Below the pieces are notes generated by a model. That model was not told where the DNA came from. It made no database searches and saw only the letters and a program-made list of their open reading frames with translations. The translations under genes were made by a program, and so were the position numbers. A DNA stretch of 64,000 bases from a virus, in the IMG/VR virus record IMGVR_UViG_3300037277_000110, positions 1 to 64,000 of that record. The stretch is one strand, 5' to 3'. This document shows, piece by piece, positions 1 through 64,000 of the stretch (position 1 is its first letter; each line of letters starts with the position of its first letter).

Positions 1-79
1 AGTAAGTTAATACCTTGTGGGTATAATAGATTTCAAATAACGTTTTAATACTATATTGTTTAACCAAAAATCAAAAGTC

Positions 80-244
80 ATGAGTAAAAATGAATTAAAA
101 TTACGGACTCTTCAATTAAAGAAGAAAAGGGAAGCAAAGAAAGCTATGGTTTATGTGTATGCTTTTACCGGTTTATTTATCGGGTTCTGGGTTGTAACGG
201 CAGTTATCCGATTGGGCGAACACGCTGAAATATTCTACAGATAA
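80..244 (+). CDS. Small single-pass membrane protein (54 aa)
   Basis: ATG at 80 after an A-rich leader (ORF track starts at 56); basic N-terminus then hydrophobic VYVYAFTGLFIGFWVVTAVI. Confidence 0.6.
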   Translation: MSKNELKLRTLQLKKKREAKKAMVYVYAFTGLFIGFWVVTAVIRLGEHAEIFYR

Positions 245-318
245 GACATTATTAACCGTATTTGGAATTTACCAGGGTTCGATTCCCTGGTTCGGTTCTA
301 ACACTTAAAACTTAGATT

Positions 319-585
319 ATGAAAACTTTAGATCAATTCGAAACATTTTTAAGAGATAATATTCAGACAACCATTGAAGAAGCTAATAATAATTCTGATT
401 GTCCCGGTTATGGGATCTTAATGCCAAATTACTCTATCAATACAATGGATATTAGAAATGAAAGCATTGAAGATTCTTACAAGCTTTGTTTTATAATGGA
501 TGAGATTGAACAAGAATTCAATGTATCTATTAGTGTTTCTGATTATGATGATTTAGTCATTATGACCGAAAAATACAGCGATTAA
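319..585 (+). CDS. Acidic hypothetical early protein
   Basis: 88-aa ORF with TTAAAAC-type leader; D/E-rich. Confidence 0.6.
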   Translation: MKTLDQFETFLRDNIQTTIEEANNNSDCPGYGILMPNYSINTMDIRNESIEDSYKLCFIMDEIEQEFNVSISVSDYDDLVIMTEKYSD

Positions 586-652
586 CAATACGTCAAAGAA
601 CTTATATAAAGATACAAATTTTATTAATACACACTTTTTAATATAAAACGAT

Positions 653-1051
653 ATGAAAACTAAAGCACAAGTAATAAAAGAAAACACAGAGTTAAAAAGC
701 ATTATCAATGCTGTTATTTCAAATGTGAGTTTAGGCTCCGTAGAAGATATTAATAATCATGGCATTGATGGCGGTTATTCTGGGTTTATTTATTATTCAG
801 ATACACACCAGTTTGCAATGAAGCACAGAAAAACTATTGTTTCTATGCTGGAAAACGATGCAAATGAATTCGGCCAAGAAATTACGGAAATGGTTGCAGG
901 GTTTGGAGTATTCCGTAATAGTGCTATGGACCATGAAGATAAAAGAGAACTATACAAATATATCGGTGGTGGTAAATGTGAGCAAAGCACAATTACTAAT
1001 CTTATGGCATGGTACGCAGCTGAAAAGGTTTGTAGATTTTTTGAAGATTAA
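653..1051 (+). CDS. Conserved phage hypothetical protein (HGxxGGxSGFIYYSDT family)
   Basis: Motif NHGIDGGYSGFIYYSDT and NLMAWYAAE recalled from widespread phage early proteins. Confidence 0.65.
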   Translation: MKTKAQVIKENTELKSIINAVISNVSLGSVEDINNHGIDGGYSGFIYYSDTHQFAMKHRKTIVSMLENDANEFGQEITEMVAGFGVFRNSAMDHEDKRELYKYIGGGKCEQSTITNLMAWYAAEKVCRFFED

Positions 1052-1124
1052 CCTGTTTAACCGGTCCCCAGTCCGTAAAATTGCGAGGGCTCCCCTTGTG
1101 GGGAGTAAACAAACTTAAACATAT

Positions 1125-1262
1125 ATGAAATTAATAGCACAAAACAAAGAATTTAAGATATATTTTGACTGTACACAACAAACTTATTTAGTTTACAAAA
1201 ACGATAAGTTTTTAATTAGCAGCAAATATAAATATTCTGATGTTAAAATTTATTTAACTTAA
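1125..1262 (+). CDS. Small hypothetical protein missed by ORF track (MKLIAQNKEFKIYFDC...)
   Basis: Manual translation; TTAAAC leader; fills intergenic gap. Confidence 0.5.
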   Translation: MKLIAQNKEFKIYFDCTQQTYLVYKNDKFLISSKYKYSDVKIYLT

Positions 1263-1269
1263 ACAGACC

Positions 1270-1590
1270 ATGGAAACAAATAAAATTATTGAAGGTAATA
1301 GGCTAATAGCTGAATTTATGGGGAGCTTTGAAAATCCTAGGGATAAAGAATGGATGATCTATAACCCAAGCGGACAACCAAGAAAAAAAGATGATGCTTT
1401 ATATCATAGTTCTTTTGATTGGCTTATACCAGTAGTTGAAAAAATTGAAAAAAACACTAACAATCAAATAACTATTTTAGGAACAACTTGTAAAATCAAT
1501 AATTTCATTCATGTGTACATGTGTAATTCTAAAATAGAAGCTACTTGGCTTGCTTGCGTAGAATTTATTAAACATAAAAATATAACTTAA
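1270..1590 (+). CDS. Hypothetical protein (NRLIAEFMG...YHSSFDWLIPVVEKIE family of Bacteroidota phages)
   Basis: ORF track; recalled motif. Confidence 0.65.
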   Translation: METNKIIEGNRLIAEFMGSFENPRDKEWMIYNPSGQPRKKDDALYHSSFDWLIPVVEKIEKNTNNQITILGTTCKINNFIHVYMCNSKIEATWLACVEFIKHKNIT

Positions 1591-1626
1591 ACAGATAACA
1601 TAGTATTAACTTAAAATCAATAAATT

Positions 1627-1836
1627 ATGAAGATGATAATATTAAGTACAGAAGATTGTAAACCTGAAAACATAGGATTAAGGTATACATCAAAACAATG
1701 GGTACAAGACAGATTTGATGCCCTTGAAATTAAATCCGGACAAGTAGTTAATATATTTGTCAATGAGACTTCCTCAAAATATACTATTACAGTATTTTTT
1801 GAGGAAGTAACAAAACAACAAACGAAACTGTCGTAA
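1627..1836 (+). CDS. Hypothetical protein
   Basis: ORF track, operon context. Confidence 0.5.
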   Translation: MKMIILSTEDCKPENIGLRYTSKQWVQDRFDALEIKSGQVVNIFVNETSSKYTITVFFEEVTKQQTKLS

Positions 1837-1887
1837 TGGGTAATGTAAGTAATTTTACCGCTCCTTCGTTAAAGTACTTTCAAAAAG

Positions 1888-2193
1888 ATGAGACAATTTA
1901 TTTGTTTTTTGGCTATCCTGGTAATAGTTATTGGGATAGCTTGTAACATGAGACCTAAACAGCCAATTTACCGGATTTACTATGAATATAACCTAGTTAA
2001 AAAAATGATTTGGCATAATAAAGGGAATAGTAGTTTTATTTATGACACTATCCCATTAGATACTGTTTACAAACAAGTTAACTATGAACTTGATTCCTCT
2101 TTTCCGGTTAAAGACTGTAATCATAACTTAATAGAAGCAAGCTATAACGTTTATTATTCTGATACTGACACAATTTACAAAGAAAGGAGGTAA
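1888..2193 (+). CDS. Putative lipoprotein/exported protein
   Basis: Hydrophobic N-terminus ending IGIAC. Confidence 0.5.
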   Translation: MRQFICFLAILVIVIGIACNMRPKQPIYRIYYEYNLVKKMIWHNKGNSSFIYDTIPLDTVYKQVNYELDSSFPVKDCNHNLIEASYNVYYSDTDTIYKERR

Positions 2194-2346
2194 CTTGAAA
2201 ATAGAAAAAATTATTGCATATATTATTATTGTGATATGCGTTTTTGGCGTATTATCAATAATATACTTGTATGCATACGAGAAAAAAATAAAAGAGCAGA
2301 AACCTAAATTTATAATGTTTAATCAATACGAAAAATTAAATAAACT

Positions 2347-2619
2347 ATGAAAAAATTAATCTTTTTAATCCTAGTTACTTTTGTCGCTTGTAAAGCAATG
2401 AAAACAGCTTGCACCCTAGAAAATCGCTGGTGGGTTGTTATTGAGTACTCTAAATCGGTCAAAGTATGGACCGTGGAATCTATCGACCATAAATGTTATG
2501 GCTCATTTAGGACCTATGACAATATCAAAATAGGTGATACTATAAGAGTTATAACTATTGAGATAGGTAATGTCTCTAATTTTACACCCCCACGAGTACA
2601 AGTAATTGAAAGGAAGTAA
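2347..2619 (+). CDS. Putative lipoprotein
   Basis: MKKLIFLILVTFVAC lipobox-like signal. Confidence 0.55.
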   Translation: MKKLIFLILVTFVACKAMKTACTLENRWWVVIEYSKSVKVWTVESIDHKCYGSFRTYDNIKIGDTIRVITIEIGNVSNFTPPRVQVIERK

Positions 2620-2756
2620 CCATAATCAGGGACGTTCTACGGAAATTATTTACCAGTATGTCAAAGAACATCCCTAAAGATAATAAATTTTTTGATACGT
2701 TTTAACGTGTATCAGTGTATTTTAAATGAAATTATTAACTTAAAAATAAAGCGATT

Positions 2757-2984
2757 ATGAGAATAACTAAAATAATTCAAAGTGAAAAGTATTTCAATGT
2801 ATTTTTAAAACCTAACTTAATCGAAAGATTAGTTGGCTATAAAAATAAAGTTGAGATATTAAAAGATTCCGGACGTAAATATTTACATGGAGAAGGAACT
2901 GTTTATATTCAAAGAAATGGTAACTTTTTGAAAAACAATAGTAAAATTATGAAAGCTATTGATAATTTCAGGAGGTCATTCTAA
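2757..2984 (+). CDS. Hypothetical protein
   Basis: ORF track; coupled (TAATG) to nuclease gene. Confidence 0.5.
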   Translation: MRITKIIQSEKYFNVFLKPNLIERLVGYKNKVEILKDSGRKYLHGEGTVYIQRNGNFLKNNSKIMKAIDNFRRSF

Positions 2985-3454
2985 TGAAACTATACAATAA
3001 CCTTTTTTATATCATTTACGGGACTATCCTTTTATTCGTATTATCCCTTATTTTGTTATTTATCTCCTTTTCTTGCTCAAGGGAAGGGCAAATAACAAGG
3101 GTTATTGACGGAGATACTTTCATATTTAACTACCATACACGGGTTAGAATGGCAAATATTGATGCTCCTGAACTATCTCAACCATTTGGCCAGGAAGCTA
3201 AACAGTTTATGAAGCAATACGAGAGTCAAAGATGCACTTTAAAGACGCAAGGTAAAGACAAATACGGGCGTACCTTGGCAGTGGTATACATAAAGGGAGA
3301 AAACATAAACCTTTTAACCGTAATCAGGGGCGTTTCATGGAAATTTATGACTCATAAAAGAGAGTATTATAAGGCTCAGGAGTCAGCCCGGAGTCAAAAA
3401 TTAGGTTTATGGGCTTACCCGGCAATTGAACCATATTTATGGAGAAAGCGATAA
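2984..3454 (+). CDS. Thermonuclease (SNase-fold) with membrane anchor/lipoprotein signal
   Basis: Motifs VIDGDT, RVRMANIDAPE, DKYGRTLA, A..QKLGLW. Confidence 0.92.
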   Translation: MKLYNNLFYIIYGTILLFVLSLILLFISFSCSREGQITRVIDGDTFIFNYHTRVRMANIDAPELSQPFGQEAKQFMKQYESQRCTLKTQGKDKYGRTLAVVYIKGENINLLTVIRGVSWKFMTHKREYYKAQESARSQKLGLWAYPAIEPYLWRKR

Positions 3455-3469
3455 CTTAAAACTTAAACT

Positions 3470-3934
3470 ATGAAAAATTTTAATCCAAAAGAGTATAAAA
3501 ACGCTTGTGATTCAGCAATTATGAGCTATACAATGGCGTATCTAATTTTTAAAAGGATACCAGTTAAAAAACTGATTGTTATTACCTGCATGTTGTTTAT
3601 GTGTATGATTGGTTCCCCTCAGAACTTTAAGGAAATAGATTTCCGTGGTAAAACATCTTCTGAAGTGCCTAAACTTTGTTGTGATGGGCAGTTTATTGCC
3701 GGTCCTCATAATTGGGTTAATAAAAAAGGAGAAGAAGATCCTAATGGAGAAGAAGTGATGGTATTTAGGGGTTATGACTTTCAAAACGTCTGGTTTCAAT
3801 TTAATAAAAAAGGTATTTGCTATAAAATAATTATTAGGAATAATGTTAGCAAGCCACCGATCATATTTGACAAATCAATTATTTATAAAGTGAATTGGGA
3901 AAACGGTGTAATAGTTTATACTATTGAAAAATGA
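3470..3934 (+). CDS. Hypothetical membrane/exported protein
   Basis: ORF track; internal hydrophobic segment. Confidence 0.5.
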   Translation: MKNFNPKEYKNACDSAIMSYTMAYLIFKRIPVKKLIVITCMLFMCMIGSPQNFKEIDFRGKTSSEVPKLCCDGQFIAGPHNWVNKKGEEDPNGEEVMVFRGYDFQNVWFQFNKKGICYKIIIRNNVSKPPIIFDKSIIYKVNWENGVIVYTIEK

Positions 3935-4416
3935 GGTCAGACCTATATTTCAAGTTTTATCTTACAGAACGTCAAACAGTTATTAATACTTGCATTTACT
4001 TAAACCTATCCGAAACAGCTCTTAAATACTTAGTTGCTTCATGGGTTTATGTAACAAGTAAGAGGACTAAGGAGAACTTGTTTTGTGCTAATGATTTGAT
4101 ACCTATTGTTAAGCTTATTAATCCTGGGTATAAATACGAGCATAAAAGCCTTAAGAATGACGTAATGGACATATTAGAGCAAACCGGGTATATTAAAGTA
4201 GCATATCAAGAACAGCACCCAGGTTCTCCTAAGAAGTTCTATGAGCTTGTTTATGATAAGATCTATGAGTTCTTTAATATATCTCTTGTGTTTCATCAGG
4301 AATACGTAAAGAGGTATAAGATCAAAGGCCCATTTGGTGTGATTCCTAAGCTTAAACAGTATCCTAAAATAAAGCGTGATGTTTTACAACATATTAAGAG
4401 TTTAAAAGGGTTATGA
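3931..4416 (+). CDS. Putative winged-helix DNA-binding protein
   Basis: ...VMDILEQTGYIKV...KKFYEL resembles the recognition helix and wing of MarR/PadR-like folds. Confidence 0.4.
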   Translation: MRSDLYFKFYLTERQTVINTCIYLNLSETALKYLVASWVYVTSKRTKENLFCANDLIPIVKLINPGYKYEHKSLKNDVMDILEQTGYIKVAYQEQHPGSPKKFYELVYDKIYEFFNISLVFHQEYVKRYKIKGPFGVIPKLKQYPKIKRDVLQHIKSLKGL

Positions 4417-4591
4417 TTTAAAAGCTAAATTTGTAACAAAAAAATGGCTATTAAACTGTACCCTGAAGCTTGTATATATTGTGGAAATAAAGCATATCAT
4501 ATAAAAAAAGTGGATAAATATGAAGTGGGATTATGCTTGAAGCACTTTAAATTAACAAATAAAACAATCTTAAAAGTAATAAAATAAAATT

Positions 4592-4837
4592 ATGGCACTA
4601 TATCATGGAAGCGGAACGATTATTAGAGAGTATTTAACTCTTAAACCTAACAAAAGTATGTGTTCAGGATGTTATTGTAATGATTATAATTACGGGCTAG
4701 GTGGAGCTAAACAATGTTGGAGCTTTGAAAAAGCAAAAGTAGTAGATAAAGAAGCTTATCCTAATATTAATTGCAATGATAGTCAGAGAAAAAAGTATAA
4801 AAAAACTTTATCTTGCTATCATGGAGTAAATAAATAG
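4592..4837 (+). CDS. Cys-rich hypothetical protein
   Basis: CSGCYCNDYN...CWS pattern. Confidence 0.55.
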   Translation: MALYHGSGTIIREYLTLKPNKSMCSGCYCNDYNYGLGGAKQCWSFEKAKVVDKEAYPNINCNDSQRKKYKKTLSCYHGVNK

Positions 4838-4858
4838 TATTAACTAAAACAAAAAATT

Positions 4859-5347
4859 ATGAGACTAATTCAGATTATCATTTTACTATTTATCCCGTCA
4901 TTTGGACATAACCCATCAGTTAGTCCGAATACGGTAGTAGTAAGTAAAAGCGAAAGTAAGTTAGATTCCATACGTGTTGTGGCCATTAAAAAATGGAATA
5001 TCCGGTTTATATGTATGAATGAACTGAAACATTCTAAATTAAGCCTTGAAAATGTTAAGAAATATGTAAGGATAATGGAAATTAAGCACCCGGAAATAGT
5101 TATTAAACAGTTTATACTTGAAACCGGGTGGGGGAAGTCGTATGTTTGTCGAAAGCATAATAATCTATTCGGCTTTCGAACTAAAAGAGGATATGAAAAG
5201 TATAATCACTGGACCGAAAGTATTGAAGCGTATAAATCATTTCAGGATAGAAAGTATAAAGGAGGTAATTATTTTAGCTTCCTTAAAAAGGTGGGATATG
5301 CTGAAGCTTCAAATTACATACAGGTCTTGAAAACTATTAAAGCTTAA
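4859..5347 (+). CDS. Glucosaminidase-domain (GH73/FlgJ-like) peptidoglycan hydrolase with signal peptide
   Basis: QFILETGWGKS, NNLFG, GYAEASNY motifs. Confidence 0.85.
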   Translation: MRLIQIIILLFIPSFGHNPSVSPNTVVVSKSESKLDSIRVVAIKKWNIRFICMNELKHSKLSLENVKKYVRIMEIKHPEIVIKQFILETGWGKSYVCRKHNNLFGFRTKRGYEKYNHWTESIEAYKSFQDRKYKGGNYFSFLKKVGYAEASNYIQVLKTIKA

Positions 5348-5390
5348 TCAGGGAGTTTACACGGAAATTTAATCATTAAACTTTTATTTT

Positions 5391-6680
5391 ATGATGAAAA
5401 AACTTGAAACATTAACAAAAGAACAAGAAGACTTAATCCCAATAATCCGTCAAAAATGGCTTGATGAATTTTACAATAATCAGGAAATAGATAAACAAAA
5501 AGCTATTGAACAAATAACTTGGCTATATGAATTTTGTGGTAAAAAGAAGCCTACGATATTTTTTATGGATTCTCCATTAGGATCTCAAATAATAGCCAAT
5601 ATCTGGGCCAATATCGGGGCCAATATCTGGGACAATATCGGGGACAATATCCGGGCCAATATCCGGGACAATATCCGGGACAATATCGGGGCCAATATCT
5701 GGGCCAATATCTGGGCCAATATCCGGGACAATATCGGGGCCAATATCGGGGACAATATCTGGGCCAATATCGGGGACAATATCCGGGCCAATATCGGGGC
5801 CAATATCCGGGACAATATCGGGGCCAATATCCGGGCCAATATCGGGGCCAATATCCGGGACAATATCGGGGCCAATATCGGGGCCAATATCGGGGCCAAT
5901 ATCCGGGACAATATCCGGGCCAATATCGGGGCCAATATCCGGGACAATATCGGGGACAATATCGGGGACAATATCGGGGACAATATCGAATATAGTCAAC
6001 CTTCCTATTATGCTAACATTTCAGACTATGGATGGGTTGGATTTTATGATTATTTTCAATCATTAAGTCATTTTTCAGAATACGATTGGTCAAACTTTGT
6101 AAAATTTAAAACATTACTACAAACAGGAATATATGAATTGTTAACTTTTGAAAATGTTTGTATTGTTTCATTGAAACCAAAAGTAAAACAAGACGAAAGA
6201 AATAGACTGCATTGTGAGGATGCCCCGGCTGTTTTATTTAAAGATGAATTTGCGATGTACTTTTGGCATGGTATATTTGTTCCTGAAAAATGGATTATGA
6301 ATAAAGAGTCAATAACAAAAGAAGACATCATGAAAGAAACTAATGCTGAAAAACGTAGATGTCTTCAGGAAATACTTGGTTCTAATTATGCTAAGTTATT
6401 GGATATAGAATTAATTGATTCAGATACTGACCAATACTCATATCCAATTGAACTTTACAGGACAAAAGAAAAAGACTCGCTTATTGACGAGTTTATTTAT
6501 TTTCTTCATGTAACTTGTCCATCGACCAAAAGAGAGTATTATTTATGCGTTCCTGAATGTAAAAATTGTTGGGAAGCCAAAAGTTGGACTTTCCGGAATG
6601 AAAAGATCGAAATACGGCACGGTGACTGTGCATTAGTTAATCTTAAAAAAGAATTTAATCAACCAATTTACGAATCTTAA
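5391..6680 (+). CDS. DUF6745-like protein with internal tetrapeptide repeats
   Basis: N-terminal KLETLTKEQ...W, DSP motif, repeats, C-terminal [34 protein letters not shown]. Confidence 0.75.
5595..5987 (+). repeat. About 33 tandem 12-bp units G[AC]CAATATC[GCT]GG encoding [AD]NI[GRW]
   Basis: Directly visible; 32 full units plus GACAATATC. Confidence 0.98.
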
Positions 6681-6691
6681 AATTTAAAATT

Positions 6692-6991
6692 ATGAAACGA
6701 GACATGACAAAAAGAGTATCAAGAGTAATTGTACGTGGTGAAATAAGTAACCATTCACACATCATTACTGGTGAATGTGAAATCACAGAAGAAAATGGAG
6801 ATGTAATCATTAAAGCAGGTAAAAACTGTGCGATTAAACACTTAATAGAATCGGTATTTGTTGAAACCGGTGTAGAAAACTGGACACAAGAGCATACTGA
6901 TATACAATTAACCGAAGGTGAGTCTTACAAGTATGTACAACAGGTAGACTACAATCCATATGAAAAAGCTATTAAAAATGTACTGGATTAA
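6692..6991 (+). CDS. His-motif partner protein typically adjacent to DUF6745 genes
   Basis: GEISNHSH, EH and QxDYNP motifs. Confidence 0.6.
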   Translation: MKRDMTKRVSRVIVRGEISNHSHIITGECEITEENGDVIIKAGKNCAIKHLIESVFVETGVENWTQEHTDIQLTEGESYKYVQQVDYNPYEKAIKNVLD

Positions 6992-7611
6992 CGTTTAAAC
7001 GTCAGTTTTACACCAAGTTTTACGGAATAAAAGTTTATGTTTCCATATCTTTGATACATAAGCCCATATTCCGTATTTTTTTTGGTTATGCAGTCTAAGC
7101 CTCCACCAAATAAGAAAGCATTCATATTGCCTCCAATAGTTGCATACCCATACAAACCAGCTTTAGATACCGGCACTGGATTATTAATTATTTGTGGCAC
7201 GTATTGAGTGATTGTTTTAATTATCTCTTTAGTCATTGGGTAGTAACTCCACCTACGATCTAAAAGTGTCCCTTGAATCTTATCAGCTACATGTACATTT
7301 ATATCCTTATTCACTAAACTATCTTTATAGTCATTAATCGTAGTGTCTTTTTCCGGGATAGGCTTTGGAAGTGGTTTATAAATATAAACTATAGGCCCCT
7401 GTTTGTAAAAAGTATCGATTTTGATTGTTGGTGGTTTATGAGCTATCTTTTGAATCGAATCCCAAACCGATTTTTCAATCAATATTTTGCCTTTAGGAAT
7501 TTTGCCAGTTCTGCATTCACGCAGGAATAAAATATAGCAGCCAGCTAGGATAAGTAGTACTAAACTACCATTTTTTAATATCTTTTGAATTATATCAGAT
7601 AGTGTCTTCAT
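6988..7611 (-). CDS. Putative spanin-like lysis protein
   Basis: N-terminal TM segment, C-terminal amphipathic beta-strands; last gene of lysis cassette. Confidence 0.5.
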   Translation of the reverse strand: MKTLSDIIQKILKNGSLVLLILAGCYILFLRECRTGKIPKGKILIEKSVWDSIQKIAHKPPTIKIDTFYKQGPIVYIYKPLPKPIPEKDTTINDYKDSLVNKDINVHVADKIQGTLLDRRWSYYPMTKEIIKTITQYVPQIINNPVPVSKAGLYGYATIGGNMNAFLFGGGLDCITKKNTEYGLMYQRYGNINFYSVKLGVKLTFKR

Positions 7612-7804
7612 CAGTGGTAAATTTACTAAAGCCTTTTAAAGTGACTGTTAAAATAGTTATTCCAAAGTTGATCCATAGTTTATAGGTCTCTGAAATAGGA
7701 AGCGTCATGATTGCCGTTAAATACAATGGCATGGTGTACAAAAAAAAGTCCGATACTTTCTTCCAGTTTTTGTTATCCGGTTTGCTTAGGTTAGATGTTT
7801 TCAT
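7595..7804 (-). CDS. Putative holin
   Basis: 69 aa, two hydrophobic segments, overlaps endolysin stop; start at MKTSN. Confidence 0.6.
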   Translation of the reverse strand: MKTSNLSKPDNKNWKKVSDFFLYTMPLYLTAIMTLPISETYKLWINFGITILTVTLKGFSKFTTDEDTI

Positions 7805-8322
7805 AGTACAGATTTGCATTTAGTTAACCATTGTTCACGATCGGACAAGCCATTAAGTCCTCCATTTACCTTTTTAGTAATTCCTACGACATCATCTTTA
7901 TCGGCTAGAGCATTAAGATTACGAGTATCCCAATACCATCCGGCTGCTAACATATCGTAAGGCGGTTGGGCTAATAATTCAGGGTTAGAAAGAAAATCAA
8001 CTCCTAATGCCTTAGTAACTGCTTTGTAGTTACTTCTTCCAGTTACTTGGATAAAACTTCTTCCTCTGTAACGAGTTCCATCCCCTTTTTCAGTATTCCC
8101 CAAATCCTTCCTTCCTTCATACTCTGACCCCGAAGCTATTTCGGTTTCATATTTAAACCGGCCCGATTCATGGATTACCTGAGCCAAAAAATGAGCCAGA
8201 CGAAGATTGGTGTTTATACTGTACTTTTCAGCGACCTCGTTGATTGAATCTGTTAGTACTTTGAATTTTGCATCATAATAAATATTCCCGATGATGGCTT
8301 TTAGTTGGTCTGTTGTTATCAT
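7801..8322 (-). CDS. Endolysin, glycoside hydrolase family 19
   Basis: FLAQVIHESG, GDGTRYRGRSFIQVTGRSNY, ITKKVNGGLNGLSDR. Confidence 0.95.
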   Translation of the reverse strand: MITTDQLKAIIGNIYYDAKFKVLTDSINEVAEKYSINTNLRLAHFLAQVIHESGRFKYETEIASGSEYEGRKDLGNTEKGDGTRYRGRSFIQVTGRSNYKAVTKALGVDFLSNPELLAQPPYDMLAAGWYWDTRNLNALADKDDVVGITKKVNGGLNGLSDREQWLTKCKSVL

Positions 8323-8747
8323 TTTGGTTCTTTTATTTCTATACCTCTTGTTTGTTCTTGTTTAAATGTACCTGATATTATAAGCTTCATAACCTTTTCC
8401 TCTTCATCCTTGGCCTCTTTATATTTAAAAGTATCTCCTTCTGTTTTGGCAGAAACTTTGTCTATCTTTGCCATTAGTAGTTGTATAGGGAGATGGATAC
8501 TATTGGTTAATTCCTGTTTTGTAACATAGTTGGCTTTTATATCTGAATTATGTTGAAAAACCAACACTATTAACCATACAGTAACCCCTAGGAATCCTAA
8601 TAGTATGGTAATAGTAAGCTTATTAACCCGATCACTATATTTATCTCTACACTCCGACATTTCAGTAAATGATTTTAATCTTTCATTTAATTTGTCATTC
8701 ACAATGTCTTCAATTCTTCTTTCAAGTTCTTCATAAGTCTCTTTCAT
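8319..8747 (-). CDS. Single-pass membrane protein (lysis cassette)
   Basis: One TM segment; overlaps endolysin start. Confidence 0.6.
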   Translation of the reverse strand: MKETYEELERRIEDIVNDKLNERLKSFTEMSECRDKYSDRVNKLTITILLGFLGVTVWLIVLVFQHNSDIKANYVTKQELTNSIHLPIQLLMAKIDKVSAKTEGDTFKYKEAKDEEEKVMKLIISGTFKQEQTRGIEIKEPK

Positions 8748-8953
8748 TTTTGAGGCAGTTTACTATCAATCACATCTAATTTCCAAATCATCGAATCGAG
8801 CTTCGGCCCTATCGTATTCATCATCGAACTATCCCTGATATCAACATAGGCTTTATCAGCCTTACTCTCAGACAGCGAGCTTAACGATATTGCTATACAT
8901 ATTATCGCTACCCAAGTGATCGTATACCACAACCAGTTGTCTCTCCAATTCAT
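8744..8953 (-). CDS. Small membrane protein
   Basis: N-terminal TM segment; coupled overlaps. Confidence 0.55.
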   Translation of the reverse strand: MNWRDNWLWYTITWVAIICIAISLSSLSESKADKAYVDIRDSSMMNTIGPKLDSMIWKLDVIDSKLPQK

Positions 8954-9330
8954 TACTTTATAAATTTAGTAATCGCCACTATTATTATCATCAAACTTTC
9001 CAGCAGTATTAAAGCTCTACTAAAATTCCTTGATGTTATAACCTGTTTAAAGCTAATACAATCAAGGTTTGCTACAAAAATATTAAAGACTATAAATGTA
9101 CCCCAAAATACTACTAGCCCAAGTAAGGCTACAATCTGTAAAAAACCCTCTGTTAATGGATACATGAGTATTAAAAATACAAAAGGAGTTCCGAATATTA
9201 ACATGTAATATACTGTTCTCCAAAAATAAGGGTAGAGTATCGGCTTATCTCCATATCTCACATATATCATATATGCAGCCGCGATTAAGTATCCGACTAT
9301 CAAAATTCTGTTCAAAACTATTGCTCCCAT
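8953..9330 (-). CDS. Four-TM membrane protein
   Basis: Four hydrophobic segments. Confidence 0.65.
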   Translation of the reverse strand: MGAIVLNRILIVGYLIAAAYMIYVRYGDKPILYPYFWRTVYYMLIFGTPFVFLILMYPLTEGFLQIVALLGLVVFWGTFIVFNIFVANLDCISFKQVITSRNFSRALILLESLMIIIVAITKFIK

Positions 9331-9334
9331 AATT

Positions 9335-9379
9335 TTAAGGTTTAGGGTATTTAGGTGGTTCTTCTTCTATTGGTCCCAT
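9335..9379 (-). CDS. 14-aa peptide MGPIEEEPPKYPKP
   Basis: Manual translation; fills the gap between two membrane-protein genes. Confidence 0.4.
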   Translation of the reverse strand: MGPIEEEPPKYPKP

Positions 9380-9380
9380 A

Positions 9381-9845
9381 TTATAGTCTATTTAGCGCAT
9401 CAATTAAAAATGAACATCCAAAAAATAAGCTTAACATTATTATTAAGCCGTATATCATCTCAAAATACTTGATGCCATTTATACCAAGTATCTTTATGAT
9501 CCAGTTTAAGATGTTATCGTAAACGTTTGAGGTTCCTAGTGATAATATTGGCCTTTTTGTTAGTAAGTTATAAATAGCATTGAATACAGCGATTCGTAAT
9601 AGAATGTAACCAATGATTATATAAGCAAAAGCAATCCAGTTAAAATGACCAGTTCCGAATCGACAGGCATATCCTAACCACATACTAAAAAGTCCTATAG
9701 CTCCGAACATTATGAGTTGGGCTGAATGAGTCAAAAAGCCATATATTTTTTTAGCTGTACTTTTATATAAATATTCCGTGACATCTGTTATATCCTCTAA
9801 TAAGATAAGTAGGATAAGCGAACCAGTGAGTTCAAAAAAGTTCAT
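9381..9845 (-). CDS. Multi-pass membrane protein
   Basis: Hydrophobic segments; R..VFN..YN and LGTSNVYD motif. Confidence 0.65.
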   Translation of the reverse strand: MNFFELTGSLILLILLEDITDVTEYLYKSTAKKIYGFLTHSAQLIMFGAIGLFSMWLGYACRFGTGHFNWIAFAYIIIGYILLRIAVFNAIYNLLTKRPILSLGTSNVYDNILNWIIKILGINGIKYFEMIYGLIIMLSLFFGCSFLIDALNRL

Positions 9846-9855
9846 AATACTATAT

Positions 9856-11502
9856 TTAGCGTAAGGTTATGTCAATAATTGCTTTTTTATGTTGCTCAAA
9901 AAATAGTAATCTTTTATTTTCTACAATCGCTTTATTTCTTTGAGAAACTTCCGTTGAAACATAACCAAAATACATTTCTTTAAAATACTGTTGTGTGATA
10001 GGATTATAATCAATAAAAGATTGTGTTTTGCTTGGTATTGTTATAATTTGATTATTAGAAATAATATTAACAAAATCATTTACAGTACCATATTTCCCGG
10101 CTGATACATCTTTTAAAGAAATTTTAGTTATAATTTGATTTGTTGGGTCTATATCTAATATGTCACCAGCATTAAATGGATACGCTAAAACGTGCCCTGA
10201 CGGCAATAAAACTAATTGAAAAGATGAAGCATATTTGGTGCTGGTTGCGCCAAGATCGCCCCATAAAACTGATGTTTTTGCGATAGGATCTATATCTAAA
10301 ATTTGTGTAACATTTAGAGGTACACATAAAACATGACCATTTGCAAGTAAAATAGAACTATAATAAGCAGAAGCGGCAAATGTACCATAATTTTCAACAG
10401 TTCCAGAAATTGGATGTATATTCGTAATAAACGTAGAATTTCTAGGGACACAACAAATTAGATCATCATTTATTTTTTGATAACTACCATATTTTGATGC
10501 AACAGTTCCAATTGATCCATATTCTGTTAATTGATTTGTAACAGGATTAATATTAACAACCTTATTATATGTCTGAGGAATAGTTACTAATAAAGTATCA
10601 TTAATATATACTAAATCAGTAAATTTATCAGTACCTGCCGTTAATGTTCCGAAAGTTGTTAAGGTATTAGTTAAATAATTATATTTTACAAAAGTATTAA
10701 TTGTTCTTGGACATGTTATTACATCACCGTTAGTAAGTATAATAGGGTTTTTGCCTGTGAATCTTCCTTGCGCATTTGCACTAAAATCTCCGTAAAAATT
10801 TACTGTTTTAGTAATAGGATCTATATCGCAAACACGAGTTTCATTATAGGGAAAACCTACTATATGTCCATTTGGAGTTAATACATGTTGAAAATATAGA
10901 CCTGTACTATTTCCAGTAATTGTTCCATAAGATTCAACAACTTTTGTTTCTATGTTATAATTATAAAAAGCATCAGGTTTGTCTGCTCCTAGCCCACAAA
11001 TAATATCACTATTTGGAATTTTAAAACCAGCAGTATAACCAAATGTTCCAGCAACTAATCCCCATTGAGTAATTTTATTAATCCTACTACCAACCCTATC
11101 CAACACAACATTTAACACCGATCCTGTAATCTCTGTACTATAAATTAAAAATATCTTATTCGTGACATTTGAAAATATATAGTTATCAAGATACAGTTGG
11201 CTTAAATCAGATAACAACACTGTTTTTGCACTTGTGGCATTTGGATAAGTACCATTATAAAATTGCGCAAAACATCCCGCACTATTACAGGCTGTTTGTA
11301 ATCTGGAATCTAAACTTAATGCAATAGAATCATTAGTGGTTGTTGTTGTTAAGGCTAATGCATTTAATCCTAACGGCCCAAAATCTTTAAAATAATTAGT
11401 CCCTGAAATATTTACAACCTCTAAATTTTGAAGATTCATCAATAAATTAGCAGTCGGAAAACTTTGAGGTCCTTTGATAATATTTGCTATAGCATTTATC
11501 AT
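9856..11502 (-). CDS. Putative head fibre/adhesin with repeated beta-propeller-like blades
   Basis: ~43-aa repeats (L.NG...P.....DIDP....V..YG); directly after spike-base gene. Confidence 0.55.
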   Translation of the reverse strand: MINAIANIIKGPQSFPTANLLMNLQNLEVVNISGTNYFKDFGPLGLNALALTTTTTNDSIALSLDSRLQTACNSAGCFAQFYNGTYPNATSAKTVLLSDLSQLYLDNYIFSNVTNKIFLIYSTEITGSVLNVVLDRVGSRINKITQWGLVAGTFGYTAGFKIPNSDIICGLGADKPDAFYNYNIETKVVESYGTITGNSTGLYFQHVLTPNGHIVGFPYNETRVCDIDPITKTVNFYGDFSANAQGRFTGKNPIILTNGDVITCPRTINTFVKYNYLTNTLTTFGTLTAGTDKFTDLVYINDTLLVTIPQTYNKVVNINPVTNQLTEYGSIGTVASKYGSYQKINDDLICCVPRNSTFITNIHPISGTVENYGTFAASAYYSSILLANGHVLCVPLNVTQILDIDPIAKTSVLWGDLGATSTKYASSFQLVLLPSGHVLAYPFNAGDILDIDPTNQIITKISLKDVSAGKYGTVNDFVNIISNNQIITIPSKTQSFIDYNPITQQYFKEMYFGYVSTEVSQRNKAIVENKRLLFFEQHKKAIIDITLR

Positions 11503-12041
11503 TATACAATCCCAAATAAAGATTCACCACCTTGATCAGTTCCGGTACTTAACACCCTCTTAACCAGCATCGGCTGATACCCTTTAGATACTTTAAATAT
11601 ATGACTTGTATAAACCACTTTCTGATAAGCCGCCCAAATAGTGGTCCCGGTTTTAGGTATCCGATCAGCATTCCACTTTACCACCATAACTCCGGTCGTA
11701 TAATTAATAGTCCCGGTTCCATCTTCAATAAGATTCCCGGTTCCATCATCCTTGATAGTGTTAAATCCATCGGTTATCACAATAGACCCTTTTTTAATCT
11801 CTGCATTAGTTAAAGTCCCTGATCCTACGGTATTTGTAGTCCCATCACCAGTTGCCATATTCTGATTATACGATGTAAGTGTCTCAGGATCATCGACAAA
11901 TATAAGTGCCAAAGTCATGTCCCCGTTACAGTATAAGGCACAGTCCGCGCCGACATCAACTGTGTCTGAAGGTGTTATAGTAAAGGCTTTAGTAACTTGT
12001 AATCTTACTTCTTTATCGCCATGTGTGAGTAGTACGCCCAT
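11502..12041 (-). CDS. Head spike base-like structural protein with inserted domain
   Basis: ITPSDTVD..ALY..GD and P..VKRV.STGT resemble RcGTA spike-base family; ATG 12041 preferred because a promoter overlaps 12065. Confidence 0.55.
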   Translation of the reverse strand: MGVLLTHGDKEVRLQVTKAFTITPSDTVDVGADCALYCNGDMTLALIFVDDPETLTSYNQNMATGDGTTNTVGSGTLTNAEIKKGSIVITDGFNTIKDDGTGNLIEDGTGTINYTTGVMVVKWNADRIPKTGTTIWAAYQKVVYTSHIFKVSKGYQPMLVKRVLSTGTDQGGESLFGIV

Positions 12042-12062
12042 AATTTTATATATTTTATTAGT

Positions 12063-12100
12063 CAAAAATAAGGTTTTTTTTAATGCATGTTTTCTAACAT
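12063..12100 (-). promoter_or_regulatory. Late promoter: TATTTTTG plus ATGTT-N4-AACAT operator
   Basis: -7 element at 12063-70; palindrome at 12087-100, 16-nt gap. Confidence 0.7.
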
Positions 12101-12124
12101 ATTTTTTGTATGAAAAATGTTTTG

Positions 12125-12132
12125 TATGTTTG
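12125..12132 (+). promoter_or_regulatory. Bacteroidota sigma-A -7 element TATGTTTG
   Basis: Consensus match with upstream TTTG; precedes 37-aa ORF. Confidence 0.6.
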
Positions 12133-12164
12133 TATCTACTTTTTTAAACTAAAATTTTAACACA

Positions 12165-12278
12165 ATGAAGAAAATAAATTGGTTATTTAATTACCCAGAT
12201 CCAACAGAGGATTTACCCGGAAAATTATTTCCTGAACCTCAAGACGATCCTACATTACCTCCTAATACGGGTAAGTAA
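12165..12278 (+). CDS. 37-aa acidic Pro-rich peptide
   Basis: Manual translation MKKINWLFNYPDPTEDLPGKLFPEPQDDPTLPPNTGK; own promoter and A-rich leader. Confidence 0.5.
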   Translation: MKKINWLFNYPDPTEDLPGKLFPEPQDDPTLPPNTGK

Positions 12279-12563
12279 TGTTATTAAAACTATCTGCTGA
12301 AGATAACAGTAAGGAAGATTTGATGTTCAGGTTTGACTCCTGACCTTATAGGTATGCTAAGATACTGTTGTTTATTGTAAGGTATGTAATGCCAAGCGAC
12401 AGACTTGTAATCTGCCAAGCCAAAACTGAACTGTAAAGAAAAGTGTGAATAAAAACGCACAAGAATCAACATAGAAATAAAATTTTGGTAATTTGGGATA
12501 CTCGGCAACATTATATATTCCACTTAGAAATGGACAGATAGTTTTTTTATTAAAATATTTTAT

Positions 12564-12571
12564 TACCTTTG
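12564..12571 (+). promoter_or_regulatory. Sigma-A -7 element TACCTTTG
   Basis: Consensus match just upstream of structured RNA. Confidence 0.65.
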
Positions 12572-12576
12572 TACTA

Positions 12577-12895
12577 AGAAACAAAATAGATCATCAGGAG
12601 TGATCGAGTTAAGATAAACAGAAGAAATTCTGTCTGCCATTAGGCAAAGATATAACCCGTAGTTGCTCCTGACTTCTACGGGTTTTCTTTTTTGGCTGCG
12701 GAGTCTAATAAACCGGTCTACGAAAAGAGGGAGTAAACCTATAAAATCACTTAAATGATGGAAAAGGGTTTTCCAGACTTGTCACCCGCCATCAGCCAAA
12801 ACGGACGAAGAACTCAAGGTCTCAAGCAAAAGGTGTGTGAAAACTGTCTATCTTCTACGGGGGTAGGGGGTAGACTTGTTTTTTCACACCTTCAA
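12577..12895 (+). ncRNA. Putative structured non-coding RNA/leader
   Basis: ORF-free and GC-elevated; at least six helices including complementary loops and a G-rich hairpin. Confidence 0.55.
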
Positions 12896-12942
12896 ACTCA
12901 GAATCTAAAATCTAAGCAAGTTTAACAAAAAAAATAAAAACT

Positions 12943-13206
12943 ATGGAAGTAAGAAAAACAGAAATGAAACTTAGAGAAGTAGTAACTGAATGTTATTACT
13001 TATGTGATAAGTGTGGTGAAAAAATAAGCACAGGAGCTTATGATGCTTTTGAATTTACTTTTGAGTATAAAACTGGTAGTGCTTATCCTGAAGGAGGTAA
13101 TGGAGATAAGAAAACTTTAGATTTATGTGAAAAATGTGCTCCTAAAGCCATTAAATTATTGGAAGATAATGGCTTTAAAGTACAGGAATCTGAATGGGAT
13201 ATTTAA
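12943..13206 (+). CDS. Small zinc-finger protein
   Basis: CDKC...DLCEKC. Confidence 0.65.
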   Translation: MEVRKTEMKLREVVTECYYLCDKCGEKISTGAYDAFEFTFEYKTGSAYPEGGNGDKKTLDLCEKCAPKAIKLLEDNGFKVQESEWDI

Positions 13207-13242
13207 AAAATACAATATCCTTTTTTCTTGTAAATTTACAAC

Positions 13243-13626
13243 ATGATACTTAAAAAAATAATCATAGAATTTACCGATAATCCCGATGATATATCTAATC
13301 ATGGTATCGGAACTTATTATTATTTGCCTACTGGTGAACTTTTAGTCAGGACTTACATGAAGGATGAAAAAAGCCTTAATGAAGCTTGGTTAATTGCCAT
13401 GCATGAACTGGTTGAACAAAGATTGACTGAACAAAGAGGAATACCAGAACCGGTTATTGATACTTTTGACAGGATGTTGGATGAAAAAGGTGAAGATGCT
13501 GATTTTGGAGGGGATCATCCTGATTCACCTTATAAAAAAGAACACCGGTTTGCTGAAAATATTGAACGTCAATTAGCCCATGAATTAGGCATAGACTGGA
13601 ATGAATACGATAACTACCAAATATAA
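13243..13626 (+). CDS. Putative metal-binding hydrolase-like protein (HELVE motif)
   Basis: AMHELVE, GDHPDSPYKKEHRFA..IER; coupled to ATP-grasp gene. Confidence 0.6.
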   Translation: MILKKIIIEFTDNPDDISNHGIGTYYYLPTGELLVRTYMKDEKSLNEAWLIAMHELVEQRLTEQRGIPEPVIDTFDRMLDEKGEDADFGGDHPDSPYKKEHRFAENIERQLAHELGIDWNEYDNYQI

Positions 13627-14906
13627 TGGATAAATTAAAAGAAAAAATAGCCTTAATAGTTGATTGCGGACTATACGTCAGTTTTGCTGTTAGACTATCA
13701 AAAGACTTTAAAAAGGTATATTATTTTTCACCTTGGAACTCTGGTGGATTTGCCATTAAAGAGCGTTCACAGCCCGGAGAAGGATATGACGAAATTGAAC
13801 GTATAAACTGGATGTTTAAATATTCTGACAAACCCGGCGAATACTCCTTTGATAAAGTTGATATTTTTATTTTCCCATTTATATACTTTTCCGATCTTCA
13901 GGACCATCTTGTACATTTAGGTAAACGTGTTTGGGGAGCAAGGTATGGTGACGAAATAGAACTTGACAGATTAGGGGTAAAGAAAATATTGAAAGATGCC
14001 CATTTAGCTGTAGGGGCCCATACTCCAATAAAAGGGACTTCAAGACTTAGAGAATATCTTAAATCTCATAGAGACAAATTCATTAAAATATCCCATTGGA
14101 GAGGCTTAATAGACACCTTTCATCACGATAACTATAAACTATCAGAACCTATTTTAGATTACATAGACAACGAGCTAGGGGCCTACAAAACAGAAATGGA
14201 CTTCATTATTGAAGACCCTATACAGTGTGATGTTGAATCCGGGATTGATACTTATATTATAGATGGTCAAATACCTGATAAAGTGATGATTGGGGTCGAG
14301 ACAAAGGATGCAGGTTTTGTGGGTAAAGTATTTGATTATGATAAACTTCCAAAGGTTTTAAAGATGTCAACTACGAATTTGGCCAAGTATTTTAAGAAAA
14401 ATAACTTCAGAGGATTCTATTCGGATGAACAACGAATTAAAGGTAATGTGCCTTATCCTATTGATTTTACACCTAGAATTCCACTTCCCCCAGGTGAACT
14501 TTACGACTGCATGATTGAAAACTTGTCAGAAATAATCTGGTATGGTGCCGAGGGAATACTCGTTCAACCTAAATGGAAATATAAATGGGGAGCCGTAGTA
14601 ATTATACTCTCAGAATGGGCCGAAAAACATGATCAGCCAATTTATTTTCCGGAAGAGATTAAGGAGTATGTTAAGCTCAGAAACTCATCTAAAATAAAAG
14701 GGACTTATTATGTCATCCCCCAAGAAGCTGAATTAAAAGAAATCGGTGGAGTAGTAGGAGTTGGTAACACCCAAGAAGAAGCTATTGAAATGTGTAAGGC
14801 TAATTGTGAACAAGTAAAGGGTTATGGGTTAGTACTTAAATCAGATGCCCTTGACGTTTCTTCTGAAGAATTAGAAAAGGTTGAACAACTTGGTATTAAG
14901 TTTTAA
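13626..14906 (+). CDS. ATP-grasp ligase, PurD-like architecture
   Basis: VWGA...ELDR..K, FIK, FIIED, GFYSDE..DFTPR pattern, C-terminal GVGNT.EEA domain. Confidence 0.7.
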   Translation: MDKLKEKIALIVDCGLYVSFAVRLSKDFKKVYYFSPWNSGGFAIKERSQPGEGYDEIERINWMFKYSDKPGEYSFDKVDIFIFPFIYFSDLQDHLVHLGKRVWGARYGDEIELDRLGVKKILKDAHLAVGAHTPIKGTSRLREYLKSHRDKFIKISHWRGLIDTFHHDNYKLSEPILDYIDNELGAYKTEMDFIIEDPIQCDVESGIDTYIIDGQIPDKVMIGVETKDAGFVGKVFDYDKLPKVLKMSTTNLAKYFKKNNFRGFYSDEQRIKGNVPYPIDFTPRIPLPPGELYDCMIENLSEIIWYGAEGILVQPKWKYKWGAVVIILSEWAEKHDQPIYFPEEIKEYVKLRNSSKIKGTYYVIPQEAELKEIGGVVGVGNTQEEAIEMCKANCEQVKGYGLVLKSDALDVSSEELEKVEQLGIKF

Positions 14907-15204
14907 CCTTCCTACTTTTACCAGTAAAATAATCCAAAAGAACTTGTCTTAATTCCTCTTTATCAGCAAACGGAACTGAAGGTGTTGAAGCTAAGGCCCA
15001 TTCAGATGGCTTCATTACTACTATTGCCGATCCTTTATGTGGATAAACATCTGTATCATTAGTACATACTGCTACTGAATCATGATCTGAGTCTGATGAT
15101 GCTCCCACCATTTTAATCGAAGTTACATGTCCTTTGAAAATATCATAAGTTCTGATACCTTCTGTAAATGTTACATATCCCGTGTTATCTTGTATTGTTT
15201 TCAT
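14896..15204 (-). CDS. Hypothetical protein
   Basis: ORF track. Confidence 0.55.
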   Translation of the reverse strand: MKTIQDNTGYVTFTEGIRTYDIFKGHVTSIKMVGASSDSDHDSVAVCTNDTDVYPHKGSAIVVMKPSEWALASTPSVPFADKEELRQVLLDYFTGKSRKVKT

Positions 15205-15219
15205 GTTGGTTTGAATAAT

Positions 15220-15243
15220 GATGCCGGAGTTGAGCCCGGCATC
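15220..15243 (-). terminator. GC-rich hairpin after small basic genes
   Basis: GATGCCGG-N8-CCGGCATC; weak U-tract. Confidence 0.45.
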
Positions 15244-15245
15244 CG

Positions 15246-15416
15246 TTACTTTTTCTTTTTAGATTTTCTTTGTTGAGCATAAGCGGAAGCTATAGCTTGA
15301 CTATCAGCGACCTTTTTCCCGTGTTTCTTTTTAGTTTTAACATAGGTTTTACCCGAATGAAACTCAGAAATATTTTTCGATCGTGTTTTGTCTGATTTAC
15401 CCTTTTTTAGTGGCAT
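15246..15416 (-). CDS. 56-aa basic protein of the MPLKKGKS...NI..QAIA phage family
   Basis: Manual translation MPLKKGKSDKTRSKNISEFHSGKTY...QAIASAYAQQRKSKKKK. Confidence 0.7.
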   Translation of the reverse strand: MPLKKGKSDKTRSKNISEFHSGKTYVKTKKKHGKKVADSQAIASAYAQQRKSKKKK

Positions 15417-15526
15417 TACTTACTGTGTTTAGTCGGTTTAGGTGGTGTAGCAACTTTACCTTTACCCTTTTTCCCTAAATAAGGGGATTTCTTCATAATC
15501 TTTTTACCTTTTTTTACTTTTTTCAT
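15416..15526 (-). CDS. 36-aa Lys-rich peptide
   Basis: MKKVKKGKKIMKKSPYLGKKGKGKVATPPKPTKHSK; TAATG coupling; TAATTTTG promoter at 15544-51. Confidence 0.55.
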   Translation of the reverse strand: MKKVKKGKKIMKKSPYLGKKGKGKVATPPKPTKHSK

Positions 15527-15566
15527 GGCTTTAAATTTTTAATCAAAATTAATAAATTTTTAAATA

Positions 15567-18500
15567 TCAATCTTCTTCAGATATTTCCTTTTTCTCTTCA
15601 TCAAGTTCATCATGTGATTCTAAATATTTTTTATATATTTGTTTTACTTCATCAGATAATTCAAAGTCTTCATTTTTTATATAAGATTCAGAAAGTCTCT
15701 TCATATCTTTTGATATGTATTTTGCTAGTTTTTCTTTTTCTTTCTCCTTTTTAATTTCTTTTAATTCTGTTATGGCTTTTTGAAGGTTACTTATTTCAGA
15801 ATTATTCCTTTTGTAATACGATAGGTCATCTTTTAAGTTATTATCCTTTAAATATTGTTTAAAGTCTTTATAAGACATTTCAGACATTTTTTTATTTGCA
15901 TCGGTATTTACTTTGTCCAGTTTATGAACTACTTCAGTATATCCTTCAAGAGTAGGTTTGTCAAACATCCCTTTACCAGTTATGCCCGAAGGATCATGCT
16001 TCATTTGAAATTGTTTAACCCGTTTTTCAACATCTCTCTGGTCAGGAGTAGGAACTTGTTCTCGTAACCACGGAAATCCCATTTTAAGTTGTTCGGCAAA
16101 TGTCTCTGGTTTCCGTTTTTCTTCCTTATCCATAAACCCGGCTATATCGCGACTTATTTGAGGGGTTAAAATAGAAGTCCCAAAGTTTTCTAAAAATTGA
16201 TTAAGTTTTTGTGGATTACTTATCATATCCATAGTCCTGTTATCAAGAAATGGAGTCTCATGAATAGTATTAAGTAGTATAGACTCCGCCGATGGAATAA
16301 AGTTATGCGTTCTTTTCCAAGTTTCCTGTTCATCAGGGTCCTTTATCCACTTAGGAACTTTACCAAATTCATTTTTAGCTTCAGCATAGAGTTTAAGTAC
16401 AAGTAAGTCTGGATGGTGAGTTAACCATTTAGGTATTTCCCAACCACCGATTTTAAACTTTTTCTTTTCATCAACCGACACCCAATTGGTAGATAATGCC
16501 ATAATACCTAAAGCAGCCCCAGGTAATCCATTTTTAAAAGCTACCAATGCTTTATCAGCATCTTCCGGGGACATCTTTTCAAAACCACCTCTTATTCTCC
16601 ATGCGAATTCTAGTAATCCACCCCAAGACCGAGCGGTCTTTATTGTGTAATTAGTCGGAACTCCAACAATAGGAAATAAAAATTTTGAAATATAATATCC
16701 TGCTTTTAAGTTAGGTCTCATCCATGCTTGTGTTACTTTTAACAGGGTAGACAATTTATTTTTATTCATCATAATCCTCTGATCTGCTTTTTCAGCAGCT
16801 TGAGCCTCGATTATTTTTTGAATCCCCGGATCAGATACATCCCTACCTTCTTTATTATAATAGTCAGTAAGTCGTTGAGCGTACTTATTAAAAGTAGATC
16901 TCCATAAGGGATATTTTTCAGCGCCGTGAAGTTTCCCGAAATTAAGATTAAATTCAGCCATATCTTCTTTACCTCTTTTTGCAACTCCATAAAGTTCATG
17001 GGTATGAGGATCAGAAGTAAGATACGATACAGCATCTTTATAAACTTGTGGTTCCAATAAAGTTTTAGCGTCTAATTTTAATGACTTTAAATTAAACTGA
17101 CCTTCAGTCATTGATTTTTTAGCAAGCTTTGGAAATAATAATTTAGCAATACCTGTCATTAGTACATCTTTAGGATTACTCCAAGCAAGTTCTAATACAG
17201 TATAATTAGCCAGTTTACCAAGCGTTTTTATCCCGGAAAGAAGAAATATTCCAGTTCTTATTTTAAGAAACTTATCTAAAAACTTTTCCCATCCCGGACG
17301 TTTACTCATCATATCCCGGTATCTTTCAGTCTCCCATTTATTTTTTAGATTCTGATATTCTGCCTTGGCATCTTCCAAAGCTTTATTAGGTTTATATTCT
17401 GCTCTTTCAGGAGTAGTATAGTCTTTAGCCTCAATTTTAGCTTTTAATTTTGCACTCCTTTTTAACTGAGATATTAACTTACGTTCTTCAGGAACTACTT
17501 TCTTTTCTTGTTCAATATTATACTTTCCTAAATATTTTTCAACATCCTTAACTGTCCAGTTTGGATAAATGTCTTTTACTTCATCGAGTACATTACGAAC
17601 AACTTCATCAAGTTTAACAATTCCCTGGTAAACTTTCTCAGCAGCTATTTTACCTATTTCGCCCGCGATTTCAAGATCGATATTAAGAGGTAAACCAGCA
17701 CTGGCCTGTTCTTTTCTCAGTCCAGCTAATTCTTTTAAACGACTTTTATAATTTACAATACGTTCATTGGAATTAGCAATAGCTGTATCAGTTTTAAGGG
17801 CCCGATCTGCTTTTTTTTGTTCTTTAGATTTAGCGAGTAAATCCTGAAGTAACTTTTTTTGATCTACTTCTTTTTTTACCTGATCTTCAAGGTCCTTAAT
17901 TTTAATCTGAGCTTCTTTAAGTTTTTGATAAGTTTCTTTAACCTCTAACTTCTGTTCAGGAGTAAGTTCTTTTAATCCCCGACCAGACATAAATTGTTGT
18001 TCCATATTAAATATGGACATTTCACTATCAACATAAGCTTTACGTAGGTTAAATATATTAGATGCTTCACGGCCTATTTTAGCAGCAGCCAGATCGTTTT
18101 TAGCCATCTTATCGTATAGGGCCATCAACTCATCAGCATTCTTATTCTTAGCTTTCTCATCAGTTAATTCTCCTTTTTGTTTCAGAAGCTTTACTTCTTC
18201 ATTTTTTAACTTCCCGCGATGATATAATAAAGCAGCTTCATCTTCCAAAGAGCCCGTGTTCTCTTTAATTATTCGATCAGTTACTTTATCCGGATCGATC
18301 TCTCCTTTATCAACTTTTACCTTTACATCTTCAAAAGCTTTTTTAGTATCAGTATCCTGAAGAGCATCTTTCATTTTATCTAAAGCTTCAGTACCTTGTC
18401 TTTTATTTACTTCGTTATCGGCCACAGCTCTTTTTAACGAAGTAGTCTGTTCATCACTTGGCTTAGTTAAATTCCCTTCTTTGTCAAATTCAGTCCCAGT

Positions 18501-20831
18501 CTTATCAATTATATAACCATTTTCGGTTTTAGTTATACCGGCCATTTCTCCTTTTTTGACATTTTCAAAAGCAGCTTTAGCCAAAGCCTCTTCCTTGGAA
18601 CTAGCTTTTATTTCTTTAACCGGTATATCCTCCATGCCAGCTTCTTTAGCTGCATTGAATTTATTATGCCCTTCAACAATGTTTTTTTCTCCTGTTTCAG
18701 GATCTTTCCAGATAGTTACCGGATTTTCTTCAGTCGGTAAATCAGCTTTTACACCTTCAGTTTTACCAGTTTCCATATCTGATTCTGGCTTATATTGGAA
18801 AGATTCAGGATCGGTTACTAAATTGGTAACCTTTTCAGTTTCACCAGGGATATACTCGTCAATTTCATTTTCAGATTTAGCTTTTTTAGGGACTTTTAAT
18901 ACATCCTTCAATTCTTTCTTAGCCTGTTCCTTTTCAGATTTATACACATCCTGATCCATCGGATCATCAATACCTTTTATCGTTTCATCAAAGAATTTTT
19001 GTTTTACTGCCTGGCGATCCTTAATAAGTGGAATAAGTTCTTTGTCAATTTCAGCTTTACGAGCTTTACCTTCAACCGGATCTAAACCATCACGTTCTTT
19101 CATTAATGATTTTAACTGTTCATCTTCCGGGAATGCTTTTTTAGGTTCCAATGTATTAAGTTCATTCTGAAGCTTTCCTATTTGTTCGATGTTTGGATTT
19201 TCTTTAGCTAGTTCTCCGTTTATCTCATTATTGAGTAATGAAATCTTTTCTTTTTCTACCCGTGGCTCAGTGATAAATTCTATTTTCTGCTTTATATCTT
19301 CAATTCGGTTTTTATTTACAGTCTGGAAAGATTCATCCAGACCTTCATTTTGTTTGGTCAAGTAATCTTTTTCAAGTACCATTCCGGTCGCGCGAGCTAT
19401 GTCATCAAAAGGAATGTTTTTAGGAACTTTCCCAATAGCTACATCTAAAGTTTGTTTGGCATTTTGAATGTCACCATAAATAGAAGTAGCCTTATCCATA
19501 AGAGCCCATGTGATCCCAGCCTCATTTACCCCTTCCATTATATCTTTATTAGGGTTAGTCGTAGCTTGTTCGACTAAGTTATTAGATAGTTGAGTACTAG
19601 CTCCTATTGCGTATCCCTTTAACGCTGGTGAAGTAGCTTTAGCTAATGTTTCAGCACTATTTGTAAATAACGTCCCGTATGATTTTTCAAGTAATGATTT
19701 GGCCTGTTGTTCACCTTGTTCGGTAATTAATTTTTTGGCATTATTGATAATCTGATTACCTCCAATAGATCCAAGTGCGACAAAGTTTAAAGCTGACATA
19801 ATCCCAGAGTAAACTTTTGCAGCTTGGGAAGCATCGGAGTCTTTTATATCTTCCATTTTTTTAATACCCTCACCAAGGGCTAATCCCTGAATAACTTGAG
19901 TCCCTACACCAGCTTCGTTACCTACTGCCATAGAAATAAGAAGTGGAACTTGTTCGATAATATTTAAAGCAGCCTTACCACTTGCTGCCCCATAATTACC
20001 TTCTTTTAAGCTTACATCTATGTCATCCTGAAAGTATTTAGCTTTTTGGGCGTATATCTGTTGTCCTTGCTGGTAATAATCACCTAATCCTAATTTATTG
20101 GAGTAAGGGATAACAGATTCAATAACCCTTGAAAGGTCAGCTCCAACTCCGGCAGCTCCGGCAGTTAAAGCATAATAAGCAGACTTTAAAAATGATTTAT
20201 CCTTTAATCCTTCTTCATTCTGAACTTCCTGAATGGCATCATCTAAATGTTTACCATATTTTTCAAGATCATTTTTAGGAACTACATACCTATCGCCTTG
20301 TTTAATAAGTCCATATTTGTTTGCTGATTCATCAAGTTCTTTCTGGTAATTTTCTGATAAAGCTTTTAAATCCTGATGAGGATTAGCTTTTATTAGTTCA
20401 GTATACTTACTATCTAGTAAGTTTTTCTGAGAATTTATATTATTGATTTTTTCATCGGGGGTTGGATAATTCTTAAACGTACCTGTAGCTCCCCATTTTT
20501 CTTTTGCCTTAGCAACAGCTTTTTGAGTAAATAATTCCTGTGCAGTAGGAGGTTTTGGTTTTGGAGCTTCCGGCGGAGCCTGTTGAATTTTACTATCAAA
20601 AGGCATAGGAGTTTCAGTCTGCCATCCGCTTTGGTCGTTTGTTTGTTGCCCGCTTGTCCCTACTGGTTGTGATTCTGATTGTGATGGTAAAGTTTGTTGA
20701 CTTTCGTTCCCACTTAATTGAGATCCATCTGAATTTAAACCATTTGAATCCGAAGAGTCTTTTTTTTTTACTTTAAACTCAGAAAATTCGTCTTCGTCCT
20801 TAACCTTAAATTGTGAAAATTCGTCTGGCAT
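15567..20831 (-). CDS. Large internal (ejected) virion protein with ParB-like domain
   Basis: 1754 aa, helical; hydrophobic Gly/Ala segment; PVTIWKD..G...IVEGHNKF motif; third ejection gene by synteny. Confidence 0.65.
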   Translation of the reverse strand: MPDEFSQFKVKDEDEFSEFKVKKKDSSDSNGLNSDGSQLSGNESQQTLPSQSESQPVGTSGQQTNDQSGWQTETPMPFDSKIQQAPPEAPKPKPPTAQELFTQKAVAKAKEKWGATGTFKNYPTPDEKINNINSQKNLLDSKYTELIKANPHQDLKALSENYQKELDESANKYGLIKQGDRYVVPKNDLEKYGKHLDDAIQEVQNEEGLKDKSFLKSAYYALTAGAAGVGADLSRVIESVIPYSNKLGLGDYYQQGQQIYAQKAKYFQDDIDVSLKEGNYGAASGKAALNIIEQVPLLISMAVGNEAGVGTQVIQGLALGEGIKKMEDIKDSDASQAAKVYSGIMSALNFVALGSIGGNQIINNAKKLITEQGEQQAKSLLEKSYGTLFTNSAETLAKATSPALKGYAIGASTQLSNNLVEQATTNPNKDIMEGVNEAGITWALMDKATSIYGDIQNAKQTLDVAIGKVPKNIPFDDIARATGMVLEKDYLTKQNEGLDESFQTVNKNRIEDIKQKIEFITEPRVEKEKISLLNNEINGELAKENPNIEQIGKLQNELNTLEPKKAFPEDEQLKSLMKERDGLDPVEGKARKAEIDKELIPLIKDRQAVKQKFFDETIKGIDDPMDQDVYKSEKEQAKKELKDVLKVPKKAKSENEIDEYIPGETEKVTNLVTDPESFQYKPESDMETGKTEGVKADLPTEENPVTIWKDPETGEKNIVEGHNKFNAAKEAGMEDIPVKEIKASSKEEALAKAAFENVKKGEMAGITKTENGYIIDKTGTEFDKEGNLTKPSDEQTTSLKRAVADNEVNKRQGTEALDKMKDALQDTDTKKAFEDVKVKVDKGEIDPDKVTDRIIKENTGSLEDEAALLYHRGKLKNEEVKLLKQKGELTDEKAKNKNADELMALYDKMAKNDLAAAKIGREASNIFNLRKAYVDSEMSIFNMEQQFMSGRGLKELTPEQKLEVKETYQKLKEAQIKIKDLEDQVKKEVDQKKLLQDLLAKSKEQKKADRALKTDTAIANSNERIVNYKSRLKELAGLRKEQASAGLPLNIDLEIAGEIGKIAAEKVYQGIVKLDEVVRNVLDEVKDIYPNWTVKDVEKYLGKYNIEQEKKVVPEERKLISQLKRSAKLKAKIEAKDYTTPERAEYKPNKALEDAKAEYQNLKNKWETERYRDMMSKRPGWEKFLDKFLKIRTGIFLLSGIKTLGKLANYTVLELAWSNPKDVLMTGIAKLLFPKLAKKSMTEGQFNLKSLKLDAKTLLEPQVYKDAVSYLTSDPHTHELYGVAKRGKEDMAEFNLNFGKLHGAEKYPLWRSTFNKYAQRLTDYYNKEGRDVSDPGIQKIIEAQAAEKADQRIMMNKNKLSTLLKVTQAWMRPNLKAGYYISKFLFPIVGVPTNYTIKTARSWGGLLEFAWRIRGGFEKMSPEDADKALVAFKNGLPGAALGIMALSTNWVSVDEKKKFKIGGWEIPKWLTHHPDLLVLKLYAEAKNEFGKVPKWIKDPDEQETWKRTHNFIPSAESILLNTIHETPFLDNRTMDMISNPQKLNQFLENFGTSILTPQISRDIAGFMDKEEKRKPETFAEQLKMGFPWLREQVPTPDQRDVEKRVKQFQMKHDPSGITGKGMFDKPTLEGYTEVVHKLDKVNTDANKKMSEMSYKDFKQYLKDNNLKDDLSYYKRNNSEISNLQKAITELKEIKKEKEKEKLAKYISKDMKRLSESYIKNEDFELSDEVKQIYKKYLESHDELDEEKKEISEED

Positions 20832-22468
20832 TATTTTATTTTTTTAGCTTTTGGATATTTCTTTAAAAATTTATCTCTCATCTCTTTTTGTTCTGGGGGA
20901 AATTGATACTTTTCTCCGTTTACAATATAAGTTTCAAGACTTGTTGTTTTGGTTTCTTTAGTAGCTTCTTCCTTATAATCTGGATCTTGTTCCCCTTGAT
21001 CTATAGTTAATGGAATATCGTCAATATTAACAGCATCACCATTACTTGTTTTTATATCATGAACATTATTAGGAAATTTAGTCTTTAAAAGTCCTTTAGT
21101 TTCGTCATTAATAAGAAACTTTTTACCTGACTTTGTTTCTCCTGTTGCTCGTAATTGATAACCCTTTCTAACCTTACCGCCTTTTTCTAAATAAAATTTA
21201 TTAGATTCTCCATCTTCCGATCTATGAGGAATCATACCTTTACTATTATAAGGATAATATTTAATTAATAAATTAGATACATCAGTTGTAGATCCGGGAG
21301 ATGTTTTTTTAATTTTACCAGTATTCTTATCAACTTCTTGACTTAAATGTAATGATCCTACCATCCCAGAAGCAAAAGAATATACTGTGCCTTCCGATTT
21401 TACATATCCTTTTTTATCTTCTCCCCCATAAGTCTTATTCCAATAAGCATTTTTATCAACAGGCTTACCGTTTTTATCTAAAACAGGCTTACCGTTTTTA
21501 TCTAATTCAGGTTCAAATGGCTTAGTAGGATATTCCCCTAAATTAATAGGTATTTCGTCTTCGGCACTTGAAGGGGTTCCTTGTATTTTATTTACTCTGT
21601 CTTTATTAAAAATCCATGCAGGAGGTGTTGGTTTAGTCTCATTACTTACCATGTTTTTTTGGTAATATTCATTATATTTATCCCAAACAAAATCTTTAAT
21701 AGCTTTACCTTGATCTTTTTCAGGATATTTGTCTAAGTATTTTTTCTTTTCATCATACGGTAATTTACCAAATTGATCAACAACTGTTGCATTTAACCTT
21801 ATATCTTCATGTATAAGATATGTCATTTGGGCTTTTCTCTCTTCTTCAGTAGCCACACGTGTTATTTTATCAGTTGTGGTTTTCCCATTTTTATCTACAC
21901 TATTAGCCCACTCTTGTTTTTTCCCAGTTAAATCCTTACCAGCCTTTACAAAATACCCTTCTAGGCTATCATATTTTTTTGGCATTAATAAGTCTTCCGG
22001 AAGTTCTCCTGATTTATAAAAATCATGAGTTTTATTCCAGAATTCTACATCATCATAATCTCCCTTTAATTTATCTTTTCGGATTACACTATAAGCTTGT
22101 TTCCACTGTTCTTCATTGGACTTTATTTTATTCTGCCAAGAAACTAATGCGTTTCTGGCTTGTTGCATTTTTATTTTTGATTGGAGTCCGGGTTTATAGT
22201 TAGAGTCTCTATATTCCTTTCCAGCTAATTCTACAAATTGTTGAGTTTTATCACCTTGCATCTTCTGAAGTTCATTACTGATCATTTCTTCAGGTGGAAC
22301 ATTTGTTAAATCTAAATATTCTTTTTCACGCTTTTGACGTTGAGCTTCATTATACCTCTGTTGTTCAAGATTAGAGTCATGAAATCTATTCTGCGAAGCA
22401 ATGACAGACTGACCTAATTCACTCCAATCCTCCGCTGGACGTACTCCTTTAAAAACCGAAACTGGCAT
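20831..22468 (-). CDS. Internal/ejected virion protein
   Basis: Synteny between pilot-like and large ejected protein. Confidence 0.55.
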   Translation of the reverse strand: MPVSVFKGVRPAEDWSELGQSVIASQNRFHDSNLEQQRYNEAQRQKREKEYLDLTNVPPEEMISNELQKMQGDKTQQFVELAGKEYRDSNYKPGLQSKIKMQQARNALVSWQNKIKSNEEQWKQAYSVIRKDKLKGDYDDVEFWNKTHDFYKSGELPEDLLMPKKYDSLEGYFVKAGKDLTGKKQEWANSVDKNGKTTTDKITRVATEEERKAQMTYLIHEDIRLNATVVDQFGKLPYDEKKKYLDKYPEKDQGKAIKDFVWDKYNEYYQKNMVSNETKPTPPAWIFNKDRVNKIQGTPSSAEDEIPINLGEYPTKPFEPELDKNGKPVLDKNGKPVDKNAYWNKTYGGEDKKGYVKSEGTVYSFASGMVGSLHLSQEVDKNTGKIKKTSPGSTTDVSNLLIKYYPYNSKGMIPHRSEDGESNKFYLEKGGKVRKGYQLRATGETKSGKKFLINDETKGLLKTKFPNNVHDIKTSNGDAVNIDDIPLTIDQGEQDPDYKEEATKETKTTSLETYIVNGEKYQFPPEQKEMRDKFLKKYPKAKKIK

Positions 22469-23187
22469 TAACCTGTAGTTTTATATGATGAATTATCATT
22501 AGCATTATAATCAACCCCTTGTCCACTATTTAAGGCAGCACTGGTATCACTTTGTATCTGACCAGTATTAATACCGGAATTATTACCACCATTATTCCCA
22601 TTACCATACCAAGAAGAGAAATTCATATTACCTGCTCCATTAGCAGCTACAGCTCCCCCTTGTTGCATTAAACTTCTATTAGAACTCCATTCATTTATTT
22701 TACTCTGCATTTGTCTCTGCCAAGGAGCATTCTTATTGTATTCAAATTCCATGTCAGAATATTTAGCTGATTCATTCAATGCTTGAGATAATCTATCTTG
22801 ATTGGCTTGGTAATATTGTTGTTGCTGAACCGCCAGATTGTTATAAGCGTTCATTTCACTTTTATATAGATCATTAGCAGCCCCCAATGAAGATGTTGGA
22901 TTATCCGACATATTTTGGATATTTCTTAACCCGGACTGACCAGCTTGCTGTATATTTTGTTCCATTTGACCCTGTCCCGGAAGCTGTCTACTGCCAGCAT
23001 TATTTTTAGCCAACTCCAACATTTGCTTTACTTCTTCAGGTCGGGTATAGACAGGCATATTCTTTTCAAGAGCCGAAATCTCTTTCTTATTTTTGTTGGC
23101 ATGAATAGCCCCGTAGATGCTTCCAACCATCCCTACCCCACTCTGGATGAGTCCGCCCCACATCCCACTACCACCCATATCAGCCAT
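22468..23187 (-). CDS. Pilot-like ejected protein
   Basis: Gly-rich hydrophobic N-terminus, Q/N-rich coiled coil. Confidence 0.65.
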   Translation of the reverse strand: MADMGGSGMWGGLIQSGVGMVGSIYGAIHANKNKKEISALEKNMPVYTRPEEVKQMLELAKNNAGSRQLPGQGQMEQNIQQAGQSGLRNIQNMSDNPTSSLGAANDLYKSEMNAYNNLAVQQQQYYQANQDRLSQALNESAKYSDMEFEYNKNAPWQRQMQSKINEWSSNRSLMQQGGAVAANGAGNMNFSSWYGNGNNGGNNSGINTGQIQSDTSAALNSGQGVDYNANDNSSYKTTG

Positions 23188-23212
23188 AATATTTAATATT
23201 TAAATGTTACAA

Positions 23213-23234
23213 CAAAATTAATGTTTTTTAGCAT
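23213..23234 (-). promoter_or_regulatory. Promoter TAATTTTG with adjacent imperfect operator ATGTT-TTTT-AGCAT
   Basis: Direct sequence match. Confidence 0.55.
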
Positions 23235-23242
23235 ATATATTT

Positions 23243-26200
23243 TTAATAATTATTAGACACATCAAAACCTATTTGAACCCCAAGTAACCACGTTTCTTCA
23301 TCTTCTGAGTTTAATAGTTCGTGCTTAATATAAAATCCACGAAGTTCATCCCCATTTATTAAGTCAAGGTTTGATGGAGTTGATGAATGGGTAAACATGT
23401 TTTTTAGATACTCGGAGAACATATCACCTTCTTTTAACTTGAATCTACCGGCAGGTATTTTACTTAAAAACCCTCTAGGGTATGACTCATCAGCTTCAAT
23501 AGTTATGGTTGGTATCGACCAACGTTTATTAGTTTTAAGTCCAATATTTCGGAATAGCTTTTTAACAGCACCAGCTTTATTGAAAATAATGTTAATTCGT
23601 TGATCGTATTTTACATCATAGAAGTGACATCTTGATACACTGGTCGAATTGTGCTTCCAAATAGAATTATCCCCAATAAATGAAGAAAAGAAATTTCCCA
23701 TAGAAATATAATTTTGAGGAATAAACGAAAAAAAGCTAATCCAACGTGGACGTTCGCCTTCTAATTTAGGTTCTATAAATCCCAATGTTACTGGGGAGGC
23801 CCCGCCAATAAAACTGATCAGATACATATTGTTTTGCTGATCGTAACCTGCAATAACATCGGTATAATCGGTCATAGTTTTAAAGAAAGTCTTCATCATG
23901 TATTCAGAAATAGGCTCCTGTCCATTAGGAGCTGACCGGATAACTTCTTTTCTTAATCCATCCCAATAGTACATATTCCGATCGTGGATAACAACTGAGT
24001 GAGAATTAGTTGTCCCTCGTAATTCATCTGCCCTATTTTGATTACCAAGAACTAAATTAGGATTAGCCATTAATAGTTTCTGTCCTCCGGCTGTATTTAC
24101 CTCTTCCTTGCCTACATAAATTGAAGTTTCTTTTTTATCTTGGATAACTTTTAAAACATCTCCAACTTCCCGAATAGAATTTATAGCTCCAAATTCAGAT
24201 TTTAAATTAGTAAAGTTATTTAAGAATTGATTTAAATTATTAGTTCTGGTATTTTCAATTAGAAGCTCACTATATCGCATAGCTGATTGATAGTTGGCTC
24301 TTTTGGCATTTATATCATAAAAATTAGGCCGACCAGTGCCATGAAAATTAGATGTATAATAGTCAGAATAGTTATCATCGGTACATGGATATACATATTT
24401 ACAATCTCTTAATTTTAAATAAGTGTCTCCGGGATTACAATTTACAATTGCTGGAATACCAGATAAGTTATTTGGATTTTGATTTTGGATAAGCCCTGTA
24501 TGATATCGATTCGATAAACCCGGATTTCCAATTGGAAGAATAACAGATGGAAAATAAAATTGTTTTTCGATTACTTTTTTTGGCTTATATATTTCGAATA
24601 AAAATGCTGGATTACTAAGTGAAGTCCAATTATATATCATATCATAAGTAATCGGAACTACAATGTAAGACGAAGCATCATCATTAATTTTATTATTTGA
24701 TGCATCAGTTAAATAAGCGGGCGTAGTAGCATTATCTTTTGCATATTGTAAATCACTAGATGGCCATTCCATAGCCTTTATTTCAACATCTATACTTGGT
24801 ACGCCAAAATCAAAATCAGCAACTAGAGTTAACGGACTTGGATTCCCTGTTGAACCAAATGACCCGGTAGCTTGAAAACATAATCTATCTCCAATTTCAA
24901 ATGTATAAGTACCTATATTTGAGAAGGAGTTAACGTCATGAGCATAATTAATTATATTATTTATTCTTAATCTAAGATAGCCATCCGTACCAAAAAAGAA
25001 GTCTTTAAACAAGACTCCTACTATATGCCAATAGGCCCCTCTGTTTATTCTTTGAGTAAAGTCTATTGAATAATAATATGCCCAATCAGGAGGTTGATTT
25101 TTAACCGATACATTAACAGTAGCATATTGAGGACCAAAACCTGGATCAGAAAATGAAAAAGGCTTAAAAACATTATTACTAACTGTTATTGGTAAGCTAA
25201 ACTTATTTTCTGAGCCATATTGAAAGTTTTTATTATAATATTTTATTGATCCTAAATAAGTGTCTAAATGTTTCATTGTTTTGTATACCAACTTTGGAGC
25301 ATACGTAAACATTAGGATGTTGGCCATTGGTATATCAGTTCCATTACTTGGAAATTGTATCCATAAATTGCCAGAACGACTAACTACGGTAGATGAAATC
25401 CCTTTCATTGACATCTTATTAGCCAAATTATTTAAAATTGTCGTTGCGGTATCTGTAGATTTAGCTAAGTATCTTACATCTACATAAGATACTGTTCCTA
25501 ATTGAAAAGTAAAAGTTCCAGTAGTCAAAGTTATATCAAGAACTATGATATAACTACTTCCTGTAATATATTTATTCCTTATTACTCCGACCCCATTAGC
25601 CGAATAAATAGAACTACCTATTGGTAAACTATTATAAATAGCAGCAGTTACGGATATTTCATGATTATTAGCAGTTCCTGTAAATGAAGTTGTTTTTACA
25701 ACCTTCATTAATTGTATTCCATACAACATATTTGGAAGATAACTACCAAATCTTATATAAATAACTGTTATAGGAGAAACTCCAAGGGGACCTATATAGT
25801 AAGTATTTAAATTAATATCCTGCAAAGGAACGGTAGTATATACTACCTCTGTATTTACATCAACAGCCACTGGATCAAACCCTTCAGTTATATTACCATA
25901 GATTATCCTGTTTTTTTCTATTAATTCTTGATGTTTTGCTAATTGGGGTATAAAATCATAAGGACGAGATAGATCCGTTTGATCTGCTTGAATTCTTAAA
26001 TTTTTATCATCAAAAGTATAGGTAAAGCTTCCTGTTGGATTTAATACTGTGTCATATAACATCCAATTGGTAGTTTCGTTATCTCTAACATAAACCTCTA
26101 CAGAAGTAATATCATTATTAATTATGTCAATAGGAGCATATAATTGATAACTTACAATTCCTAAATCTCTTATAAATTCTCCATCAGGAAAGTTATAATT

Positions 26201-26863
26201 GTCTGTAAAATAAATAGTTGTAAAATCAGAAAGAACACTTTTTTCTCCATCCACAAAAATATTACGATAAGCCCATTGATAAGATTTACCTCTTAATGCT
26301 TCTATTCCAGAAGAAGCAGCAACAGCAGTTACTTGAAATGGATATCCTGGCCTTTTATAAGCATCAGTTACACGTATATTCATATAAGTATAAGTATAAC
26401 TTGTACTTATGCCATTTGTGTAATTATAAGCCCTGATGTAATTTATTTTTTTGGGTTCAACAAAATTATCGGTCCAATACAATAAGTCTCCTACTACTTT
26501 AGGGTTATATATTGGATGGTTTGCATCAAAAGATAAGTTAATCCCAGATAGGATAATTCCTGAGTTCCCTGTAAATGGTTCATAATACTGGATGCTTTTT
26601 TGAATACTATCGTGCTGATCATCAATAAAAAACATGATTATTCTATTTCGAGCATTATCGGCGCATGAACCTAACATCGTTATAATCCCAATGTGTCCTT
26701 GAATAGTATATACTGATTCATTGCCAAGGCAATTAACAGATACCTTTCCACGGGAATCTAATGTAACCATAGTATTTAAGATAAAGTCCGACCCTTGCGT
26801 TGATTTAGGATCAGAATCAGTATCTAAAAAAAGATCACCTGTAGGTTGAAACTCTTTGTTCAT
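23243..26863 (-). CDS. Tail nozzle/muzzle (P22 gp10-like stabilisation) protein
   Basis: LYWTDN..EPKKIN, NRIIYGNITEG, YYWDG, WISFFSFIP, NGDELRG motifs typical of crAss-like muzzle. Confidence 0.8.
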   Translation of the reverse strand: MNKEFQPTGDLFLDTDSDPKSTQGSDFILNTMVTLDSRGKVSVNCLGNESVYTIQGHIGIITMLGSCADNARNRIIMFFIDDQHDSIQKSIQYYEPFTGNSGIILSGINLSFDANHPIYNPKVVGDLLYWTDNFVEPKKINYIRAYNYTNGISTSYTYTYMNIRVTDAYKRPGYPFQVTAVAASSGIEALRGKSYQWAYRNIFVDGEKSVLSDFTTIYFTDNYNFPDGEFIRDLGIVSYQLYAPIDIINNDITSVEVYVRDNETTNWMLYDTVLNPTGSFTYTFDDKNLRIQADQTDLSRPYDFIPQLAKHQELIEKNRIIYGNITEGFDPVAVDVNTEVVYTTVPLQDINLNTYYIGPLGVSPITVIYIRFGSYLPNMLYGIQLMKVVKTTSFTGTANNHEISVTAAIYNSLPIGSSIYSANGVGVIRNKYITGSSYIIVLDITLTTGTFTFQLGTVSYVDVRYLAKSTDTATTILNNLANKMSMKGISSTVVSRSGNLWIQFPSNGTDIPMANILMFTYAPKLVYKTMKHLDTYLGSIKYYNKNFQYGSENKFSLPITVSNNVFKPFSFSDPGFGPQYATVNVSVKNQPPDWAYYYSIDFTQRINRGAYWHIVGVLFKDFFFGTDGYLRLRINNIINYAHDVNSFSNIGTYTFEIGDRLCFQATGSFGSTGNPSPLTLVADFDFGVPSIDVEIKAMEWPSSDLQYAKDNATTPAYLTDASNNKINDDASSYIVVPITYDMIYNWTSLSNPAFLFEIYKPKKVIEKQFYFPSVILPIGNPGLSNRYHTGLIQNQNPNNLSGIPAIVNCNPGDTYLKLRDCKYVYPCTDDNYSDYYTSNFHGTGRPNFYDINAKRANYQSAMRYSELLIENTRTNNLNQFLNNFTNLKSEFGAINSIREVGDVLKVIQDKKETSIYVGKEEVNTAGGQKLLMANPNLVLGNQNRADELRGTTNSHSVVIHDRNMYYWDGLRKEVIRSAPNGQEPISEYMMKTFFKTMTDYTDVIAGYDQQNNMYLISFIGGASPVTLGFIEPKLEGERPRWISFFSFIPQNYISMGNFFSSFIGDNSIWKHNSTSVSRCHFYDVKYDQRINIIFNKAGAVKKLFRNIGLKTNKRWSIPTITIEADESYPRGFLSKIPAGRFKLKEGDMFSEYLKNMFTHSSTPSNLDLINGDELRGFYIKHELLNSEDEETWLLGVQIGFDVSNNY

Positions 26864-27567
26864 CGTTGCACAGTTTGTGAAGATACTTTAAGTAATGCAT
26901 CATAAATTTCATCTAAAGTTGGATCTTCAAAGGCTCTTAATTTATTTGCTTCCTGTTCGTATAAGTCTTTAAAAAAGTCAGCATCATTTTTATTTACCGG
27001 TTGACGAAGATTCATCTTCCAACGAACGTACATAGAAGCACACTCTAAGAACTTTATTGGTATAAGCGTATCTTTATCTTCAACCCCAGAAGAAATGTAA
27101 CCTAAGATCACATTTTTAGCATTAATGCCATTAATAATAATTCTTCGATTATTTTGATCATCGGTATAGTATAGCTCATTCTTACCTCCTTTAGATCCAT
27201 ATCCACAAGAATCACCTGTATTTTCCTTTACTCCTTCTCCGGCAGTTGAATCTAATGTTTCCTGACCATTAACTAAAGTTGTAGTTGGAATTATTTTGTT
27301 ATCCCTGGTTAAGGTCCAAATTTGACCATTTTTAGGTATACCCAAAAAGTCCATGCCAATATAATCGTCAGGCCAAGAAATAGTATTCGTCTGAGTATCA
27401 ACTTCAACTTTAACTATTTTATGTTTGTCAGTATGAAACATGTGAATATCCCTTACAGCCTTGATAACAAACTGATATATGTAAGGCCAATCTTCCTGAG
27501 TATATCCAGACTCAAAGATGATTGTCTTTACCATTGTTTTTAGGGTTTGTACACCTGAAGTATCCAT
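26860..27567 (-). CDS. Tail ring/tubular protein
   Basis: WPDDYI motif, synteny. Confidence 0.65.
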   Translation of the reverse strand: MDTSGVQTLKTMVKTIIFESGYTQEDWPYIYQFVIKAVRDIHMFHTDKHKIVKVEVDTQTNTISWPDDYIGMDFLGIPKNGQIWTLTRDNKIIPTTTLVNGQETLDSTAGEGVKENTGDSCGYGSKGGKNELYYTDDQNNRRIIINGINAKNVILGYISSGVEDKDTLIPIKFLECASMYVRWKMNLRQPVNKNDADFFKDLYEQEANKLRAFEDPTLDEIYDALLKVSSQTVQR

Positions 27568-28178
27568 TATGCAATTTCATTTTCGTTATTTAATAAATCA
27601 GTCGGTTTAATATCCGACTTGAGATATTGAGTTACCATATCCACTAATTCAATATCATGCCCGGATGGAATCGGAAAATCTTCTGTCATTCCCCATTCTG
27701 TAAAGTCAACGACCAAATCCATTCTTACGCTGGTTATATTTGGATCAAAATTGTAATATTCAACAATACCAGCTTTACGTATGTATTTAATAACATCATC
27801 GATAAGGTCCGATTCGATCCCAAACATCATTTCATTGTCATCACTTTTCATCGGGACAAACATTACATCCTTCCCCTTCATTTCATTGATGTTCATTATA
27901 CCGTCTGAAACTCTTGGGAATTGAACGACTTTGGCCGGCAAGGTAGAGAAGTAAATATCAGTATCCGGATCTTTAGTCACAGCTACATTTTTATATGTTT
28001 TAGAATAAGTATCAAGATTAGACTGATGCACTTTAAATGCCGTGTAAAATATGGTATTTAAAACAGCAGCAATAGCAAGCTCTATACGTCTAGGTTCAGC
28101 ATTACGTAATCTATCTACCGACATACTACCTCCGGATATTCGCCCCCTTATTAATTCTATGAGTTTAGATTTTTGCAT
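27567..28178 (-). CDS. Tail ring protein
   Basis: Synteny; STLP, FPIP motifs. Confidence 0.6.
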   Translation of the reverse strand: MQKSKLIELIRGRISGGSMSVDRLRNAEPRRIELAIAAVLNTIFYTAFKVHQSNLDTYSKTYKNVAVTKDPDTDIYFSTLPAKVVQFPRVSDGIMNINEMKGKDVMFVPMKSDDNEMMFGIESDLIDDVIKYIRKAGIVEYYNFDPNITSVRMDLVVDFTEWGMTEDFPIPSGHDIELVDMVTQYLKSDIKPTDLLNNENEIA

Positions 28179-28181
28179 GGC

Positions 28182-28931
28182 TTATCCTTGTTCTTGTTTA
28201 GCTTGGTTAATATATTGTTCTACCATTCCGTCTTTAAGATTAATTCCAACACGCGATAAAACTTCATTGCAAAATGCCACATGATATAGACTATCCCAAT
28301 CAAGTTCTACAGTAGTAGATGTAACTAATCCTGAAGTTTGACCGGCTGATCCAATTTCTCCTGATCCCAAAGTATGGCTTGCTCCAACTACTAAATAAAT
28401 TTCATTGGCATTTGCGTCTATATAATAATCATAGATTGGAGTTGCTGGAATCCGGTAAAAAGTAAAATTTATCTGGCTTATATTATTTGGAAGAATATCA
28501 ATTTTAAATCCATCGAGTCTACACATAGGATATTCATCAATAGGTAATGCAAGTGAATTTGATTTCCGAATAGACCAATCACTGTCTGTCATTAAATCTA
28601 TTTTTCTGGTAATCCCATTGTAAATAGTTGTCATACTTGAGAAATAACCATAAATTGAAGTTAAATCACTTAAAGTTAATGTCCCTGGGACACCCAATGT
28701 TTGATCTTCAGATTTTATAAAATCCCGTAATTCAATAATACTACCTAAAGCTTCACTTAATGACACTTTATTTTGAATAGCAAATATCTGAGCTTTTTCA
28801 ACCTTTTTATTAAACATATCAATACTTGCTGCTGGGAATATAACATTTACCTGTTCAGGTGTAAGTGTACCTCCTGAGTTCTCTTTTACACAGATGTAAT
28901 TTATGTAACTTCTTATTTGATCGAGTGTCAT
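28182..28931 (-). CDS. Tail ring/adaptor protein
   Basis: Paralogous to next gene (P...YP.C, FT..R.P.TP, VE..W). Confidence 0.65.
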   Translation of the reverse strand: MTLDQIRSYINYICVKENSGGTLTPEQVNVIFPAASIDMFNKKVEKAQIFAIQNKVSLSEALGSIIELRDFIKSEDQTLGVPGTLTLSDLTSIYGYFSSMTTIYNGITRKIDLMTDSDWSIRKSNSLALPIDEYPMCRLDGFKIDILPNNISQINFTFYRIPATPIYDYYIDANANEIYLVVGASHTLGSGEIGSAGQTSGLVTSTTVELDWDSLYHVAFCNEVLSRVGINLKDGMVEQYINQAKQEQG

Positions 28932-29620
28932 ACGCCTTGTTGTTTCTTATTTTCAATGTATTGTGTTAAATTAATATCTTTTAATGATGGAGCTAAGTAT
29001 CCAATAAACATCCTTAATAAATCAGCATGATAAGCTTCTTTCCATTCAAATTCAACTGAATTAGTCGAGTCATAAACATCAATCCCATTTTCCTGTTTTA
29101 CGGTATAAACCGGAGTTGATGGAAGCCTTAAATATGTAAAATCAACATTCATTAAATCTTTAGGATAAGTCTGAATGTAAGTATTATAAAATACGCATAT
29201 AGGATACCTGTCCTCCGGAGCGGTAATTGCGTTACTTAATCTATCAGATAATTCAGCATGAGTTATTGGCTCAACCGGGACAAAATACGATCTAGCGTCT
29301 TCAACATACAAATACATAATATCTGAATAATGAACATAATTTGAGGGCAAGGTTATTTTACCATTTGAATCTACAGTCTGATCATTTACATACACGATAA
29401 AAGGTTCCAAAGCTTCGGTGTTAGCCATTGACACCTGCCATCCACGTGATGTTATAGGTTGTCCTGGTTGCCATTGTTCGGGTAATCCTGTCCAAAGTTT
29501 AAAATAATCCAAATTAACTAATTGTAAAAAAAGATTAATACGATCAGGCCCCATTTTAGTATTTGGAGCTTTATCATTAATTATAGCCGAAGCGGATTGT
29601 ATGAATTGTTTTAAAGTCAT
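28928..29620 (-). CDS. Tail ring/adaptor protein
   Basis: LPSNY, YLRLPSTP, SVEFEW; paralog of previous gene. Confidence 0.65.
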   Translation of the reverse strand: MTLKQFIQSASAIINDKAPNTKMGPDRINLFLQLVNLDYFKLWTGLPEQWQPGQPITSRGWQVSMANTEALEPFIVYVNDQTVDSNGKITLPSNYVHYSDIMYLYVEDARSYFVPVEPITHAELSDRLSNAITAPEDRYPICVFYNTYIQTYPKDLMNVDFTYLRLPSTPVYTVKQENGIDVYDSTNSVEFEWKEAYHADLLRMFIGYLAPSLKDINLTQYIENKKQQGV

Positions 29621-32600
29621 AATGCTGCTGGTTTATATTCTATAGTTCCAAACTTAGCTGTAAAAATTCCAATACTAGCTGTACCTGTAATTTTTAGAAT
29701 ATTATCTATTGTCCAATTTTTACTAGTTAAATCAAATATATAATTATTTAATACATGTAGAGTCTTTATAGAACCTCTCAACGTAGAAGAAGAAGTTCTG
29801 ATTAATTCAGCTTCAATAATAGTTCTACCTGTAATAGCTGTAAGACTACCAATACTTATACTTGTTCCAGCAAAATAAAAATTAATTAATCCTGTAGTTG
29901 TACTACTATCAACTGTAATATACACACTTAGTTTATCTCCATCTGATGCTAATACATTAGCTGGAACTGTATAACTATATAAATCAGTTTCGCCAGTTCC
30001 ACTAGTAGAAACATCTGTATAAAAATCTTTTAATATTCGAGGTGCAATAATCCATGATCTAACTCCTACATCATCAGTAGTTAAAGTATATTTACCAATA
30101 TTATAGGAACCTCCAGGAGTTGTAAAACTAGCTTCAGATGATATCGCATAAACATACGTAGAACTTTGATATATCCTACTATTACTTGTATCAGTTACAG
30201 TTACAGTATACAATCCAGCAAGTACTACTGCTTCAGTTTTATTTGTTGATGTAAAACCGTCAGGCCCAATCCAAGAATAAGTTAATGTATGACTAAGAGG
30301 ATTGTAAACATCAACATCTATAAATGATACTATATCTACAGCTCCTCCTACTAATTCAGTAGTTCCTACAATAGCATTATTAAATGCTTGTACACTTACT
30401 ACTGAAGCACTTGTAGAAGTTAATACTTCGTTTCCTCCACTATATAATTTTGTTGCATATAAATATCCATCATAATTTAACCTATTAATAGCAGTTGGAT
30501 TAACTCCCCCTCCGTACATTTTACCAGAACTAGCAACTCCACCAGCTTCAGTTTTATCAGTATATGGCCTATAAGCTACAGTTCCTAAATCGAATTTTAA
30601 TAGTCCGTCAGTTGGGGTCACCCCTCCACTGCCACCAGCATGATATAATCCATCTTCTCCAAGAAAATTAGAAGCGGAACCTCCGGTATTTAAAATAGAT
30701 GCTTTATTCCATGTAGTTTTATTTGCTGCTGTAATAGTTGTTACAGCAGTGTAACTTGTAAAATCAGTTTTTAAAGCATATCCAGTTAAAGTTGTAAGCT
30801 GAGTAAGAGTTATAGGCGAACCTCCATTAGCGTTTGAGTCACGAAATTCTAAATCATTTCCTGACGTCCTATGAATATAAACATCTGAAGATCCAAAAGC
30901 TAGACGTTTTATCGTATTTACATAAACGTCAGCATTAAATGTAATTGACTGATTTAAAAAATCACCATAAACTAAAGGAGTAGCTGTATTTGAATTAGCA
31001 ATGTAAAGTAAATTACTTCCAGCTTCTAAATCACCAGCGTTAGGGCCTATTAATAAATTTGAATTTTCGTATCTAAAAAAGTTACTATCGAAATTATTTG
31101 CTATAATATGTCCGACAACATCTAATTCGGCAGTAGGCACCGGTTGATTAATTCCAACCATATTAGCTCCTGTACCATAATTAATAGTTGCCCCCACTTG
31201 GGCCCAAAAGTTAGTTGCCCCACTTACAAGTTGAGAAAGAGTTTTGGTATAATGATGATCTTTAAGAACTAAATCATTGGCTGAACGATATAATTTTACA
31301 TCTCCCCAATGTCTAAATCCTGAACCCGATCCTGATCCTGAAGTTCCAATAAAATCAATTTCATCAAAAATCTGAACTATTCCCGCAATCTGATGTTGAG
31401 TATATAAAGTACTGGTATACTTGTCATAAAGTAAATTATTACTTCCTTCTGTAGCGGCTCCATTTATAAATACTACTTGTTTGTCAGATGTATTATGTAA
31501 TGTTACATATTTATAATTACCATCATCGGCTAAAAATTGAGTCCCTAAACCAGAATTAATGACATTTGCAGCTGCACTTGATGTGCTTAATGCATCAGTT
31601 ATACCATATCCTGATAAAGTCGTAGACTTACCGGTTATTTTAGTTGTCCAATCCCATGTTTTAGCATCGACTTGAGTTTTTGTATAGGCATCAGTTATAC
31701 CATAGCCTGAAATAGTCGTAGGGATACCAGTCGTTATTTTACTCCAATCTAAAGAAGGAATATCGGAAGCTGATAAGTCTACTCCTGAAGTTACAAGTCC
31801 TTTTGAATCATAAGTTATCTTAGTATGTGTAGCCCCTGTTATTACAGTATTGGCTATTACACTATTGGTAATTCCATATCCGGCTAAAGTTGTTGGTTTA
31901 TTGGTTAAATTATCAAAATGTACCTGAGCCTGACCTGAAGTCTGTAAATTAGTTTTTGTATATACATTTCCTACTAATCCATAAGCTGATTCCCAATGTG
32001 TTATATTTGTAGCTGTGATAGCTCTTACTGAATCAAAAGCTGTAAAATCTATTTTTAAAACATCACCTTGACCTGCCGTATGCCAATTACCATCACCTCC
32101 CATGTAATCTGTTACATTTCCGGAAAGTTGTTTCAGCATACCGCCACTTAAGGTTGTAGCTAATCCAAAACTTAATACTTGGTTAACATTTATTGTTGCC
32201 CCAAAAGCATAAGTTGGACTTATGGATACTGGTAAATGAGTTGTTCCAACCCCGTGTGAACTAAATGGAATAACCTCTTCAGGGAAAATCATTGTTATTA
32301 CATCATTTAGCTGGACAAGGATATCAACAGCCTTGTTATAAGCCGTAGCTAAATCATTATAATATATTGCTAAGTCATATTCTGAATAAGAAGCTCCAAT
32401 TAAAAGTAATCTATCTTTTAGTCGGTAAGCCTCATCCCTGTCTTTATCCAGAGCTGTAAAATATCGTAATCTTAATACTTCAATATATCCACGAATCTGA
32501 TTCATGTCTATATTAAAAGCGGTTATCGTTTGAGTGTCGGTTATACTTACATTGATAATAAGACCATCTCCCATTGTATAAACTAAAACAGAAGTTACAG

Positions 32601-33129
32601 TTGAAGCCCATTCACCAGACCAAATATTAGGAGAATAGTCTATTGTCTGGTTAGAATTTGATGTAGTCGAAAGTGGACTCCCGGATGGTGGAATTACTGT
32701 ATGAGTTCTTATTAAACTTGTGTAAGTACCATAAACCGTATCATCCCGTGATTCAAAAGTACTGTTATACCCATCAGGAGTTTGAGTTATTATAACTTCT
32801 GGAACTATGAAACTATAAGTATAGTTATTAGTTTGGGTCGAGATAGTAGTTACATCTTGTACTGAATATTGAACCGAATAAGCTCCGGCCAAAATAAATC
32901 CAGCCTGATTTTGAGGTAATGGAATCCAAGGAGAATATAAACTAGTTGCCGGAGTTACATCAGGAGTTGTATAAGTTTGTGTATTATAAACTACTCCACG
33001 AGGGGTTGTTAGTTTCAGTATGCCCTTAACATTATTTATATCAATTCCCTGTCCAGCATAATTTGTTGTATCCTGAATTCGGAATTTTCTCTGATTAATG
33101 TCAAAATATGTTATAAACGATAAAGTCAT
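29617..33129 (-). CDS. Tail fibre protein
   Basis: Three xPTTLxGYGIT-like repeats, TKITYDSKGLVTSG fibre repeat, VGINQPVPTAELDV. Confidence 0.8.
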   Translation of the reverse strand: MTLSFITYFDINQRKFRIQDTTNYAGQGIDINNVKGILKLTTPRGVVYNTQTYTTPDVTPATSLYSPWIPLPQNQAGFILAGAYSVQYSVQDVTTISTQTNNYTYSFIVPEVIITQTPDGYNSTFESRDDTVYGTYTSLIRTHTVIPPSGSPLSTTSNSNQTIDYSPNIWSGEWASTVTSVLVYTMGDGLIINVSITDTQTITAFNIDMNQIRGYIEVLRLRYFTALDKDRDEAYRLKDRLLLIGASYSEYDLAIYYNDLATAYNKAVDILVQLNDVITMIFPEEVIPFSSHGVGTTHLPVSISPTYAFGATINVNQVLSFGLATTLSGGMLKQLSGNVTDYMGGDGNWHTAGQGDVLKIDFTAFDSVRAITATNITHWESAYGLVGNVYTKTNLQTSGQAQVHFDNLTNKPTTLAGYGITNSVIANTVITGATHTKITYDSKGLVTSGVDLSASDIPSLDWSKITTGIPTTISGYGITDAYTKTQVDAKTWDWTTKITGKSTTLSGYGITDALSTSSAAANVINSGLGTQFLADDGNYKYVTLHNTSDKQVVFINGAATEGSNNLLYDKYTSTLYTQHQIAGIVQIFDEIDFIGTSGSGSGSGFRHWGDVKLYRSANDLVLKDHHYTKTLSQLVSGATNFWAQVGATINYGTGANMVGINQPVPTAELDVVGHIIANNFDSNFFRYENSNLLIGPNAGDLEAGSNLLYIANSNTATPLVYGDFLNQSITFNADVYVNTIKRLAFGSSDVYIHRTSGNDLEFRDSNANGGSPITLTQLTTLTGYALKTDFTSYTAVTTITAANKTTWNKASILNTGGSASNFLGEDGLYHAGGSGGVTPTDGLLKFDLGTVAYRPYTDKTEAGGVASSGKMYGGGVNPTAINRLNYDGYLYATKLYSGGNEVLTSTSASVVSVQAFNNAIVGTTELVGGAVDIVSFIDVDVYNPLSHTLTYSWIGPDGFTSTNKTEAVVLAGLYTVTVTDTSNSRIYQSSTYVYAISSEASFTTPGGSYNIGKYTLTTDDVGVRSWIIAPRILKDFYTDVSTSGTGETDLYSYTVPANVLASDGDKLSVYITVDSSTTTGLINFYFAGTSISIGSLTAITGRTIIEAELIRTSSSTLRGSIKTLHVLNNYIFDLTSKNWTIDNILKITGTASIGIFTAKFGTIEYKPAAL

Positions 33130-33148
33130 TTTTCATGTATTACTATTC

Positions 33149-33186
33149 CAAAAATAAGTAAAATAGTAATACATGTTTTTTAACAT
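33149..33186 (-). promoter_or_regulatory. Late promoter TATTTTTG plus ATGTT-N4-AACAT operator
   Basis: 16-nt gap between elements. Confidence 0.7.
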
Positions 33187-33191
33187 AAAAC

Positions 33192-33440
33192 TTATTCGTT
33201 ATCAATAATAAAAATAACTCCATCAATAGTTAATTTTTCTTTTGCCCAACGCCAAGCATGATAAGATTTTTTTCGACCAGTTATTTTGCTTATTTTATCC
33301 TTACAGAAATTTGACTTTGTTTTAAGATTTAAAATAACTCCAATATGTTCAAAAATTTGAATTAAATCTGAGTTTTCTAATTCCCCATTATGGATGCATT
33401 CTATTAATCTTTCCTTTATCTGTTCTGATCTTTCAGGCAT
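33192..33440 (-). CDS. Hypothetical protein, possible small DNA-binding protein
   Basis: ORF track; TIDGVIFI C-terminal wing-like hairpin. Confidence 0.5.
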   Translation of the reverse strand: MPERSEQIKERLIECIHNGELENSDLIQIFEHIGVILNLKTKSNFCKDKISKITGRKKSYHAWRWAKEKLTIDGVIFIIDNE

Positions 33441-33472
33441 GTTAATTTTTTTTAATTGTTGTTATTAGGGTG

Positions 33473-34129
33473 TTATACACAACCTAAAAGAGCGTCCGTG
33501 CTTTTCTTTCGACTGTGCAAATTGTGTCATTATGTTGCCCTCCATGAGCAACCGTGAGAATCTCAATAATTTCAAATCCTTTTGTCTTACCTATCCCGTT
33601 GGTATTCCATCCGAATGAAATTACTATGCCATCAGGTTTCGTTATTCGTGCTATTTCCTTTTTTAAGTTGCCCCAAAAACTGGATTGTGTCGTTTGCATA
33701 TTTACAGTTTTGCCAAGTTTTTTATAGCACTCACTTACTTGTCTTGGGCTGTATGGTGGGTCGTATAAAACAAAATCCACGCTATTGTCGGAAAATTGTT
33801 TTAAAAAGTCCAAAGCATCCATGCAATAATCAGCCTTCATTTCAGGGTCTAAATCATTGGTTATTTTAGCAATCCTGTTTTTGTTTGCAAATGGGTCTAT
33901 GCTTTCAAATTCGGGCTTAAAATATTTATATATCAATTTGCCAATACATTTAATATCAAAAGTATTTGAATTAGGCATCTCCCAAATACGTGAAAATAAA
34001 GGCTGTGTATAACACGGTATATAACCAATAGCGGTTTCCGTGGTTTGTGTTTGTTCAGTTGTATCTATATTCATTCTACTAATTTGATAAGTTATTACTA
34101 TTTATCCGCTACTGGTCATATACCCAACG
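33473..34129 (+). mobile_element. Integron-like gene cassette with attC-like site (34007-34135)
   Basis: GTTATACACA (33472-81) is the exact reverse complement of TGTGTATAAC (34004-13); 17/19 inner arms; ends G/TTATAT. Confidence 0.6.
33484..34074 (-). CDS. Amino-methyltransferase (N6-adenine/N4-cytosine type)
   Basis: IDPFAN SAM-binding-like motif, VLYDPPYS catalytic motif, HGGQHND. Confidence 0.8.
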   Translation of the reverse strand: MNIDTTEQTQTTETAIGYIPCYTQPLFSRIWEMPNSNTFDIKCIGKLIYKYFKPEFESIDPFANKNRIAKITNDLDPEMKADYCMDALDFLKQFSDNSVDFVLYDPPYSPRQVSECYKKLGKTVNMQTTQSSFWGNLKKEIARITKPDGIVISFGWNTNGIGKTKGFEIIEILTVAHGGQHNDTICTVERKARTLF

Positions 34130-34141
34130 TTATATCAGATA

Positions 34142-34149
34142 CAAATATA
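34142..34149 (-). promoter_or_regulatory. Sigma-A -7 element TATATTTG upstream of methyltransferase
   Basis: Consensus match. Confidence 0.55.
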
Positions 34150-34196
34150 TTAATTATTTTTAACATTACAAAACTTTAACCTTAAATTTTATTAAC

Positions 34197-34230
34197 AAAA
34201 AAGCCCGATCAGAATAAATCCAACCGGGCC
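34197..34230 (-). terminator. Intrinsic terminator of capsid operon
   Basis: GCCCGGTTGGA/TCTGATCGGGC stem followed by T6 on minus strand. Confidence 0.75.
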
Positions 34231-34256
34231 AACCAACAAACCAAATCAACGGGAAA

Positions 34257-35282
34257 CTAGACTGGTATTCCTTTTTCAAGCATTTCAGCTTCAATTTCTG
34301 GTCTTTTTTTCCCGTGTGTTTTTATCCCATTATCAATGGCTTTGGCTATTACTTCTCTTGATGTCATGTGCGAATATGGAGTAGTTACCTGAATATTTCC
34401 ACCAATACATTTTTCAAGTGTCTGGAATAATTCAGCATTCATTCTTAAATGTTCAAACAAAACATCATGTTTTTCATTGAGTTGAACTGGAAGTACTGGT
34501 ACAATATAATCTGTATATTCGCCAGTTGCTGAATCCAACCAGAACCAAGCATTTTGCTGTGCGTTAAAAGCAATTACTTTTTTGTCGATAGCTTTTTGCA
34601 TTAATGCCCTGAACTTAGTTATGGTATTTCCGTTACCTCTTACTTCATCCACAAATTCTGTAATACCACGTTTGGTAATATCTACATTCCGGTTAGATTC
34701 GGTTACAACATCTTTTAAACGAAGTTTTAGCTGATTCATTCCTAATTGTTGAGCATTCGGAATATTCCATGAAGAAGCTATATCTCTTAGTTTTTGAGGT
34801 TCTTCAAGTAATGGGCTCATTTCACTGAACAAATAGAAATTCAAGGCTGATTCAGCACTTATTTCAGTGATGACTTTTTCAGCTTCCTGTTCCAGATCTT
34901 CCAGACCAAATCCTATTTTAAGAAGGTTAGAAACATAGATTAAGAAATAAACTTTATCAGTTTCCCTTACAGGATCTAAATAAAGTTCACCATTGGTAAT
35001 TAAAATAGATCGAGTGGAAAATTTTAATTCCCCATCAACCATATTGGGCCTATTTTTGGTATATACCCAAGTTTCGGACATTCCATCTCTTATAATAGAA
35101 CCTTTAGTCGAAATAGTATAAGATGGGATAGGTTCTTTTACGCCTGTAGGATTAATCCCCGGTGTAGAAAGTAATTTTATTTTTAAAGGATTGGACATTT
35201 TTTGAATCTTTTCAAACTCCTTTTTAAGCCATGTCCATTCTGGCTTTTTTAGATCTACTAATTCATCATTGACATACAACAT
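34257..35282 (-). CDS. Conserved crAss-like protein downstream of MCP
   Basis: 341 aa; synteny; KAIDKKVI motif. Confidence 0.6.
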   Translation of the reverse strand: MLYVNDELVDLKKPEWTWLKKEFEKIQKMSNPLKIKLLSTPGINPTGVKEPIPSYTISTKGSIIRDGMSETWVYTKNRPNMVDGELKFSTRSILITNGELYLDPVRETDKVYFLIYVSNLLKIGFGLEDLEQEAEKVITEISAESALNFYLFSEMSPLLEEPQKLRDIASSWNIPNAQQLGMNQLKLRLKDVVTESNRNVDITKRGITEFVDEVRGNGNTITKFRALMQKAIDKKVIAFNAQQNAWFWLDSATGEYTDYIVPVLPVQLNEKHDVLFEHLRMNAELFQTLEKCIGGNIQVTTPYSHMTSREVIAKAIDNGIKTHGKKRPEIEAEMLEKGIPV

Positions 35283-35298
35283 AGTTTCCCGTTTTTAA

Positions 35299-35598
35299 TT
35301 ATATTTCCTTAATAATATAAGTCATTCCTGATCTCTTAAATATTAAACATGGCTCATATTTTTTAATTAATTCCTTAGTTTCTGGATCATTAAATTCTTT
35401 AATAAAATCACACCCAACATCCTTAAAATTTTTCATATTATTTTTACTAAGTGGTATAATCCAAATAGTAGGTGAAATCCCATTTGAAATAAGTTCAATA
35501 TTTTTTAAATCCCAAAATTCCTCCCATATTTTTTTATTGAATTCTTCCATTTCGATTTTTAATTTTTCTTTCATTTCGATTTTTAATTTTTCTTTCAT
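35299..35598 (-). CDS. Hypothetical protein with duplicated N-terminus MKEKLKIE x2
   Basis: 24-bp tandem duplication at start. Confidence 0.5.
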   Translation of the reverse strand: MKEKLKIEMKEKLKIEMEEFNKKIWEEFWDLKNIELISNGISPTIWIIPLSKNNMKNFKDVGCDFIKEFNDPETKELIKKYEPCLIFKRSGMTYIIKEI

Positions 35599-35615
35599 TG
35601 CTGCTTTTAGTTTAA

Positions 35616-35876
35616 TTATTCACACTTATCTGGATTTTCTTTAGTAAATCCATAATTATCATATTTGACACACTTATAAAATTCTCGTGCAACATGACGA
35701 ACATCCTTAAAATCAAATAGTTTTTTTTCTTCGATTTTATTACGTTCAACTATTAAATTACAGGCCATTTCTAAACATTTTATCCTAATGTTTCGTTCTT
35801 CGATAGATTTTCTATCAAAAAAACTAGATGACAGAAGAATCAATTTACCAAATAAAAAAACTTTATATCCTTTCAT
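35616..35876 (-). CDS. Hypothetical protein
   Basis: IRIKCLEMA...AREFY pattern. Confidence 0.5.
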   Translation of the reverse strand: MKGYKVFLFGKLILLSSSFFDRKSIEERNIRIKCLEMACNLIVERNKIEEKKLFDFKDVRHVAREFYKCVKYDNYGFTKENPDKCE

Positions 35877-35900
35877 TATTTCCCGTTTTTAGTTTGTTAA

Positions 35901-35920
35901 AAGGGGTATTTCTACCCCTT
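35901..35920 (-). terminator. Terminator after major capsid gene
   Basis: AAGGGGTA/TACCCCTT hairpin. Confidence 0.65.
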
Positions 35921-35924
35921 CATT

Positions 35925-37382
35925 TTATGCAGTTTTATTAATTAAAACCATTTGATTTACCTTAGTGGCTACAAGCATGTTTTCTGACAACATGTAGCCT
36001 TCAATAGCATCATAATCGTTCATAACAGGAGCGGATTGACCACTCATACCATTTACGACTCCGACAACTCTCTGACGATTTTCACCCTTATCATTCAGGT
36101 AGCCTAACATCAAGTTTCCTAATTTAGCAGGAGCCTGTTCATCACCGATGGTAACTTTATTTTCTCCCATAGGAATCATGAATCCCATCGAACGAAATAC
36201 ATCATTGTAAGATGACAAACCATAAGTATTAGGATTACTTAAGTTAGCGAATTCTTTTACAAGATAACGGAAAGACTGTTTACGAATACCTTTGAATTCA
36301 ACACCAACTTCATTAATTTTAGTCATGATGTCTGTTTTTGAGAATTCTTTGATAAAGTCGTAAGCTCCGTTTTCAATATCACGATACAGAAGATCACCAA
36401 CACCGAATAACACATCCTGGGCAGTTACTCCATTATTGATCATTAATGGTTTGATATCATCCAAATCAGCCACTTCGTATTTGTCGAAGTAATTCTGTTT
36501 CTGAGCAAGTAATTGCATCCATTCAAGTAAACCACGAGATGCTAATATAGCAACAGATTCACTGTATTTATTGGTGTCTACTAACGAAGTATTATCGTTA
36601 AACTCACCAGTCCACAATGAATGGTTGATCTTTTTATTTAACAGGAATTCTGCCTGAAGGAAAGCTCTGTTATATAATCCAGAACCACCCCCTTTTAATG
36701 CATAATCCAGATAATTTTCCTGAGCTAACATACCACCTTCTAAAGCAAAGGTTTCTTTGTTTATACCTGAATAGAATGTACGTTGTAAAGAACCATAAGT
36801 AGTTCCTGATGGCTGGCGAGTACCAGTTCCATAAGAATCCCTGGTTACTGCAAGTTTAGTCCCAATAGGAACTGCGGTTGCAATTTGAGCTGCTGTAAAT
36901 GACGTACCTGTCTTATTGAATGGCATGGCTACGAAAGTAAGAGTATTAGTTGTACCACTTACTGACATTACACGATATTCATACTCCTTAGCAGTATTAG
37001 TCTGATATGCACGAGGAATAAGAATAGAATCACCAACTCTTAATGGAGGATTGTTGTTAGTATCGTAATCGGCAGTTGAAATCTTGAATGAAATAGTTGC
37101 ACCAGCAGCACCGGTAGCAATACCTACGCCAGTACCAATATCGGCAAGGGTAATAGGTTTTTCAATAGCTGCTTGTTCAAATATTTTAAGATTACGTCCC
37201 TTAATATTCATGGTATTACCCATTAAATTAAGGAATTCAAAAAGATCAAAAGAATTACCATATATATAGAATACTTCTTTCCAGATCTGAGGGACAAGTT
37301 CGAAAGAATAAATCGACTGCCATGCTTGCGTCCACGCACCGCTATGTAAATAACTGGTTGCGGGTGTTAAATTTGTTGCCAT
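35925..37382 (-). CDS. Major capsid protein
   Basis: 485 aa; follows scaffold; LW.GE, GLL.W motifs; followed by terminator. Confidence 0.8.
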   Translation of the reverse strand: MATNLTPATSYLHSGAWTQAWQSIYSFELVPQIWKEVFYIYGNSFDLFEFLNLMGNTMNIKGRNLKIFEQAAIEKPITLADIGTGVGIATGAAGATISFKISTADYDTNNNPPLRVGDSILIPRAYQTNTAKEYEYRVMSVSGTTNTLTFVAMPFNKTGTSFTAAQIATAVPIGTKLAVTRDSYGTGTRQPSGTTYGSLQRTFYSGINKETFALEGGMLAQENYLDYALKGGGSGLYNRAFLQAEFLLNKKINHSLWTGEFNDNTSLVDTNKYSESVAILASRGLLEWMQLLAQKQNYFDKYEVADLDDIKPLMINNGVTAQDVLFGVGDLLYRDIENGAYDFIKEFSKTDIMTKINEVGVEFKGIRKQSFRYLVKEFANLSNPNTYGLSSYNDVFRSMGFMIPMGENKVTIGDEQAPAKLGNLMLGYLNDKGENRQRVVGVVNGMSGQSAPVMNDYDAIEGYMLSENMLVATKVNQMVLINKTA

Positions 37383-37400
37383 TTTTTTTAATTTTTAAGT

Positions 37401-38543
37401 TTAACCATTTCGGATGGCACTAATCCAAGATTCGGTTTGTTTTTCGACATCACCAATAGGGGCTACTTTATCAGATAAAGGATTTGTATTGTTTACTTTT
37501 TGATGCCATTCATCATCTTTCTGGGTAGCTATTGAAAGACCATAAGATTTCATCATTTTTGGCAATTGTTGTAAAGCAAATTTTCCTTTTATCATATCAA
37601 GGGAATCTTTTACTGTTTTTTCATTGACTTGCTGGCCAGTGTATGCAAGATAGTTAACCATATCCTGCTTTATAGCTTTTCTGTCTTCATCAGTATATTC
37701 AACCTGATATTTATAAATTTCCTTTAAATCACCCTTTTCATCGGTATCGAAAATTGTTAGTTCCTTAAAGTCTTGTAGTGCTTTATCCATTAACGGACTC
37801 CATTCTTGTTTTACTTGTTCAATTTTGGCATTTTCACGTGAAATCAACTCTGATTTCATTTTTTCTACATCAATTGGAAGTTGTGGCTCAACTTTCTGAA
37901 GATTCTTAAACTCAGTCTTAACCTTGTTAGCCTCTTTAGAAATTTTGTTTTTAGTCAGTGTGTCCCAACTTGACTTGTCATCGACATCAATACCAAACTC
38001 TGATGCTAACAATTCCCTTGCTCCGGCTTCTCCGCCTTCTATGTTTGGGTTTTGTAACATCTCGTTTAAAACAAGTAAATCAAAATTGTCCGTTTTATCT
38101 ATATCTAGTGTGCTAATTTTAGTCATTAAGGTAACATCCTTATCCGGATATTTCTTTAACATTAAGTTAGTATGATAAACATCATCATTAGCGAAGAAGT
38201 CTTTAGGATTAATATATTTCCCTACTTCTTCGTATTTTTTTTGTAAGTCTGATAGATCCAACTTAGCCTTTTCATACTCTGTCAACTTACCTTCGTATTC
38301 GGTAACTTTGCCTTGTAAATCAAAAAGAGACTTTATTTCATCAGCTTTTTTAAATTCCTTGCCAAAATGCTTATTAAAATGGTCAAGATTGAATTCTACA
38401 GGAGGATCATTGGCCGGTGGTTGATTATTTGGTTCTGCTGGTGGATCGACAGGAGGATTTGTATCTGTTGAAGGTGTTACATCTCCGGCAGGATTATCTC
38501 CTTTAAGTGAATATTGTTTAAATACGTTGTCTAATGTGTCCAT
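37401..38543 (-). CDS. Putative scaffolding protein
   Basis: Acidic/Pro-rich N-terminus, coiled coil, directly upstream of MCP. Confidence 0.65.
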   Translation of the reverse strand: MDTLDNVFKQYSLKGDNPAGDVTPSTDTNPPVDPPAEPNNQPPANDPPVEFNLDHFNKHFGKEFKKADEIKSLFDLQGKVTEYEGKLTEYEKAKLDLSDLQKKYEEVGKYINPKDFFANDDVYHTNLMLKKYPDKDVTLMTKISTLDIDKTDNFDLLVLNEMLQNPNIEGGEAGARELLASEFGIDVDDKSSWDTLTKNKISKEANKVKTEFKNLQKVEPQLPIDVEKMKSELISRENAKIEQVKQEWSPLMDKALQDFKELTIFDTDEKGDLKEIYKYQVEYTDEDRKAIKQDMVNYLAYTGQQVNEKTVKDSLDMIKGKFALQQLPKMMKSYGLSIATQKDDEWHQKVNNTNPLSDKVAPIGDVEKQTESWISAIRNG

Positions 38544-38568
38544 AATATATTTTTTAGTTTCCCTGCGA

Positions 38569-38606
38569 CAAAATTATGTAAAAAAATAATACATGTTTTT
38601 AAACAT
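38569..38606 (-). promoter_or_regulatory. Late promoter TAATTTTG plus ATGTT-N4-AACAT operator
   Basis: 16-nt gap. Confidence 0.7.
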
Positions 38607-38609
38607 ATT

Positions 38610-39503
38610 TTATTGGTCTTGATTGTTAGTTTGAGCATCTAATCTGGCTTTAGCAATTTTCTGTTCTTCACCTGATAGATCATTGATATTTACTGTTTCA
38701 GTTCCATATTGTGCTTTTATGTCACTAGGAGCCCCATTAACCCCGATCCATTTCCGATATTCTCCTTCGTGAATTTGACGTTTAGAACCATCGTCATATT
38801 CCATATAAAAATTCATTGGATTTTTTTGCTTATCTGTCCATACAACCTTACCATCATTATTTGTAGTTGTTCCTTTATTTTCTTCACGATATATTCTTGA
38901 TACAGTCCTGGTATATTGTTGTGGTTTTTTATCTTGACTCTGTAAATCGGTGTCACTTTCTACATAAGGATCTTCTTGAGTAGGATCATAATTAACAGTA
39001 CGTGAATAGTTAAGCTCAGTCTTACCGGTAACCGAATTGTCTTTTTTAGACTGCCACGAAACAGGATTCAGAGCTACTGCGTGCCTAGCTCCAACTTTCC
39101 ATGTTTCAGGTTTAGTAGCATCTTCATTAGCCCCGAATAATTTTAAGTCTTTACCGTAATTTTTCTTTAAATAAACATATTTATCATAGTCTTCACCTAA
39201 AATTGCTTTTTGTTCATCAACACCTAATGATTTATCAAAATTTCTACCACCTTGCTTTTTTATATAATTTTCAGAACCGGATATTCTTGTATTAGGAGCC
39301 AGAGGTTTTTGAGGATTATAGCCATACTCTTTAACTAATTTATCGTAATTTTCAGGATCTTTTTTTCTTAGTTCCTCATTTAATTTTTGAGTATAGTAAT
39401 ATAATTCAGATTGTTCATTAAGAGTTTGTTTTATAGTTTTACCCTTATATTTTTTATTCTGACTTTCTAATCCTTTTACAAATTCTTCGTGTGTATTAGG
39501 CAT
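38610..39503 (-). CDS. Hypothetical protein (possible virion component)
   Basis: 297 aa hydrophilic, between portal and scaffold. Confidence 0.6.
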   Translation of the reverse strand: MPNTHEEFVKGLESQNKKYKGKTIKQTLNEQSELYYYTQKLNEELRKKDPENYDKLVKEYGYNPQKPLAPNTRISGSENYIKKQGGRNFDKSLGVDEQKAILGEDYDKYVYLKKNYGKDLKLFGANEDATKPETWKVGARHAVALNPVSWQSKKDNSVTGKTELNYSRTVNYDPTQEDPYVESDTDLQSQDKKPQQYTRTVSRIYREENKGTTTNNDGKVVWTDKQKNPMNFYMEYDDGSKRQIHEGEYRKWIGVNGAPSDIKAQYGTETVNINDLSGEEQKIAKARLDAQTNNQDQ

Positions 39504-41859
39504 TTTGATTAATTTGAGGGTTTTGTTGTGGTTGTTGCTGTTGTGCTTGCGATTGATGATCTATAATTCCATGATCACCATTATATTTAGCTTCCATCTG
39601 CTGCATTTCAGATGAATGTTTCCATGAGGCTTCATCCATATTATTCTGATGGCGTTGACGTTCTTTATCCATTTCAGCTTTTTGCTTCTGTTGTTCTATC
39701 TTCTGAAGACCTTCATTCTGCATCTGGATAGCTTTTTCTTTTTCAGCCTGTTCTTGCTCCATTTTCTTCCTGATAGCATTAGAAAGATATAGTCTTATAT
39801 CCTTTAAATTAGCCCCACTTATAACCTTTTCAGTAATATACAGATATACATCTAAAGTTATCCCAGGTTTACCATTACGTCCATCTTCCATAGCTATTTC
39901 AGCAGCTCTCATAATATTCTGAATATCCTGAGTTGTCGGACGTGGCATTAATGATATTCCAAGTTCGGTCAAATCATAATCGTTTTCTTTTAAAGCCTGA
40001 ACATCATTCTGCCCAATTATCCGAGCATACATTTTATAGCATTCATTATCTGTCTGAACTTTTAATCTTACTCCTTCAGCTATAAATTCAGCACTATTTT
40101 TCTTAACCTTAAATATAGAGTCAATCATCGGCTTTAGAACTTTTGTAGTCCCTTGCAATGCCATTTCAGTAGTTGCTTTTCCAGAGTTATTGTCTGGTTG
40201 AGCCCCTATAGCTACTGGATTTATACCAGTTATCATTTCAACCATATTAAGTGAATTCTGGAATAGAGTAATACAGTTATTGATAGAATTGATCAACTCT
40301 GAAGGAATTCTTTGAATTGGACTTACATTACCTCCTGGATATTTCCCGTTCATGGGAAGACTCCTGTATGGCAACATTCGGGTTTTTTTCATCAGACCAA
40401 TCAAATCCAAAATATCATAAGCCTTACCCTTAATCTTAACCCGATCAAATACAGTCTGATCAAGTAAGGTAACCCCATCAAATTCATCAGCTAGGTACTG
40501 TTGAAGTTTCAACCATGCTAACTGAAAATTATCGTAAATAGGTATTAATCTTCTAGTTATAGATTCTTCAGATCCTTTATAAAGGTGAAATGACATTAAA
40601 GGAGTCTTATTATACCTACTTCTTGTCTGAGCTACACTTAACCTATGGTCAAAGATCATTTGGGTTCCTACAATCCATTTAGCTTCATATTTCCTGCGAA
40701 TAGTAGTTGTCCGAGTCTTATTATTGGCTGAATTTCTTTGTTTACCAAACTCTTGATCATAAAGAGTTCTTATACCTCTTTTACTTACATTTTCTGTTTT
40801 ATATTCAAGGTCAGAATCAATCCATTCAACATCCAATAAAGCACATTTATAGAAGTCATACACCCATTCACCATAAACATCCTGCTTATTATATTTATTC
40901 CAATCATCAATAATCGGATTACCGTTTATCCCTGACCAGTTCATAGCTATATGCTTTATGTCTTCTTCTTTATACCCTCGTTCTTCCAATTTCCTACGTA
41001 TCGAGGATATAGTCACAACATCAATATATCCAAAATATGAAGAGTCACTAAAATCTCTTTCATCTGAATATTGAGCAATCACTCTTGTTATATCGATATA
41101 TTTTGATTTCCATTTACATTCTGTTTCGTCATAATAATCTCTTACGCCACATGAATTAAAGTCAATTATATCTTCGATAAGTCTTCGTTTTATTTCATAC
41201 CAGTCTGATATTTCATAAGTATGTTTACAAACTTTTTCAATGGCTTTAGAGATTCCGGTTTTAAATTCACCTATTTGTTCCATGAGTTCAAGTTCATCCA
41301 AATCCCTTGGATACATTGTCGGATTTTCAGTAGGTATTCCCGCTTTTTGCTTTACCTCATTTAAAAACTGCATATTCTGAGCTTCAGCAAATAACTCAGA
41401 CTTCTTTTTTTCTTGATCAGATGTACTGTGAGGGTCTATCGTGTCAGCAATAACTTCATAATCTGTTTCTTCAAATACCCCAAATATAGCCGTTTTAACA
41501 CGTACAGCCAAGCCAACTATGTCCCATAATATATTACCATAACCTTTTCTTCTTGTCTTAATATTCGTCCATGAACCATCAAAATCAGTAACAACATCAT
41601 GAGGCTTACCGGTTTCTTCTTTACCCATTAACTGATCCATGTACTTATGTTCCGATTGTTTACCATTACTGTATCTACGAATTTCATCATAAATACTAAT
41701 AAATGAAAATGGGAATCCACATTTATCTCTTATGTAGGTTGAGTAAATAGATTCACACATCTTAATACCATATCCGGGTTGTAACTTTTTTTGTGGATCT
41801 ATATTTCGACTTGGAAACAGAAACTCATCTGTTTTGTATTGTCCGTTAATGTCAGCCAT
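39496..41859 (-). CDS. Portal protein
   Basis: RRYSNGKQS..KY, YEAKWIVGT, ITGIN, Q-rich coiled-coil C-terminus; ATG 41859 preferred because a promoter overlaps 41880. Confidence 0.88.
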   Translation of the reverse strand: MADINGQYKTDEFLFPSRNIDPQKKLQPGYGIKMCESIYSTYIRDKCGFPFSFISIYDEIRRYSNGKQSEHKYMDQLMGKEETGKPHDVVTDFDGSWTNIKTRRKGYGNILWDIVGLAVRVKTAIFGVFEETDYEVIADTIDPHSTSDQEKKKSELFAEAQNMQFLNEVKQKAGIPTENPTMYPRDLDELELMEQIGEFKTGISKAIEKVCKHTYEISDWYEIKRRLIEDIIDFNSCGVRDYYDETECKWKSKYIDITRVIAQYSDERDFSDSSYFGYIDVVTISSIRRKLEERGYKEEDIKHIAMNWSGINGNPIIDDWNKYNKQDVYGEWVYDFYKCALLDVEWIDSDLEYKTENVSKRGIRTLYDQEFGKQRNSANNKTRTTTIRRKYEAKWIVGTQMIFDHRLSVAQTRSRYNKTPLMSFHLYKGSEESITRRLIPIYDNFQLAWLKLQQYLADEFDGVTLLDQTVFDRVKIKGKAYDILDLIGLMKKTRMLPYRSLPMNGKYPGGNVSPIQRIPSELINSINNCITLFQNSLNMVEMITGINPVAIGAQPDNNSGKATTEMALQGTTKVLKPMIDSIFKVKKNSAEFIAEGVRLKVQTDNECYKMYARIIGQNDVQALKENDYDLTELGISLMPRPTTQDIQNIMRAAEIAMEDGRNGKPGITLDVYLYITEKVISGANLKDIRLYLSNAIRKKMEQEQAEKEKAIQMQNEGLQKIEQQKQKAEMDKERQRHQNNMDEASWKHSSEMQQMEAKYNGDHGIIDHQSQAQQQQPQQNPQINQNA

Positions 41860-41877
41860 TAAATAATGTTTTATTGG

Positions 41878-41915
41878 CAAATTTAAATAAAAAAGAAAAG
41901 CATGTTTTTTAACAT
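41878..41915 (-). promoter_or_regulatory. Late promoter TAAATTTG plus ATGTT-N4-AACAT operator
   Basis: 16-nt gap. Confidence 0.7.
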
Positions 41916-42021
41916 ATTGAATACAGTTGTATTATTAAAATAGATGATGTTACTTTGACATTAAATAAATCTCACATAGGAAAAAAGTACTTGTGAGTAG
42001 TAATAACTAAAACTTATAAAA

Positions 42022-44133
42022 ATGATTGAATTCACAAAAGTAATTCAGGCACAATTTGATAAAATGTGCAGATCTGGCAAGTTGTTCAGAAGTTTTTTAA
42101 CTGGACAACAAGTTTGGGACATCTATATTAATGGATTTGAGAAAAAACATAATCCAATATTCAGAGACCCAGAAAGCTCTATGCACAATTGTAATTTGTG
42201 CAAAAATTTCATTCGTAGATATGGGAATATTGTATCTATTGATGAAGTATATAACATTATTACAATGTTTGATGTAATCGCACCAGAAGAATTTATTACA
42301 GTAGTAAAATCTATTTCAGATTCACTTAAAAAAGCAAAAGTCTCAGAAGTTTTTTTAGAAACATTAAATGAGTTAAATTCTTTACCTTACGAAAGTTGTA
42401 ATAAGAACAATGCTTTATTTAAATTAGGTATTGATAAGAATGTGAAAAGATACACCAAAGAAGAAGCTGAAAAATATGGAGTAGTTAAACCGGAAGAAAT
42501 AAAAACATTCAACCATTTACATTTAAAATTACCAAAGCAATTTGTAGATATGGGAAGTAAATCAATTGAAGCTATAATGGCTGATTACAGAGATGCTAAA
42601 AATGTATTTCAAAGAGCTATGGTAGAAATACCTTTAGATACGCTTAATTTGGTTAAAGACCTTATTAACCAAGGAAGTTTACTGGATGGACAAACTCATT
42701 TATATAAAATTGAGCAGTTTATTCCTTTAAAAAAACAGTACGATGAAACCGAAAATAGCAAAAAAGATAATTGGTGCTGGGTGAATTCGTATAAGCTACA
42801 ATTTGCCAAGTTTAAAAATGAGCTTATTGGTGTATTGTGTACTGAACTTGCAGAAGGAAAGGAGTTAAACGAGGCTTGTCAAGCATGGAATAAAAGGGTT
42901 GATCCTGCTAATTACATGAAGGCTTCTGCTCCAATAACTAAAAAACAAATTGAAGAAGCCCGTAAATTCGTTGAGGAAAATGGATATTCAGAATCTTTTG
43001 ACCGTAGATTTGCTAATATTGACGATATTAAAGCATCTGAGATAAAACATATCAATGTTGGCGATGGTAATTTAAAAAATGTTTCTATTTTCGATAATGT
43101 TAAATCAACTTCTACAAGACATAAAAGAAGCGAATTTGATGGAGTAGAAGAAGTACATATTGATAAATTTATGCAAGATATTTTACCAACCTGTACTTCA
43201 GTAGAGGTTTTTTTATCTAATAAACATGATGGCAATATGGTTTCTATTACTAATTCAAATATTAAAGAAAGCAAACCAATATTTAAATGGACAAACAATT
43301 ATTCTTGGACCTTCAATGGAAACTTAGCTGGAAAATCAATGATAAAAGAAGCTGTTAAAACTGCCGGAGGTAAAATTGATGGAATACTAAGATTTAGTAT
43401 TATGTGGGCAGGAGATAATATAGATGATTCTGATTTAGATGCACATTGTATTGAACCTGATAGAAATGAAATATATTTCTCTAACAAATTAAGTTATATA
43501 ACTAAAGGACACCTTGATATTGATATAATAAGACCATCACAACAAATGCCAAAAGGAGCTGTAGAAAACATTACATATCCTTCATTAAACAATATGATAG
43601 AAGGTACTTATAAATTATTTATTCGTCAATACAATGGAAGAAACTCTAAAGGGTTTAAAGCTGAAATAGAATTTAATGGAGAGTTATATTCTTATGAGTA
43701 TAATCAAGCTGTTCACGGAGACATACAAATAGCTGAAGTAACTCTTAATCGTGGAGAATTTATTATTAATCATTTATTACCTGAAAATTCATCTTCTAAA
43801 GAACTTTACGGATTACAAACTAATGAATTCCATAAAGTAAACTTAATTTGTCTAAGTCCTAATCACTGGGATGAAAACAATGTTGGAAATAAGTATTTTT
43901 TCTTTATGCTTCAAGGATGCAAAAACAAAACAAGTATTCGTAGTTTTCATAATGAAAATTTAATATCTGAATTAGCGCAACACAGGAAAGTACTTGAAGT
44001 TTTAGGAACTACCAATATGATTGAACCTGCCGAAAAGCAATTATCTGGGCTAGGCTTCAATGCAACCGTAAAAGATGAGCTAATAGTTAAATTAACTGGA
44101 AGCCACAAAAGAGTAATAAAAATAAAATTTTAA
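42022..44133 (+). CDS. Conserved phage protein with CxxC and YfaP/DUF2135-like domain
   Basis: HNCNLCKNF; DLDAHCIEP..EIYF, LDID, AVENI. Confidence 0.7.
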   Translation: MIEFTKVIQAQFDKMCRSGKLFRSFLTGQQVWDIYINGFEKKHNPIFRDPESSMHNCNLCKNFIRRYGNIVSIDEVYNIITMFDVIAPEEFITVVKSISDSLKKAKVSEVFLETLNELNSLPYESCNKNNALFKLGIDKNVKRYTKEEAEKYGVVKPEEIKTFNHLHLKLPKQFVDMGSKSIEAIMADYRDAKNVFQRAMVEIPLDTLNLVKDLINQGSLLDGQTHLYKIEQFIPLKKQYDETENSKKDNWCWVNSYKLQFAKFKNELIGVLCTELAEGKELNEACQAWNKRVDPANYMKASAPITKKQIEEARKFVEENGYSESFDRRFANIDDIKASEIKHINVGDGNLKNVSIFDNVKSTSTRHKRSEFDGVEEVHIDKFMQDILPTCTSVEVFLSNKHDGNMVSITNSNIKESKPIFKWTNNYSWTFNGNLAGKSMIKEAVKTAGGKIDGILRFSIMWAGDNIDDSDLDAHCIEPDRNEIYFSNKLSYITKGHLDIDIIRPSQQMPKGAVENITYPSLNNMIEGTYKLFIRQYNGRNSKGFKAEIEFNGELYSYEYNQAVHGDIQIAEVTLNRGEFIINHLLPENSSSKELYGLQTNEFHKVNLICLSPNHWDENNVGNKYFFFMLQGCKNKTSIRSFHNENLISELAQHRKVLEVLGTTNMIEPAEKQLSGLGFNATVKDELIVKLTGSHKRVIKIKF

Positions 44134-44151
44134 CAATTTAAATTCAAAATT

Positions 44152-44523
44152 ATGTATAAACAAACAAGTCAATTAAAATTAAGGTTTATAACTAACGTAG
44201 GTTTGTTATCTTCCGAACAACTTTGGGATTTAACCCAAAATCAATTATCTAATGCTATTAAAGCAGTTAAAAAAGTATTGAAAAAAAATGATGATGATGA
44301 ATTGTCATTTCTTGAAGATACTAAAGAAGTTGATGTCGAAAATCAGCTTAGGTTTGATATTTTAAAAGATGTTTATCTTACTAAGAAAAAAGAAGCCGAT
44401 GAAATTAGGAATGCTGCTGATGTTAAGGCTAATAATCAAAAAATAGACTCTTTAATTGCTGAAAAACAAGAAGGTAAATTACGGGAAATGTCCATTGAGG
44501 ATTTAGAAAAACTTCGTAAATAA
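44152..44523 (+). CDS. Conserved partner protein (KLRF...LSSEQLWDL)
   Basis: Operonic with 703-aa gene. Confidence 0.7.
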   Translation: MYKQTSQLKLRFITNVGLLSSEQLWDLTQNQLSNAIKAVKKVLKKNDDDELSFLEDTKEVDVENQLRFDILKDVYLTKKKEADEIRNAADVKANNQKIDSLIAEKQEGKLREMSIEDLEKLRK

Positions 44524-44530
44524 AGTCAAT

Positions 44531-44559
44531 AAAAAAGGGAGCATATACTCCCTTTTTTA
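44531..44559. terminator. Bidirectional intrinsic terminator
   Basis: A6-GGGAG-N6-CTCCC-T7 between convergent genes. Confidence 0.85.
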
Positions 44560-44561
44560 TT

Positions 44562-46892
44562 TTATCCATCGGCTAAAGAAGCCCACCAACCGAAGTCAAC
44601 ATCGTGATCTTCCATTGCCTCCAATATCTCTTTATGCCTTGATTTAGATCCTAAAAAACAACACCCGGCAGCAGCAGCCAAGTCACATTTATTCAAATCT
44701 TCAAACGATTTAAGTTTCTTCCACTCTTCAAGTAGATCGGAATGACATTCTTTATGGCTCCGATATTCAATGTAATTACGGGTTAAGTCAAATATGTCAT
44801 TCTTGCTATCGGTCAAATTATATACACCCGGTTTAAGCTTTAATTTTTTAGCTACTTCATCATATTCATATAAGAGATAACCTCCATATCCCTGTTCCTC
44901 AAAATATTCCCAAAGTGCCTCTACGTTTATTTCAGGAAATATCATGGCTCCATAATATCTACATGCCAGTAAACAATCTCTACAAAACTCTTTGGATGTA
45001 GCTGGCCGATGTCGATACGTACAAACAAACTGATACGATTGCCAGTCAAACATATTGTCCTTTGGGTCAAGTACTTTGTCCCTCTCCCAAAACACAGCAA
45101 ATCCTCCATCGGACATGTACGATCCGGTAGTTTCTAAAAGAGCTTTATTACCATTATATTTAAATGGGTCACCTCCGGCAGTGAACTTGCCAGGATACAT
45201 TGGCATCCATTTTTCTCTCTCAGTAAAGTTTATAGAATCATAATCGTATGTTTTTTTCTTCAGATCAATCTCGCCCGGATTTAATTGTTTACTAACCTTA
45301 AATCTTCCATTTTCAGGATCAACCCTAAAATGTACCTTATTATGTATTTCAACAAAATTACCAATTACACATACCTCATTACGTCTTAATTCAGCCAGAC
45401 GTTTGTCAATCTTTTCAACATCAAAACCGACATCCCCAGAGGACATTTTAAAGCATTCCTCTAATTTAAATGGAAATTTAGCCACAAGCTCCCGATACCT
45501 TTTCATATCCTGTGGAGTTCCACCTTTTAAGTAAAGATCCCTTTGAGATTGTAAATGCATTCTGGAACCATAAGGTCGGTTAAACCCATTAAATATTTGT
45601 TGAGCTGTTGGTTTTTCCATGATAGGCATTCCAAACTTATCGGTAAATTCTTCCAGATTTTCATAAGCCGCAAAAAAAAGTGGAAATAACCCTGACTTAG
45701 TTTGTCCAGTAGTTGAGTTACGTTGATAAAAATTAGAGTCTTTTATTAAAGATTGATATTTTAATCCACCCATAGCAACCATATCTTCTACAGTTGAAGG
45801 ATGTATTGAGTATCCACGTATACTAGCACCTTCTCCAATAGACATAGTCTGTTTTAACATAGACCATCTCTCTGAAACATCACATTCTATAGTCTTTCCA
45901 GATTCGTCTACCAATGCAAAGTCAATAGTATCACCATCATACTCAGAACCACGTGCCGAAGTTGCAAAATCTATCCTACTCCTCAACTCATCACCAATAA
46001 CTATATTTTTAGACCTATTAAACTTTATGACTGTTTCTTGATTGTATAACCCTTCAAATGTTGGCTTGAAAAAGAATGGCATCTTTTCCCAAGATTGTAC
46101 CAATATACCATTAAATAATTTGTAAGCATTTGGATTGTTTTGCGATAATATAGCTCCATGTTTACCATCCCGTTCGGTAACCACACAATACATGCAACAC
46201 TCCGACATATTTGTAGTCCCACCACGTCTATTTTTAGGCTGTACAATACCGTAAGATACCCGGTAAGGTAAATCGACCATTTCATAATTACCATCATTAT
46301 TCGGGATAGCAAACCCAGTTTTATCATCTATGTTTTTAAACGTTTCCTGGCAAGTATATCCGTAATACCAGAATAAAAAGTTTTTTCGATCACGATCACG
46401 ATATTCTGCATATTTACCTTTATACTTTGAGCTATACCACCAATTTAAATAAGTAAAATGCCAACCACATATGTAAGTTGGCTTGCCATTAGAGAAAAAC
46501 CAGTACCCGTAAATCCTATGATACCATTGTTTTTTTATAAAATCAATTTCAACCCTATAATGGTCCTTATTTTCATTTAATCTTTCCCATATTTCATCAA
46601 TAATTTTCTGTCCGTTAACCTTGTCACTTGCCCTTTCCTTGCTTTTTAAATCATATTCAACATTTTCCTGAAGTGAAATTAATGATTCAGGCATTTTTTG
46701 TCTACGGAAATATTGTTCTTCTGGAAGTAATCCATAACCATCAATAAATTCTAATTTTGGTGGAGTTGGTAGGGATATTCTAATAGGTGTTAAATCCGGA
46801 TCAGGATCGGTTCCTTCTGGATGACCTTGATTTATTACAAATGAAAGATCAGCAGGTAGGTATCTACTTACTATATTTTGGTCAACTTTCAT
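44562..46892 (-). CDS. terL: Terminase large subunit
   Basis: Walker A-like PKNRRGGTT, Walker B ALVDESGK, coupling HPST, nuclease GGDPF, PEIN, D.AAAAG. Confidence 0.92.
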   Translation of the reverse strand: MKVDQNIVSRYLPADLSFVINQGHPEGTDPDPDLTPIRISLPTPPKLEFIDGYGLLPEEQYFRRQKMPESLISLQENVEYDLKSKERASDKVNGQKIIDEIWERLNENKDHYRVEIDFIKKQWYHRIYGYWFFSNGKPTYICGWHFTYLNWWYSSKYKGKYAEYRDRDRKNFLFWYYGYTCQETFKNIDDKTGFAIPNNDGNYEMVDLPYRVSYGIVQPKNRRGGTTNMSECCMYCVVTERDGKHGAILSQNNPNAYKLFNGILVQSWEKMPFFFKPTFEGLYNQETVIKFNRSKNIVIGDELRSRIDFATSARGSEYDGDTIDFALVDESGKTIECDVSERWSMLKQTMSIGEGASIRGYSIHPSTVEDMVAMGGLKYQSLIKDSNFYQRNSTTGQTKSGLFPLFFAAYENLEEFTDKFGMPIMEKPTAQQIFNGFNRPYGSRMHLQSQRDLYLKGGTPQDMKRYRELVAKFPFKLEECFKMSSGDVGFDVEKIDKRLAELRRNEVCVIGNFVEIHNKVHFRVDPENGRFKVSKQLNPGEIDLKKKTYDYDSINFTEREKWMPMYPGKFTAGGDPFKYNGNKALLETTGSYMSDGGFAVFWERDKVLDPKDNMFDWQSYQFVCTYRHRPATSKEFCRDCLLACRYYGAMIFPEINVEALWEYFEEQGYGGYLLYEYDEVAKKLKLKPGVYNLTDSKNDIFDLTRNYIEYRSHKECHSDLLEEWKKLKSFEDLNKCDLAAAAGCCFLGSKSRHKEILEAMEDHDVDFGWWASLADG

Positions 46893-47560
46893 CGACTAGC
46901 CTTAAATTTTAAAGGTTCTGGATCGTAATTCCCATAAGGGTTACCGATTATTTCTTTTAACTTCTCAGGATCGTCCCTTACAGCAGCAATATCTTCTGGT
47001 CGACATTTAATACGTTCTTTTTCGATACCTTTATAAAGGGCCATACGCATATTAATAACCTCATGACCTCCAAATATAGCATCGGTTAATTCGGTAATCT
47101 CCGATTGAAGCTTTTTGATGTTATTAATAGTATCCTTGTAATCTTTTGAAGTGCTTATTTTGGCAGCATTTTTATACTCTGAAGCAAATATATTCCAATA
47201 CATATTTAATGAAATATACTCAGGAGATCCAAAACTACGTATGTATACCGATACGGCATCATTAAATATCTCGTTTTCTCCAACCATCAAATCTTCATAC
47301 TTTTTTAAGAAAGTACCGTCTGAATTGGTCTTAAATTCAGCCAGTTTTGCAGCTTCAGTTTTCCGACTTATAAGCTCAGGGTATCTTATGCGTAAAGGAG
47401 TATTTAGATCGTAGAAAAGTATCAGGTAACTAATAGCTTGCTTCTTACTGACTCCAAATTCCTTGTTGAATTCCTCGTATTCTTCTTCCAATAACGAAAC
47501 CGTTTCAGAATCAAATGGATTGAACCTGAATAGCTTTACATCAATATTTTCTTTATTCAT
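46889..47560 (-). CDS. Putative terminase small subunit
   Basis: Directly upstream of and overlapping terL; helical, 223 aa. Confidence 0.5.
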   Translation of the reverse strand: MNKENIDVKLFRFNPFDSETVSLLEEEYEEFNKEFGVSKKQAISYLILFYDLNTPLRIRYPELISRKTEAAKLAEFKTNSDGTFLKKYEDLMVGENEIFNDAVSVYIRSFGSPEYISLNMYWNIFASEYKNAAKISTSKDYKDTINNIKKLQSEITELTDAIFGGHEVINMRMALYKGIEKERIKCRPEDIAAVRDDPEKLKEIIGNPYGNYDPEPLKFKASR

Positions 47561-47586
47561 TTTATTAGTTTCCCGTTAAAAAAATG

Positions 47587-47608
47587 AAGGGGGACTTAAC
47601 CCCCTTTT
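47587..47608 (-). terminator. Hairpin/terminator
   Basis: AAGGGGG-N6-CCCCCTT. Confidence 0.6.
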
Positions 47609-47611
47609 CGA

Positions 47612-48070
47612 TTAGCTTGGGCTCAAAGAAGCTGATCTTGAACTTGCACGGCTAATATCTTCAATAGTATGTGTCGTTAAAACACGGATATGAGGTCTGT
47701 TAGAACCTCTATCCAACCAGATATAACTATACCCGGAAATACCATTAACAGTTGTGTTTCTACCCTTAACTAAATGTTCAACGTTAATTCTCCGAATACC
47801 TGTCCGGGTCTTACGATCCCATTCAATGTATTGAATATTAATCCACTGTTCATTTGCCACCTCTCGAATCCTGGCATGAAACTGAGCCTTGGTTAGCGAG
47901 GTAGTGTACCTAATATCCTTGTACCGTTGACCATCAGTATCCGAATAATAAAATACAGTTTGATTAGAAGAGTTTTGATAGAAGTCATGCACCTTATTGG
48001 AGCATAATAGTAAGTTATAGCTTACTGTGTCACCGCCCAATTTTACAATGGGAACAATTACTAAACTCAT
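47612..48070 (-). CDS. Hypothetical late protein (two similar beta-rich halves)
   Basis: ORF track; own promoter TAAATTTG 48097-104 with operator 48105-118. Confidence 0.6.
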   Translation of the reverse strand: MSLVIVPIVKLGGDTVSYNLLLCSNKVHDFYQNSSNQTVFYYSDTDGQRYKDIRYTTSLTKAQFHARIREVANEQWINIQYIEWDRKTRTGIRRINVEHLVKGRNTTVNGISGYSYIWLDRGSNRPHIRVLTTHTIEDISRASSRSASLSPS

Positions 48071-48142
48071 AGCATATATTTTTTAAAGTTATGCTACAAA
48101 TTTAATGTTTTATAACATATAGTTTTTTTAATATATTTTTAG

Positions 48143-48150
48143 TATGTTTG
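48143..48150 (+). promoter_or_regulatory. Sigma-A -7 element TATGTTTG of the tRNA operon
   Basis: Consensus match 4 nt before leader ATG (likely near-leaderless transcript). Confidence 0.75.
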
Positions 48151-48154
48151 CCTT

Positions 48155-48235
48155 ATGAAAACACAAACACTATATTGTCTCTATTTATCGTTGTCAAGTT
48201 ACTTTAGTTTCTTGAAGAGGCAATATTATGTTTAA
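48155..48235 (+). CDS. Attenuator leader peptide MKTQTLYCLYLSLSSYFSFLKRQYYV
   Basis: Manual translation; codons 6-20 all Leu/Tyr/Cys/Ser/Phe, the amino acids of the downstream tRNAs. Confidence 0.8.
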   Translation: MKTQTLYCLYLSLSSYFSFLKRQYYV

Positions 48236-48273
48236 TTACATAAGACTAAACTATAAAGCCTCTTGAAGAAATT
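48206..48273 (+). promoter_or_regulatory. Antiterminator helix
   Basis: AGTTTCTTGAAGAGGC (48206-21) pairs with GCCTCTTGAAGAAATT (48258-73), 15/16 including one G-U. Confidence 0.75.
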
Positions 48274-48291
48274 TGAGAGGCTTTTTTATTT
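48255..48291 (+). terminator. Conditional intrinsic terminator before first tRNA
   Basis: 13-bp stem AAAGCCTCTTGAA/TTTGAGAGGCTTT, GAAA loop, U-tract. Confidence 0.85.
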
Positions 48292-48293
48292 AT

Positions 48294-48373
48294 GTTCCCT
48301 TGGTGTAATTGGCAGCCACGGTAGGTTTAAGCCCTACTCCTTCGGGGTGAAAGTTCGAGTCTTTCAGGGAATA
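48294..48373 (+). tRNA. tRNA-Leu(TAA)
   Basis: Cloverleaf; anticodon arm GTAGG-TTTAAGC-CCTAC; short variable hairpin; TTCGAGT loop. Confidence 0.9.
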
Positions 48374-48379
48374 CTAAAT

Positions 48380-48452
48380 GCTTGAGTAGAGAATTGGTAT
48401 ATCGGTCTGACTTAGGATCAGACGCTTGTGGATTCGAATTCCACCTCAAGCA
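48380..48452 (+). tRNA. tRNA-Leu(TAG), short variable loop
   Basis: GCTTGAG/CTCAAGC acceptor; TCTGA-CTTAGGA-TCAGA. Confidence 0.9.
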
Positions 48453-48459
48453 CTAAAAT

Positions 48460-48532
48460 GGAGGTCAAGCTAATCTGGTGAAAGCACGGGTCTGAAAAAC
48501 CTGAGAGTTTGGATCGAAACCAAAGGTCTCCA
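48460..48532 (+). tRNA. tRNA-Phe(GAA)
   Basis: CGGGT-CTGAAAA-ACCTG; T-loop ATCGAAA. Confidence 0.85.
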
Positions 48533-48541
48533 CAAATATTT

Positions 48542-48625
48542 GGAAGGTTTGCTAGCGGCCTAGCAATCGGTCCTGAAAACCGAGATACAAGGTAACACTT
48601 GGGGAATCGACATCTCAACCTTCCG
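48542..48625 (+). tRNA. tRNA-Ser(TGA), atypical
   Basis: GGAAGGT/ACCTTCC-G; TCGGT-CCTGAAA-ACCGA; long variable arm. Confidence 0.8.
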
Positions 48626-48631
48626 CGATAT

Positions 48632-48702
48632 GGGATAAATACCAGGGCAGTAAGGACGGTCTGTAAAACCGAACCATGAACTTTCGAGTAGTTCTTATCC
48701 CA
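48632..48702 (+). tRNA. tRNA-Tyr(GTA), short variable loop
   Basis: GGGATAA/TTATCCC-A; CGGT-CTGTAAA-ACCG; GAACT-TTCGAGT-AGTTC. Confidence 0.8.
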
Positions 48703-48707
48703 CTAAT

Positions 48708-48776
48708 GTCTGGTTACACGGTACAAAGACAGTCCGCAAAACTGATTCCAGAGTGGTTCAACTCCACTACCAGACT
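48708..48776 (+). tRNA. tRNA-Cys(GCA), atypical D-arm
   Basis: GTCTGGT/ACCAGAC with U73; CAGT-CCGCAAA-ACTG. Confidence 0.8.
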
Positions 48777-48780
48777 CTAT

Positions 48781-48863
48781 GGAAAGCAAAACCGGAAGGC
48801 CCGGTAACTTCCTGCTAAGAATGTTGATCCGAAAGGGTTTGGGTTCGATTCCTATACTTTCCG
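48781..48863 (+). tRNA. tRNA-Ser(GCT)
   Basis: GGAAAG/CTTTCC-G; loop CTGCTAA; long variable arm GATCC-GAAA-GGGTT. Confidence 0.8.
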
Positions 48864-50423
48864 CTAATGTGGATAATTAGGCCAAGTCTCAATATATTTC
48901 CTTAACATATTAGCATCCATTGATTTTACCCGGTTTATTTCTGATATATTAATTAATTCATTGCCATTTTTATGTTTACTATCTATACCGATAAAATGAT
49001 CTAAATGATAAAGAAATCCTGATACATATCCCCATTTTAATCCTAAAGTTCGAATCCGATAAAATCTTTCTGCATCTTCAGGAGCATGAGAAATAAAACC
49101 TTCATTTTCTCCACCTATTGATAAATATTCTTTTTTATTAAATATTACTGCTCCTCCATGACTTTTTTTACCATTAAATGACATATTGTGAAAAATTCCA
49201 AAAAAACTATTAAACAATAAAATATCTTGGTTTAGTTGTTCATAAAAACATCGACTCATGTGAATAAACGTTCCATCATAAGGATAAACAACTGCATAAC
49301 CTTCCCTAATCATTTTAACAGCTTCAAATATCTGATCAGGATTAACAAACACATCTGCATCCCAATTGATAACTATTGGAGTTTGTGTTAAAACGGTAAT
49401 ATTATTTAACATCCTTGTTCGATGGAAATTAGGATACCCAAACCAGATATATTCATCCGAATCTACATCTGAAAAATCATGAGTTCCTTGCTCACCTACT
49501 ATTATATTGGTATTAAAATTAGCCCTGATAAACTTGATTGTTAATTCTAAATTTTCAACCCGATCCTGACTATCGTTTTTAACCGGTATAATAAATGTAA
49601 CATCCTTTAAATCCCTTTTACCTTTAAAATAAAGACTCTTTTGGTAAATTGATCTACTTTCCCACCTACCTGGGTAAAAGTCTTTACCAGTACACGTTTT
49701 AGCTAGTGGGCCGGCAAATAAACATTCGGGTCTGATCACTTTTACATCCTTATTGTAAATTTCAGCTATTTTAGCAGCCCACCAAGAGAATGTCGAATTG
49801 GCTATGATTAAATTATTAAACTGACTCATTAAAGCCAAGTGTTCAATATCTGAACAGCCTTCTACATATTCTACATTGTCATGATTTCCAAGCATTTTTT
49901 TAGCAATAGTATAATCATCAGTAAATACATAGAAAGTTTTCGTTTTATCCTTAAAAAATTCAATGTAATAACTCGGTTGTATCTGTACATAATTTTTGTT
50001 CCCAACATAATCACCTAATCGTAAATGGACGGCCCAATCATTTTTACCCGGTATAAAGTCTGTCCGTTCAAATATAGAGTCTAAAAATCCCTGTTTAAAT
50101 TTAAATTCGTTTTTAATTTCATCCCAAACATCTTCAAAATATTTTTCAGATTGCCAATAGCCTCTAATATCTGTATTAAGTGTAAAGTAATTTTGTATTG
50201 GCTGTAGAAACATAGGATGAAAATCAAAATTAAGTTCTCTTATCTCATCATTAATCTTTATGTCTGTATCTACATTCCAACTCATTTGGAAATATTTTAA
50301 ATAATCCCATAATGGTAATGCCCATTGAGTATTATTTCGCTTTGATAACGACTTAATAAAAGCAATCTCAAACAAGTTATTACCTAATCTCCCGTATGGG
50401 AATTGTTTCATAAGTAAAGTCAT
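48864..50423 (-). CDS. Fusion: GT11 alpha-1,2-fucosyltransferase plus GT2/GT7-like glycosyltransferase
   Basis: GRLGN, GYWQSEKYF, VHLRLGDY, IANSTFSWW; then TFIIPV, WDADV, GGENEGF..PED. Confidence 0.88.
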   Translation of the reverse strand: MTLLMKQFPYGRLGNNLFEIAFIKSLSKRNNTQWALPLWDYLKYFQMSWNVDTDIKINDEIRELNFDFHPMFLQPIQNYFTLNTDIRGYWQSEKYFEDVWDEIKNEFKFKQGFLDSIFERTDFIPGKNDWAVHLRLGDYVGNKNYVQIQPSYYIEFFKDKTKTFYVFTDDYTIAKKMLGNHDNVEYVEGCSDIEHLALMSQFNNLIIANSTFSWWAAKIAEIYNKDVKVIRPECLFAGPLAKTCTGKDFYPGRWESRSIYQKSLYFKGKRDLKDVTFIIPVKNDSQDRVENLELTIKFIRANFNTNIIVGEQGTHDFSDVDSDEYIWFGYPNFHRTRMLNNITVLTQTPIVINWDADVFVNPDQIFEAVKMIREGYAVVYPYDGTFIHMSRCFYEQLNQDILLFNSFFGIFHNMSFNGKKSHGGAVIFNKKEYLSIGGENEGFISHAPEDAERFYRIRTLGLKWGYVSGFLYHLDHFIGIDSKHKNGNELINISEINRVKSMDANMLRKYIETWPNYPH

Positions 50424-51100
50424 CGGATTACATCTTTTTTAGTGATAGCTATTATTTTAGGCTTCATTTGTTCTATTCCGTAAGTCACCCGTTCTGGCAT
50501 AGTTTCAGGCATACAGTATTCAGGAGTTAAGATCACATCCGGCGGATTTAATGCATAATACCTTTGAATATAAGATTCATCATGAAATATAGGTGTGTGT
50601 CCATACTTTTGATCGGTATCTATCCACAGTGTTATTTGGCCAGCCATTTTAAGATAATCCGATCCACCGTTAAACCCACCAGCGAAGTAATACTGGATCT
50701 TATTTATCGACACAAAAGACTGAGCTAAAAACTTTTTATCAAGTATAAAACCTAGTTTTGGACGATTAAAAAACCCAGGGTGTCTTGTGGCTACTAATTT
50801 ACCTAATATTTCATCACCTACAGTATCAACTATTAACGAGTCACTATCAAGATAATAATAATAATCACATTCTCCTTCAAATCCATTGGTTATGATGTGG
50901 TAACGATATAAAGTAGGGAAAGGCCAAGGTTTATGTTCCTGATAAATTTTAGTTACACCATCAATTTTTTTATCCGAATCCGTAAATAGATAAATAGTCT
51001 TTTCGTGATTGGTCAGGAAATATTTATTTATCCCTTTGACGAGTTCGGGAATAAAATCAACATATTTATTGGTAGCTATTAGAAATATGGCTATTTTCAT
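50420..51100 (-). CDS. GT6 (ABO-type) alpha-1,3 glycosyltransferase
   Basis: IATNKY, YLFTD, WPFPTL.RY, DSD, YFAGGFNGG, HDESY. Confidence 0.88.
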   Translation of the reverse strand: MKIAIFLIATNKYVDFIPELVKGINKYFLTNHEKTIYLFTDSDKKIDGVTKIYQEHKPWPFPTLYRYHIITNGFEGECDYYYYLDSDSLIVDTVGDEILGKLVATRHPGFFNRPKLGFILDKKFLAQSFVSINKIQYYFAGGFNGGSDYLKMAGQITLWIDTDQKYGHTPIFHDESYIQRYYALNPPDVILTPEYCMPETMPERVTYGIEQMKPKIIAITKKDVIR

Positions 51101-51849
51101 AATTTAGTATGTAAATCAAACCAGCTACCTTGATCTAAAGATTCGCCACAACAATTCGGTTTCCCGTAGAAATAGTGAATATACTGAAGTAATATCTCGT
51201 CAACTCCTACCCATTTATCTGGAAGTTCTTTGCCAAATAAACCTGAACAATATCCATCGAATTTATAATCAACGTATTCACCTTCGAGAGCTGGATTCGA
51301 ACATTTAGTCAAATGATTCTTTCCCTGGTCCACTATTTGGAATTTAGTATAACCTATTTCTAAAAAAGCATGAATTACATCCAGTGGGTTTGCAGTACCA
51401 TCAACTAAGTTATTAGGAGTAAGCAATTCAGCACTCATATATTGTGGTAGCTTCATACTTTTAAACTGACGTATACACATTGCATCTTGACCTTCCACAT
51501 CTATCTTGACGTAATATACATCCTGCCCGAACATACAATAATGGGTATACATTGAACATCCGTCAACCAATATTTCTTCGATTTCATCCGGATATTTACT
51601 ATTCCAATTTGGGTTAACTGAAGCCCAATCAGTATGAATTTTATGTATCCATAAAGATAATTCATTTTCGTCAGAGACAGCATACTCTCTTAAAATGAGT
51701 TGACCCGAATCAAGATAAGACCCTAGCCTTTTTATAATTTCATGGCAACTATGTGGATTCGGCTCAATAGCTATGACCTGAAATCCCTTTTTTAGATAAA
51801 ATTCGGTATCCGATCCGTTATGTGCCCCAATGTCGTATATTAGTTTCAT
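51097..51849 (-). CDS. FkbM-family methyltransferase
   Basis: YDIGAHNG, IEPNP, VKIDVEG. Confidence 0.9.
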   Translation of the reverse strand: MKLIYDIGAHNGSDTEFYLKKGFQVIAIEPNPHSCHEIIKRLGSYLDSGQLILREYAVSDENELSLWIHKIHTDWASVNPNWNSKYPDEIEEILVDGCSMYTHYCMFGQDVYYVKIDVEGQDAMCIRQFKSMKLPQYMSAELLTPNNLVDGTANPLDVIHAFLEIGYTKFQIVDQGKNHLTKCSNPALEGEYVDYKFDGYCSGLFGKELPDKWVGVDEILLQYIHYFYGKPNCCGESLDQGSWFDLHTKL

Positions 51850-51991
51850 GCTCGTGATATTTTACTTAAAGTATTATTCAACTTGTCGATAGCTTCTTTT
51901 TCCGAATCCCCTAATTCAAAATAATCATACCCTTTAAAAGTTATACAAGCAGTCCATTTATTTTGATGTTTTAAAAATTGTGTTTTCATAC

Positions 51992-52255
51992 TTAAATTTT
52001 TACATATCCTTCTTCAAATTCAATAGCAGGAGACCATGATTGATATCCACCTTTATAAACAACATAATATCCACCTTCCTTTGGTTTATGTTTATTTACA
52101 TATTCAGGATCAACTGTGAATGAGTTATAATTTTCATCTTCTGGGAAAATTGTTGCATCTCCTAAGTCTGGATGAAAAACTATTGATTTAATCTTCAATG
52201 CCCATACTTCTTTATGGCATTTATACTTTGGCATTTCTCTACCAGTTGTTATCAT
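51992..52255 (-). CDS. Small conserved phage protein (GYYVVYxxGYxSWSP family)
   Basis: YKCHKEVWALKI...GGYYVVYKGGYQSWSP..FEEGY. Confidence 0.7.
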   Translation of the reverse strand: MITTGREMPKYKCHKEVWALKIKSIVFHPDLGDATIFPEDENYNSFTVDPEYVNKHKPKEGGYYVVYKGGYQSWSPAIEFEEGYVKI

Positions 52256-52273
52256 ATTTTTTAGTTTTTAAAA

Positions 52274-52969
52274 TTATCGCATACGTTTTAAGAGCATTTG
52301 GTACTGATCTTCAATAATATCGAAGCCATTAGCCAGAAATACCCCGATTGAATACTTAGCTTTCCCAAAGCAGCTTTTTTCTCCATATTCAACTATCGGA
52401 ACCGGGCATCTAACGTCATCAATAAGAACATATCCGCCTACCTTTACAAGGTTATTCCGAATAATTACTTCAGCATCCCGTTTGTGCAACATGGCTGATT
52501 CTTCCAAAGGAGTTACATCACCTACATCCATATAAATTAAGTCAGCAGGTTCTTCCATGTTTTGAAGGAATATTGCACTGTCAGATACATGATACATAAC
52601 ATTTTGGAATTCCTTAGTTATTGTCCTGCATACTTCGATATGATTTGAATTTATATCAACCGTGTGAATAAATGAATTTGGAAGTATTTCGGCAAATACA
52701 CGAGTAAAACAACCTGCTCCCCAATCCCATGATTCTGGATTGTCAAGTTTCCAATATTTTTTATCATAACTCATACAACCTTCAAGTCCGCCATTAACGT
52801 ATGACCGGGTTGTGCCAAGTTCAATAATAATCGGATGAGACGTATATAAATCCAGTATGATTTCATTAATAACTTTTATAAAAGTATGCGCTCGTGACAA
52901 TCTTTTTCGTATATCATGACTATAATCATACTGACAACCTTTGTCTAAGAATTCAAAATATTTATCCAT
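52274..52969 (-). CDS. Class I SAM-dependent methyltransferase
   Basis: IIELGT, TVDI, DLIYMD, GGYVLIDD. Confidence 0.8.
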   Translation of the reverse strand: MDKYFEFLDKGCQYDYSHDIRKRLSRAHTFIKVINEIILDLYTSHPIIIELGTTRSYVNGGLEGCMSYDKKYWKLDNPESWDWGAGCFTRVFAEILPNSFIHTVDINSNHIEVCRTITKEFQNVMYHVSDSAIFLQNMEEPADLIYMDVGDVTPLEESAMLHKRDAEVIIRNNLVKVGGYVLIDDVRCPVPIVEYGEKSCFGKAKYSIGVFLANGFDIIEDQYQMLLKRMR

Positions 52970-54009
52970 TTTTGTTGGTTTTGATTAAATAATTCTTCTG
53001 CTTGTTGGTATACTTCATCGGTGTTTATATCAATTGAATGTAGTTCTTCGAATGAACTAAAATACTTGATAAATTTACTATTTTTTTCTCTATAAAATTC
53101 GCATAATCCTAAATTATCTTCACAATAACTCATGTTCTGAAACCAGTAATCTTTCTTTTTTAAAAGATTATGCATGAATTCTTTAGAAGGGACATAGTAA
53201 GCCACTCCGCAAGATAATGCATCCCAAAGAGCTATTGAATTCCATGTGTAAGGAAGGTGAATTACTGCCTTAAAATGAGCTAAAGCATCTTTATCTTTAT
53301 ACCTACCCGTTTTAACGTCTATACCTTTATTTAAGCATAAGTCTCGTAGATGACATATAGCGTCATTAGTGTATGTCGGGACATAGTACCCAGATTTATT
53401 ATTTATAATATTTCCTTTAATCATAGACCAACGTCTTTTAGTATATTCCCCTGCCATATGCCCTTCTTCATCAAACAACATGAAATTTACTTTTTCTCCA
53501 TCATAAGACGATTCGGTTGGGTTAGTAAAATCTACCATACTATAATATGGTTTACTCACCGGATTTATTATAGTATGAACAACCGTTCCTTTGCCCATTG
53601 CATATACTGATTCAAAAATGTTATTAGCTACAATCCAAACGTTTTTTTCAGTCGCGGACCATTTCATGAGTTCATAATATTCTTTATCGGGAAACGGATT
53701 TAGGATATCTAAAGAATCGCCATAGTCAAACCGATTACAGATATAAACTATAATTTTACCTTTAAATCCATTTTGTAAAAATATCCGGGATAAAGGAGCT
53801 GTATCGGAAGTAATGATCACATCAAAAGTGTTGTAAAAATCCTTGTGTTCTTCCCATGCTTCAGTGGCCCGATCCTTGGTCATATTGTAAAAATAACCAT
53901 CTTCTCCTGAAGTGACTATTTTAGTTGTTAATTCGATGTTAGGTAGATCTAGTACACTTTGGATGGCATTACTACACCCAATATGGAACGTTAAATGAAG
54001 TATTTTCAT
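52945..54009 (-). CDS. Putative glycosyltransferase (GT-B-like)
   Basis: MKILHL, IHLPY..SIALWDALSCG; island context. Confidence 0.55.
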   Translation of the reverse strand: MKILHLTFHIGCSNAIQSVLDLPNIELTTKIVTSGEDGYFYNMTKDRATEAWEEHKDFYNTFDVIITSDTAPLSRIFLQNGFKGKIIVYICNRFDYGDSLDILNPFPDKEYYELMKWSATEKNVWIVANNIFESVYAMGKGTVVHTIINPVSKPYYSMVDFTNPTESSYDGEKVNFMLFDEEGHMAGEYTKRRWSMIKGNIINNKSGYYVPTYTNDAICHLRDLCLNKGIDVKTGRYKDKDALAHFKAVIHLPYTWNSIALWDALSCGVAYYVPSKEFMHNLLKKKDYWFQNMSYCEDNLGLCEFYREKNSKFIKYFSSFEELHSIDINTDEVYQQAEELFNQNQQKWINILNS

Positions 54010-54181
54010 ATTATTTTACCACTTGCCTGAAGAATAATAGCAGATAAACAAGTTAATAATATGGAAATCCACCATTCTTTAGTAAACATTAGTAATTTAC
54101 TATTTTTATCACGCTTGAAATCAATAGCACATCTCATTACAAATATACCTATTATTGTTAATACAAATTGAATTAATATTC

Positions 54182-55072
54182 TCATATCATTTTCATTATT
54201 GCGTTTATATTATTGATATATGTATGTTTCTCACAAACAAAATTAAATAACCACTTCTTCCGTTCTACTTCTTCCTTCCGATCTTCAGCCTCATAATAAA
54301 GCATATAAGCGTCTGGATTGTATATCACATTATGATCAAAAAACTCATAAGCCAAAGAATTTGTAGTTAATCCATCCAATCCATAAGATATAGCCTTAAA
54401 TAATCTACAAGGGAGCATTTGATTGCCCATTTGATTTGGGCCTTGGATAGCCGGAGCCATATATCCGTTCCGTAAATACATGGCCTCATCTTCAATACTA
54501 ATCCAACCCTTTAAATGATTCAAACCATCACCTCTACTTCCTGGGCTATAACCTCCACCTGCATATACTGGATGCCCATTTTCCAAACAAGCCCTCTGGA
54601 ATTCAAGTAATGGTTGGTAATTACCGTTTTCTTCAGGATTATTTACAGTTCCTAAGTAATAAACTAGTGAATTACGAAGTTTAGTTACATCGTTGATATT
54701 AAACTCGTGTGGAAGTAATGGTGATCCCCAAGGGAAGAAGAGACAATCATCCTGTACGGCAATTCCATGAGCCACATGTTCCATTTTTAAACAACCCCTC
54801 TGATAGTATTGGATATTTATGTGTCTACCGATTCCTTCAAGTTTAGGACAGTTATGAAGGATATAAGTACAATCTTTTCGTAAAGGCATATTTTTGCAAA
54901 CTTGGCCTTCAGTAAGTATTATACTGTCACTAAAATTAACACTACTTATATCATCATTATCGTCCAACCAATATGTTTCAAATCCTAAAAACTCAAACGC
55001 TCTATAAAATCCGTAGTGGATAAAACTATGAGAATGAGAATATAACTTATGTCCGTAAATGAAAACTTTCAT
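54182..55072 (-). CDS. Putative glycosyltransferase (GT-B-like)
   Basis: PCRLFKAISYG, V.EKHTYIN. Confidence 0.6.
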   Translation of the reverse strand: MKVFIYGHKLYSHSHSFIHYGFYRAFEFLGFETYWLDDNDDISSVNFSDSIILTEGQVCKNMPLRKDCTYILHNCPKLEGIGRHINIQYYQRGCLKMEHVAHGIAVQDDCLFFPWGSPLLPHEFNINDVTKLRNSLVYYLGTVNNPEENGNYQPLLEFQRACLENGHPVYAGGGYSPGSRGDGLNHLKGWISIEDEAMYLRNGYMAPAIQGPNQMGNQMLPCRLFKAISYGLDGLTTNSLAYEFFDHNVIYNPDAYMLYYEAEDRKEEVERKKWLFNFVCEKHTYINNINAIMKMI

Positions 55073-55734
55073 TTGAGTCCTTTTTGTGCAAGTTTCTTAT
55101 AATACTCTGTATTTTGATGTAGTTCACTCAACATAGAATCTGACCTTTCGGTATGCCTATAAATAACTTCATCTATGTATTTAAACTTAGCTCCAATCTT
55201 AAATAGCTTACATATTAAATTGTAATCTTCGTAATGTGAACCACTTAATACAGTATAACAACCTGCTTTTTCTACTGTTGACTTTCTGAAAAGAGAAGTA
55301 CACCAAACTTGGTTATCCCTTAACAATCCTTTCCTTGTAACAGAATAAGATCCCGGTGGGCGATGAATAACACCATCATTTTTAGCAGTAAGATTACCAA
55401 ATACTACATCATTATCTCCCATTGCATTCATCATTTTACCCAATACATCATGATATAGCCAATCGTCAACATCGAGTGGTAAAATATAATCGTATTTAGC
55501 TAATTCTATTCCATGATTCCGTGTTGCAGCTAATCCAATATTTTCTTTTTGAACAATATATTGATTAACCATTGCAAAAATAAGTTTGAATGTTTCTACA
55601 TCCGGTAATTTTGTAGATCCATCATCAATTACAATAATTTCTATCGGAAAATCCTGAAGTAAACAACTAGCCAAAGCCTTTGGAAGATATTGACTATCAT
55701 TAAAAAATGGGATGATTATTGATACTCCGTTCAT
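55069..55734 (-). CDS. GT2 glycosyltransferase
   Basis: VSIIIPFFN, IVIDDGS, RNHG, LDVDD, EDY. Confidence 0.92.
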   Translation of the reverse strand: MNGVSIIIPFFNDSQYLPKALASCLLQDFPIEIIVIDDGSTKLPDVETFKLIFAMVNQYIVQKENIGLAATRNHGIELAKYDYILPLDVDDWLYHDVLGKMMNAMGDNDVVFGNLTAKNDGVIHRPPGSYSVTRKGLLRDNQVWCTSLFRKSTVEKAGCYTVLSGSHYEDYNLICKLFKIGAKFKYIDEVIYRHTERSDSMLSELHQNTEYYKKLAQKGLK

Positions 55735-56363
55735 ATTTTATGGTGTTTATTTGAAGTAAAAAGTGCATTTGCTTGCCATTTACCCAACTCATCACAGCCG
55801 TTCGGTTCAATAAATACCTGTTCAAATCCATGACTTGTTAATAAGTTGTTAATATCATCGTATTTTGATGTTCCTTTACGGAATTCCTGGTAATTAATCT
55901 CTGTGTAGATATATTTTATTTTGTCTAATGGAGAGTGTTGAAGAATGTAATACTCAAATCCCTCTACGTCTAACCACAAAAAGTCAATTGAAAGAATCAT
56001 AAATTCATTCATAAATGTATCCATTCGTATTGTTCCGACTATAGTTTCTTTTTCTTCACCTACATACTGTTTAAAAAAATCACTGGCCGGAAGTAAAGAA
56101 CTAGCACCACCATCACCATTTTCCTCAAGATAGAAATTAGCCTCACCATTTTTATCCGATAAAGCATACGGGATTACAGTGATATTTTCAACATCCTTAA
56201 CCAAATTTCGAAGTTTTAAGAATAGATCATCAGTAGGTTCAAAGGTGTATATCTTAGCTTCAGGAAACATTTTATGGAGTTGGATAGTATCTTCTCCAAG
56301 ATGTCCCCCGGCTTCAACTATAGTGCTTAAATTAAGCTTTTTTAGCTCTTCGTAGATTCTCAT
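55731..56363 (-). CDS. FkbM-family methyltransferase
   Basis: VEAGGHLG, FEP, WLDVEG.E. Confidence 0.88.
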   Translation of the reverse strand: MRIYEELKKLNLSTIVEAGGHLGEDTIQLHKMFPEAKIYTFEPTDDLFLKLRNLVKDVENITVIPYALSDKNGEANFYLEENGDGGASSLLPASDFFKQYVGEEKETIVGTIRMDTFMNEFMILSIDFLWLDVEGFEYYILQHSPLDKIKYIYTEINYQEFRKGTSKYDDINNLLTSHGFEQVFIEPNGCDELGKWQANALFTSNKHHKI

Positions 56364-57124
56364 AGTTGTAAAAGTTTTTTAATGAAATCCTGTTTTTTAT
56401 TGTGATATTCTTGAGGTTTATTATCCCAATTACTACCTCCACGGTAATGTAACCAACAATCCTCGAATATTTCCATTCCTAGATCTAATGTATAAAATGG
56501 CTGGGCATGTTCCGGAAATAAGGATATAAATTCATTAACTATAATACTGGTATTGGTTATTTTTCTCCATCGACAAGATGGGTTGTTCTGAAGGTAATAA
56601 TACGTAAAACCTCCAACATCCAAAGGGGCCTTCCAAATCATACCCGGTCCAACATCAAAATTTCGAATATTTGGCATCGTATCATTATCAAATATCATGA
56701 AGCAATTCCAAATGTATTCGATAATCTTATATCCACCATCCCTTGATTGTGCAATACCCGCCAAATCATATCCTTGTATAAACTCATTAAAACTAAAGTC
56801 TTTGAAAAGAATAAGATCAGAATCGACTATTACCGAAATGCAATTTGAATCCTTGGATATTATTTCATCTATACACCATTGTAAAGGAACAGCACAAGAA
56901 AAACAAGCATGAGAAAAGTCTTTTTTTCCTGCGTCAATGCTTTTAATATTTAAATGCTCACATTGGTACTCTATATTTATGTAAAGTGCTTCAGAACTGG
57001 CATTATTAACAACTATAAACTCAAAGTCATCCTTAATGAACTTATGAAAAGAATAGTTTTGCCATTCAATAAACTGAGGTGATTTGTCGGCAAACGTGTA
57101 TATTTTTACTGGTTTAAAGCTCAT
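56360..57124 (-). CDS. Putative GT-A glycosyltransferase
   Basis: VDSD (DxD), LDVGG, HYRGGSNW. Confidence 0.6.
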   Translation of the reverse strand: MSFKPVKIYTFADKSPQFIEWQNYSFHKFIKDDFEFIVVNNASSEALYINIEYQCEHLNIKSIDAGKKDFSHACFSCAVPLQWCIDEIISKDSNCISVIVDSDLILFKDFSFNEFIQGYDLAGIAQSRDGGYKIIEYIWNCFMIFDNDTMPNIRNFDVGPGMIWKAPLDVGGFTYYYLQNNPSCRWRKITNTSIIVNEFISLFPEHAQPFYTLDLGMEIFEDCWLHYRGGSNWDNKPQEYHNKKQDFIKKLLQL

Positions 57125-57947
57125 ATTTAGATTTGTTAGGGAACCGGTTCATAATCCATTCTTTCAAGTATTGTTTACCAGATAAGTCCGTAGCCATCAA
57201 ATTAAGTCCCATGTCATTGTAGTTTACCCAAGTTTTATTTTGTACGGCCTTTTCTATTTCTTCAAGGGAATTTGACATGTATGAGGCTACTTTACCATGA
57301 TCAAAGTAAAAACCGGCTTTGTAATCCTTTATCCTTAATACATCAGGATTAGCTTCTTCAGTAAAATAATTAAAATACATGGTAGCTAAAGCGTATGGAA
57401 CACTTAAATTCCCAAAAGGAAATTGAGTAAATAAATAAACTAACTTAACACTACTATAAATACGTGGTAAATGAGTTTCAAAATTATACAATCGTTCAGT
57501 TATCACATACTTTTCATGGAGTATATCTATTGAAGTATTTATAGTTCGACCATGCTTATCAAAATTACGAACTTGATAAAAACTACCATCTTCAATTTCT
57601 AATGGTATATTAGGAATACTTCTAACATTTAATTCCTTTAAAAGCAAAACATCATCATACATATAAACAAAATATCCTTGATTATCTGAAGCAAAAGTTT
57701 TTACTTTATTCAATGTATCAAAGAAATTCTCGTAATCCAATTTACCGTTATTCTTTTTATTCAACCATTCCGGGTAATACCGTTCTGCCGGATGTACCAT
57801 TACATTAGTTAACCATTCTGGAACCACATTGCCATAAATATGTATTTCATAGTCCCCTTTGAGATTTTCATCAAGGGATCGTAGACAATAACGAAGTTCA
57901 TTGTTATCCCAATTACTACCAGTGCCAAGCGGTATGAGTATCTTCAT
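57114..57947 (-). CDS. Stealth-like/GT-A sugar(-phospho)transferase
   Basis: ELRYCLRSL, P.WL, YMYDD, ETHLP. Confidence 0.6.
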   Translation of the reverse strand: MKILIPLGTGSNWDNNELRYCLRSLDENLKGDYEIHIYGNVVPEWLTNVMVHPAERYYPEWLNKKNNGKLDYENFFDTLNKVKTFASDNQGYFVYMYDDVLLLKELNVRSIPNIPLEIEDGSFYQVRNFDKHGRTINTSIDILHEKYVITERLYNFETHLPRIYSSVKLVYLFTQFPFGNLSVPYALATMYFNYFTEEANPDVLRIKDYKAGFYFDHGKVASYMSNSLEEIEKAVQNKTWVNYNDMGLNLMATDLSGKQYLKEWIMNRFPNKSKYEL

Positions 57948-57951
57948 TTGA

Positions 57952-58689
57952 TTAGTTTAAAATTCCCAATATATCTGTCCTCTGTTGATATCTTAATGGC
58001 ACATCACTAAAAATACGATGCATGTCATTTTCAAGTAAATTATTCACCTGATTACGGAAAATAACTTTATCGTTAATCTGAATATCCATGTCATCATATT
58101 TCTTTTTATTTTTGTAAGATTTATTTTTATTTCCGACAAACCTAGTAATTCCAACCTGTTTGTCGATATGCTCAAATGGTAGGATTAATTTTGTTTTTGG
58201 AAGGTTGGATATTTCTTCAAAAAGACAGTAACCGTTTAAAGGAATAATTTCATCTCCTGAAAATCCTTTTTCATTTAAATCAAATGAATTCCAATCAATT
58301 CTTTTTGCCACAATCAAATTCTGATAATCCATTATTCTATATTCCTTATCTTCAACCTGAATGATAGGACAATGTAGTCCTGAATGGAAATCAAACCAAA
58401 CCATATCTCCATATTTTAGTTCCATGTCGGTTTCCCAATCCATCTTTTTACAGTTTAAACTTTCAGGAGTTTTCCTAACTATCCCATACCGGTCTAAATG
58501 AGCTGATTGATCTGTAGCTTCAATTCCATCCTTATCCTTACAAACAAAAAACTCAGGGTCCTTAACGATAATGAGTCCAGATGGTCTTACTTCTTCTTTA
58601 GGTATAACGCATTCAATTATAACATTATTACCTATAGGTTTTAATCGGTCAAATTCTTTTGCTGTTAGTTGTATGTAATCGTGTGGCAT
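57952..58689 (-). CDS. Tandem GroES-like co-chaperonin
   Basis: Two GroES-like units: LKPIGNNVII..SGLII..GDMV and IIPLNGYCL..VG..DKVIF. Confidence 0.75.
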   Translation of the reverse strand: MPHDYIQLTAKEFDRLKPIGNNVIIECVIPKEEVRPSGLIIVKDPEFFVCKDKDGIEATDQSAHLDRYGIVRKTPESLNCKKMDWETDMELKYGDMVWFDFHSGLHCPIIQVEDKEYRIMDYQNLIVAKRIDWNSFDLNEKGFSGDEIIPLNGYCLFEEISNLPKTKLILPFEHIDKQVGITRFVGNKNKSYKNKKKYDDMDIQINDKVIFRNQVNNLLENDMHRIFSDVPLRYQQRTDILGILN

Positions 58690-58693
58690 ATAA

Positions 58694-58927
58694 TTATTTT
58701 AGTTTTCTCATTACTCGGTTAATATCAGACACTTCTTCATCCCTACCATCCGTATAGCATATTAAGAAGGTTCTTTGGCCGTTTTCTATTTTCTCACTTA
58801 TTGCATTTACGGTCTTATCTTCACCTCCAAACTCATCTTGATAAGTCTCTCCAAGGGCTTTTACTTTACAAAAGTTACCTTGAGGTGTTACTTCTTTGTC
58901 GTATTCTATTATTTCTATAATTTTCAT
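58694..58927 (-). CDS. Hypothetical protein
   Basis: ORF track. Confidence 0.55.
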   Translation of the reverse strand: MKIIEIIEYDKEVTPQGNFCKVKALGETYQDEFGGEDKTVNAISEKIENGQRTFLICYTDGRDEEVSDINRVMRKLK

Positions 58928-58941
58928 TGAGTTTGATTTAT

Positions 58942-58978
58942 AAAAAAGGCCCGACGAGTATCACTACTTTGTCGGACC
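58942..58978 (-). terminator. Intrinsic terminator
   Basis: GGTCCGAC/GTCGGGCC stem plus T6 on minus strand. Confidence 0.75.
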
Positions 58979-59045
58979 GTAAACCTAAATGTGTTTCATG
59001 AGTAAAAACTTTTTAACCAAAAATCTTAAACAAAGGAAGTGTCTT
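58942..59045 (-). ncRNA. Candidate 3'-UTR-derived antisense sRNA
   Basis: Exact 13- and 14-nt complementarity to the start region of the ORF at 80. Confidence 0.45.
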
Positions 59046-59050
59046 ATTTT

Positions 59051-59356
59051 TTATCCTGCAACTTTTATCTTATGTTTTCTAACATGTTCTTTATACATTT
59101 GATCTCGTAGTAAGTCAAGTTGAATATTAAAGTCATTGATTATAACCTTTCTAACAGACTCTTTAGCTTGTTTAAATGTTTTTACAGCTTTAGTCCAACC
59201 CATTTGATATCCTTTTTCTAAACTATCTGAGTCATAACAATTAGGATTAGGTTTTGAGGTTGTAATAGTAGGTGTACTATCCTTTTCATTTGTCATGATA
59301 GGATATTGTCTAATTTTATAGTTTAGACCAGTAGGATTTGCTAGATACCTTTTCAT
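59051..59356 (-). CDS. Hypothetical protein
   Basis: ORF track. Confidence 0.5.
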   Translation of the reverse strand: MKRYLANPTGLNYKIRQYPIMTNEKDSTPTITTSKPNPNCYDSDSLEKGYQMGWTKAVKTFKQAKESVRKVIINDFNIQLDLLRDQMYKEHVRKHKIKVAG

Positions 59357-59381
59357 GTTTTTTTGCGAAATTTAATAAAAA

Positions 59382-59437
59382 ATGTTTAATAACATAACAA
59401 AATTTTATTAACTTTAATATTTAAAATATTATTTTTG
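59382..59437. promoter_or_regulatory. Divergent control region: operator ATGTT-TAAT-AACAT and + strand TATTTTTG
   Basis: Strand switch between late and replication modules. Confidence 0.6.
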
Positions 59438-59458
59438 ACCGATGATTAATTAATCAAT

Positions 59459-59695
59459 ATGGAAGAACAAGAAGAAATCGATTTACTCCCATTCTTATCT
59501 AAACTAAATAATCATCTCGGAAGAATAATGTACAAAGTTGACCACAAAATAGAACTTTCGGTAGATGAAGACGAACTCATAAAAGAGCTTTATATATGTT
59601 ACAGAGAAAATAATTTACAAACCCTTAATAATTTCAATAATAATAAAACAAGAAATGGAAAAAGTAAAATTAAATTTGAACCAGGAGATTCTTAG
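59459..59695 (+). CDS. Hypothetical protein
   Basis: ORF track. Confidence 0.5.
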   Translation: MEEQEEIDLLPFLSKLNNHLGRIMYKVDHKIELSVDEDELIKELYICYRENNLQTLNNFNNNKTRNGKSKIKFEPGDS

Positions 59696-59951
59696 TATTA
59701 GTGGTAAACCGTTCCCTTATCCAGAAGGCAATCTTACTATCAAAATGGCTATCAAAATAGCTATTATAAATGCTGACATGGATAAAAAAGCTCCTGATGA
59801 AAAGTACAATGCGTATAAGACCGCCATGCGTATCGAAAAAGGAGAAACTGACTTTCTACCTGAAGAATGGTCTAGTTTTAAAAGAGCCGTAGGTCTTATT
59901 TTTGGACCTGAAATAGTCGGTTTTGTTTGGGACGCAATAGCTAAGGTATGA
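59655..59951 (+). CDS. Hypothetical protein
   Basis: ORF track. Confidence 0.6.
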   Translation: MEKVKLNLNQEILSISGKPFPYPEGNLTIKMAIKIAIINADMDKKAPDEKYNAYKTAMRIEKGETDFLPEEWSSFKRAVGLIFGPEIVGFVWDAIAKV

Positions 59952-60229
59952 GACGGGCTCATATAAGATTATTGACCAGAAGAACTAAAAAAGTCCTTAA
60001 TATTTCTTTTGAAATTATAACCGGATATCACCCAAGGGATGAAAAAGAAATCCGAAAAGAGAATATTAAATACATATTTTCTAACACACTACAACTTATG
60101 GAAGACGTAATAAGGGAATATGATTCTTGTACAAGTATTATTAGAGACCAAGAACAGGCTAAGTTAATTACACTTCAAAAACTATCAATGCCTAGTGAAC
60201 AAGAAAAGCTGTTGAAAAGGCAGATATGA
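59948..60229 (+). CDS. Hypothetical protein
   Basis: ORF track, ATGA overlap. Confidence 0.5.
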   Translation: MRRAHIRLLTRRTKKVLNISFEIITGYHPRDEKEIRKENIKYIFSNTLQLMEDVIREYDSCTSIIRDQEQAKLITLQKLSMPSEQEKLLKRQI

Positions 60230-60278
60230 TTTTGAGATTATACAATCAAGATATTCATAAACTAACAAACAGTTTAAT

Positions 60279-60506
60279 ATGAACACTAATCCACTAGAAG
60301 GAGTGTCCAAAGAGGACTTTGAATATATAAAAAATTACGACAAACGTCCAGAAAATATGTCCTTTGAACTATTTAAAAAGCTTCAACGGTTAATCAAAAA
60401 GTTAAATAGAAAACGTAAAGGTCAACTTGTTTTTAGTAGTGATTCGGACACTAAGTTTGGACCCGGGAAAACCTACAGAAAAAATGATATCACAAAAAAT
60501 ACGTAG
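60279..60506 (+). CDS. Hypothetical basic protein
   Basis: ORF track. Confidence 0.55.
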   Translation: MNTNPLEGVSKEDFEYIKNYDKRPENMSFELFKKLQRLIKKLNRKRKGQLVFSSDSDTKFGPGKTYRKNDITKNT

Positions 60507-60759
60507 ACAAATCTACAAAAAGTATGACGGTAAATGCGTATACTGTCATTGTGATGTCACTTTTGAGGAAGCTACTATTGATCACCGATTTCCAAAATCA
60601 AAAGGCGGTGGTGATTATAAGTACAACTACTTTTTAGCTTGTAAAACATGTAACCAGTATAAATCAAATGACATATTGGAACCACTGGCTAAAGATTATA
60701 TCAAAAACAGGAAACAACAATTACTTGATAAATATCCATACTTAAAATTTAAAACATGA
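60484..60759 (+). CDS. HNH endonuclease
   Basis: CVYC, TIDHRFPKSKGG, N..LAC..CN..K. Confidence 0.9.
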   Translation: MISQKIRRQIYKKYDGKCVYCHCDVTFEEATIDHRFPKSKGGGDYKYNYFLACKTCNQYKSNDILEPLAKDYIKNRKQQLLDKYPYLKFKT

Positions 60760-61031
60760 AAGTAATAATAACAAAAACTATATCAGAGAATGAAGAAATT
60801 GATTTAAAAATTCCTTCATTTTGGAAAGAAGGATCATTCTTCTACTCAAAAATTATCGATGGATTTAATCAGATTAGAGTCGATGATTATGGAGATGATT
60901 ATTTTTCTGAAAAATTATCTCAAATAGCATTTCACAGGATTAGTGTAATAAATTTTGATAATGCAATTGAAATATCCGAAGGGGAATATAAAGCTGCTTT
61001 CGAAAAAGTTAATAACAAACTAAAATCATAA
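60756..61031 (+). CDS. Hypothetical protein
   Basis: ORF track. Confidence 0.55.
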   Translation: MKVIITKTISENEEIDLKIPSFWKEGSFFYSKIIDGFNQIRVDDYGDDYFSEKLSQIAFHRISVINFDNAIEISEGEYKAAFEKVNNKLKS

Positions 61032-61034
61032 TTT

Positions 61035-61814
61035 ATGGAAAACAATGTAAAACAAGCATTATTAAAAGAGTTCAAAAAAGCTAATATTGAACGAAAAGAA
61101 AAATTAGCTAAAAAGTTCGGATATAATTCGGCTTGGGAATACCTTGCCTATTTAGAAGGCAATGACAAGTCTACTAAAACTAAACCCAAGGTTAAACCTG
61201 TAATCCATAATGTATTTATCATGGATGCATCATCAAGTATGCAAGGAGAGAAGTATAATAATGGGGTTAAAGGTATTGAAGAGTTATTAGAATCAATAAA
61301 TAAAGATACCTTTAGTATAAATACCGTCACACTTATCGAATTTAATACATGGTTACCATCATACACAAAACAACATTCTTGGCTAAGTGATATTAAGAGC
61401 TTTTCTCCAATGGGAGCCCATGGATGTACTCCATTATACAGAGTTCTTGGAAACATTATTGACCGACTTTTATTTGAGGACAAAATAAATAAACAAGATA
61501 AGGTTTTGTTAAACATTGTGACGGACGGGGACGACACTGAAGGTTGGGGAGAATATAGAAATCTTCCTGATACATTAAAACGGGTTCAAAAAGAAAACAA
61601 TTTCACTGTAACCTTTGTAGGTACAGAATATGATGTACAAAGATGTATTAACAATCTTAACATTGACAGGTCCAATACTCTTGTTCATGACAATACCGGA
61701 GAAGGAGTAAGATCAGCATACGCAACTACAGTAAGTTCAAGAACAGCTTACTCTAAATCTGCCTCACAAGGCGAAGATGTAACATTAGGATTTTACAAAA
61801 AATTAATCAACTAA
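61035..61814 (+). CDS. von Willebrand factor A domain protein
   Basis: MIDAS DASSSM, G.TPLY, IVTDG. Confidence 0.88.
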   Translation: MENNVKQALLKEFKKANIERKEKLAKKFGYNSAWEYLAYLEGNDKSTKTKPKVKPVIHNVFIMDASSSMQGEKYNNGVKGIEELLESINKDTFSINTVTLIEFNTWLPSYTKQHSWLSDIKSFSPMGAHGCTPLYRVLGNIIDRLLFEDKINKQDKVLLNIVTDGDDTEGWGEYRNLPDTLKRVQKENNFTVTFVGTEYDVQRCINNLNIDRSNTLVHDNTGEGVRSAYATTVSSRTAYSKSASQGEDVTLGFYKKLIN

Positions 61815-61824
61815 TACCAAAACA

Positions 61825-62358
61825 ATGAAAATAGAAAAAGGTCAAATTTTAAGTGAAGCTAACTTCTATACTGTAGAAGCACAAGATTCCAAAAAAGTTA
61901 TCCTAGTGGCTGATAATGGCCAAAAAATTGAAGTGTCCAGACAATATGCCGATCAAATGTTATCCTCAGCTCATGACTTCGCCAAGGAAGAAAAAATCAC
62001 CAAAACCGAATTGGCTAATATTTTTATTTCAAGTTCCCGTGTAGCTATGACTGTTTGCTTTTACAAACAAGTTAAAGAAACTGATGTTGTAAAAGAAATA
62101 AGCGATGCTGTTGCAAGTGCTAAGATAGCCGAGATTGAAAAAGCCATTAAGAAAGGTGTTAAAAAGGCTATTATCGGTGAAGAACGAGTAATGAAAGGAA
62201 GGCATTACGGATCAATGGACGAATTCGGCAGAATTAACTTTGTAGATATGGAAATACCAAAGGACACTACTAAATCTTACGATGTAAGAATGAGACTTGT
62301 TGATCCTCGAACTATTTCGTATCTTGTTGTGAATAACATTAAGTACAGTGTAAAATGA
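61825..62358 (+). CDS. Conserved hypothetical protein
   Basis: MTVCFYKQ, RLVDPRTI. Confidence 0.65.
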   Translation: MKIEKGQILSEANFYTVEAQDSKKVILVADNGQKIEVSRQYADQMLSSAHDFAKEEKITKTELANIFISSSRVAMTVCFYKQVKETDVVKEISDAVASAKIAEIEKAIKKGVKKAIIGEERVMKGRHYGSMDEFGRINFVDMEIPKDTTKSYDVRMRLVDPRTISYLVVNNIKYSVK

Positions 62359-62552
62359 GTTACATTGATGAAGATTTAATACCTGAGCCGGGGGTTTATT
62401 TTCCTCCGGCCAATACTATGGAACCAGAATTATGTGTCCTTTGTAAACGTTTTATTTATGAATACGATGAAAAGATGTTTCTCCAAACAGGAGATCCGGC
62501 ACATAAAGATTGTGTAAAACAAAATCATAAAAATAAATTATTAATCCACTAA
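62355..62552 (+). CDS. Small zinc-finger protein
   Basis: CVLC...HKDC. Confidence 0.5.
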   Translation: MSYIDEDLIPEPGVYFPPANTMEPELCVLCKRFIYEYDEKMFLQTGDPAHKDCVKQNHKNKLLIH

Positions 62553-62563
62553 AATTTAAAACT

Positions 62564-63238
62564 ATGGGATTCAATTCCGGCGGCGGCCAAAAAACGTACT
62601 TAAAAATATCTGACGGTAAAATATCTGTCAAGGTAAATGAAGGCACTGAAAATGCAGTAAAATGCACTAATAAAGATGGTTCAAAAACATGGTGGGAGCG
62701 TAGGTATCCATCCTTTACCGGTAAAATAACCGGCATCAGAAAACGAGTTACTGATTGGGGAGCCGATCTTTGTATTGACATTGATGATGTAGGAGAAGAA
62801 TATGAGCTACAGATGCCTTGGAGTTCCGGTTATTCATCTGGATTTTTTCTTGCTATGCCTAATATTAAGTTTGACAACGAAGTCACATTCAGTCCTTGGA
62901 TGAAAGTTGTTGATGATAAAAAGAAAACATCTCTTTTCATTCATAACTTTGGCGAAAAAGATAGTGTTAAATGGGCTTGGACCAAAGATGCTCCTGGCGA
63001 TTTGCCTCCAATGGTACAGCTAAAAGTAAAGGGTAAAGATGTTTGGGATGATACCGAACGTCAGGAATACTTTGAAAAGTATATTGCTGAAAAAATTAAT
63101 CCTAAATTAGGAGTTACTTCACCTGTGGCTAAATATGAAGTTGGCAACGGACCGGCTCCAATTAATTCATCAGAACCTACAGGAGAAAGTGACTTGCCGT
63201 GGGATACTCAACCACCTGACGAAAAAGCACCTTACTAA
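62564..63238 (+). CDS. Putative single-stranded DNA-binding protein
   Basis: Aromatic beta-rich core, flexible acidic tail with DLPW. Confidence 0.55.
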   Translation: MGFNSGGGQKTYLKISDGKISVKVNEGTENAVKCTNKDGSKTWWERRYPSFTGKITGIRKRVTDWGADLCIDIDDVGEEYELQMPWSSGYSSGFFLAMPNIKFDNEVTFSPWMKVVDDKKKTSLFIHNFGEKDSVKWAWTKDAPGDLPPMVQLKVKGKDVWDDTERQEYFEKYIAEKINPKLGVTSPVAKYEVGNGPAPINSSEPTGESDLPWDTQPPDEKAPY

Positions 63239-64000
63239 TGGAAAGTAACATTCAAGACATTGAAAAAATAGAGAATCTTCTCAAAATAGGTTCCTATAAC
63301 AAAATATACCGAATAAACTTCAATGGCCAGAGAATTTATGTGCAGGAGGAACCTTTTGCACATTATTCTGGCCTTACAGGAGCTTTATCAGCGGCTACAT
63401 TTAAAGGAGATCAGGATGCAAAAAGACTATCAAGCTGGCGTAATTCAATGATCGATAGTTTTGGGGAAGCTAATACTGAAAACTATGTATCCATGACGGC
63501 TGACTTTGGTACACTCCTTCACATGGCTATGGTTACTATAAAAGACAAAGGACTTATTAAATGGGATGAAGAACGAGACAAAGCTTATGACTACTTTGTT
63601 AATTGTTATAAAGTTAAGAGTCTTGATCCTGACCTAAAAACCATTAAAAAAATAGTCTATGAGTACCAAAAGCATGTAGCCTCATTACTTCAATGGGTTT
63701 ATGAACGGGTACAAGAGATATATGCGATTGAGGTCCCGGTTAAATGGGAAGCTCTGAAAATAGCAACGCCCATTGATATTTTTTGTTCCTGTAGACAAAC
63801 TGAAAAAGGTCCATTTGCAAATACCACAGTAAACATTAAAACCTCGTCCCAGATATCCAATCATCAACTTGAACAGATTTCCTGTGAGATGCACATGTGG
63901 AATCAAACTTATGGGGGAGAATTTTTGGATGACATTAAAAACACAGCCGAATTTACTGGTATTATTCGTACTAAAGATTGGAATGAAAGTAAATCACCGA
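63238..64000 (+). CDS. Putative PD-(D/E)xK exonuclease, truncated by window end
   Basis: ATG at 63238 (TAATG coupling); open to end; W...ADFGTLLH, E..V, P.D, NIKTS. Confidence 0.55.
   Translation, partial: MESNIQDIEKIENLLKIGSYNKIYRINFNGQRIYVQEEPFAHYSGLTGALSAATFKGDQDAKRLSSWRNSMIDSFGEANTENYVSMTADFGTLLHMAMVTIKDKGLIKWDEERDKAYDYFVNCYKVKSLDPDLKTIKKIVYEYQKHVASLLQWVYERVQEIYAIEVPVKWEALKIATPIDIFCSCRQTEKGPFANTTVNIKTSSQISNHQLEQISCEMHMWNQTYGGEFLDDIKNTAEFTGIIRTKDWNESKSP

Follow-up and report, generated by a model that had tools for sequence, protein, structure and literature searches.

A codon-matched leader ORF and a candidate ribosome-mediated attenuator upstream of a phage tRNA array

Genome analysis of a 74-kb phage of the Bacteroidota type from peat (73.8-kb genome; the window is the whole stretch of 64,000 nucleotides that was analysed) led to a cluster of seven tRNA and tRNA-like genes, preceded by a promoter, a leader ORF, an antiterminator and a terminator, all on the plus strand. 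The intergenic region holding the leader measures 223 nt and the cassette itself about 150 nt. A candidate Bacteroidota-type -7 box, TATGTTTG, is located at 48143-48150 with a predicted transcription start at about 48155. It is followed by the leader ORF at 48155-48235, which comprises 26 codons and a stop (ATG at 48155, TAA at 48233-35) and contains a run of 15 codons at 48170-48214, LYCLYLSLSSYFSFL, encoding no amino acid other than the array's five. Three helices are predicted over this region. The first is hairpin 1:2 (48165-48233), an anti-antiterminator that joins segment 1 (48165-82) to segment 2 (48216-33) and encloses a further stem-loop. The second is the antiterminator (2:3), with its 5' strand at 48206-48221 and its partner at 48258-48273, and the third is an intrinsic terminator (3:4) at 48255-48291, consisting of a 13-bp stem (48255-48284), a 4-nt loop and a U tract. 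The preliminary description of this DNA had reported such an attenuator-like order of promoter, leader, antiterminator, terminator and tRNAs, and every one of these parts was located in the sequence.

The array opens with tRNA-Leu (TAA) at 48294-48374 and tRNA-Leu (TAG) at 48380-48453, both detected by ARAGORN and by Rfam (44.9 and 49.8 bits, respectively). These are followed by tRNA-Phe (GAA) at 48460-48533, which has the T loop AUCGAAA and was detected by Rfam (48.3 bits) and by ARAGORN at a relaxed threshold. Only these three of the seven pass Rfam or default ARAGORN. The fourth gene is tRNA-Ser-like (TGA) at 48542-48625; it bears a C at position 33 and was recognised by eye, with no program call, as a cloverleaf with an acceptor stem of 7 bp, a D stem of 4 bp, an anticodon stem of 5 bp and a long variable arm. 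A tRNA-Tyr-like gene (GTA) at 48632-48703, whose D arm is weak and whose variable arm is short, was called only by ARAGORN at a relaxed threshold, and a tRNA-Cys-like gene (GCA) at 48708-48777, in which the D arm is degenerate and position 33 is a C, only at the 80% threshold. Finally, the tRNA-Ser-like gene (GCT) at 48781-48864 was called by ARAGORN at the 90% threshold and gave a weak Rfam match to tRNA-Sec (23.8 bits). Judged by these features, the four deviant tRNAs may not all be functional. Two solitary tRNAs of the same genome, at 66528 and 72045, stand directly behind coding genes and have no leader.

The leader is the sole plus-strand ORF of at least 20 codons lying wholly inside the intergenic region. 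All 15 of its codons 6-20 specify Leu, Tyr, Cys, Ser or Phe, and this residue set equals the identity set of the seven downstream genes. By standard wobble, the anticodons of the array can read 14 of the 15 codons, CTC being the exception. Specifically, TAA serves TTA and TTG, TAG serves CTA, GAA serves TTT and TTC, TGA serves TCG and TCA, GTA serves TAT and TAC, GCA serves TGT, and GCT serves AGT. No other L/F/S/Y/C run in the six frames of the genome is as long, the runner-up having 12 codons. When 48151-48254 was dinucleotide-shuffled 20,000 times, a run of 15 never occurred and the maximum, reached twice, was 12 (p < 5e-5). The ORF with its restricted codons, a cognate codon for each of the seven anticodons and the improbability of the run had all been claimed beforehand; the same codons were re-read, all seven anticodons are served, and both the shuffles and the rank within the genome agree with the last point. 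The correspondence of the leader codons to the tRNA set is real and beyond chance.

Concerning transcription, TATGTTTG is the single TAnnTTTG match on the plus strand of the intergenic region. The promoter claimed at 48143-50 stands as far as the box is present; it is an imperfect box, with an atypical G at -9, and the ATG falls at the predicted +1. A G at this position is rare in Flavobacterium -7 boxes (PMC6847099). The leader ATG lies 4 nt past the box, compared with 18-28 nt for the late genes of the same phage. Since the usual spacing between box and transcription start is 4-5 nt (PMC6847099), +1 is expected on the A of the ATG and translation of the leader would be leaderless. In Flavobacteria, leaderless mRNAs are a minority of 5.5% (PMC9723704) and 13% of the mRNAs have leaders of 10 nt or less (PMC6847099). 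Leader-peptide attenuation has been reported in Flavobacterium (PMC9723704). A sigma-70-like promoter on the minus strand (48197-48169) was set aside because the promoters of this phage are of the TAnnTTTG type.

The leader transcript folds at -36.9 kcal/mol (z = -5.7), with the 1:2 hairpin present in both the MFE and the centroid structure. The 13-bp terminator described earlier was recovered with the same stem and spacing, its 3' end (48291) lying 2 nt short of the first tRNA (48294), and the alternative pairing described with it was borne out, 48206-21 pairing with 48258-73 at 15 of 16 positions when one G.U is counted. The extended antiterminator helix spans 48196 to 48283. Folding of both conformers, which had been proposed at the same time, gave the terminator without a ribosome and the 2:3 helix with a ribosome modelled early in the leader; in the full-length fold, this helix replaces the terminator only with a ribosome on the early leader codons, where segment 1 is masked. 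In the equilibrium fold of the full-length transcript, the terminator forms with a probability of 1.0 when no ribosome is present; this drops to 0.02-0.13 when the A site is at codons 4-10 and is at least 0.85 from A-site codon 12 on. Ribosome-dependent loss of the terminator occurred at 9 of 15 positions in the native leader, and in none of 150 shuffled leaders carrying the same terminator (p < 0.007). The modelled footprint extends from -15 to +13 around the A site and the productive stall window depends on the footprint assumed; within the codon run, it covers codons 6-11 in the equilibrium model and 6-15 in the kinetic model. Under this footprint, a ribosome stalled anywhere in codons 16-20, where both Phe codons lie, would cover the antiterminator, so that not all seven tRNAs would be productively sensed. 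The ribosome switch of the preliminary description is reproduced for early stalls, which flip the modelled fold, and, with the footprint assumed, not for codons 16-20. Even without a ribosome, the truncated transcript forms the 2:3 core with a probability of 0.83, and the off state would consequently depend on kinetics. No T-box match was found at E <= 1 (cmscan, 47900-49100) and no other Rfam attenuator family reached threshold; Phe_leader reached 24.6 of the 55 bits required and His_leader 21.7 of 49, with mostly the terminator matched.

A syntenic relative (L026) was identified, its TerL being 69% and its flanking genes 51% and 72% identical. It has no array, leader or -7 box, and the sole part that can be aligned is the promoter of the minus-strand gene next to it. 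By this comparison, leader and array appear to behave like a cassette. Among GenBank phages, distant blastn found no homologue of the leader or array, only 57-nt tRNA matches. IMG/VR, searched by a 152-aa neighbour protein, TerL, and tRNA or leader patterns, yielded no homologue of this leader. The nearest TerL proteins are 97%, 76% and 71% identical, and the relatives compared at the contig level are those at 69% or less. Records rejected from the search were two unrelated high-GC phages (L001, L002), a chance match (L038) and four chance pattern matches (L032, L034, L040, L041). The TerL-profile relatives L003-L025 (identity of 49% or less) showed no tRNAs within 6 kb, and four whole records among such relatives have almost no tRNAs. 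A metagenome scan recovered only the array-less L026 and two short fragments. Peat DNA contigs on the region carried either an identical leader or other tRNA genes, and so provided no microdiversity. The leader family of 48155-48235 is known from a single sequence.

A second leader family was found in IMG/VR, as eight copies on six contigs (L029, L030/L031, L033, L035, L036 and L037), sharing the core KHSKSFKFWS followed by a terminator. Like the 48155 leader, it has a promoter, an ORF spelled by the array, a terminator whose 5' arm can pair with region 2, and a restricted array, but it has no sequence similarity to that leader and uses another amino-acid set. Moreover, a good TATCTTTG box is followed in this family by an A-rich 5' UTR, and some of the leaders are tandem duplicates. 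The tRNAs behind them are Lys, His, Ser, Phe or Trp in 48 of 49 cases, and in each contig the leader is the longest run of that codon set. Indels within the core are of +3 nt and keep the frame, the single one past the core is of +2 nt, and core substitutions, e.g., Lys to Ser, remain in the set. One antiterminator pair, G-C elsewhere, is A-U in two copies; the 3' base of this pair sits in the loop of the terminator, and the compensatory change is specific to the antiterminator. One terminator pair is compensatory as well. Productive stalling in the model ends at codon 15-16, the end of the core. For L029, the terminator is always kept in the full-length equilibrium fold and the switch appears only in the truncated (kinetic) model. 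A second tRNA pair on the 155-kb record of L035, with two CUA anticodons, has no leader ORF. With a CheckV completeness of 3-22%, the contigs look like pieces of far larger phages. Covariation of leader codons with anticodons, suggested earlier as a check, is positive when whole leader families are compared, a K/H/S/F/W leader standing before a matching array, and no homologue of the 48155 leader was found in which it could be followed.

We consider it rather probable that an attenuator of the trp/his/ilv type, mediated by the ribosome, controls this phage tRNA operon. Because a codon-matched leader is wired to a switchable stop, the seven tRNAs are probably made only under slow ribosome reading of those codons. 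The anatomy of the sequence, its statistics, the behaviour of the folds and the parallel leader family are what the analysis shows; we infer from them that the leader is translated from the predicted start, that termination and read-through take place in vivo, and what would trigger the switch physiologically. Transcription would begin at or near the ATG of the 26-codon leader. If the leader is read fast or not at all, segment 2 would lie under the ribosome or stay paired with segment 1; with segment 2 unavailable, the terminator at 48255-91 would form and the seven tRNA genes would stay silent. A ribosome slowed on the early Leu, Tyr, Cys and Ser codons would instead cover segment 1, the productive window being predicted at A-site codons ~4-11 (equilibrium) or up to 15 (kinetic model). 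Freed segment 2 would then pair with the 5' arm of the terminator, and RNA polymerase would read through to produce tRNAs for the same codons, a feedback loop fitting tRNA supply to demand. Anticodon nucleases or hypomodification might, on pure inference, be the trigger; a simple feedback on the supply of the array tRNAs accounts for the design equally well.

The 1:2/2:3/3:4 switch could also be real and answer to something other than a ribosome, i.e., an RNA-binding protein of phage or host, a small RNA, or tRNA pairing in the style of a T-box. The folds support the switch itself well, translation of the leader is presumed, and the -7 box abuts the ATG with no 5' UTR. However, the codon match is confined to one frame, after the ATG and up to the stop codon, and in the parallel family the core indels leave the reading frame intact and substitutions do not depart from the residue set. 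T-box and other Rfam families all score below threshold, and a run of 15 specifier codons would be unprecedented in T-boxes; we regard a non-ribosomal trigger as unlikely. Still less probable, in our view, is a separate tiny gene for a small peptide or sRNA, with the tRNAs transcribed by leaky read-through and an incidental codon match, for example through a hydrophobic membrane segment. Promoter, ORF and terminator do form a complete unit and LYCLYLSLSSYFSFL is moderately hydrophobic (mean Kyte-Doolittle ~1.3), but the hydrophobic stretch is just ~15-17 residues long, rich in Ser and Tyr and devoid of Ile, Val, Ala and Gly, and the basic and polar KHSKSFKFWS matches its own array equally exactly. 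In addition, a gap of 2 nt between terminator and first tRNA leaves no room for a separate tRNA promoter, and the ribosome-dependent alternative helix would be left without explanation. That the hairpin is a bidirectional terminator of the minus-strand glycosyltransferase operon, beside which the array was inserted, with ORF and pairing due to chance, is very improbable: L026 has such a terminator at the equivalent site directly after the glycosyltransferase gene, and on the minus strand the hairpin has an A run before and a weak T run after it, but the plus-strand U tract is much stronger, the codon run (p < 5e-5) and the switch property (p < 0.007) speak against chance, and L026 has no counterpart of the leader region.

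Ribosome-mediated attenuation, the reading that we prefer, has its classical examples in enterobacteria, where the ilvGMEDA leader carries Ile, Leu and Val codons and the thr leader Thr and Ile codons, along with trpL, hisL, pheL and leuL. Common to these and the 48155 leader are a short regulatory ORF with several amino acids and mutually exclusive 1:2, 2:3 and 3:4 helices; a terminator just upstream of the controlled genes and an early stall leading to read-through would likewise be shared with the proposed locus. The genes controlled differ, being tRNAs here and biosynthetic enzymes there, so that the output would act directly on the signal. Further differences are the five amino acids sampled, the lack of sequence homology, the Bacteroidota-type host, no use of a Shine-Dalgarno sequence and the predicted leaderless mRNA. 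The pheST attenuator with its pheM leader and the T-box riboswitches make the expression of translation components depend on tRNA status, and resemble the 48155 locus in placing attenuation before genes of the translation apparatus, in response to tRNA supply or charging. With pheM, a synthetase is controlled and one amino acid sensed, while T-boxes bind uncharged tRNA directly, with no ribosome and one specifier codon. In Anabaena sp. PCC 7120, the trn operon is a silent array of 26 tRNA genes induced by translational stress (PMC8421152, PMC10272220). Like the array under the proposed switch, this accessory array is normally silent and comes on under impaired translation, but it is governed by a protein repressor, TrcR, and resides on a cyanobacterial megaplasmid, not in a phage; the words leader, attenuation and terminator are absent from the 2021 paper on it. 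In mycobacteria, leaderless polycysteine short ORFs are reported to act as Cys-responsive attenuators (10.1101/834739). They resemble the predicted 48155 leader in being leaderless and in linking downstream expression to decoding speed through codon content, and differ in phylum, in sensing one amino acid and in controlling protein-coding operons. No published account of leader attenuation of tRNA genes was found in the literature.

Phage tRNA genes are commonly regarded as passive, constitutively co-transcribed cargo. It is possible, though we hold it doubtful, that codon-matched leader attenuators are a general and unpublished way in which phages control accessory tRNA blocks, acting here as an inducible counter-defence in which tRNAs are made only when host Leu, Tyr, Cys and Ser tRNAs, for the most part A36-A37 tRNAs reading UNN codons, are cut, uncharged or hypomodified. 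A leader that tests the array's own codons would make tRNA supply self-regulating, and classical attenuation would reach beyond amino-acid and synthetase genes to those of tRNAs. A signature that can be searched in all phage genomes would be gained as well, namely a leader residue set equal to the identity set of the array. Such a signature would help to account for the partitioning of arrays into blocks of few amino acids, and would bear on whether phage tRNAs serve codon-usage mismatch, starvation or tRNA-targeting defence.

The plus-strand insert of 793 nt sits between two minus-strand genes, which encode a 152-aa protein (47612-48070) and a glycosyltransferase (48864-50423). It bears, all on the plus strand, a candidate -7 box TATGTTTG (48143-50), a leader ORF of 26 codons with its ATG at 48155 and its end at 48235, a 13-bp hairpin with U tract (48255-48291), predicted to be a terminator, and seven head-to-tail tRNA-like units (48294 to 48864). 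Three of the seven (Leu-TAA, Leu-TAG and Phe-GAA) pass Rfam and default ARAGORN, the Tyr-GTA, Ser-GCT and Cys-GCA units are called at relaxed ARAGORN thresholds only, and Ser-TGA (48542-48625) is a cloverleaf by eye only. As all seven have a 7-bp acceptor stem and tile the region with spacers of 2-8 nt, we take them to be real but deviant tRNA genes. Departures from universal tRNA features at 48460-48864 include C instead of U33 in Ser-TGA (48573) and Cys-GCA, an A at position 54 of tRNA-Phe (T loop AUCGAAA), a 2-bp D stem together with a short variable arm in the Tyr unit and a nearly absent D arm in the Cys unit; even with a cut-off of E <= 1, four of the seven units do not pass the Rfam tRNA model. 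The 73.8-kb genome has two further tRNAs, both solitary and both past the end of the window, which lie directly after coding genes and lack a leader. One is an 85-nt tRNA-like gene (genome 66528-66613, Rfam 38.3 bits) that receives a two-base anticodon ('at') from ARAGORN; the other, tRNA-Thr(TGT) at 72045, is normal, with its own terminator behind.

Codons 6-20 of the leader are exactly as quoted in the preliminary description and encode only Leu, Tyr, Cys, Ser and Phe, the five identities of the array. Each array anticodon has a cognate codon in this run, CTC alone being unread under standard wobble. The match was claimed to exceed chance, and the claim holds: across the genome, read in six frames, no run from this codon set is longer than these 15 codons (next, 12), although the genome has 2,728 equally T-rich 45-nt windows. 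Dinucleotide-preserving shuffles of the 104-nt leader never exceeded 12 codons (0/20,000), and the five amino acids account for 24.5% of codons in the phage's own proteins. The 15-codon run is not chance.

The leader RNA folds at -36.9 kcal/mol (z = -5.7 against shuffles) into a long hairpin of 48165-82 (segment 1) with 48216-33 (segment 2), plus the terminator, whose hairpin and U tract occupy 48255-91 as proposed. The alternative pairing was also recovered, 48206-21 pairing with 48258-73 once the terminator 3' arm is withheld (15 of 16 pairs, one G.U). A ribosome was modelled by keeping positions -15 to +13 relative to the A site unpaired. In the full-length equilibrium fold the terminator probability was 1.0 without a ribosome, 0.02-0.13 when the A site held one of codons 4-10 and at least 0.85 from codon 12 on. 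When the model was made kinetic by ending the transcript ahead of the terminator 3' arm, the antiterminator core is present at A-site codons 2-15 and absent from codon 16 on. Because masking abolished the terminator at 9 of 15 positions in the native leader and at no position in 150 shuffled leaders with the same terminator behind, the four-segment attenuator geometry is, in these models, a specific property of the native sequence. The suggestion that all seven tRNAs are sensed is borne out in part, for the early Leu, Tyr, Cys and Ser codons; a ribosome stalled at any of codons 16-20, among them both Phe codons, would cover the antiterminator. A 106-nt contig of a peat sequencing run (X4) carries the terminator (48258-48293) with four differences and then unrelated sequence in place of tRNA-Leu; a similar terminator therefore occurs in another genomic context in the same habitat.

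Ribosome-mediated attenuation of the tRNA array is the best reading of these data and, in our judgement, a fairly probable one. A leader translated fast or not at all would allow the anti-antiterminator (1:2) and terminator (3:4) helices to form, and transcription would stop 2 nt before tRNA-Leu; a ribosome slowed at the early Leu/Tyr/Cys/Ser codons would cover segment 1, segment 2 would capture the terminator 5' arm and the array would be transcribed. Of this scheme, the sequence anatomy, the statistics, the fold logic and the parallel leader family are observed; start site, leader translation, termination in vivo and physiological trigger are inferred. The multivalent leader attenuators of ilvGMEDA and thr, and the pheST leader, follow the same logic, but here the controlled genes are tRNAs. 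Rfam showed resemblance to Phe and His leaders below threshold only, and no T-box. The strongest of the rivals, though unlikely, is a switch that responds to a protein, to an sRNA or to a tRNA bound directly. In the nearest published regulated accessory tRNA array, the Anabaena trn operon, control is exerted by the repressor TrcR, and neither a leader nor a terminator is described (PMC8421152, PMC10272220). Full-text literature searches yielded no report of tRNA genes under leader-peptide control, and attenuator control of a tRNA array is, as far as searched, unpublished. The observation itself is confirmed.

The proposed -7 promoter is only partly borne out: the box is there, but it has G at -9, which is almost absent from F. 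johnsoniae promoters (PMC6847099). The usual box-to-start spacing of 4-5 nt (PMC6847099) places +1 at the first base of the ATG, and therefore the leader mRNA would be leaderless, unlike the phage's own late genes. Leaderless mRNAs are a minority class in Flavobacteria (5.5%; PMC9723704), leaderless attenuator ORFs have a precedent in mycobacteria (10.1101/834739), and Flavobacterium apparently uses leader-peptide attenuation (PMC9723704).

The window covers the initial 64 kb of an IMG/VR virus record of 73.8 kb (33% G+C), whose large terminase (TerL) and portal match PHROG families. Its closest cultured relatives by TerL are Flavobacterium and Cellulophaga phages (~25% identity). Late genes carry TAnnTTTG boxes 18-28 nt upstream of ATG, preceded by an ATGTT-N4-AACAT palindrome, and Shine-Dalgarno sequences were not found at these genes, which makes a Bacteroidota host very probable. 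All public runs containing window DNA are peat metagenomes. Late-type promoters on the minus strand lie at 12070, 23220, 33156, 38576, 41885 and 48104, with the palindrome 16 nt upstream of the box or directly abutting it and 18-26 nt left up to the ATG; the abutting form ahead of the 152-aa gene is kept in the syntenic metagenome contig L026. Seven TerL homologues (P0035, P0066, P0069, P0079, P0093, P0095 and P0100) are 1100-1190 aa long with Hint and homing-endonuclease domains (PF05203, PF05204, PF14528) and contain inteins; the window TerL has none.

No homologue of the window leader was found in the collections searched. A stray tRNA end in a peat contig led to IMG/VR contigs with large arrays, and a structural pattern added more, giving eight copies of one leader, unrelated to the window's in sequence, in six distinct contigs (L029, L030 (= L031), L033, L035, L036 and L037). 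Each is an ATG-initiated ORF of 25-29 codons with the common core K-H-S-(K/S)-S-F-K-F-W-S, followed by CCAAGGTTCGG and a terminator; the 5' arm of this terminator, TCCGAACC, can pair with the CCAAGGTTCGG block as its complement. Default ARAGORN made 49 tRNA calls downstream of these leaders, and 48 have the identities Lys, His, Ser, Phe or Trp, the residues of the core; in each contig the longest run of such codons lies in the leader. This is the co-variation of leader codons with the array that the preliminary description asked for, seen at family level, each leader matching its own array's identity set. Both indels within the core are +3 nt, the substitutions there (Lys to Ser; AAA to AAG) do not leave the set, and a +2 indel just past the core in one copy alters the peptide and keeps the RNA block. 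At one antiterminator pair, six copies have G-C and the other two A-U; since its 3' partner lies within the terminator loop, the change is compensatory for 2:3 only, and such covariation was reached in 21 of 500 shuffles. The terminator has one double change (A-U to G-C). In the kinetic model, A-site codons 2-14 give the antiterminator and none forms from codon 16 on, a boundary coinciding with the end of the matched core. These features are read as signs of selection on coding frame and RNA pairing. For the window leader, a separate small gene of incidental composition is quite unlikely, a reading weakened because the polar, basic K/H/S/F/W peptide fits its own array equally well.

The K/H/S/F/W contigs (CheckV completeness 3-22%) carry a HisRS-like fragment as well as endonuclease genes of the GIY-YIG and LAGLIDADG types, and look like pieces of very large phages; the pattern is absent among representative prokaryote genomes. 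The fragment, 209 aa long and similar to histidyl-tRNA synthetase, is found just beyond the array, and ORFs resembling GIY-YIG/NUMOD3 and LAGLIDADG homing endonucleases are located inside or beside arrays (sites of both kinds: L035 3380-4009, L029 3030-3839, L035 7351-8244). Tandem duplicate leader-terminator units occur at L033 3169-3488 and L037 8916-9227, so that the first tRNA there is preceded by two consecutive attenuators. In the 155-kb record of L035, two tandem CUA-anticodon tRNAs (amber suppressors) without leader ORF (L039, G005:C1:56945-57096) hint at TAG recoding in that phage.

In L026 (TerL 69% identical) the gene order is the same: glycosyltransferase (51%), 152-aa protein (72%), TerL. 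Its cassette site is nothing more than a spacer of 195 nt that contains a simple bidirectional terminator; tRNAs, plus-strand -7 box and leader similarity are all absent, and the alignment is confined to the 152-aa gene's palindrome and promoter. An inherited bidirectional terminator combined with chance is very improbable as the origin of the window arrangement. The array is also absent in the more distant TerL-based relatives examined, and the cassette, on this comparison, comes and goes as a unit.

The core of the attenuation interpretation is supported. Its physiological trigger could conceivably be anticodon nucleases or hypomodification, a conjecture at this point; amino-acid starvation would open the switch too, without benefit. 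Because the products of the array read the test codons, the attenuation loop would be self-regulating.

Follow-up and report, generated by a model that had tools for sequence, protein, structure and literature searches.

The untranslated tail of one mRNA in an uncultured peat phage is exactly complementary, in two separate blocks, to the translation-initiation region of another gene of the same phage, transcribed from the opposite strand. The link consists of block 1, TCATGAGTAAAAA, and block 2, TTTAACCAAAAATC. Each occurs on the + strand both at the start of ORF 80-244 (locus A) and in the 3′ untranslated region (3′ UTR) of a minus-strand gene for a 101-aa protein (locus B; Table 1). Because the blocks are + strand direct repeats, a minus-strand RNA running from 59050 to 58942 is complementary to + strand mRNA 59-90. 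It is plausible, though unproven, that this tail is a 3′-UTR antisense regulator of ORF 80-244, and going by the sequence we place that reading only a little short of an even chance. In favor of a real RNA-RNA link are the anatomy of the locus, the placement of the match at a start codon and on the antisense strand that is transcribed, the length of the 3′ UTR and the rarity of such a pair in shuffled genomes. Low sequence complexity, the swapped order of the blocks, unremarkable pairing energy ranks and the large number of windows scanned weigh against it.

Genome and host type

The window, by which we mean the whole 64,000-nt stretch of DNA that was analysed, comprises bases 1-64000 of a 73,799-bp record (IMG/VR IMGVR_UViG_3300037277_000110). 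The last 164 nt of the record (73636-73799) repeat its first 164 nt (window 1-164) with 3 mismatches, so the nominally linear record represents a circular or terminally redundant genome whose unit is ~73,635 bp. Read through the junction, locus B is 14.7 kb upstream of locus A, rather than 59 kb away as an earlier note on this DNA had proposed.

The genome has a GC content of 33%. An SD-like motif precedes just 4 of the 100 called genes, and operons are headed by TAnnTTTG boxes. A TAnnTTTG -7 box combined with SD-less starts is the promoter and initiation style of Bacteroidota. The scarcity of SD motifs, together with these promoters, suggests a Bacteroidota-type host. The phage is contained in 24 sequencing runs, all 24 of which are peat or permafrost DNA metagenomes.

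Table 1. Features at locus A and locus B, in window coordinates
Feature	Positions	Strand	Description
Block 2	59..72	+	Within the 31-nt spacer upstream of ORF 80-244, 5′ UTR -21..-8
Block 1	78..90	+	Spans the ORF 80-244 start codon, -2..+11
ORF 80-244	80..244	+	Putative target; 54 aa, basic N-terminus, one transmembrane segment
Intrinsic terminator	58942..58979	-	Predicted fold: GC-rich stem-loop 58948-58979, then U6 58942-58947
Block 1 complement	58996..59008	-	UUUUUACUCAUGA in RNA; would pair with -2..+11 over the AUG
Block 2 complement	59012..59025	-	GAUUUUUGGUUAAA in RNA; would pair with ORF 80-244 mRNA -21..-8
First part of 3′ UTR	59026..59050	-	Contains hypervariable patch 59030-59043
101-aa gene	59051..59356	-	ORF; its mRNA carries the candidate antisense 3′ UTR; monocistronic

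Two blocks shared by distant loci

Both blocks are identical at the two loci, as first reported, and each is found at these loci only, genome-wide, save for a copy at 73694-73725 that belongs to the terminal overlap. Locus A reads block 2, AAAAG, block 1 (32 nt in all) and locus B block 1, CTT, block 2 (30 nt). No reverse-complement copy of either block exists in the genome. Searches that tolerated as many as 2 mismatches placed neither block in a family of dispersed motifs, and near-copies are not above chance expectation. After the blocks are masked, the flanks of loci A and B share no similarity, which makes an old duplication unlikely; descent of the two loci from a common ancestral sequence was rejected on this ground. 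The swapped order of the blocks, described in the earlier note, is confirmed.

Rarity of the match

We scored two non-overlapping exact matches of at least 13 nt that join distant loci within a set span, whatever their orientation. With a span of ≤32 nt, such double matches arose in 2 of 1376 order-1 and 0 of 1224 order-3 Markov shuffles; an earlier run at ≤35 nt had given 1 in 493 Markov shuffles. The real genome holds exactly one double match of ≤32 nt span. Within this genome the block pair is rarer than chance, at ~0.1% of shuffles for the observed tightness. The frequency grows as the span is relaxed, to ~0.6% of shuffled genomes at ≤40 nt, ~3.8% at ≤60 nt and ~16% at ≤100 nt. Of single 13-mer pairs the real genome has 380, of which 212 are direct and 168 are inverted, versus ~290 in shuffles, and locus B itself has three further 13-nt matches elsewhere in the genome. 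A shuffle null had been put forward as the control for this match, and its outcome is divided: the tight double match withstands it, whereas pairs at the looser span of ≤60 nt appear in ~4% of genomes and single 13-mers are common.

When the comparison was restricted to intergenic regions versus start regions, a double match appeared in 1.4% of 1000 shuffles. Single matches of 12 nt between intergenic and start regions are ~3 times as frequent in the real genome as under this restricted null, an excess attributable to promoter and leader motifs shared between genes. Reverse and complement decoy genomes yielded trivial local mirror or hairpin doubles only, in too few comparisons for calibration. 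The search from which this case came covered ~250,000 windows, and at ~0.1-4% per genome chance cases are expected in hundreds or more.

So, is the match a coincidence? Two chance k-mer matches may simply adjoin in A/T-rich, low-complexity sequence, in which case locus B would be an ordinary 3′ UTR with its terminator. We regard this as a substantial possibility, clearly short of probable. The abundance of single 13-nt matches, at locus B as elsewhere, is what it would lead one to expect, as are the A5 runs present in both blocks and the abrupt edges of the match, beyond which the flanks show no likeness. By chance, a swapped arrangement is as likely as a collinear one, whereas descent or a designed duplex would be less expected to produce it. 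ORF 80-244 is not the top energy-based match of the tail, rates of 4-16% at spans of 60-100 nt are far from negligible, and the number of windows examined was large. What chance accounts for poorly is the ~0.1% shuffle rate at the spans actually observed (30 and 32 nt) and the placement of the pair, which falls on a start codon region at one end and, at the other, on the antisense, transcribed, ORF-free strand of a long 3′ UTR. Natural variants, described below, also hit the sequence beside and between the blocks and not inside them.

The transcript carrying the candidate antisense tail

The 101-aa gene is the first of a minus-strand block and is read from a divergent promoter region at 59357-59458, where an ATGTT-N4-AACAT palindrome at 59382 abuts a -7-like box, TAAATTTC. 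Its homologues form four protein clusters at 62-98% identity, and the protein is without a Pfam, PHROG or Atlas family. The candidate RNA had been called late, a timing without support, since its carrier gene is transcribed singly from a divergent promoter region.

Between the stop codon of the 101-aa gene and the terminator lie 71-72 nt of ORF-free sequence. The minus strand has no ORF of at least 30 aa in 58928-59050, in agreement with the original description of an ORF-free stretch running up to a terminator. The 3′ UTR is unusually long: 72 nt separate stop codon and terminator here, versus 5-35 nt at other gene-end terminators. The terminator stem is predicted to consist of an 8-bp GC-rich helix and an inner 4-bp helix, and at -17.2 kcal/mol (58979 to 58942) it ranks second strongest on the minus strand in a genome-wide scan. 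In the predicted fold of the tail, the block 2 complement provides the 5′ arm and the GGUUA loop of a weak 9-bp A-U/G-U hairpin, and the 3′ part of the block 1 complement, ACUCAUGA, is single-stranded just before the terminator.

Downstream, the terminator U-tract and the ATG of the next gene (58694-58927) are 14 nt apart (58928-58941). There is no promoter in this gap, so the GroES-like/glycosyltransferase block that follows must rely on read-through or internal promoters.

No consensus -7/-33 promoter for a separate small RNA was found inside 59050-58996. A late promoter for such an RNA was considered, using the ATGTT-N4-AACAT copy at 59072, which lies in the 3′-terminal part of the 101-aa gene; the canonical spacing of 16 nt leads from this palindrome to GATAAAAA instead of TAnnTTTG, and the candidate was rejected for that reason. 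In a search of Rfam, no family exceeded its threshold at locus B, the best hit (E 0.07) being an unrelated eukaryotic lncRNA model.

The minus-strand reading of block 2, GATTTTTG, agrees with TAnnTTTG at 5 of the 6 specified positions and is without a -33 element. This raises the alternative that the blocks are composite sites for a phage or host protein on DNA or RNA, shared by the two loci. The genome does make use of dispersed operators and promoter boxes, and the ~3-fold excess of 12-mers shared between intergenic and start regions indicates that common regulatory motifs exist. Each block, however, is present in two copies only, lacks dyad symmetry and near-copies, and has no correctly spaced -33 element; at locus A, moreover, the GATTTTTG box would fire antisense into the peptide-gene operon. 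We therefore consider a shared protein-binding element very improbable.

The putative target

ORF 80-244 has homologues in six protein clusters at 65-98% identity, all with a basic N-terminus and one transmembrane segment, and by this conservation it is a real gene. The description of the target as a 54-aa single-TM peptide is thereby borne out. The peptide matches no known family in Pfam or the Atlas, and no toxin family. The ORF is gene 2 of a + strand operon with -7 boxes at 73451 and 73491 (full-genome coordinates). Its start region has a minimum free energy of -6 kcal/mol over 101 nt, weaker than that of shuffles, and is accordingly modelled as unstructured; it is also SD-less.

Several other elements surround this gene. 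An HTH_3 (Xre/cI-type) gene at genome 72488-72751 (-) is divergent from the peptide-gene operon, and the stretch between them contains two TAnnTTTG boxes (73451-73498, +) and a 9-codon mini-ORF, MSTKNLKYV. In its layout, this divergent region resembles an immunity or switch region. The stop codon of ORF 80-244 is followed immediately by a tRNA-like minihelix (window 262-300, +), made of a perfect T-arm, CCAGGG-UUCGAUU-CCCUGG, and an acceptor-like stem on which it stacks. No tRNA is called here by ARAGORN, and the minihelix might act as a processing signal, replace a terminator or represent an att-like tRNA 3′ fragment. Further along the + strand operon of the peptide gene, directly 3′ of ORF 653-1051, there is a match to the twister-P3 self-cleaving ribozyme (RF03154; window 1054-1121, +), with 54.1 bits versus a gathering threshold of 39.9 and an E-value of 5.6e-9.

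Natural variation and relatives

Only one related DNA was matched, the contig L002 from JGI metagenomes (2223 nt, 97.9% identical). Searches of IMG/VR, INPHARED (DNA and tblastn) and GTDB genomes gave no usable relatives with the 101-aa protein, its GroES-like neighbour or the peptide, either singly or as alignments. Homologues were found at the protein level, at 62-80% identity: P0002-P0004 and P0011 for the 101-aa protein (62-66%), and P0006-P0010 and P0021 for the peptide.

Over 58713-60505, L002 differs from the window at five positions only (59030, 59032, 59036, 59040 and 59043). All five are substitutions within 59030-59043, a 14-nt hypervariable patch directly beside block 2. The blocks and the terminator are identical in L002, an uninformative agreement, as the 1.8 kb around them are identical too. 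At locus A, two peat runs carry a 1-nt insertion in the 5-nt AAAAG linker between the target blocks. In the reads of four runs, no locus B differences are among the best-supported differences listed, besides a low-depth contig joint in run X4 (L003 1042, equivalent to window 59041; 80% likeness, flagged unreliable). That both the patch and the linker insertion avoid the blocks weakly suggests constraint on the blocks themselves.

More distant relatives bear on block 2 at locus A. The N-extended gene calls of P0009 and P0021, at ~75% identity, retain LFNQKSK, the translation of nt 56-76, and diverge further upstream; P0010 differs at window nt 71-73. From these protein N-extensions, the target copy of block 2 appears to be kept in relatives of ~75% identity. 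Since the linker insertion breaks the upstream frame, this stretch would be a conserved untranslated element and not coding sequence.

The variation data also touch on the possibility that locus B is a non-functional relic of recombination. Under this scenario, the 3′ UTR received a copy of ~30 nt from the start region of the peptide gene, for example by way of a tandem-duplication junction or template switching, or else the blocks are module-boundary sequences of mosaic recombination. The order of block 1 before block 2 at locus B is the junction expected from a tandem copy of block 2, linker and block 1, and the hypervariable patch adjoins block 2. The joint at window 59041 hints at a recombination boundary, but it rests on the single unreliable contig described above. 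Several events would be needed, as the linkers differ (CTT versus AAAAG), the flanks retain no decayed homology, and perfect identity of both blocks in the absence of selection implies a very recent event. We judge such an origin improbable.

Another reading concerns the + strand at locus B, where ORF 58998-59102 might be a paralogue of ORF 80-244. Both begin with MSKN and share a basic-then-hydrophobic layout (a basic N-terminus and hydrophobic tail in ORF 58998-59102), and the five L002 SNPs add no stop and preserve the net charge. Yet this 37-aa ORF finds no match, itself included, among 1.8 billion representative proteins; it has no + strand promoter, and 52 nt of it run into the converging 101-aa gene. 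At locus A block 2 is untranslated, whereas at locus B it would have to be coding, and the likeness ends with the blocks. A paralogous relationship is in our view scarcely credible.

Pairing energetics and a proposed mechanism

At 37 °C the predicted duplex energies are -14.2 kcal/mol for block 2 and -14.3 kcal/mol for block 1, and at 15 °C each helix reaches about -20 kcal/mol. When the 109-nt tail and the start region are cofolded, the net gain is -14.5 kcal/mol, via the block 1 helix. Among 100 phage start regions, ORF 80-244 ranks 7th by simple duplexfold and 5th by cofold, with the two helices not modelled jointly in either. A target scan had been suggested as a check, and by simple duplex or cofold energies it does not single out ORF 80-244. 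The unremarkable rank arises because AT-rich RNAs offer many long imperfect duplexes.

Under the antisense reading, the mRNA of the 101-aa gene (59356 to 59051) would continue through its 71-nt untranslated tail and end at the terminator (58979 to 58942). The acting RNA may be the tail within the full ~0.4-kb mRNA or a processed 3′ fragment of ~70-110 nt, and we infer that it accumulates in the cell. The tail would then base pair in vivo with the translation-initiation region of ORF 80-244, 14.7 kb away on the opposite strand, through two independent perfect seeds, of 13 bp at the AUG (-2..+11) and of 14 bp in the A-rich stretch without an SD where the ribosome lands (-21..-8). A single helix of the two would be enough to block 30S binding and thereby repress translation of the 54-aa peptide.

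The swapped order of the seeds makes one continuous duplex impossible. The helices may bind one at a time or as a strained two-helix complex; if both form at once, they would probably lie side by side, bridged at opposite ends by the mRNA linker (5 nt) and the tail linker (3 nt). In its most specific form, the proposal is that a Bacteroidota-type phage turns the untranslated end of a regulatory-gene mRNA into an antisense RNA that needs no chaperone and has two seeds, which in crossed order clamp the SD-less start of a conserved early membrane peptide by side-by-side helices. Judged from the sequence, we hold this full picture to be unlikely. The earlier note had read the locus as a 3′-UTR-derived small RNA. 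The anatomy on which that reading drew has stood up, and the match is rare in shuffles; the 59-kb distance, the late timing and the analogy with type I systems have not stood up.

Relation to known antisense systems

A close parallel is offered by the 3′-UTR-derived and intergenic base-pairing sRNAs of Bacteroides thetaiotaomicron, such as GibS, which acts Hfq-free through a two-region extended seed (R1, R2) across target start codons (PMC7366714). GibS is AT-rich and largely unstructured, ends at an intrinsic terminator, and operates in a host lineage without Hfq, ProQ or SD-led initiation (PMC7366714). The candidate tail is likewise AT-rich and terminator-ended, with two seeds in a start-codon region. 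GibS, however, has its own mapped promoter and experimental proof, whereas the candidate is a predicted RNA. The candidate also differs in being the tail of a phage mRNA with a phage target, and in having perfect 13- and 14-mer seeds in swapped order.

The c4 antisense RNA of phages P1 and P7 uses a′/b′ two-site pairing, in which two short, separate complementary blocks act at the ribosome-binding region. In PMC8546580, which cites Citron & Schuster 1992, c4 is described as a trans-acting repressor of Ant synthesis. Like c4, the RNA proposed here would be a phage RNA processed from a longer transcript that represses translation of the phage's own gene by way of two separate blocks. Unlike c4 and its target, which share one operon and one strand, the two loci are on opposite strands in different transcription units, 14.7 kb apart, and locus B matches no Rfam family, c4 included.

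The target had also been likened to type I toxins, such as those of Hok/Sok and TisB/IstR. There is a resemblance in that a small hydrophobic single-TM peptide has a start region complementary to a candidate RNA. The analogy nevertheless fails on the position of the antisense element, which at 14.7 kb is neither adjacent to nor overlapping the peptide gene, and on the 5′ region of ORF 80-244, which is predicted to be open and not folded to sequester the start. The 54-aa peptide further differs in its long basic N-terminal segment.

Should the antisense reading be true, an uncultured peat phage would offer a clean and easily tested example of self-regulation after transcription, in a host type without SD-led initiation or classical sRNA chaperones. 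The example would be compact, with one target, reached through two perfect seeds, and a defined terminator. The still small set of self-silencing phage RNAs (P1 c4, P4 CI) would gain a member, and mRNA 3′ UTRs would be shown to silence a phage's own genes. The crossed-seed tail would then be an mRNA-to-mRNA switch joining two distant control regions. If the match is instead a coincidence, it calibrates how tight two-block matches need to be in AT-rich genomes before follow-up.

Other repeated elements of the genome

The ATGTT-N4-AACAT palindrome noted at locus B occurs nine times, at window positions 4379, 12087, 33173, 38593, 41902, 48105, 59072 and 59382 and at genome position 73404. Four of the nine copies precede a minus-strand TAnnTTTG box by exactly 16 nt and so occupy the position of the -33 element. 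A tandem repeat with a 12-nt period, made up of GGGCCAATATCG and GGGACAATATCC variants, occupies window 5590-5990 inside ORF 5391-6680 (429 aa) and gives rise to a 4-residue repeat protein.
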